Source: Inediibacterium massiliense
Lineage (GTDB): Bacteria; Bacillota; Clostridia; Peptostreptococcales; Thermotaleaceae
Length of the DNA: 24,000 bases
NCBI RefSeq assembly: GCF_001282725.1
Contig: NZ_LN876586.1
Coordinates: 97,464-121,463 of the forward strand
Reading direction: 5' to 3'
Below are positions 1-24,000 of this stretch, piece by piece (positions within the stretch are counted from its first letter, which is position 1; the number at the start of each line of letters is the position of its first letter). Made by a program: the position numbers and the translations under genes. Below the pieces are notes generated by a model, which searched no databases, had not been told where the DNA came from, and saw only the letters and a program-made list of their open reading frames with translations.

Positions 1-900
1 GACAGATATTTGAAATATATTATAAATAATTAAATATCCTGTAAATATAATTAAAAGACTTGCACTTAAAATAGCAAGGATTGTTGGAGGATCCATACTA
101 AAGTTGGTAGATAAGTAGGCCCAGTTCACTCCTGTTTTGATATGATTAGGTGCATTTTTATTCATACTATAGCCGCTATCTATAAGGACTTTTTCCATAT
201 TCTTTTCAATATTTTGGCTATTTTTAAACATGACATCTAAAAAGATCAAGCCTGTTCCTATACTTTCTTGATTTTTTCTAGGAATATTCATAGATAAAAT
301 ATTCTTATTAACAAAATCATAAGAAACAAATAACATACTTGCACAAGAAACTTCATCATACTCCCAAAATCCAGATAAAATAAGCTCTTTATGAAATTTT
401 TTTTTTCCAATAGTATATTCAATGGGAATTTTTTCACCTATTTTATGAGGTATTTTTAATAAATCAAGAACTCTTGTATCCGTGGCCACTTCATTGATGT
501 TTTGTGGCATTTTTCCTGTTGTAGGATAACTAAAAAACATTTTTGCTTGTGTATCTGTAGCGTATCTAATTTCTGTATGGTGTTTTAAAAACTCTTTGTT
601 CTTGGCCATATTGACCATGATGGAATAACCATATTCTTGAATGAGAGGATGATTTTTAATTTTATCAAATTCTTCTTTGTTTAGTTCTTTAAAACTACCA
701 TGAGCATATCCTCCTACCTGTCTTAAGGTTTGTTGTTCCATAGATTCAATCAAACCCATTCCTATTGTAAATAAAGAGGTAAATAAAATTGTTGTAAGGG
801 TGATAGCAATGATTGCAAATAAATTCCTTAATTGATTTGCTTTTATACTTTTTCTTGTTATTTTATGAATGATGGCTTGATTATTGTTTTTAAATTTCAT
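1..900 (-). CDS. ABC transporter permease, FtsX/BceB-like family (N-terminal 300 codons; gene continues past the window start)
   Basis: Absent from the ORF track because it has no stop inside the window. The ATG at 900-898 overlaps the stop of the upstream ATPase gene (ATGA). My hand translation is open for all 300 codons down to position 1: MKFKNNNQAIIHKITRKSIKANQLRNLFAIIAITLTTILFTSLFTIGMGLIESMEQQTLRQVGGYAHGSF ... SLLIIFTGYLIIYNIFQISV. It shows an N-terminal TM helix, a long loop and then a TM helix, as in FtsX-type permeases paired with MacB/BceA-type ATPases. Confidence 0.75.
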   Translation of the reverse strand, partial: MKFKNNNQAIIHKITRKSIKANQLRNLFAIIAITLTTILFTSLFTIGMGLIESMEQQTLRQVGGYAHGSFKELNKEEFDKIKNHPLIQEYGYSIMVNMAKNKEFLKHHTEIRYATDTQAKMFFSYPTTGKMPQNINEVATDTRVLDLLKIPHKIGEKIPIEYTIGKKKFHKELILSGFWEYDEVSCASMLFVSYDFVNKNILSMNIPRKNQESIGTGLIFLDVMFKNSQNIEKNMEKVLIDSGYSMNKNAPNHIKTGVNWAYLSTNFSMDPPTILAILSASLLIIFTGYLIIYNIFQISV

Positions 901-1574
901 TGAAGATCACCTCCTACGATGTTGCCATCTTCAATGTGAATGATTCTATCGGCAAGCTGTGCAATTTCTTCGTTATGGGTGATCATTACTATGGTTTGAT
1001 TAAATTTTTTACTTGTCATTTTTAAAAGACCAATAACCTCCATACTTGTTTTGCTATCAAGATTTCCAGTAGGTTCATCTGCAAGTATGATTGTAGGTTT
1101 GGTGGCCAATGCTCTTGCTATGGCGACCCGTTGTTGTTGACCTCCAGAAAGATTATTTGGCATATTATGTATTTTATTTTCAAGTCCTAAGGTTCTTATA
1201 ATATTATCTAAAAAGATGTGATCAATAGTGCCCCCATCTAGTTCTATAGGTAATGTAATATTTTCATATACATTTAATACAGGTACAAGATTGTAATTTT
1301 GAAATACAAAGCCTATATTTCTACGTCGAAATATTGTTAATTCTTCATCATTTAATGAAAAGATTTCTTTATTACCTATCCATACATCTCCACTTGTTGC
1401 CCGATCCAATCCTCCAAGCATATGTAAAAGGGTACTTTTTCCACTCCCCGATGTCCCTACAATAGATACAAATTCTCCTTCATGGATTTCAACATCTACG
1501 CCATCCAGGGCTTTTACAATATTTGGTCCATTTCCATAGTATTTTTTTAGTTTTTTGGTTTTTAATATGCTCAT
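897..1574 (-). CDS. ABC transporter ATP-binding protein (MacB/LolD/BceA-like)
   Basis: Walker A GTSGSGKST, signature LSGGQQQRVAIARAL, Walker B ILADEPTGNLD and an H-loop ITHN. The track start at 1583 has GGAG directly abutting the ATG. The ATG at 1574 (MSILKTKKL...) lies 9 nt after that GGAG and is the more likely start. Confidence 0.9.
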   Translation of the reverse strand: MSILKTKKLKKYYGNGPNIVKALDGVDVEIHEGEFVSIVGTSGSGKSTLLHMLGGLDRATSGDVWIGNKEIFSLNDEELTIFRRRNIGFVFQNYNLVPVLNVYENITLPIELDGGTIDHIFLDNIIRTLGLENKIHNMPNNLSGGQQQRVAIARALATKPTIILADEPTGNLDSKTSMEVIGLLKMTSKKFNQTIVMITHNEEIAQLADRIIHIEDGNIVGGDLQ

Positions 1575-1771
1575 CAAAATCATCTCCGTATTTCTTTTTA
1601 GATTGAAGCTTTATATGTACAATATAGATTGTAAAGGATACTTCTTACAATCTCGTGACAAATTTATATTTTCATAATCAAAAAGTTTACATCTTGGAAA
1701 TATTTTATTTATTTTTTAGAAAAGAAAAGAAGCTATAATTTTAATATAAGATGATGAAGAGGGGGAGAAAT

Positions 1772-2992
1772 ATGAAATCCAAATTGATAAAAAAAATAGT
1801 TTGTACTTCTTTAGTAGGAATCATTACTGTATGTGGAATGACTGCTTGTAGCTCAAATGAAAAAGAAAAGGAGGTTGTGGTACTTAACAATCAACAAGAC
1901 GAGATTAATGACGTTTTATCTATCAAAAAAATTGATGAAATTGATAATTTTACAGGAGAGGCTTGGTTGGATAATGGAAAAATTTTAGGGATAAAGAACT
2001 TTAGTATTTCACATGAAAATAAAAAAATTCCTAATATAGCTATATATGATACAAATAGTGGAGAGCTTCAAACTTTGAGTAAAAATGAGGATAGTGGTAA
2101 AACGTTATTATCTACTAGGGACATAACAAAAGATGAAAGATATGTATTGTATACAAAAAGATTCGATTGGTATAGTTGGGATGATAGCAGAAATGTTTAT
2201 GTGATTGACTTAAAAACTGGAGAAGAAAAGAAAATAGCAGAAAAAGTAAATACTGCATCTGGATTTCTGGATGAAAATAAAATAATTTGTTCAAAAGGTA
2301 TGGAGCTATCTATATATGATGTAGATGGAAATGAAGAAAAAGTTAAGCTTCCAGATAAACTAGTTGAAAACTTAAATGATTTTAACGAATATAGCTTTGA
2401 AAAATACTTAAAATTATATTATGATGGAGAGTCTCTTGATGATAAAGAGCTTAAAGAAGCAAAAGAAAGATATCAATATGAAAAAGAAAATAACTCTATA
2501 CGATTTCCTAGTAAAAAAGGTGATGAAATTTTACTAGAAACATATACTCGAGCTCCTTTTGTATATAATTTAAAAACGAAAGAATATAAAGTACCAACCA
2601 AGACAGAGGCTAAAAAGTTTTATTATCATAGAGACAAGCCACATACAGCTAAATTAGAAGAAAATGCTTCGGGAGAGAGAGAACTTTGGGAATTAGATGA
2701 AAATGGAAAACATAAAAAAATTATTGCAAAAGGTGATATAAGAGGAAGTGTTCAAGTTTCACCAGATAAGACAAAGGTTGCTTACCGTGTATATGGTGAA
2801 AAAGGAGAAAAGAATATGTTTGTTTATGACTTTGAAACAGAAAAAAGCTTTAAGATTTTTTCACAATGTGTTTCCGAAGCTTATTGGGATAAAGATTCAA
2901 ATCAATTTTTTATGACATCTTATAAAGAATCAGATAAAGGATCACAAAATCCTCATGATTCTTATGTAACCAGTGTAGTAACTTTAAATTAG
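1772..2992 (+). CDS. Secreted lipoprotein with PD40/TolB-like beta-propeller-type repeats; function unknown
   Basis: The ATG at 1772 is preceded by GAGGGGGAG. The signal peptide MKSKLIKKIVCTSLVGIITVCGMTAC has the lipobox GMTA-C. Repeated motifs of the type 'SPD-K-VAY ... MFVYDFETEK' and 'NVYVIDLKTGEEKKI' resemble PD40/WD40-like propeller blades. Confidence 0.65.
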   Translation: MKSKLIKKIVCTSLVGIITVCGMTACSSNEKEKEVVVLNNQQDEINDVLSIKKIDEIDNFTGEAWLDNGKILGIKNFSISHENKKIPNIAIYDTNSGELQTLSKNEDSGKTLLSTRDITKDERYVLYTKRFDWYSWDDSRNVYVIDLKTGEEKKIAEKVNTASGFLDENKIICSKGMELSIYDVDGNEEKVKLPDKLVENLNDFNEYSFEKYLKLYYDGESLDDKELKEAKERYQYEKENNSIRFPSKKGDEILLETYTRAPFVYNLKTKEYKVPTKTEAKKFYYHRDKPHTAKLEENASGERELWELDENGKHKKIIAKGDIRGSVQVSPDKTKVAYRVYGEKGEKNMFVYDFETEKSFKIFSQCVSEAYWDKDSNQFFMTSYKESDKGSQNPHDSYVTSVVTLN

Positions 2993-3011
2993 AAATATGA
3001 TTTATTGAAAG

Positions 3012-3034
3012 AAGAGCAAATATGCTCTTTTTTC
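3012..3034 (+). terminator. Rho-independent terminator after the lipoprotein gene
   Basis: Stem AAGAGCA, loop AATA, stem TGCTCTT, followed by a T-run. Confidence 0.6.
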
Positions 3035-3081
3035 TGTTTAAAATATTATGCTAAAATAGGGTTAGATAAGGGGAGGTATAT

Positions 3082-3783
3082 ATGGAAATCAAAATATTAG
3101 TAGCAGATGATGAAGAAAATATAACAGATTCAATCGCTTATGTCCTAAAGCGTGAACAATATACAGTGTATAAAGCTTATGATGGGGAGGAAGCGGTAAG
3201 TCAGATACACAAGCTTCGTCCAGATTTATTGATTTTAGATATAATGATGCCAAAGCTTAATGGATATGAGGTTTGTAAAAAAATAGAAAATAATAACAAT
3301 ATAGGTATTATCATGCTTACAGCTAAAAGTGATTTGATAGATAAAGTATTAGGGCTTGAATTAGGTGCTGATGATTATATGACAAAACCATTTGATATGG
3401 TAGAGCTTCTTGCAAGAGTTAGATCTTTAAGTAGAAGAATAAAAAAAGGAAATAGCATAATAGAAAAAAGATCTGATGAAGTTTTAAAGCTACATGAAAT
3501 AAAAATATGTTTAAGAGAAAGAGTCGTTTATATAGAAAATGATATGATAGATTTAAAACCGAAAGAATTTGATCTTTTATCATTTCTTGTGGAAAATAAG
3601 GAAAAAACTTTTACAAGAGATGAGATCCTAGATAGAGTTTGGGGACAAGATTATTTTGGAGGAACAAGAACTATTGATATACATATCCAAAGAATTAGAA
3701 AAAAGATAGGAAAATATAGTGAAATCATAAAGACTGTACCTAAAATCGGATATAAAGTAGTGGAGAAAATTTATGAAAGCTAG
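3082..3783 (+). CDS. OmpR/PhoB-family response regulator (receiver plus winged-helix domain)
   Basis: Receiver motifs ILVADDEE, DLLILDIMMP and LTAK. The C-terminal trans_reg_C pattern reads LKPKEFDLLSFL ... RTIDIHIQRIRKKI ... IKTVPKIGYK. GGAGG lies 5 nt before the ATG. Confidence 0.92.
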   Translation: MEIKILVADDEENITDSIAYVLKREQYTVYKAYDGEEAVSQIHKLRPDLLILDIMMPKLNGYEVCKKIENNNNIGIIMLTAKSDLIDKVLGLELGADDYMTKPFDMVELLARVRSLSRRIKKGNSIIEKRSDEVLKLHEIKICLRERVVYIENDMIDLKPKEFDLLSFLVENKEKTFTRDEILDRVWGQDYFGGTRTIDIHIQRIRKKIGKYSEIIKTVPKIGYKVVEKIYES

Positions 3784-5239
3784 TATAAAAATAAAATGGG
3801 CTATATTTATTATTTTATTACTTATTTTTAATCTTTTTATCATAAGTTTTTTTATGTTAAAAGGAATAGAGAAAAATCAAAGACAATCTTATGAAGCATT
3901 CTTAAAAGACAATAGTAAAACTGCAAATCTTTATATAAGGGAGAAATTTCTTTCTAGTAATTATAAAGATTATGAAAAATTTTATACTGAAAATGCACAA
4001 GAAATTAGATTGAACTTAGGGAGAATATTAGATTTATATATTTCATTTTATGATATGAAAGGAAATTTAATATCAAGTATACACGATGATAGAGAAGATC
4101 AAAAAAAATTAAAAATAATGAAGGAAGCTTTAAATAATAAAATTGTATATGAAAAAAGTAATGAAAAGATATTGTATCTAGCTCCTGTGTATGATTTGAA
4201 AAAACAAATTGGTGTATTAAAATTTGAATATAATACAAAAAAAGAAAAAGATTTTTATAAAGAAATCAGACTGCTTTTCTTAGAAGTTGGAATGATTTCA
4301 ATTGTTGGAACTTACCTATTGGCACGTCTTTATTTTTCAAAAATTGTTCATAACATATTAGGACTTAAAAAATCTGTAAAAGAAATTGAAAAAGGAAATT
4401 ATGAAGGAGTAAAAATATTAGATGAAAAAGACGAGATAGGCGATTTAAGTAAAGGAATATCCTTTATGGCGAGTAAAATAAAAGAAAATATGAATGAGAT
4501 TCATGATGAAAAAGAAAAGCTACAGCTTGCAGTAGACAAGCTTCAAAGTTTAGAGAAGCAACAGAAAGAATTTATAGGAAACATCACTCATGAATTTAAA
4601 ACTCCACTAACTGTAATAAAAGCACAAATAGATTTGATGACCCTTTATCAAGATGATGAAGATATGGTATATAAATCAAAGGAAATCGCAGAAAAAGAAT
4701 TAAAAAGATTAGATAGTATGGTTGAAAATATACTTTACTTATCTAAACTTGAAAAGTATGATTTTGAAATAAAAAAAGAAAAGATAGATACACAAACACT
4801 TCTTGTAGATATATGCAATAGAATGAGTGGAAAGGCTTCTAAATTTGGTATAGAGATCATAAAAAATATCCAGTCTGCTTATATTTTTATGGATTCTGAA
4901 AGCTTTATGCAGATCTTTATTAATCTTATAGATAATGCAATCAAATATAATGTGAGCGGTGGAAAAATATATATAAGAAGCTATGTAAAGGATGATTTTA
5001 ACTATATTGAAGTTGAAGATACAGGAATCGGAATACCTAATGAACATAGAGAAAAAATATTTGAACCTTTTTATACAGTAGATAAAAATCGATCTAAAAA
5101 ATTTTCGGGAACAGGTTTAGGACTTTCTCTTGTCCACAATCTTGTAAAAAGACAAAAGGGACGGTTAACGATTTTAGATTGTAAAGTAGGAACTATTTTT
5201 CAAGTTGCATTTCCTATTTATAATAAAAAAATAATGTGA
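3773..5239 (+). CDS. Sensor histidine kinase (2 TM with an extracytoplasmic loop, HAMP, HisKA, HATPase_c)
   Basis: The gene overlaps the response-regulator gene by 11 nt. H-box ITHEFKTPLT, N-box LIDNAIKYN, G-boxes EDTGIGIP and GTGLGLSLV. TM helices lie near residues 9-30 and 165-187, flanking a loop of about 135 aa. Confidence 0.92.
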   Translation: MKASIKIKWAIFIILLLIFNLFIISFFMLKGIEKNQRQSYEAFLKDNSKTANLYIREKFLSSNYKDYEKFYTENAQEIRLNLGRILDLYISFYDMKGNLISSIHDDREDQKKLKIMKEALNNKIVYEKSNEKILYLAPVYDLKKQIGVLKFEYNTKKEKDFYKEIRLLFLEVGMISIVGTYLLARLYFSKIVHNILGLKKSVKEIEKGNYEGVKILDEKDEIGDLSKGISFMASKIKENMNEIHDEKEKLQLAVDKLQSLEKQQKEFIGNITHEFKTPLTVIKAQIDLMTLYQDDEDMVYKSKEIAEKELKRLDSMVENILYLSKLEKYDFEIKKEKIDTQTLLVDICNRMSGKASKFGIEIIKNIQSAYIFMDSESFMQIFINLIDNAIKYNVSGGKIYIRSYVKDDFNYIEVEDTGIGIPNEHREKIFEPFYTVDKNRSKKFSGTGLGLSLVHNLVKRQKGRLTILDCKVGTIFQVAFPIYNKKIM

Positions 5240-5265
5240 AATAAAGATTTTGTTAGAATATATAT

Positions 5266-5303
5266 TCCCTGTTTTATTAGTTGAAGTAAAGCAGGGATTT
5301 TTG
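5266..5303 (+). terminator. Rho-independent terminator after the kinase gene
   Basis: A 10-bp stem pairs TCCCTGTTTT with AAAGCAGGGA (one G-U pair), followed by TTTTTGT. Confidence 0.6.
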
Positions 5304-5382
5304 TATTCATAAATTTTTATAAAATTTTTTAAGAGAAAACCCGTACTTAGTGTGTAGTAATATATGAAAGGAGATGAATATT

Positions 5383-5928
5383 TTGGAATACTCACAAAGT
5401 GCACTTGTGGAAGGAATGAAGAATAAAGATGTAGCCGCTTATGAATATATGATAAGCAAATATACAAAAACAATATATTACTTAGCTTATACTATTTTAT
5501 CAGGGGCATTAAATAAGGAAGATATTGAGGAATGTGTATCAGATGTTTTTTTAGATGCCTGGATAAAAATTAATGAATTTGATGAAGAAAAAGGAAACTT
5601 TAGGACATGGCTTTTAATTTTGACAAAATATAAGGCACTTACATATAAAAGAAAGAAAAAGCTAACAAATATCATAAATATTGAGGAATTTGAAATTAAA
5701 GATAGTTACAATTTAGAGAAACAGTTTTTTCAAAGACAAGAGCAAGAGACGGTTATAAAAACCATCAATACTTTTAACAAGATAGATAAGGAAATATTTT
5801 TTAGAAGATATTTTTTTGGCGAAAAAATAAATGATTTGGCAAAAGCCTTTAATTTATCCAGATCAGCTATAGACAATAGGCTTTTAAGAGGAAGAATGGC
5901 TATAAAGGAGGAGTTAAATTATGAATGA
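5383..5928 (+). CDS. ECF-type (sigma-70 family, group 4) RNA polymerase sigma factor
   Basis: The region 2 pattern is IYYLAYTIL ... EDIEECVSDVFLDAWIKINEFD ... FRTWLLILTKYKALTYKRK. The region 4 HTH is LAKAFNLSRSAIDNRLLRGR. The track ATG at 5374 directly abuts GGAG, so the in-frame TTG at 5383 (9 nt after GGAG) is the likelier start. Confidence 0.85.
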   Translation: MEYSQSALVEGMKNKDVAAYEYMISKYTKTIYYLAYTILSGALNKEDIEECVSDVFLDAWIKINEFDEEKGNFRTWLLILTKYKALTYKRKKKLTNIINIEEFEIKDSYNLEKQFFQRQEQETVIKTINTFNKIDKEIFFRRYFFGEKINDLAKAFNLSRSAIDNRLLRGRMAIKEELNYE

Positions 5929-7252
5929 AGATAAATTAATCGAATTGTTAAGCAATTTGGATGATGATTTGGCTGAAAAAGAAATCGATAAATTATTAGA
6001 AGGGGTGGAAATTGATATGAATTCTATCAATAAAAAAGCGAATGAGAAGTTAAAAAATCATAATAAAAAAAATAATGGAAGAAAAAAAATAAAGTATGTG
6101 GCTGCTGCTTGTATAGGATTACTATGCATAACTACTGCATATGCAGATGATATTTCAGAAGCAATAAAAGTGTTCTTTAATAAAACTCCAGTATATTCTA
6201 CTATGGTTGATGGAGAGGCCTATTATTTAAAAGGAAGCTATTCTTTAAATGAAGATATTCAACTTAAAAGTTTAATGGTTTCAGAAGGAAAGTTAGAAAT
6301 GGAATTGACTTCAAGTTTAAGTGAAGATGAACTAGAGGAGATCAATATTATACCTAAGAAGGATCCTAATACAGTTTATGGTGTAGGTGGTTACTCAAAA
6401 GAAGGAGGAGCATATTCTTTTAGCTTTATGAATAAGAATGAAGAGAATTATAACATAAAACCTTTTAAAGATCTTGAAATTAAAATAGCAGGAAAATCTT
6501 ATGAAGTTTCATTAGAAGAAGCAAAAAGCTTAAATGGAAAAGATCAAATTTATACTAGCAATAATAATGTGAAAGGTGTAAATGTAGGTGCTACAAAGAT
6601 TGATGAAAATGGAAAATTAAATATTCAAGTCATTACAGCGTTTGAAGATGAAGCTTTAAAATTAGCAAGCCTTGGAAAACCAAGCAAAACAAAGGTAGTA
6701 TGTACAACAGAAAATACAGGAGAAGGAATCCTTGGTAGCGGTACAAGTAGTAAAACAGATGATATTTATGTAGTAGATGAAAAAAATAAGGAATACAAGC
6801 TTGAAATTCCAAAAGATTCAAAAGGTCGCCCTGTAACAATATTTGAAACAAATGCACCAAAGGATCAAAAATTAACATTAAAATTACCTGCTATGATTGC
6901 ATTATATGAAAAAACAATTGATTCATTTAAACTTAATATTCCTAAGGAAGGAGAAGAAGCTTTAAATAAAGAACTTGATTTTAATATCCAAAAGGCTGTT
7001 ATTAAAAACATTAAAAGAACATCAAAAACATCTGCTAAGTTAGAAATAGAGTTAAATACTGGTGGAGATGAAAGTGTAGATATAAGATCTTTTGATTTTT
7101 ATAGTCCTGATGTGAAAAAAATATCTTCTGAATTTAAAGGTGATCAAGGGGTTATCACTTTAGAGTTTGATGAAAATATGGATACTACCGACATAGAGAT
7201 ATCTTATCCTGAATTTGTAATGAATGGAAATTGGTTAGTGGATATGAAGTAG
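5921..7252 (+). CDS. Putative anti-sigma factor: single-pass membrane protein with a large extracytoplasmic domain
   Basis: The start overlaps the sigma gene stop (ATGAATGA) and is preceded by GGAGGAG. It has a short cytoplasmic N-terminus, one TM helix (YVAAACIGLLCITTAYA) and an external domain of about 365 aa. The role is inferred from position and topology only. Confidence 0.55.
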   Translation: MNEDKLIELLSNLDDDLAEKEIDKLLEGVEIDMNSINKKANEKLKNHNKKNNGRKKIKYVAAACIGLLCITTAYADDISEAIKVFFNKTPVYSTMVDGEAYYLKGSYSLNEDIQLKSLMVSEGKLEMELTSSLSEDELEEINIIPKKDPNTVYGVGGYSKEGGAYSFSFMNKNEENYNIKPFKDLEIKIAGKSYEVSLEEAKSLNGKDQIYTSNNNVKGVNVGATKIDENGKLNIQVITAFEDEALKLASLGKPSKTKVVCTTENTGEGILGSGTSSKTDDIYVVDEKNKEYKLEIPKDSKGRPVTIFETNAPKDQKLTLKLPAMIALYEKTIDSFKLNIPKEGEEALNKELDFNIQKAVIKNIKRTSKTSAKLEIELNTGGDESVDIRSFDFYSPDVKKISSEFKGDQGVITLEFDENMDTTDIEISYPEFVMNGNWLVDMK

Positions 7253-7264
7253 AGGTATAGGATA

Positions 7265-7310
7265 CAAACAACAATTCTTATGAGAACATGAGGATTGTTG
7301 TTTGAGGTTT
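7265..7310 (+). terminator. Rho-independent terminator after the sigma/anti-sigma operon
   Basis: A 14-bp stem pairs CAAACAACAATTCT with AGGATTGTTGTTTG (one G-U pair), followed by AGGTTTTATT. Confidence 0.65.
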
Positions 7311-7399
7311 TATTAGAATGTTTCACGTTTAAATTTATTCATTTTACGATAAAAATATTTATACATACTTCAATTTGAGTATGGATATTGACGTTTCGC

Positions 7400-7438
7400 T
7401 GATTTAGGGTTGTTTAAATTGATTTTTAATATTAAAAT
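7400..7438 (+). promoter_or_regulatory. Candidate agrBD promoter with degenerate LytTR-type boxes (-35 TTGTTT 7410-7415, -10 TAAAAT 7433-7438, 17-nt spacer)
   Basis: TGATTTAGGGTTGTTTAAATTGATTTTTAATATTAAAAT aligns with the minus-strand repeat module ACAGTTAGGGACGGTTAATTGTTTTTAATCATTATAAT from 10945-10982. About 28 of 38 columns are identical, with three 1-nt gaps. Confidence 0.4.
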
Positions 7439-7469
7439 AACAAAATGAGTAAATTTTATTTGTTAGCAG

Positions 7470-8069
7470 GTGTATTTATTGAACAAAATAAGTAAAAAAA
7501 TAATTGACTGGATGAAAAACTATATAGATCATCCTTCAGAAGAAGAAATAGAAATAGCAGAATATGGGATAACTTCTTTTTTAATTAATATCTATAAAAT
7601 ACCTATATTCTTTTTGATAGCTTATTTATTGGGTATTTTGAAATATTATATGCTCACTACCTTTTTATTTTCTATTATAAAGATGCATAGTTGGGGAATA
7701 CATATGCGTAGTGGATTTACTTGCATATTAGCAACTTTAGTTTCATTTGTTTTAATTATATATATATCAATATTTTTTAATATATGTATATTTATAAAAT
7801 TACTATTATCCACCATATCTTTATATTTTTTATATAAATATGCTCCAGCAGATACAGAAGAACGACCGTGCTTAAATGAAAATATTAGAAAAAAGTTTAA
7901 AAAAAGATCTATTATAATTGGTATGATATATGTAATTTGCTCATTTGCATATCCAAGTCAAATAGTTTCTAATATTTTTATACTTATATTATTTTTGCAA
8001 ACTATTTGTATTTTACCTTTTACATATAATGTCTTTCATAGGAGGTATAACAATTATGAATATTACTAA
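7470..8069 (+). CDS. agrB: AgrB-family membrane peptidase (autoinducing-peptide processing enzyme)
   Basis: This is a polytopic membrane protein of about 195 aa with the AgrB-type pattern SWGIHMRSGFTC. The His-x6-Cys spacing matches the catalytic H77/C84 pair of S. aureus AgrB. The start is GTG at 7470 or, after the AGGTG motif, TTG at 7479. A small agrD-like ORF follows immediately. Confidence 0.85.
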   Translation: MYLLNKISKKIIDWMKNYIDHPSEEEIEIAEYGITSFLINIYKIPIFFLIAYLLGILKYYMLTTFLFSIIKMHSWGIHMRSGFTCILATLVSFVLIIYISIFFNICIFIKLLLSTISLYFLYKYAPADTEERPCLNENIRKKFKKRSIIIGMIYVICSFAYPSQIVSNIFILILFLQTICILPFTYNVFHRRYNNYEYY

Positions 8070-8193
8070 CAAAGTATTAAAAACAATAGCAAAGGCAATT
8101 TTTAGTATGGCTTTTCTTATTAGTTTTTTACCTTGTTCTTTTGCTACTGGATTTGAAGAAATAAAAGCTCCTGATTCAATTATAAAAAGATAA
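8056..8193 (+). CDS. agrD: AgrD-like autoinducing peptide precursor (45 aa), not in the ORF track
   Basis: GGAGG at 8041-8045 precedes the ATG at 8056, which overlaps the agrB 3' end by 14 nt. Translation: MNITNKVLKTIAKAIFSMAFLISFLPCSFATGFEEIKAPDSIIKR. It has an amphipathic or hydrophobic leader, one Cys followed by 4 residues (CSFAT, a candidate 5-membered thiolactone ring) and then an acidic, Pro-containing tail (GFEEIKAP), like the AgrB recognition tails of staphylococcal and clostridial AgrD. Confidence 0.75.
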   Translation: MNITNKVLKTIAKAIFSMAFLISFLPCSFATGFEEIKAPDSIIKR

Positions 8194-8221
8194 ACTATTT
8201 TAAATAGTTTATCTTTTTATA
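8181..8221. terminator. Bidirectional intrinsic terminator: perfect 20-bp inverted repeat shared by the convergent agrD and agrC ends
   Basis: TATAAAAAGATAAACTATTT (8181-8200) and AAATAGTTTATCTTTTTATA (8202-8221) are exact reverse complements around nt 8201. The inner 13-bp stem is flanked by an A5 tract and a T5 tract, so it can terminate transcription in both directions. Confidence 0.75.
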
Positions 8222-9495
8222 ATTAATTCAATATGAAATAAATGATCTTCGATAAATGTATTTAGGTCTATATTTTTATATTTTTTCTCTTGAAATTCTT
8301 TTACTATACTTAAACCAAGGCCACTATGATCAACTTTATTTGAATACCCATCTTCAAATAGCTTGTGTAGTTTAGGCTTTTCTTTATAAGAATTTGAAAT
8401 AATGATGTAAATTTCATTTACATCATTGATTATTCCCAAATTAATAGTCTTGTCATTAGATTCTAAACTTGCTTCTATAGCATTATCTATTAATATTCCC
8501 AAAATTCTACAAATATCAATCTGCTTTATTACAAAATCTTCTATTTCATTTAAAATATTTAAATTGAAATAAATTCCATTATATATAATTTCTGAGATTT
8601 TAATGCTGAGTAATCCTTTAACAGGGATATCGTTTATATTGGCTAAATGATACATATTATTATGATTTATTTTATAATTTTTTAAAATTTGTTTATAAAA
8701 ATACTCTTTTAATCCTTGTATATCTTCAGTTTGTAGATATCCTTCTATAGTTTTGAGAATATTATTAAAATCATGTTTATACTTTTTTGTATTTTCAAGA
8801 GATTTTTCAATAATATTGCTATATATTTCTAAATGTTTTTTTTCTATTCTTTCAATATGTAACCTATTCAAAATAAAAAATATTATAAAGTGTACAATAA
8901 GAATGCAACTAAATATTGTAATTAATATAAAAAAATATTCATTTAATTTCTGACTATATAAATTTAAAAAAATCAATGTAATTACATAACTTATAATTAT
9001 AAAAATGCAATACATAAAAACTGCCAATTTGTCTTCTTTAGTTAAATAGTTACTAAAATTTACGAGGTTCAATTTTGATAGAAGATAAGAAATACTTATA
9101 AAGCAAGTTATTAAAGATAGATTTAATACAATCATGATATATATTTGGTTATTAAAATAATTCATGATCTTTAATTTATAAATAAGTAGATATCCCATAA
9201 TATTATCACTAAAAATAAAGACTATAAAAGTTAATATAAAATAATTTAAAAATAAAACATTTTTATTTGAATATATTTTATATGCTGAGAGCATAAAGAC
9301 AACATAATAAATTCCTAGTTGTATAGCTGTATTTTTTATATAAAAGGCTAGAAGTAATCGAAAAAATGAAATAGCTATAATGAAAAGTATTTCTTTTAAT
9401 TTACTAATTTTATAATTTCCAAGTCTTTTCAATATATATGTATAAGAATACATGACAAAAAAATTAGATGTAAAGTTTAATAAGGAATTATACAA
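8209..9495 (-). CDS. agrC: AgrC-like (HPK10 family) quorum-sensing sensor histidine kinase
   Basis: The N-terminal half is polytopic, with about 6 TM helices. H-box KHDFNNILKTIEGYL, N-box LIDNAIEAS and G-box HSGLGLSIV are typical of AgrC/ComD/PlnB-type kinases. It has a TTG start and overlaps the upstream LytTR ORF by 8 nt. Confidence 0.85.
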   Translation of the reverse strand: MYNSLLNFTSNFFVMYSYTYILKRLGNYKISKLKEILFIIAISFFRLLLAFYIKNTAIQLGIYYVVFMLSAYKIYSNKNVLFLNYFILTFIVFIFSDNIMGYLLIYKLKIMNYFNNQIYIMIVLNLSLITCFISISYLLSKLNLVNFSNYLTKEDKLAVFMYCIFIIISYVITLIFLNLYSQKLNEYFFILITIFSCILIVHFIIFFILNRLHIERIEKKHLEIYSNIIEKSLENTKKYKHDFNNILKTIEGYLQTEDIQGLKEYFYKQILKNYKINHNNMYHLANINDIPVKGLLSIKISEIIYNGIYFNLNILNEIEDFVIKQIDICRILGILIDNAIEASLESNDKTINLGIINDVNEIYIIISNSYKEKPKLHKLFEDGYSNKVDHSGLGLSIVKEFQEKKYKNIDLNTFIEDHLFHIELIIKR

Positions 9496-9874
9496 TAGCA
9501 GTCAACCCCTTTAAACCACTCCTAGATAATAGACTTTTCTGTCCGTTTTTCATTAAAATATACAAATCATATGGATCTTTATTAATCATTTGAATATAAT
9601 CTGTATTAATTAAACAAGCTCTATGAGATTGATAAAATCTTTTATCTAGCACAGATGAAAGATCTTTAAGTTTTCCATAAAACTCTATCTGACTATTCAA
9701 AGTAGTTACTCTTATTTTATGATTGATTCCTGTCATTTGAAAGTCTATGATTTCATCAAAATTTAGAATATAAGTTCTACTCCCTTTTTGAATGGTTATG
9801 GACTTTTGGTCTTTTTCTATATCTTTTCTTTTGAAATTATTCAAAATAGAGCAAAAAAAGGGACAGTTAAACAT
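9488..9874 (-). CDS. agrA: AgrA-like LytTR DNA-binding domain only; receiver domain absent (probable 5'-truncated agrA remnant)
   Basis: QIEFYGKLKDLSSVLDKRFYQSHRACLIN closely parallels S. aureus AgrA QIEFYGNLKELSQLDDRFFRCHNSFVVN. The ORF has only 128 codons. An in-frame stop (plus-strand 9941-9943) lies 22 codons upstream of the ATG, with no alternative start between them. No Shine-Dalgarno motif precedes the ATG (GATTTATTATTCTTAATG). Confidence 0.65.
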   Translation of the reverse strand: MFNCPFFCSILNNFKRKDIEKDQKSITIQKGSRTYILNFDEIIDFQMTGINHKIRVTTLNSQIEFYGKLKDLSSVLDKRFYQSHRACLINTDYIQMINKDPYDLYILMKNGQKSLLSRSGLKGLTAIV

Positions 9875-9903
9875 TAAGAATAATAAATCATAAAATACAA
9901 AAA

Positions 9904-9929
9904 CTACTCCTAAACGAAGAAAGGAGTAG
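9904..9929. promoter_or_regulatory. Hairpin with a possible dual role: it sequesters the Y1-gene ribosome-binding site on plus-strand RNA, and it is terminator-like on minus-strand RNA
   Basis: An 8-bp stem pairs CTACTCCT (9904-9911) with AGGAGTAG (9922-9929) around a 10-nt loop. The 3' arm contains the AGGAG that serves the ATG at 9937. On the minus strand the hairpin is followed by TTTTTGTATTTT (plus-strand 9892-9903). Confidence 0.45.
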
Positions 9930-9936
9930 CTTTTAT

Positions 9937-10833
9937 ATGCCTAGAGCAGCACGAATAAAAAATGAAGAAGGAATTTATCATATTATGTGTCGAAGTATAA
10001 GTGAAGTTAATTTATTTTTAGAGGATCAAGATAAAATCAAATATTTTCAGTTGATTCAAAAATATAAAGAGAAGTTTCGATTCAAGGTATATGCATATTG
10101 TTTAATGGATAATCATGGACACCTAATTATAGATTGTAATGGAGTAGATATATCTAAAATTATGCATAGTATTAATTTTTGCTACGCTCAATATTTTAAT
10201 AGGAAATATAATAGACATGGACATTTATTTCAAGATAGATTCAAGAGCAAACTGATCAAGGATGAAAAATATTTGATTACATTATCTGCTTATATTCATA
10301 ATAATCCTAAGGATTTATCTGATTATAAATATCAAGTAGAAAGATATCAATTTTCTAGTTTAAATGATTATATAAAAGAAACAAATAGCTTTGAAATATT
10401 AGATACTTCTTTTCTAATTCAATTACTTAATTTAAATAATAAGAAAAATAAACGAGCATATATTGAATTTGTAAAAAAATGTGAAAGTGAAGATGATCCT
10501 ATTGATGTAGAATTTGAAAGTGTTGAAAATGTATATAAAAGTGAAAGAAAAATTCTTTCAAGGCATTATACAGGAGAACAAGTCATAGAAATAGTAGCTA
10601 AATATTTAGATATAGAGGAAAATAGAGTACATGTAAAATACAAAAGGCAATATGTAAAATTAAGAGCTATTAGTTGTTTTTTGATGAGTTGCTATTGTAA
10701 TATGAAGCAAAAAAATATATGCGAATTAATCGGAAATATTAGCCAAACTAGAGTGTCAAGTTTATCTATGATAGGAATGAAAATGGCGTTTGAAGAACAG
10801 AAATTATTAGATAAGTTTTTAAAAAGTGCTTAG
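9937..10833 (+). CDS. Y1 (HUH) transposase-like protein of the IS200/RayT (COG1943) type, fused to a DnaA-domain-IV-like HTH
   Basis: The N-terminal pattern is GIYHIMCRSISEVNLF ... YAYCLMDNHGHLII (HUH motif HGH) ... YFNRKYNRHGHLFQDRFKSKLI ... YIHNNP. The C-terminal 90 aa (RQYVKLRAISCFLMSCYCNMKQKNICELIGNISQTRVSSLSMIG) resemble the DnaA C-terminal DNA-binding fold. Confidence 0.8.
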   Translation: MPRAARIKNEEGIYHIMCRSISEVNLFLEDQDKIKYFQLIQKYKEKFRFKVYAYCLMDNHGHLIIDCNGVDISKIMHSINFCYAQYFNRKYNRHGHLFQDRFKSKLIKDEKYLITLSAYIHNNPKDLSDYKYQVERYQFSSLNDYIKETNSFEILDTSFLIQLLNLNNKKNKRAYIEFVKKCESEDDPIDVEFESVENVYKSERKILSRHYTGEQVIEIVAKYLDIEENRVHVKYKRQYVKLRAISCFLMSCYCNMKQKNICELIGNISQTRVSSLSMIGMKMAFEEQKLLDKFLKSA

Positions 10834-10908
10834 GGTCAAATAAATATCATATGAAATGAAGGGTTTATTTTGAGTGCTCAAAAACAAAATATTATCTAAT
10901 AAGATAGT

Positions 10909-10936
10909 CTTTTATCTAATGATAAAGGATTTTTTT
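10909..10936 (+). terminator. Rho-independent terminator after the Y1 transposase-like gene
   Basis: Stem CTTTTATC, loop TAAT, stem GATAAAGG (8 bp with one G-U pair), followed by A plus T7. Confidence 0.55.
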
Positions 10937-10944
10937 GTTGAAGA

Positions 10945-11077
10945 ATTATAATGATTAAAAACAATTAACCGTCCCTAACTGTACTATAATGATTAAAAAC
11001 AATTAACCGTCCCTAACTGTAAAAACAATTAACCGTCCCTAACTGTCACCTAACTGTCCCTAACTGTACCTAACTGT
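10945..11077 (-). repeat. Tandem repeat array carrying nine LytTR/AgrA-type boxes: 2 x 38 bp (37/38 identical), then a 26-bp partial unit, then 11-, 10- and 10-bp units
   Basis: The plus strand reads ATTATAATGATTAAAAACAATTAACCGTCCCTAACTGT, repeated with one mismatch. This is followed by AAAAACAATTAACCGTCCCTAACTGT, CACCTAACTGT, CCCTAACTGT and ACCTAACTGT. On the minus strand there are six exact ACAGTTAGG boxes and three ACGGTTAAT boxes. The two full units each end in a -10-like hexamer on the minus strand (TATAAT at 10950-10945, TATAGT at 10988-10983). Confidence 0.9.
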
Positions 11078-11123
11078 ATTCCTATATATAAGTTTACGTT
11101 ATAGATATATTATAAATCATAAT

Positions 11124-11152
11124 TTGAGATTATAATAAATGGGTGGTAATAT
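11124..11152 (+). promoter_or_regulatory. Candidate sigma-A promoter for the sulfite-reductase-like gene
   Basis: TTGAGA (11124-11129), a 17-nt spacer, then TGgTAATAT (extended -10, hexamer 11147-11152). It lies about 75 nt upstream of the ATG at 11226. Confidence 0.4.
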
Positions 11153-11225
11153 AAAAATACAATAAAAATATGAAGTTTATTATAGCTTTGAATATGATTT
11201 TATGAAAATATAAGGAGGCTTATAT

Positions 11226-12110
11226 ATGAAAGTTAAGTTGACTACTGAAGAAATTGCTAGGTTAAAAGGACAAGGATTTATTTTGCAAAGAGATCAACAA
11301 TATTTTGTATGCAGAGTGATTACAGTAGATGGAAATTTAAATGAAAAGGAAGCCAAAAAAGTTGCAGATATTGCAAAAAAATATGGTAAAGGATATATGA
11401 GTTTTACAATGAGATTGACAGTTGAAATTCCGGGGATAGAGTATGAAAATATTGAAAAGGTTAAAGAAGAATTAAAAGAAGTGGGACTGTACTCAGGAGG
11501 AACAGGAGCAAGAGTAAGGCCTATCGTAGCTTGTAAGGGGACAGTCTGTAAATTCGGTCTGCTAGATACTCAGAATTTGAGCCGTAAAATTCATGAAAGA
11601 TTTTATTTAGGATGGTATGATGTAGCTCTTCCTCATAAATTTAAAATATGTGTGGGAGGCTGTCCAAATAATTGTGCAAAGCCTGATTTGAATGATATTG
11701 GAATCATGGGCCAGAAAAAACCTCAGGTTGATTTAGATTTGTGCAGAGGTTGTAAAAAATGTAATGTAGAAAGTGTCTGTAGAGTGGGGGCAGCAAAGGT
11801 AGTAGACGGGAAAATCAAAATAGATGCAGACAAATGCATTCATTGTGGATTGTGTATAGATGCATGTCATTTTAATGCTTTTCAAATTGGTCAAGAGGGA
11901 GTAAAGATTTTTATAGGAGGCATGTGGGGAAAAGAGCCTCATATAGGAGAATCATTTGATAAAATATTTACAGAGGAAGAAGCTATGGATATGATAGAAA
12001 AAATCATATTGTATTATAAAGAAAAGGGTATGCATAAAGAAAGATTTGGAAAAATGGTTCAAAGAATAGGTTTTGAAAAAGTAGAAAAAGATTTATTGCA
12101 GGATCAATAA
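11226..12110 (+). CDS. Small nitrite/sulfite-reductase-family protein (siroheme/4Fe-4S domain) with an inserted 2x[4Fe-4S] ferredoxin module; AsrC/Dsr-like
   Basis: Cys clusters ACKGTVCKFG and CVGGCPNNCAKPDLNDIG match the SiR-type cluster/siroheme pattern. Ferredoxin motifs are CRGCKKCNVESVC and CIHCGLCIDAC. The RBS AAGGAGG lies 7 nt before the ATG. Confidence 0.75.
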   Translation: MKVKLTTEEIARLKGQGFILQRDQQYFVCRVITVDGNLNEKEAKKVADIAKKYGKGYMSFTMRLTVEIPGIEYENIEKVKEELKEVGLYSGGTGARVRPIVACKGTVCKFGLLDTQNLSRKIHERFYLGWYDVALPHKFKICVGGCPNNCAKPDLNDIGIMGQKKPQVDLDLCRGCKKCNVESVCRVGAAKVVDGKIKIDADKCIHCGLCIDACHFNAFQIGQEGVKIFIGGMWGKEPHIGESFDKIFTEEEAMDMIEKIILYYKEKGMHKERFGKMVQRIGFEKVEKDLLQDQ

Positions 12111-12111
12111 A

Positions 12112-12153
12112 ATATGCTCATTTTCCTTTGAGGAAAATGAGCATATTTCTTTT
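12112..12153 (+). terminator. Rho-independent terminator
   Basis: A perfect 15-bp stem pairs ATATGCTCATTTTCC with GGAAAATGAGCATAT around loop TTTGA, followed by TTCTTTT. Confidence 0.85.
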
Positions 12154-12219
12154 GACACAAGGACTAAAACATATGAGTATAATAAAATATAAATAAATGG
12201 ATAGAAGGAGGAATTTTAA

Positions 12220-12348
12220 TTGGCCCTTTCGGAAAATGTTCAACATGATTTATTGTTAGTAATTACTTCTATGTTATTTATTCTATTTGTTACAGGTTGT
12301 GCAGGTCCTTCTGAAATATCTGAGGAACCAACTATTATTCCAGGATAA
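12220..12348 (+). CDS. Possible 42-codon small lipoprotein-like ORF (not in the track)
   Basis: AAGGAGG at 12205-12211, then TTG at 12220. Translation: (M)ALSENVQHDLLLVITSMLFILFVTGCAGPSEISEEPTIIPG, with a lipobox-like FVTG-C. Against the call: the n-region has no positive charge, and the start is non-ATG. Confidence 0.3.
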   Translation: MALSENVQHDLLLVITSMLFILFVTGCAGPSEISEEPTIIPG

Positions 12349-12388
12349 GATATTGATCGAATAAACTTATAAAAAGGAGGAAAGATCA

Positions 12389-12721
12389 GTGGTTTCAAAG
12401 GATCCAATGGATTTGCTTCTAAAAAAAGTAATGGAAGGGTTTGGGATAAAAGAAGAATATGAAAACATCAATAAAAGTAGTAAAAATAAAAATTGTAATC
12501 AATCTAATTTGAAGCCGGGACAGATATTAGTAATTGCAGCATTGTTAGGGGGTGTATTAGAAGTAGACTCTATTTTAATAGATAAAGATCAAATTGTACA
12601 AATTCTTTTGACCGGATCACTAAAAAGACCAAAGGCTAAAACACAATTAGAACAAATTATGGATCAAGTGGGATGTATGCCTTTTGATCAAGTGATGAAA
12701 AATTTACTAGGCAGATATTGA
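12389..12721 (+). CDS. Hypothetical protein (110 aa), no family recognised
   Basis: A GTG start lies 8 nt after AAGGAGG. The ORF has coding-like composition. I could not assign any motif. Confidence 0.55.
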   Translation: MVSKDPMDLLLKKVMEGFGIKEEYENINKSSKNKNCNQSNLKPGQILVIAALLGGVLEVDSILIDKDQIVQILLTGSLKRPKAKTQLEQIMDQVGCMPFDQVMKNLLGRY

Positions 12722-13174
12722 TGAAAAAAGTATATTTTTATATGGATAAATGAGTCTCAATAAATAATGGACAAGCATCGGAAAAATTCTGAAAATAAAG
12801 AAAAATAGATATAAAGAAATATTAAAATATAGTATTTTCAACAAAGGAGACAATGAATTACAAATAAACAAGTGAAAATTTTAATAAACCTAGCATATAA
12901 GTATGTAAAAATGAAAGATGATATGATATAATAGATAAAAAAATGAAGGAAATGGAAAAGAAACCATCATATACTATCTTCTAAGAGGATGAAAATAAAA
13001 TGCATTATACTTAATCTAAAATCATTCAAAAGGTAAATATGCAGATAAGTCTATAAATTTTAAGATAGTTATGCATGATAAAAAAATTTTTTTCATATAT
13101 TTGAGAAAAGGGGGGGGATTTTGAATTTGTATCATTTTGTAAGACCACAAAGAAAAATTAAGGGGGAAAAAATA

Positions 13175-14164
13175 ATGAGAAAAAAAATGAAACTATTATC
13201 AGTATTCACAATATGTGCTATGATTGCAGGGTTATTAGGAGGATGTGGAGGACAAACACAAGATACAAGTAATGAGGCTCAACAAGTTTTTGTCAATATT
13301 GGAACAGGCGGAACAGCAGGTACATATTTCCCATTAGGGGGAGCTTTTGCTGAAATATGGAACAATAACATAAAAGGAGTTAATGCTACTGCTCAAAGTA
13401 CAGGAGCATCTGTAGCCAATATTAACTTATTAAAAGATAAAAAAGTAGAAGTTGTAATTGTACAAAATGACGTTGCTTGGTATACAGAAAATGGAGAAGA
13501 AATGTTTAAGGATGCTAAATATGCAAACATTAGAGGGTTAACCACTATGTATAGTGAACCTCTTCAAATCATTACTACAGATCCAAATATTAAAAGTGTA
13601 GGAGATTTAAAGGGCAAAAATGTTGCTGTAGGAGCTATTGGTAGTGGAGTGGAAGCAAACGCTAGACAAATTATAGCTGCTGCTGGAATGGATTTTGAAA
13701 AAGATATCAATGCAAAATTTTTATCTTTCTCAGAAGCATCATCAGGTCTTAAAGATAAACAAGTAGATGCTGCATTTTTAACAGCAGGAATTCCAACAGC
13801 TGCAATTCAAGATTTGGGAGCTCAAAATGATGTACACGTAGTACCTGTAGATGGAGAAGTAGCAGATAAATTATTAAATAAATACAAATTCTTTACAAAG
13901 TTTACTATTCCTGCAAACACTTATAAAGGTCAAACAGAAGATATACAAACTTTAACAGTAAAAGCAATGCTTGCTGTAAATGCTGATTTGGATGAAGACT
14001 TAGTATATCAACTTGTAAAAACTCTTTATGACAATCATGATAGAATAGTAGCAGCTCACAATGTAGGAAAAAATATTACAAAAGACACAGGGTTAGAAGG
14101 AATGTCTATTACATTACATCCTGGAGCTGAAAAATACTTTAAAGAGGAAGGATTATTAAAGTAA
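13175..14164 (+). CDS. TAXI-family TRAP transporter solute-binding lipoprotein
   Basis: The ATG at 13175 follows AGGGGGA. The signal peptide MRKKMKLLSVFTICAMIAGLLGGC has a lipobox. The pattern NIGTGGTAGTYFPLGGAFAEIWN ... HPGAEKYFKE is characteristic of TAXI (TIGR02122-type) binding proteins. The context is DUF1850 plus a fused TRAP permease. Confidence 0.9.
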   Translation: MRKKMKLLSVFTICAMIAGLLGGCGGQTQDTSNEAQQVFVNIGTGGTAGTYFPLGGAFAEIWNNNIKGVNATAQSTGASVANINLLKDKKVEVVIVQNDVAWYTENGEEMFKDAKYANIRGLTTMYSEPLQIITTDPNIKSVGDLKGKNVAVGAIGSGVEANARQIIAAAGMDFEKDINAKFLSFSEASSGLKDKQVDAAFLTAGIPTAAIQDLGAQNDVHVVPVDGEVADKLLNKYKFFTKFTIPANTYKGQTEDIQTLTVKAMLAVNADLDEDLVYQLVKTLYDNHDRIVAAHNVGKNITKDTGLEGMSITLHPGAEKYFKEEGLLK

Positions 14165-14179
14165 GGAGATTGAAAGGAT

Positions 14180-14692
14180 TTGGACATAAAGAGAGTGAGC
14201 AGATGGAAAATCATTGTTTTGTGTATTTTAATTGTAGGATTGATTTTGATTAGGAATATGAAATGTGAAAAGGTATTAGTAGTTGAAGATGTAGATGAAC
14301 ATGTAAAAAATGAATTCATCCTCTTGGATCCAAAGTTTACTATTGGATATACACATTCTGTATTACTGACTCCAGTAGAAGAATTTTTTCAAGTGAAGGA
14401 TAGTCATAAGTTATTTCTTTATGAAACCATATATGAATCCTTTGGAGTAGGGCTTCCTTATTCACAAGAAGAAGGAGATTTTCAGATAAAGGATGGAAAG
14501 TTTATATTAAAAATACAAAGAAATTTTGATGCGATTCATTTAAGAGTATCACCAATTCCTAAACATTGGTTATCTGTTGGAGATCATCGATATGAACTTA
14601 TAGATTTAGTAAAGAAACCTGATGATCTGATTAAAATTTATGTGGTAGATAGATGGGTCTTAAAGATTGGCAAAGATTATAAAACTTTTTAA
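14180..14692 (+). CDS. DUF1850-type small membrane-anchored protein of TAXI-TRAP operons
   Basis: It has an N-terminal TM anchor (WKIIVLCILIVGLILI) and the pattern FTIGYTHSVLLTPVEEFF. Its position between the TAXI binding protein and the fused permease is the usual DUF1850 arrangement. The start (TTG at 14180) is uncertain. Confidence 0.7.
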   Translation: MDIKRVSRWKIIVLCILIVGLILIRNMKCEKVLVVEDVDEHVKNEFILLDPKFTIGYTHSVLLTPVEEFFQVKDSHKLFLYETIYESFGVGLPYSQEEGDFQIKDGKFILKIQRNFDAIHLRVSPIPKHWLSVGDHRYELIDLVKKPDDLIKIYVVDRWVLKIGKDYKTF

Positions 14693-14705
14693 TGTTGTTT
14701 ATTCT

Positions 14706-14731
14706 CAAACCTCTTTTTAAAAAGGGGTTTG
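14706..14731 (+). other. Intra-operon hairpin between DUF1850 and the TRAP permease gene
   Basis: CAAACCTCTTTTT pairs with AAAAAGGGGTTTG (one G-U pair). A perfect 10-bp palindrome GGGTATACCC follows immediately (14731-14740). There is no clear T-run. Confidence 0.35.
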
Positions 14732-14806
14732 GGTATACCCTTTATATTAAAGTTGAAGATAAAAATGTTTAAAGACAAGAGAAGATGTTGGGAAAGGGGA
14801 TAAGAA

Positions 14807-16765
14807 ATGAAACAAAATAAAGATATAAAACCCCAAGAAATAGGAGAAATGAGTGGGGGTGATACACAGGATATATTAAGAAAATATGATAAGGGTTCAG
14901 ATTTTCGTCAGCTAAAAGGATTTGCAGGTAAAGTCATATCTGCTCTTTTAATATGTTTTACTCTTTTTCAATTATATACAGGTGTATTTGGAGTTATGGA
15001 TGCTATGCTTCAAAGAGCAGTACATTTAGCTTTTGGTTTATCCTTGGTATTCCTTTTGTATCCATCTAGAAAAAATTGGCCAAGAGAAAAGATGCACCCT
15101 GTAGATATTTTACTTGCGATTATAGCGGCTACTGTCTGCATGTATGTAGTAGTTTTTTACAAAGAACTTGTATTAAGAGCTGGAACGGTAAATACTACGG
15201 ATATGATTATAGGAGTTTTGGCTATTATTTTAGTATTAGAGGCTGCTAGAAGAGTGATTGGGTGGCCTATGGTAATTATTGCGGGCTTATTTATTCTATA
15301 TGCTTTATTTGGAGCTTATATTCCAGGGCAACTTGCTCATAGAGGAGTAGATATCGAAAATTTAGTTCAACAATTATTTTTTACAACAGAAGGAATATTT
15401 GGTATTCCTATAGGAGTATCTTCTACTTTTATATTTATGTTTTTATTATTTGGGGCTTATCTTGAAAAGACTGGAATGGGAGAATTCTTTATTGATAGTG
15501 CCAATGCATTGGCAGGGTTTGCAGCTGGAGGACCTGCAAAGGTTGCTGTAATTTCTAGTGGTTGTATGGGAACATTAACAGGAAGCTCTGTAGCCAATGT
15601 AGTTGGAACAGGAAGCTTTACAATCCCTATGATGAAAAAATTAGGATATAAAAGTGAGTTCGCTGGAGCTGTTGAAGCTACTGCATCAACTGGAGGACAA
15701 CTGATGCCACCTATTATGGGTGCTGCGGCTTTTTTAATGGCAGAATTTACAAATACCCCATATGTAAGGATTATTTCTGCTGCTTGTATTCCAGCTTTAT
15801 TATATTATTTTGGAGTGTTTTCTGGAGTGCATTTTGAGGCAAAAAAACTTGGGTTAGAAGGGCTTCCAAAAGATAAACTTCCTAAGTTTGGGCGCATCAT
15901 AAAGGAAAGAGGTCATTTGCTTATTCCGATTATCATTGTAATTTATTTATTGATTGCAGGGTATACACCTATTCGAGCAGCATTAGGTGCTATTGTTACA
16001 TCTATTTTATGTGCTTCTATTAAAAAAGAAACAAGATTAAGCTTTAAAGATATAGTAGATGGGTTAGAAAAAGGAGCAAGAGGAGCTTTAACAGTAATTG
16101 CTGCATGTGCTTGTGCAGGAATTATTATAGGGGTTGTAACTCAAACAGGGTTAGGACTTAAAATGGGTTCTATTTTGGTTAGTATTGCAAAAGGAAAGCT
16201 TCTTCTTACATTATTTTTTACTATGATAACTTCCTTAATTTTAGGAATCGGTGTTCCTACTACAGCCAATTATGTAATCACATCTACCATTGCAGCACCA
16301 GCTCTTTTATTGATGAATGTTCCTGTAATGGCAGCGCACATGTTTGCTTTTTATTTTGGGATCGTTGCAGATGTAACACCACCAGTTTGTCTAGCAGCTG
16401 TTGCAGCTGCAGGAGTAGCAAAATCTGAGCCTATGAGAACAGGAGTGCAGGCAGCTAGACTTGCTATAGCAGCATTTTTGATTCCATATATTTTTGTATA
16501 TAGTCCTGAACTTTTACTGATTGATGTAGAGCCTCTTGAAATGGTTGTAATTATTATTACGGCTTTAATAGGAATTGTATGTGTAGCAGCAGCTCTTACA
16601 GGGTATTTTAGAGCAAATATGTCTATGATAGAAAGAGGATTATTTGTTTTTGGAGGAATATTACTTGTGACTACAGATCTAAAATTGAATATAGCAGGTG
16701 CGATTCTTTTGGCAGCAGGATATTGGATGCAAAGAGGAAAAGTAAAAAAAGAAATGATTGCATAG
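14807..16765 (+). CDS. TRAP transporter fused permease (TAXI-type, small and large membrane components fused)
   Basis: This is a 652-aa polytopic membrane protein with strings typical of TRAP-T fused permeases (GGPAKVAVISSGCMGTLTGSSVANVVGTGSFTIPMMKKLGY, TGGQLMPPIMGAAAF). It is in an operon with the TAXI binding protein. Confidence 0.9.
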   Translation: MKQNKDIKPQEIGEMSGGDTQDILRKYDKGSDFRQLKGFAGKVISALLICFTLFQLYTGVFGVMDAMLQRAVHLAFGLSLVFLLYPSRKNWPREKMHPVDILLAIIAATVCMYVVVFYKELVLRAGTVNTTDMIIGVLAIILVLEAARRVIGWPMVIIAGLFILYALFGAYIPGQLAHRGVDIENLVQQLFFTTEGIFGIPIGVSSTFIFMFLLFGAYLEKTGMGEFFIDSANALAGFAAGGPAKVAVISSGCMGTLTGSSVANVVGTGSFTIPMMKKLGYKSEFAGAVEATASTGGQLMPPIMGAAAFLMAEFTNTPYVRIISAACIPALLYYFGVFSGVHFEAKKLGLEGLPKDKLPKFGRIIKERGHLLIPIIIVIYLLIAGYTPIRAALGAIVTSILCASIKKETRLSFKDIVDGLEKGARGALTVIAACACAGIIIGVVTQTGLGLKMGSILVSIAKGKLLLTLFFTMITSLILGIGVPTTANYVITSTIAAPALLLMNVPVMAAHMFAFYFGIVADVTPPVCLAAVAAAGVAKSEPMRTGVQAARLAIAAFLIPYIFVYSPELLLIDVEPLEMVVIIITALIGIVCVAAALTGYFRANMSMIERGLFVFGGILLVTTDLKLNIAGAILLAAGYWMQRGKVKKEMIA

Positions 16766-16777
16766 TTTATATTATTT

Positions 16778-16804
16778 AGGTTCACTATAATGTATAGTGG
16801 ACCT
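16778..16804 (+). terminator. Probable terminator after the TRAP operon
   Basis: A 12-bp stem pairs AGGTTCACTATA with TATAGTGGACCT (one G-U pair). The trailing sequence ATTATTATGTT is only moderately T-rich. Confidence 0.45.
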
Positions 16805-16849
16805 ATTATTATGTTATAATCAGATAATATGTAAAAATATGTATAAATA

Positions 16850-16878
16850 TTGATTAATTTGGCTATTGATGATATACT
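16850..16878 (+). promoter_or_regulatory. Candidate sigma-A promoter for tadA and tRNA-Ser
   Basis: TTGATT (16850-16855), a 17-nt spacer, TATACT (16873-16878). Confidence 0.45.
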
Positions 16879-16912
16879 AACAGTTGAAATATTTATACTT
16901 TAGAGGTAAAGA

Positions 16913-17368
16913 ATGAGAGAATATTATATGAAAGAAGCCTTAATAGAGGCAAATAAAGCTAGAGAACTAGAAGAGGTGCCTATAGGAGCAGTGATTGTGA
17001 AAGATGGGCAAGTTATTGCAAGAGCTCATAATTTAAGAGAGACAGCGAAAGATCCTACAGCTCATGCAGAAATATTGGCTATTCAAAAGGCAGCCAAATT
17101 CTTAGGGGGATGGAGATTATCAGGCTGTGAGCTTTATGTAACGGTAGAGCCTTGTCCTATGTGTGCAGGTGCTATTATTCTTTCTAGGATAGATACACTG
17201 ATTATAGGAACTATGGATCCAAAAGGTGGAGGTGCAGGTTCTTTATTTAATATTCCAGAAGATGAAAGATTAAATCATAAAACAAAAGTAATAAAAGGAA
17301 TATTAAAGGATGAATGCGCAACACTTATGAAAAATTTTTTTAAATATCTTAGAAATAAAAATAAATAA
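16913..17368 (+). CDS. tadA: tRNA-specific adenosine(34) deaminase
   Basis: CMP/dCMP deaminase zinc motifs HAEILAI and VEPCPMCAGAI. The size (151 aa) and overall pattern match TadA. Confidence 0.92.
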   Translation: MREYYMKEALIEANKARELEEVPIGAVIVKDGQVIARAHNLRETAKDPTAHAEILAIQKAAKFLGGWRLSGCELYVTVEPCPMCAGAIILSRIDTLIIGTMDPKGGGAGSLFNIPEDERLNHKTKVIKGILKDECATLMKNFFKYLRNKNK

Positions 17369-17370
17369 AT

Positions 17371-17460
17371 GGAGAGATGGCAGAGCGGTTGATTGTGCTC
17401 GACTCGAAATCGAGTTTACTAATTTTAGTAACGTGGGTTCAAATCCCACTCTCTCCGCCA
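17371..17460 (+). tRNA. tRNA-Ser (anticodon CGA), CCA encoded
   Basis: Hand-folded cloverleaf. Acceptor stem GGAGAGA/TCTCTCC with discriminator G. Anticodon stem CTCGA/TCGAG with loop CT-CGA-AA. Long variable arm TTACTA/TAGTAA (type II tRNA). T-arm GTGGG-TTCAAAT-CCCAC. Confidence 0.93.
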
Positions 17461-17461
17461 A

Positions 17462-17497
17462 AAAAATGGCTTTAGCAAATCAGCTAAAGCCATTTTT
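17462..17497. terminator. Bidirectional intrinsic terminator (tRNA-Ser on plus, small membrane protein gene on minus)
   Basis: An A5 tract, then an 11-bp stem pairing ATGGCTTTAGC with GCTAAAGCCAT around loop AAATCA, then a T5 tract. Confidence 0.8.
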
Positions 17498-17522
17498 AAA
17501 TACATAGAAACATGTAAAGTTT

Positions 17523-17801
17523 TTATTTTGTAGAGTGTCTTTTGTGAAATTTTAAGCAGCGAAAATATGAAATAAAATGAGATATTTTACTGGAAATATA
17601 ACATTTGAATTGCTTTAAAAATTTAACTTTAGTAGTCCAAATAGAATATAATCTAGAAAGAGAAAAAGTTTCTAGTATAAAGCAAATAAAAATAATTGTT
17701 AAAGATAAGATAGAATAATATATGTTGTTTAAATAATCAGAAAGCATTCCTAATACGGCAGCAATGAGTACTAATAACAAAGTCATGTAAAATTTATTCA
17801 T
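17523..17801 (-). CDS. Small membrane protein (92 aa, 2 TM, basic C-terminus), unknown function
   Basis: GAGGTG lies 6 nt before the ATG. There are two hydrophobic helices. No family was recognised. Confidence 0.55.
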   Translation of the reverse strand: MNKFYMTLLLVLIAAVLGMLSDYLNNIYYSILSLTIIFICFILETFSLSRLYSIWTTKVKFLKQFKCYISSKISHFISYFRCLKFHKRHSTK

Positions 17802-17942
17802 TTATGTCACCTCGAAATTTAGCATCTACTTTAGCATACATCATTTTTGCGTAAAAAAAAAGTTTAAAAATTGTAAAATAGTTATGAAATTCTTAACATA
17901 TTATTAATGGAGGTTGTATTAGAAGTTATGAGGGGGATTAAA

Positions 17943-18161
17943 ATGTTTATTTTAGTTTTTTTATTTATAGTATTGTTATGGTGTGCTTATTATATGGTAG
18001 AAAATAAAAAGGTTTCATTTATATTGAAATTTGTATTATGTTCTTTTTTATTTGGATTTTTAGGATATTGGTTAGAAGATATTTTATATGGTCAGGTAGA
18101 CATTTTTACTGCCACAGGAGCTATATTAGGAGGATTGTTAGCTATAGGATTAAAAGAATAG
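17943..18161 (+). CDS. Small membrane protein (72 aa), unknown function
   Basis: The internal ATG at 17943 follows GAGGGGGA and is the likelier start (MFILVFLFIVLLWCAYYMVENKK...). There are two to three hydrophobic segments. Confidence 0.5.
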   Translation: MFILVFLFIVLLWCAYYMVENKKVSFILKFVLCSFLFGFLGYWLEDILYGQVDIFTATGAILGGLLAIGLKE

Positions 18162-18227
18162 TTTAAGTTTTTAATTTATGGGTATATTTAAGATATACCA
18201 ATGGAAAAAAATAAGGGAGGTCTTAAG

Positions 18228-18656
18228 ATGAAAAAAATATTGATTGCTTATGACGGTTCAGATTATGCTAAGAAAGCTCTTTTAAAAGGAAAAGAAATAG
18301 CTGAAAAGTTTGGAAGTTCTATAAAGGTTGTTTATGTTGTAGATGATACTCCATTTCGAAGAGGATTAATGGAAACAGATGTGGCATTTCAAAAATTGAA
18401 AGAAGCTGTTTTAGAAAAAAGTCACGGAATGTTAGAAGAGGGATTGAAGGATTTGAAAGATTTTTCAGGAAAAGTGGATTCAGCTATAGAATTTGGACAT
18501 CCTGCCCATAAAATTATTGAGGTGGCTGAAAAAGAAGATATGGATTTAATTGTAATGAGTAATAGAGGTTTAGGATCTTTTCAAAAGGCTATGTTAGGAA
18601 GTGTGTCTCATAAAGTATTGAGTCATTCAAAGGTCTCCGTTTTAATTGTAAAATAA
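18228..18656 (+). CDS. Universal stress protein (UspA family)
   Basis: KILIAYDGSDYAKKAL ... DLIVMSNRGLGSFQKAMLGSVSHKVLSHSKVSVLIV matches the Usp ATP-binding G-2x-G-9x-G(S/T) pattern. The ATG at 18228 follows AGGGAGG. Confidence 0.88.
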   Translation: MKKILIAYDGSDYAKKALLKGKEIAEKFGSSIKVVYVVDDTPFRRGLMETDVAFQKLKEAVLEKSHGMLEEGLKDLKDFSGKVDSAIEFGHPAHKIIEVAEKEDMDLIVMSNRGLGSFQKAMLGSVSHKVLSHSKVSVLIVK

Positions 18657-18725
18657 TTTATAGATTTGTATATAAGTAGTTTGCACGGAAAATATTTTTA
18701 TAAGTTAGTATCTATACGAATAGCC

Positions 18726-18775
18726 AAAAAGAAGAGGATGGTTTGGAAGTTGATTGAAACCATTCTCTTCTTTTT
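18726..18775. terminator. Bidirectional intrinsic terminator (usp on plus, Spo0E-like ORF on minus)
   Basis: AAAAAGAAGAGGATGGTTT pairs with AAACCATTCTCTTCTTTTT (one mismatch), with A and T tracts on both sides. Confidence 0.75.
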
Positions 18776-18885
18776 AGTTTTACAGCAAATTATGTATTGA
18801 ATAAAATTGCAAGCTAGATTTTTAAAAAGGATTATCAAGAAAACTTCCTTTTTATATATGAATTGTTGAAAGTATTGTATATAAA

Positions 18886-19035
18886 CTAGTGATTAGAATT
18901 TTTAATGACTTTTAAGATCGTATCTAAATAGTTACTAATCATATAAATATCAGCATCTACTAAGTCTTCATTATTGTTTATTTTACGAGTAATTAAGGTG
19001 TGGACAGAATCCATCAAATGAATAGTAGTATGCAT
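18886..19035 (-). CDS. Possible Spo0E-family aspartyl-phosphate phosphatase-like small protein (49 aa; not in the track)
   Basis: GGAGG (reverse complement of 19044-19048) lies 8 nt before the ATG at 19035. Translation: MHTTIHLMDSVHTLITRKINNNEDLVDADIYMISNYLDTILKVIKNSNH. The size, predicted two-helix layout and the segment D-x-x-I-x-x-IS-x-x-LD-x-I resemble the SQELDxLI region of Spo0E-like proteins. This match is by eye only. Confidence 0.45.
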   Translation of the reverse strand: MHTTIHLMDSVHTLITRKINNNEDLVDADIYMISNYLDTILKVIKNSNH

Positions 19036-19253
19036 AGTTCGCTCCTCCTTTTCTAAAAATTAAGATGTTGATTTTAATCTATATTCCTATTTTGTAACAC
19101 ATAGAAAATTATGTGATAAAAAGTGTTTTGTAAAATAAATAATATGTTTAAAAGAGTATTTATATATTAGCATACTTTATATATTTTTCAACTAAAAAGG
19201 AGGGGTGTGTATAAGAAAAGATGGCGTAAATTAATTTTTTGCAGGATCACTTC

Positions 19254-19329
19254 AATGTTCGTTTTTAATGAAATAAATATATTTGTTTATATATAAATAC
19301 AAAAAATAATACTCAAAAACACGAACATT
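19254..19329. promoter_or_regulatory. Two PurBox-like motifs (candidate PurR sites) upstream of the purine permease / adenine deaminase operon
   Basis: AATGTTCGTTTTT (19254-19266) matches the inverted PurBox AWWGTTCGGWWWT at 12/13 positions. AAACACGAACATT (19317-19329) matches AWWWCCGAACWWT at 11/13. They are mutually inverted and separated by 50 nt. Confidence 0.4.
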
Positions 19330-19351
19330 TTAAAATAAAAATAGAAAAAAG

Positions 19352-19380
19352 TTGACTTTTGTAGAATAATGGATTAAAAT
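19352..19380 (+). promoter_or_regulatory. Candidate sigma-A promoter of the permease / adenine deaminase operon
   Basis: TTGACT (19352-19357), a 17-nt spacer, TAAAAT (19375-19380). Confidence 0.55.
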
Positions 19381-19413
19381 GACAATATCAATTTAATGTA
19401 TAGGAGGATGAAC

Positions 19414-20718
19414 ATGGAAGTAATATGTAGATGGATGAATTTTTTTAAGCTAGAAGAACATGAAACAAATATAAAAACAGAAGCAACAGCAGGACTTACA
19501 ACATTTATGACAATGGCATATATTCTTATTGTACAGCCAAGCATGATGTCTGCTGCTGGTATGGACACAGGGGCAGTTACGGTAGTAACAGCTTTACTTT
19601 CAGGAGTGTTTACACTATTTATGGCTCTTTATACAAACCTTCCGTTTGCTTTAGCACCTGCTATGGGAAGTAATGCTTTTTTTGCTTTTACATTAGTAGC
19701 AGGAGGATTAGTAACTTGGCAACAAGGACTTGGAATGGTATTTATATCAGGAATGATTTTTATATTACTTACGATCTTAGGACTTCGTGAAATTGTGGTT
19801 AAGATGATTCCTAAGAATGTAAAAATTGCTATTGGATCAGCTGTAGGATTCTTTATTGTACTTGTTGGATTTAAAAGTGCTAAATTTATGACGATTACAG
19901 AAGGTTCTATTAAGATGGGAGATTTAGGAGATCCTATTGCCAAATTATCTTTAATTGGATTAGCTGTAGCAGTGATTTTAATGTCACATAAAGTAAAAGG
20001 TGCTCTTTTGTGGGCAATGATTGGAACGACTATCATTGGGATTCCTATGGGAATTACAAAGGTACCTAGTAGCTTGATATCTATGCCTCCATCTATTTCC
20101 CCTATTGCGTTTCAATTAGATATTATGGGCGCATTAAAATGGAGCTTCTTTCCACTTATGTTTACATTCTTTGTAGGAGATTTTTTTTCTACATTAGGTA
20201 CTTTACTGGGGGTATCGGCAAAAGCAGGATTTTTAGATGAAGAAGGAAATTTACCAAATATAGATAAACCCTTTTTAGTAGATGCTATAGCTACCATAGT
20301 AGGAGCTTTGTTAGGTTCTACGGTAGTTACAACTTATATTGAATCAGCATCAGGAGTAGAGGCAGGAGGACGTACTGGACTTACGGGAGTTGTAACAGGA
20401 ATTTGTTTTTTACTTACTATGTTTTTTACACCTATTGCAGGTATGATTCCAGCAGCAGCTACAGCACCTGCGTTAATTTTGATCGGTCTTTTGATGTTAT
20501 CGGGAATGAGTGAAATTGATTATTCAGATTTTACAGAAGCTTTCCCTGCATTTGCGACTATTATTTTTACTGCTTATACATCAAGTATTGCAAATGGAAT
20601 CAGTATAGGAATTATTTCTTATACTTTTGTGAAACTAGTTTCAGGAAAAGCAAGAGAACTTCATTTTGGAATTTATATTTTATGTATTCCTCTAATTTTT
20701 TACTTTATGATTATGTAA
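19414..20718 (+). CDS. NCS2/AzgA-family purine-base permease (adenine/guanine/hypoxanthine type, PbuG/PbuO-like)
   Basis: NFFKLEEHETNIKTEATAGLTTFMTMAYILIVQP matches the conserved AzgA/PbuG N-terminus. The protein has about 12-13 TM helices. The ATG at 19414 lies 6 nt after AGGAGG and is preferred over the track start at 19396. Confidence 0.9.
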   Translation: MEVICRWMNFFKLEEHETNIKTEATAGLTTFMTMAYILIVQPSMMSAAGMDTGAVTVVTALLSGVFTLFMALYTNLPFALAPAMGSNAFFAFTLVAGGLVTWQQGLGMVFISGMIFILLTILGLREIVVKMIPKNVKIAIGSAVGFFIVLVGFKSAKFMTITEGSIKMGDLGDPIAKLSLIGLAVAVILMSHKVKGALLWAMIGTTIIGIPMGITKVPSSLISMPPSISPIAFQLDIMGALKWSFFPLMFTFFVGDFFSTLGTLLGVSAKAGFLDEEGNLPNIDKPFLVDAIATIVGALLGSTVVTTYIESASGVEAGGRTGLTGVVTGICFLLTMFFTPIAGMIPAAATAPALILIGLLMLSGMSEIDYSDFTEAFPAFATIIFTAYTSSIANGISIGIISYTFVKLVSGKARELHFGIYILCIPLIFYFMIM

Positions 20719-20748
20719 TTCTACAGATATTAGAAAGGGGTAAGGATA

Positions 20749-22536
20749 ATGAAAATATTTCCGAAAGATAAAAAAGCATTGATTGAAGCTGCTATGGGAA
20801 AAAGACCATGTGATTTAGTTATTCAAAATGTAAATATGCTAAATGTATTTACAGGAGAAATTTATAAAGCAAATATAGGAATTTATGACGGATTTATTGC
20901 TCATATTCAGTGTGATCCAGATGATTTACATAGACAAGAAAACGAATTAATAGGAAAAGAGTATTATGATGGTTGTGGAAAATACATGATTCCAGGACTG
21001 ATTGATGCACACATTCATATAGAAAGTACTATGATGACACCAAGAAACTTTGCACAAGCAGTTGTTCCTCATGGAACAACTACTGTTGTTACAGATCCTC
21101 ATGAAATTGCAAATGTATGTGGAATAGACGGAGTTATGTATATGCATGAATCAAGTGAAGATATTCCTATGAGACAGTATATTTTAGCTCCCTCTTGTGT
21201 GCCTGCTGTTCCTGGCAAGGAAAATGCAGGAGCGATTTTTAAACACAAAGAAGTCAAACAATTATTAGAATTAAAAAGGGTAATCGGATTAGCAGAAGTA
21301 ATGGATTATCCAGGTGTGATTCATAATGATCAAAGAATGGTAGACATATTAGATTGTGTAGAAAAAAGAAATCTTTTTATGCAAGGACATGCTCCTTTTG
21401 TAAGTGGAAGAGAGCTTTCAGCTTATTTATGTGCAGGACCAAGTAGTGATCATGAAAGTCGTATAGGACAAGAAGCAAGAGATAAAATGAGAGCAGGTAT
21501 GTATGTAGATGCTAGAGAAAGTTCTATTTCAAAAAACGTAGAAGATATTATTAAAAATATAAAGGATTTTAGATATTTTACTTATCTGACTCTTTGCACA
21601 GATGATAGAGAAGCAGAAGATATTTTAAGAAGTGGACATATGAATGATGTAGTAAGAAAAGCAATACAATGTGGTATGAATCCTATAGATGCCATTAGAA
21701 GTGCTACTTTAAATGCAGCAAAAGAGATTGGAATGAACAATTTAGGAGCTATTGCACCTGGATACGTGGCAGATTTAGTCTTATTAGATTCATTAGAGGA
21801 AATGAGTCCTTGTGCAGTATTTTTTGAAGGCAAATTAGTTGCAGAAAATAAAGAGTTAAAAGCAGAGATTTTACATAAATCTTTTGAATTAGAAAATAAA
21901 AATACTATGTTTGTAGAGAATATATCAGTAGATGATTTTAAAATAAAAGCACCCATACAAGAAGGAAAAATAAAAACAAGAATTATACAGTATCAAGAGC
22001 TTAATTTTTCTACAACAGATTTTGTCATAGAAGAGCTTCCTGTAAAAAATGGATATTTAGATATTTCTCATGATCCAACTCTCAAATTTGTTATTGTGAT
22101 CAATAGACATAAAGGATATGAAACAAAGGGGTATGGAATAGTGAGAAACTTTGGTACTCATACAGGAGCTGTAGGAAGTACAGTATCTCATGATTGTCAC
22201 AATTTAACCATTGTTTATGATATTTCAAAGAATGCTTATATGGTTGCTAAGGATTTGATTGAGCTTGGTGGAGGAATAAATTGCGCAAAAGATGAAAAAA
22301 TAATAGAGCATCTTCCTCTTCCGATAGGAGGACTTATGTCTAATAAATCTTGCTATGTCATTGCTCAAGAAGCAACCAAAATGAAAAAAGCTTTAAAAGA
22401 TTTAGGACTTACAGAAATTGAGAATCCTCTTTTAAGAATTGCTACATTGGCTCTTCCAGTGATACCAAATGCAAAGATGTCTGACCTTGGAATGGTTGAT
22501 GTACTAAAACAAGAAATTGTAGATTTATTTATTTAA
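20749..22536 (+). CDS. ade: Adenine deaminase (amidohydrolase superfamily)
   Basis: PGLIDAHIHIESTMMTP, GTTTVVTDPHEIANV and the overall length (595 aa) match the Ade/AdeC family. It is in an operon with a purine permease. Confidence 0.9.
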   Translation: MKIFPKDKKALIEAAMGKRPCDLVIQNVNMLNVFTGEIYKANIGIYDGFIAHIQCDPDDLHRQENELIGKEYYDGCGKYMIPGLIDAHIHIESTMMTPRNFAQAVVPHGTTTVVTDPHEIANVCGIDGVMYMHESSEDIPMRQYILAPSCVPAVPGKENAGAIFKHKEVKQLLELKRVIGLAEVMDYPGVIHNDQRMVDILDCVEKRNLFMQGHAPFVSGRELSAYLCAGPSSDHESRIGQEARDKMRAGMYVDARESSISKNVEDIIKNIKDFRYFTYLTLCTDDREAEDILRSGHMNDVVRKAIQCGMNPIDAIRSATLNAAKEIGMNNLGAIAPGYVADLVLLDSLEEMSPCAVFFEGKLVAENKELKAEILHKSFELENKNTMFVENISVDDFKIKAPIQEGKIKTRIIQYQELNFSTTDFVIEELPVKNGYLDISHDPTLKFVIVINRHKGYETKGYGIVRNFGTHTGAVGSTVSHDCHNLTIVYDISKNAYMVAKDLIELGGGINCAKDEKIIEHLPLPIGGLMSNKSCYVIAQEATKMKKALKDLGLTEIENPLLRIATLALPVIPNAKMSDLGMVDVLKQEIVDLFI

Positions 22537-22563
22537 ACCACTGAACTTTTCAGTGGTTTTTTT
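22536..22563 (+). terminator. Rho-independent terminator after ade
   Basis: Stem AACCACTGAA, loop CTT, stem TTCAGTGGTT, followed by a T-run. Confidence 0.85.
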
Positions 22564-22665
22564 ATATAAAAAATAATATTTAATTTGAAATTAACAGACT
22601 TTTTAAATGTTGATAACATATTATAAATATAATAATGATGAAAATACTTAAAGGAGGTTTTTAGA

Positions 22666-24000
22666 TTGAGAAGAAAAGGACTCTTAAAAGTTATATTTTC
22701 AGTAGTATTCATTGTTATGGTTGCTGTAAGTGGCATGAATTTGTTTCAACAAGATGAAGTTTGTGAAAATGTAGTAGAAGCTACGTTACAAGATTCACCT
22801 AAATATGTTTTTTATTTTATAGGGGATGGGTTAGGAGCAGGACAAAGGCAGATGGCACAATATTATTTGCAGCAGTTTAAAAACAATAAAGAAGAAAAAT
22901 TATTAATTAATAATTTGCCTATATCAGGGATTAATACAACTCATGCTAAGGATACTTTAGTTACAGATTCAGCGGCAGCAGGAACTGCATTAGCTACAGG
23001 ACATAAAACAAATAATGGAATCATTTCAATGCTTCCAGATGGAAAAAAAGTAAAGACTCTGATAGAGGCTGCCGAAGAAAAGAAAATGGCTACAGGAATT
23101 ATTACAACGACTCGATTAACCCATGCAACGCCAGCAGTTTTTGCATCTCATAATGTACATAGAGATAATGAAAATGAAATTGCAGAGGAATATGTAAAAA
23201 GTGGAGTGGACTTCTTTGCAGGTGGAGGAGCAAGACATTTTATTCCTAAAAGTGGATGGTTAGACGGAGAGGTAAACATTCAATCAAAAAGAAAAGATGA
23301 TAAAAATCTGGTAGACGAATTTAAAAAATTAGGATATCAAACTTTCTTAGGAAAAACATCAACCAATGGATTTAGGAATATGGTTGTAGATGGTAAAGAA
23401 AAAGTATTTGCTGTTTTTCAAGAATCTCATATGCCTTATGAGGTAGACAGATCACATAAAAAAGATACTCCTAGTTTAGCAGAAATGACGAAAAAGGGTA
23501 TTGAAGTATTATCAAAATATGATCAAGGTTTTTTTATGATGGTAGAAGGTGGAAGGATCGACCATGCCTGTCATGCAAATGATGCAAAGAGTGCAATTGA
23601 GGATACATTAGCTTTTGATGAAGCAGTTCAACAGGCATATGAATTTTATAAAGTTCACCCAGAAGAGACCCTAATAGTAGTTGTAGGAGATCATGAAACA
23701 GGAGGTATGGGATTAGGATTTGGTAATAACTATTTTTTAAATATGAATCATTTAGATCATGTAAAAATTTCTGTAGAGGATGTTTTACAAGGAAAATATA
23801 CAGGAAATCGTGAAGAATATTTTGGTTACATCGCTGAAAATTTTGGCCTAAAAAATTTAACAGTTGAAGAAAAATCTAAAATAGAAAAAGCAATGAATAT
23901 GGTAGATCAAAAAATAAAGACCGATTCTAATGCGTATGGAGGATATGATCCAGTTGCAATTGAAGCCACTCATATTCTTTCAGAAAGAGTAAATATGCAG
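22666..24000 (+). CDS. Alkaline phosphatase, PhoA family (N-terminal 445 codons; continues past the window end)
   Basis: Not in the track because there is no stop in the window. The TTG at 22666 lies 8 nt after AAAGGAGG. It has a signal or anchor segment RRKGLLKVIFSVVFIVMVAVSG. Motifs are FIGDGLGAGQ, the catalytic-serine motif VTDSAAAGTALATGHKT, TRLTHATPAVFASH, EGGRIDHACHAND and VVVGDHETGG. I translated it without stops to nt 24000. Confidence 0.9.
   Translation, partial: MRRKGLLKVIFSVVFIVMVAVSGMNLFQQDEVCENVVEATLQDSPKYVFYFIGDGLGAGQRQMAQYYLQQFKNNKEEKLLINNLPISGINTTHAKDTLVTDSAAAGTALATGHKTNNGIISMLPDGKKVKTLIEAAEEKKMATGIITTTRLTHATPAVFASHNVHRDNENEIAEEYVKSGVDFFAGGGARHFIPKSGWLDGEVNIQSKRKDDKNLVDEFKKLGYQTFLGKTSTNGFRNMVVDGKEKVFAVFQESHMPYEVDRSHKKDTPSLAEMTKKGIEVLSKYDQGFFMMVEGGRIDHACHANDAKSAIEDTLAFDEAVQQAYEFYKVHPEETLIVVVGDHETGGMGLGFGNNYFLNMNHLDHVKISVEDVLQGKYTGNREEYFGYIAENFGLKNLTVEEKSKIEKAMNMVDQKIKTDSNAYGGYDPVAIEATHILSERVNMQ

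What the first reader, a model, noticed from the sequence alone, without database searches (positions are those of the whole stretch)
10945..11077. Array of nine AgrA/LytTR-type operator boxes built from tandemly duplicated promoter-like modules
Seen in the sequence:
- Read on the minus strand, the repeat array contains six exact copies of ACAGTTAGG and three of ACGGTTAAT.
- Box 5' ends fall at 11077, 11067, 11057, 11046, 11036, 11020, 11010, 10982 and 10972. Neighbours are therefore 10-11 bp apart, and several alternate boxes are 20-21 bp apart.
- The two 38-bp units (37/38 identical) each end in a minus-strand -10-like hexamer, TATAAT or TATAGT, 13 nt after the proximal box.

Established knowledge:
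- S. aureus AgrA binds direct repeats ACAGTTAAG / ACAGTTAGG separated by 12-13 bp at the P2 and P3 promoters.
- The general LytTR site is [TA][AC][CA]GTTN[AG][TG].
- ACAGTTAGG is therefore a literal AgrA box, and an agr locus with an AgrA-like LytTR ORF lies 1 kb away.

Unusual points:
- There are nine boxes, all in one orientation.
- Spacing is about one helical turn rather than the canonical two-turn pairs.
- A whole promoter module has been duplicated.

Inference:
- This looks like an amplified quorum-sensing-responsive promoter region firing on the minus strand.
- An alternative is an iteron-like site for the DnaA-C-like HTH of the adjacent Y1 protein.
Basis: partly seen in the sequence, partly recalled or inferred. 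Interest (0 to 1): 0.85.

Follow-up and report, generated by a model that had tools for sequence, protein, structure and literature searches.

The report
Reiterated end-repeat of a TIRYT transposase-like gene
The nine "AgrA boxes" are tandem copies of the right-hand terminal repeat of a small transposon-like unit (a Y1 tyrosine-transposase gene with a DnaA-like DNA-binding tail), a gene class described in 2013, and they have no detectable connection to the neighbouring quorum-sensing genes.

Summary
All nine boxes sit at the stated coordinates on the minus strand. The two 38-bp modules and the TATAAT/TATAGT hexamers are also there.

The AgrA reading does not hold. The adjacent gene (9937-10833) encodes a RAYT-like Y1/HUH protein fused to a DnaA-domain-IV-like HTH. 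This gene class is known as a TIRYT, and the gene plus its repeats as a "TIRtron" (Di Nocera 2013; subclass 2.1 of Quentin 2018).

In 76 related loci from many Clostridia, the gene is flanked by inverted copies of GGGAC[A/G]GTTAA:
- upstream on the gene strand, 51/76 loci;
- downstream on the opposite strand, 50/76 loci;
- never inside the gene.

None of the 79 loci contains an agrB, agrC or LytTR gene.

Homology between the window and three Anaerophilus copies starts sharply at 9860 and ends sharply at 10975. The innermost box is therefore the right terminus of a 1.1-kb unit. The other eight boxes (10976-11077) are nested reiterations of that tip. "ACAGTTAGG" is ACAGTTA plus the GG of the next unit.

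Similar tip "stutters" recur in other family members.

Verdict: a new member of a known kind, with low to moderate interest.

The parts
9860..9874 (+). Left terminal repeat tip of the unit, GGGACAGTTAA followed by ACAT. Homology to paralogous and orthologous units begins exactly here.
   Evidence: motif hit at 9860 on the + strand. (alignment A2: conservation starts at this motif and the flanks to the left are unrelated). (information content jumps at G|GGACRGTTaa).
9868..9896 (+). Weak sigma-70-like promoter match (TAAACA-17-TAAAAT) inside the left end. It may be the promoter of the Y1 gene.
   Evidence: 9 of 12 matches. This is a consensus match only and is not above shuffle expectation.
9904..9929 (+). 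5'-UTR hairpin CTACTCCT...AGGAGTAG that pairs the ribosome-binding site. It resembles IS200-type translational sequestration.
   Evidence: z = -3.9, 0 of 200 shuffles fold as well. The hairpin is conserved in the Anaerophilus copies.
9937..10833 (+). TIRYT gene: a 298-aa RAYT-like Y1/HUH domain (H60-G-H62, Y119 in SAYIHNNP) plus a C-terminal DnaA-domain-IV-like HTH.
   Evidence: Y1_Tnp 4e-17; Bac_DnaA_C 2.6e-4, below the Pfam gathering score. (REP_Tyr_transpos 2e-15, below cut-off). (invariant residues). (Bac_DnaA_C in 12 of 24 members). (AF2 pLDDT 85.7; Foldseek top hit 4ER8 RAYT-REP; C-terminal domain matches 3PVP and 1J1V DnaA-DNA complexes, rmsd 2.4-2.7 A).
10893..10937 (+). Two small hairpins followed by a T-run. 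This is the likely intrinsic terminator of the Y1 gene. The second stem is conserved among relatives while its loop varies.
   Evidence: fold; weak z = -1.5. (conserved stem, variable loop in L002-L004). The strict terminator scan found none because the stems are AT-rich.
10945..10975 (-). Basal right terminal repeat, read on the minus strand as GGGACGGTTAATTGTTTTTAATCATTATAAT. It is the inverted counterpart of the left end. Homology to related units ends at 10975.
   Evidence: A2: conservation ends at ...AATTAACCGTCCC. (inward-facing orientation, conserved 11-mer). (left/right comparison).
10976..11077 (-). Reiterated copies of the right tip, lying outside the basal unit. From proximal to distal they are: a variant tip (GTACAGTTA), a second full 38-bp module, a 26-bp truncated module, and four 10-11-bp tip units (GGKACAGTTA). 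These are the remaining 'AgrA boxes'.
   Evidence: The modules are 100% identical although the orthologous elements are only about 80% identical, which implies recent duplication. Analogous tip stutters occur in L008, L017, L027, L030 and L031.

Best explanation
The array is the right-hand terminal inverted repeat (TIR) of a 'TIRtron', reiterated in tandem. A TIRtron is a roughly 1.1-kb unit (9860-10975 here) consisting of a TIRYT gene bracketed by inverted GGGAC[A/G]GTTAA tips.

Shown:
- The unit has sharp, conserved inverted termini.
- The innermost box is the true terminus.
- The other boxes are nested duplications of the tip, with or without 16 or 28 nt of interior.
- Such reiterations recur sporadically in the family, with varied unit lengths.
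- The protein has a RAYT-like HUH/Y1 fold plus a DnaA-domain-IV-like DNA-binding domain.

Inferred:
- The HTH domain recognises the tip motif and positions the HUH/Y1 nuclease to cut and rejoin DNA at the boundary.
- The extra tips arise as by-products of that cleavage and rejoining, or from replication slippage at the repeated tip. They then act as additional binding sites for the protein.
- The -10-like hexamers in the 38-bp modules are most simply the interior of the TIR. That interior mirrors the AATCATAAAAT segment inside the left end, where the gene's own promoter-like match lies.
- The match to the AgrA 9-mer is coincidental.
For: - Orientation. GGAC[AG]GTT lies upstream on the gene strand (80 hits against 5 in the other orientation; 51/76 loci) and downstream on the opposite strand (63 against 5; 50/76 loci), with 0 hits inside genes. 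The outward-facing control is nearly empty.
- Sharp ends in the window. Homology boundaries fall at 9860 and 10975 against three Anaerophilus copies.
- Sharp ends in Fervidicella. Nine units of 1.21-1.23 kb have sharp ends, are 85-91% identical to each other, and show no target-site duplication.
- Conserved profile. G|GGACRGTTaa is conserved, with zero information content outside it.
- No agr link. None of the 79 loci has an agr or LytTR gene.
- Synteny. The Anaerophilus locus has an array in the same place but with different distal units.
- Recurrent stutters. Tip reiterations occur in L008 (7 copies), L017, L022/23, L030 and L031.
- Protein.
- Literature. TIRYT genes are flanked by TIRs sharing GGGGWSAS, and those TIRs form dimers or clusters (PMC3733652). 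Subclass 2.1 carries Bac_DnaA_C/HTH tails (PMC6006769).
- Covariation. Recognition-helix residue 270 tracks the tip subtype: Leu with GTTCT in 14/14 loci, and Gln never with GTTCT.
Against: - No biochemical data exist for any TIRYT. Binding and cleavage are inferences.
- The helix/tip covariation is confounded by phylogeny. Fervidicella-type tips (GGGACATATAAG) share the Gln-type helix.
- About a quarter of the loci lack the strict motif on one side.
- The tip does not resemble a DnaA box (PMC6006769).
- I could not scan the rest of the I. massiliense genome or its three paralogs. Genome-wide distribution in this organism is therefore untested.
- The 10-11-bp phasing is not general in the family. 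Spacings range from 10 to 160 bp, so the extra copies may have no function.
Confidence: 0.82

Rival explanations
1. AgrA/LytTR operator array. The boxes are binding sites for an AgrA-type regulator and form duplicated quorum-sensing-dependent promoters firing on the minus strand.
For: - ACAGTTAGG differs by one base from the published AgrA 9-mer ACAGTTAAG (PMC11039898).
- Some alternate boxes are 20-21 bp apart.
- An agrB / AgrC-like / LytTR cluster lies within 1-3.5 kb.
- -10-like hexamers follow the proximal boxes.
Against: - The motif accompanies TIRYT genes in loci with no agr or LytTR genes.
- The syntenic Anaerophilus locus lacks agr but keeps an array, with different distal units.
- The conserved register is GGGACRGTTAA, not the 9-mer.
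- The local LytTR ORF has no receiver domain.
- The array is separated from the agr genes by the Y1 gene and points antisense into that gene's 3' end.
- No such repeats lie upstream of agrB.
- The geometry is wrong: the proximal AgrA repeat is centred near -60 in S. aureus (PMC4227749).
- No promoter is called there.
Confidence: 0.03
2. Neutral slippage product. The basal tip is the functional TIR, but the eight extra copies are a hypervariable mini-satellite. They would be generated by replication slippage between near-identical 10-bp tips, with no involvement of the protein and no function.
For: - The modules are 100% identical, which points to recent events.
- Copy number and spacing are highly variable across the family, and most loci have a single copy per side.
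- The single strands have no secondary structure.
Against: - Stutters in other members include 4-7 nt of unique flank plus the tip (L030, L031, L027). Simple slippage needs a pre-existing repeat to produce that.
- Reiteration is concentrated exactly at the termini of these units in many genera.
Confidence: 0.3
3. Inward-facing antisense promoter modules. The TATAAT/TATAGT hexamers in the right-end modules drive a short antisense RNA, ending at the minus-strand T-run near 10880. This RNA would regulate the Y1 gene, as in other IS antisense systems. The duplication would increase its dosage.
For: - A -10-like hexamer lies at a similar distance from the tip in the three Anaerophilus copies: TACAAT, TTCAAT and TATAAT.
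- A hairpin followed by a T-run exists on the minus strand as well.
Against: - There is no acceptable -35, and the scan makes no call.
- The region is about 80% A+T, so -10-like hexamers are common.
- No RNA family matches.
- No transcript data are available.
Confidence: 0.1
4. Upstream regulatory array for the downstream sulfite-reductase-like gene (11226-12110, + strand).
For: The array ends 148 bp upstream of that gene's start codon.
Against: - The downstream gene differs in the syntenic Anaerophilus locus and in other family loci, while the motif stays with the Y1 gene.
- A separate promoter-like site lies between the array and the gene, at 11124-11152.
Confidence: 0.03

Closest known systems
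TIRtron / TIRYT (TIR-associated tyrosine transposase; Di Nocera et al. 2013, PMC3733652), which is subclass 2.1 of TnpA(REP)-like Y1 proteins (Quentin et al. 2018, PMC6006769)
   Same: - The protein is a RAYT-like Y1/HUH enzyme with a C-terminal Bac_DnaA_C-type HTH.
- The gene is flanked by inverted repeats rather than hairpins.
- The tip fits GGGGWSAS at 6-8 of 8 positions: AGGGACAG and AGGGACGG in the window, GGGGACAG and GGGGACGG in relatives.
- The TIRs can occur as dimers or clusters.
   Different: - This clostridial subgroup has a longer conserved tip, GGGACRGTTAA.
- The right tip in the window is reiterated nine-fold in direct orientation at 10-11-bp spacing. That places it at the extreme of the family: only L008 is comparable among 72 loci.
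- I found no published description of this subgroup in the searchable library.
RAYT/REP-REPIN systems (E. coli TnpA-REP, PDB 4ER8; Nunvar 2010, Bertels & Rainey 2011, Ton-Hoang 2012)
   Same: - It is the best structural match for the N-terminal domain.
- The gene is bracketed by inverted copies of its cognate repeat.
- Gene-less inverted doublets of the repeat occur nearby in some genomes.
- The syntenic position is retained between genera, which looks like domestication.
   Different: - The repeats are not palindromic hairpins (array z of about 0).
- There is no GTAG head.
- An extra dsDNA-type HTH domain is present.
- The NCBIfam RAYT model scores below its cut-off.
IS200/IS605 TnpA elements (IS608, ISDra2)
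   Same: - The HUH/Y1 fold is shared.
- No target-site duplication is seen.
- A 5'-UTR hairpin sequesters the RBS.
- The unit is multi-copy in some genomes (Fervidicella).
   Different: - IS200/IS605 ends are subterminal hairpins in the same orientation, not inverted repeats.
- Those transposases have no HTH tail.
- The copies here are 85-91% identical to each other, not near-identical.
S. aureus AgrA P2/P3 operators (LytTR direct repeats)
   Same: The 9-mer matches ACAGTTAAG at 8 of 9 positions, and some boxes are spaced at 20-21 bp.
   Different: The site shows no conservation with agr, is in the wrong register, has the wrong promoter geometry, and has no full-length AgrA nearby (PMC4227749).
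DnaA-box clusters and plasmid iterons
   Same: Both are direct repeats of a roughly 10-bp site at about one helical turn, next to a gene whose product carries a DnaA-domain-IV-like DNA-binding fold.
   Different: - The sequence is unlike TTATNCACA.
- The protein has no AAA+ or replication-initiator domains.
- Phased spacing is not conserved in the family.

Membership tests
TIRYT / TIRtron | Y1 HUH tyrosine-transposase domain of the RAYT type, with a histidine pair and a catalytic Tyr | tested here: met
   - Pfam Y1_Tnp at 4e-17.
- H60-G-H62 and Y119 are invariant in 24 homologs.
- The AF2 model's top Foldseek hit is 4ER8 RAYT-REP, E 4e-6, TMt 0.72.
- One deviation: the middle residue of 'HUH' is Gly.
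TIRYT / TIRtron | Gene flanked by terminal inverted repeats rather than REP hairpins | tested here: met
   - Inverted GGGACRGTTAA lies at 9860 (+) and 10975 (-).
- The same arrangement is seen in 50-51 of 76 loci.
- Homology boundaries are sharp.
- The array has no single-strand structure.
TIRYT / TIRtron | TIR motif fitting GGGGWSAS | tested here: met
   The window tips AGGGACAG and AGGGACGG match at 7/8 and 6/8. Relatives GGGGACAG (L009) and GGGGACGG (L003, L010) match at 8/8 and 7/8. The consensus is taken from PMC3733652.
TIRYT / TIRtron (subclass 2.1) | C-terminal HTH extension (Bac_DnaA_C, HTH_23 or HTH_28) | tested here: met
   - Bac_DnaA_C at 2.6e-4 in the window protein, below the gathering score.
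- 12 of 24 homologs match, best 1.4e-6.
- The fold matches DnaA domain IV complexes 3PVP and 1J1V, TMt 0.73-0.74.
TIRYT / TIRtron | The protein binds and cleaves its TIRs | not testable with these tools
   The papers read report no biochemistry for any TIRYT (PMC3733652, PMC6006769). The only evidence here is indirect helix/tip covariation.
AgrA/LytTR operator | Pair of 9-bp direct repeats with a 12-13-bp spacer matching the LytTR consensus | tested here: inconclusive
   The sequence matches (8/9 to ACAGTTAAG). Some start-to-start distances are 20-21 bp, but the dominant spacing is 10-11 bp.
AgrA/LytTR operator | Located upstream of an agr-controlled promoter, with the proximal repeat centred near -60 | tested here: not met
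   - The array lies downstream of the Y1 gene, not in front of agrB or of the LytTR/AgrC operon.
- The proximal box is 13 nt from the -10-like hexamer.
- No promoter is called (PMC4227749).
AgrA/LytTR operator | Co-occurrence with a cognate full-length AgrA (receiver + LytTR) and agr genes across relatives | tested here: not met
   The local LytTR ORF is 118-128 aa and covers AgrA model positions 137-232 only. No agrB, AgrC or LytTR homolog is found in the 79 loci carrying the motif.
REP/REPIN (RAYT-associated) | Short imperfect palindrome with a GTAG (or CGTC) head, highly abundant genome-wide | tested here: not met
   - There is no hairpin in the units and no GTAG.
- The reverse complement does contain CGTC, but without a palindrome.
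- Only moderate dispersal is seen in the flanks of relatives: 66 'far' hits in about 340 kb, many of them inverted doublets.
- Genome-wide abundance in I. massiliense was not testable.

The most novel reading that the evidence does not exclude
The tip reiterations are molecular scars of in-vivo TIRYT activity. In this reading the DnaA-domain-IV-like tail reads the double-stranded GGGACRGTTAA tip, with residue 270 contacting positions +9/+10. Arrays of tips phased at one helical turn load several protomers next to the very AT-rich flank (11078-11225). This helps to expose single-stranded DNA for the HUH/Y1 nuclease. It would be an origin-like loading mechanism that lets a single-strand transposase act from double-stranded terminal repeats. 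It would also make this locus a natural substrate for the first TIRYT biochemistry.
Probability: 0.12. Interest if true: 0.6.

Novelty: new member of a known kind. Interest (0 to 1): 0.25.

Why it matters
The result removes a tempting false positive. A literal AgrA-box look-alike next to an agr locus turns out to be the end-repeat of a transposase-like gene.

It also documents several features of a widespread clostridial branch of the poorly studied TIRYT/TIRtron class:
- a well-defined 11-bp inverted tip, GGGACRGTTAA;
- sharp unit boundaries;
- an RBS-sequestering leader hairpin;
- recurrent "stuttered" tips.

No TIRYT has been characterised biochemically. The tip definition, the tip arrays, and the residue-270 / tip-subtype covariation together give concrete substrates and mutants for testing how a Y1 enzyme with a DnaA-like DNA-binding domain recognises its ends.

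The element also abuts a receiver-less LytTR ORF. It sits at a junction where the agr segment is present in this species and absent in a relative, which hints at TIRtron-associated rearrangement.

Tried and rejected
- Paralogs in the same genome. P0004, P0006 and P0026 are not on record in the contig index. The species is also absent from the genome-contig hits. I therefore could not examine other I. massiliense copies or the genome-wide distribution of the motif.
- LytTR homolog search. It returned only the protein itself, so 5' truncation of an agrA gene could not be tested by comparison.
- Profile search against PDB sequences. It found nothing, so structure prediction and Foldseek were needed.
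- Rfam. Nothing matched in the region; the only hit in the window is a tRNA at 17371.
- Single-strand folding of the array. It showed no structure, which rejects a REP-type hairpin reading.
- Array-specific 23-mer in metagenomes. It gave 0 hits.
- General phased-tip pattern in metagenomes. It gave 95 hits, none with a TIRYT gene. Several are eukaryotic subtelomeres or unrelated repeats. This scan was uninformative.
- Exact GGGACGGTTAA at 5158. It looked like a dispersed copy but lies in conserved HK coding sequence (QKGRLTIL) that is identical in Anaerophilus. I reject it as a repeat copy.
- Plasmid search. It found only distant relatives, at most 36% identity.
- Helix/tip covariation. The association is suggestive but phylogenetically confounded and has a counter-example. 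I do not count it as proof.

Full report
**Observation**

The minus strand of 10945-11077 reads:

ACAGTTAGGT ACAGTTAGGG ACAGTTAGGTG ACAGTTAGGG ACGGTTAATTGTTTTT ACAGTTAGGG ACGGTTAATTGTTTTTAATCATTATAGT ACAGTTAGGG ACGGTTAATTGTTTTTAATCATTATAAT

Tandem Repeats Finder reports a 38-bp unit x2 at 100% identity, a 26-bp unit x2 at 100%, and a 10-bp unit x4.7. All six exact ACAGTTAGG copies in the 24-kb window lie here.

**Context**

The window is from Inediibacterium massiliense (P0001 at 100% identity).

| Coordinates | Strand | Feature |
|---|---|---|
| 7470-8069 | + | agrB |
| 8029-8193 | + | small ORF, possible AgrD |
| 8209-9495 | - | AgrC-like kinase |
| 9488-9874 | - | LytTR-only ORF |
| 9937-10833 | + | 298-aa Y1_Tnp protein with a Bac_DnaA_C-like tail |
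| 10893-10937 | + | two small hairpins and a T-run |
| 10945-11077 | - | the array |
| 11226-12110 | + | sulfite-reductase-like gene |

**What the array belongs to**

The Y1 protein has hundreds of full-length relatives in Clostridia, often several per genome. I fetched 79 loci.

The motif GGAC[AG]GTT is distributed around the gene as follows:
- In the 300 bp upstream, there are 80 hits on the gene strand and 5 on the other strand (51 of 76 loci).
- In the 400 bp downstream, there are 63 hits on the opposite strand and 5 on the gene strand (50 of 76 loci).
- There are no hits inside the genes.

A position profile built on the innermost copies shows no information outside the motif. It then rises sharply over G|GGAC[G/A]GTTaa on both sides. 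The gene is thus bracketed by inverted copies of an 11-mer.

In the window, the left copy is at 9860-9870 and the innermost right copy ends at 10975. Aligned with three Anaerophilus nitritogenes copies (about 80% nucleotide identity), homology starts exactly at 9860 and stops exactly at 10975. The flanks are unrelated.

In Fervidicella metallireducens, nine units of 1209-1226 bp have equally sharp GGGACA...TGTCCC ends. They are 85-91% identical to each other and show no target-site duplication.

The innermost 'box' is therefore the right terminus of a discrete 1.1-kb unit. The remaining boxes (10976-11077) are reiterations of that terminus.

**No link to agr**

- tblastn of the window's AgrB, AgrC-like and LytTR proteins against all 79 loci gives no hit.
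- One Anaerophilus locus (L001/L003) is syntenic with the window: an OmpR-type RR/HK pair and a sigma-like gene on the left, TRAP-transporter genes on the right. It carries the Y1 gene in the same place and has no agr genes. It still has an array after the Y1 gene: GGGTTTGGGGACGGTTAATA x2, preceded by G-rich 8-10-bp units. Only GGGACGGTTAA is shared with the window.
- The local LytTR ORF matches only positions 137-232 of the AgrA model and has no receiver domain.
- No LytTR-type repeat pair lies upstream of agrB.
- In S. aureus the promoter-proximal AgrA repeat is centred near -60 (PMC4227749). Here the proximal box would lie 13 nt from the -10-like hexamer, and the promoter scan calls nothing there.

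The one-mismatch similarity to ACAGTTAAG (PMC11039898) is best explained as coincidence.

**The protein**

- H60-G-H62 and Y119 (SAYIHNNP) are invariant in 24 homologs.
- An AlphaFold model (pLDDT 85.7) matches best the E. coli RAYT bound to a REP hairpin (4ER8), and then the IS608 and ISDra2 transposases.
- Its C-terminal domain superposes on DnaA domain IV-DNA complexes (3PVP, 1J1V; rmsd 2.4-2.7 A).
- Bac_DnaA_C is detected in 12 of 24 homologs.

**Known class**

This is the class called TIRYT, with the gene plus its repeats called a 'TIRtron'. These are RAYT-like genes flanked by terminal inverted repeats that share GGGGWSAS, and the repeats can form dimers or clusters (PMC3733652). It corresponds to subclass 2.1 of Quentin et al., whose members carry Bac_DnaA_C, HTH_23 or HTH_28 tails (PMC6006769). 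The tips here fit GGGGWSAS at 6-8 of 8 positions. Neither paper reports biochemistry for this class.

**The reiteration**

- Most loci have one tip per side.
- Two or more tips occur in roughly a quarter of loci. Three or more on one side occur in about 10 of 72.
- The window (4 strict, 9 relaxed copies) and L008 (7 copies) are the extremes.
- Spacings range from 10 to 160 bp, so phasing at one helical turn is not a family property.
- Several members show short 'stutters' made of a few flank bases plus the tip, for example L030 ggcaaatGGGACATAggcaaatGGGACATATAC, and also L031 and L027.
- Many left ends are preceded by other short tandem repeats (L002, L017, L036).
- The window's modules are 100% identical although orthologous units have diverged by about 20%. 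The duplications are therefore recent.
- The array has no single-strand secondary structure (z of about 0), unlike REPs.

**Mechanism**

Shown: the unit anatomy, the inverted tips, the sharp ends, the recurrent reiteration of tips, and the protein fold.

Inferred:
- The HTH tail recognises the tip and positions the HUH/Y1 domain to cut and rejoin at the boundary.
- Extra tips arise from that activity or from slippage, and can act as additional binding sites.

One indirect test was run. The residue aligned with DnaA H434 (window Q270) co-varies with the tip subtype. Leu goes with GTTCT in 14 of 14 loci. Gln goes with GTTAA or GTTCA and never with GTTCT. This is confounded by phylogeny, and the Fervidicella tips (GGGACATATAAG) share the Gln helix, so it is suggestive only.

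The -10-like hexamers in the modules correspond to the TIR interior, which mirrors the AATCATAAAAT stretch inside the left end. Similar hexamers occur in the Anaerophilus right ends. An inward antisense promoter is therefore possible but unsupported.

**Verdict**

The AgrA interpretation is rejected. The feature is a new, unusually reiterated member of a known kind. Interest is low to moderate, mainly as a substrate for the first biochemical study of TIRYTs.

Noticed in passing
window 9488-9874 (-), junction at 9859/9860: The LytTR ORF has no receiver domain; it matches AgrA model positions 137-232 only. Its first five codons (ATG TTT AAC TGT CCC) lie inside the left tip of the TIRtron, and NCBI annotates a TTG start at 9844 instead. 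No minus-strand ORF of 40 aa or more exists between 9875 and 11732. This could be a 5'-truncated agrA whose breakpoint is the element's tip, or a genuine stand-alone LytTR protein.
   Followed up: partly
window 5929-9859 versus L001 3898-4001: The 3.9-kb segment holding orf443, agrB, the small ORF, the AgrC-like kinase and the LytTR ORF is absent from the syntenic Anaerophilus locus. There the sigma-factor-like gene is followed directly by the TIRtron. The genes to the right of the element also differ: sulfite-reductase-like here, a 409-aa ORF there. The TIRtron sits at a junction of variable gene content.
   Followed up: partly
window 5158-5168 (+): An exact GGGACGGTTAA lies inside the OmpR-partner histidine-kinase gene (3773-5239). 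It encodes ...QKGRLTIL... and is identical in the Anaerophilus ortholog. It is therefore conserved coding sequence, not a dispersed repeat. The coincidence with the tip motif is unexplained.
   Followed up: yes
window 9904-9929 (+); also L002-L004 and the Fervidicella loci: A conserved 5'-UTR hairpin pairs the ribosome-binding site of the TIRYT gene (z = -3.9). It is reminiscent of IS200 translational control. The Fervidicella copies have a longer version.
   Followed up: partly
window about 10860-10885 (+); L002-L009, L016, L024: A conserved motif, AAGGGGTTATTTTGAGTGC (with variants), lies about 25 nt after the TIRYT stop codon in many genera. The whole 3' untranslated stretch up to the tip is about as conserved as the coding region. 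Its function is unknown.
   Followed up: no
alignment of 72 family proteins, window residue Q270: A predicted recognition-helix residue, equivalent to DnaA H434, co-varies with the tip subtype. Leu goes with GGGACRGTTCT in 14/14 loci. Gln goes with GTTAA or GTTCA. Fervidicella-type tips (GGGACATATAAG) are an exception.
   Followed up: partly
L011 3151-3284; L015 6403-6450; L042 4831-4881; L053 2022-2059; L071 168-222 and 1425-1486: Gene-less inverted doublets of the tip motif, 40-85 bp apart, lie 1-3 kb from TIRYT genes. They resemble REPINs or MITEs and suggest non-autonomous derivatives in some genomes.
   Followed up: no
L117 and L121 (termite-gut contigs); L165 and L174: L117 and L121 carry 58-bp tandem modules, each beginning with GGGACAGTTAC. 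L165 and L174 carry 9-10-bp GGACAGTTA arrays in contigs of 54-57% GC. No recognisable TIRYT gene is within reach of any of them. They may be tip clusters of other subfamilies.
   Followed up: no
window 5374-5928 and 5921-7252 (+): An ECF-type sigma factor gene (Sigma70_r2/r4_2) overlaps by 8 nt a 443-aa ORF that has no Pfam match and a Lys-rich repetitive N-terminal region. The ORF may be its anti-sigma factor. A partial homolog of the 443-aa ORF (69% over 68 aa) lies 3 kb from another TIRYT gene, in L006.
   Followed up: no
window 8029-8193 (+): A 54-aa ORF overlaps the end of agrB. Its sequence is MSFIGGITIMNITNKVLKTIAKAIFSMAFLISFLPCSFATGFEEIKAPDSIIKR. It has no Pfam match, but it sits in the AgrD position and contains a Cys followed by a charged tail.
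   Followed up: no
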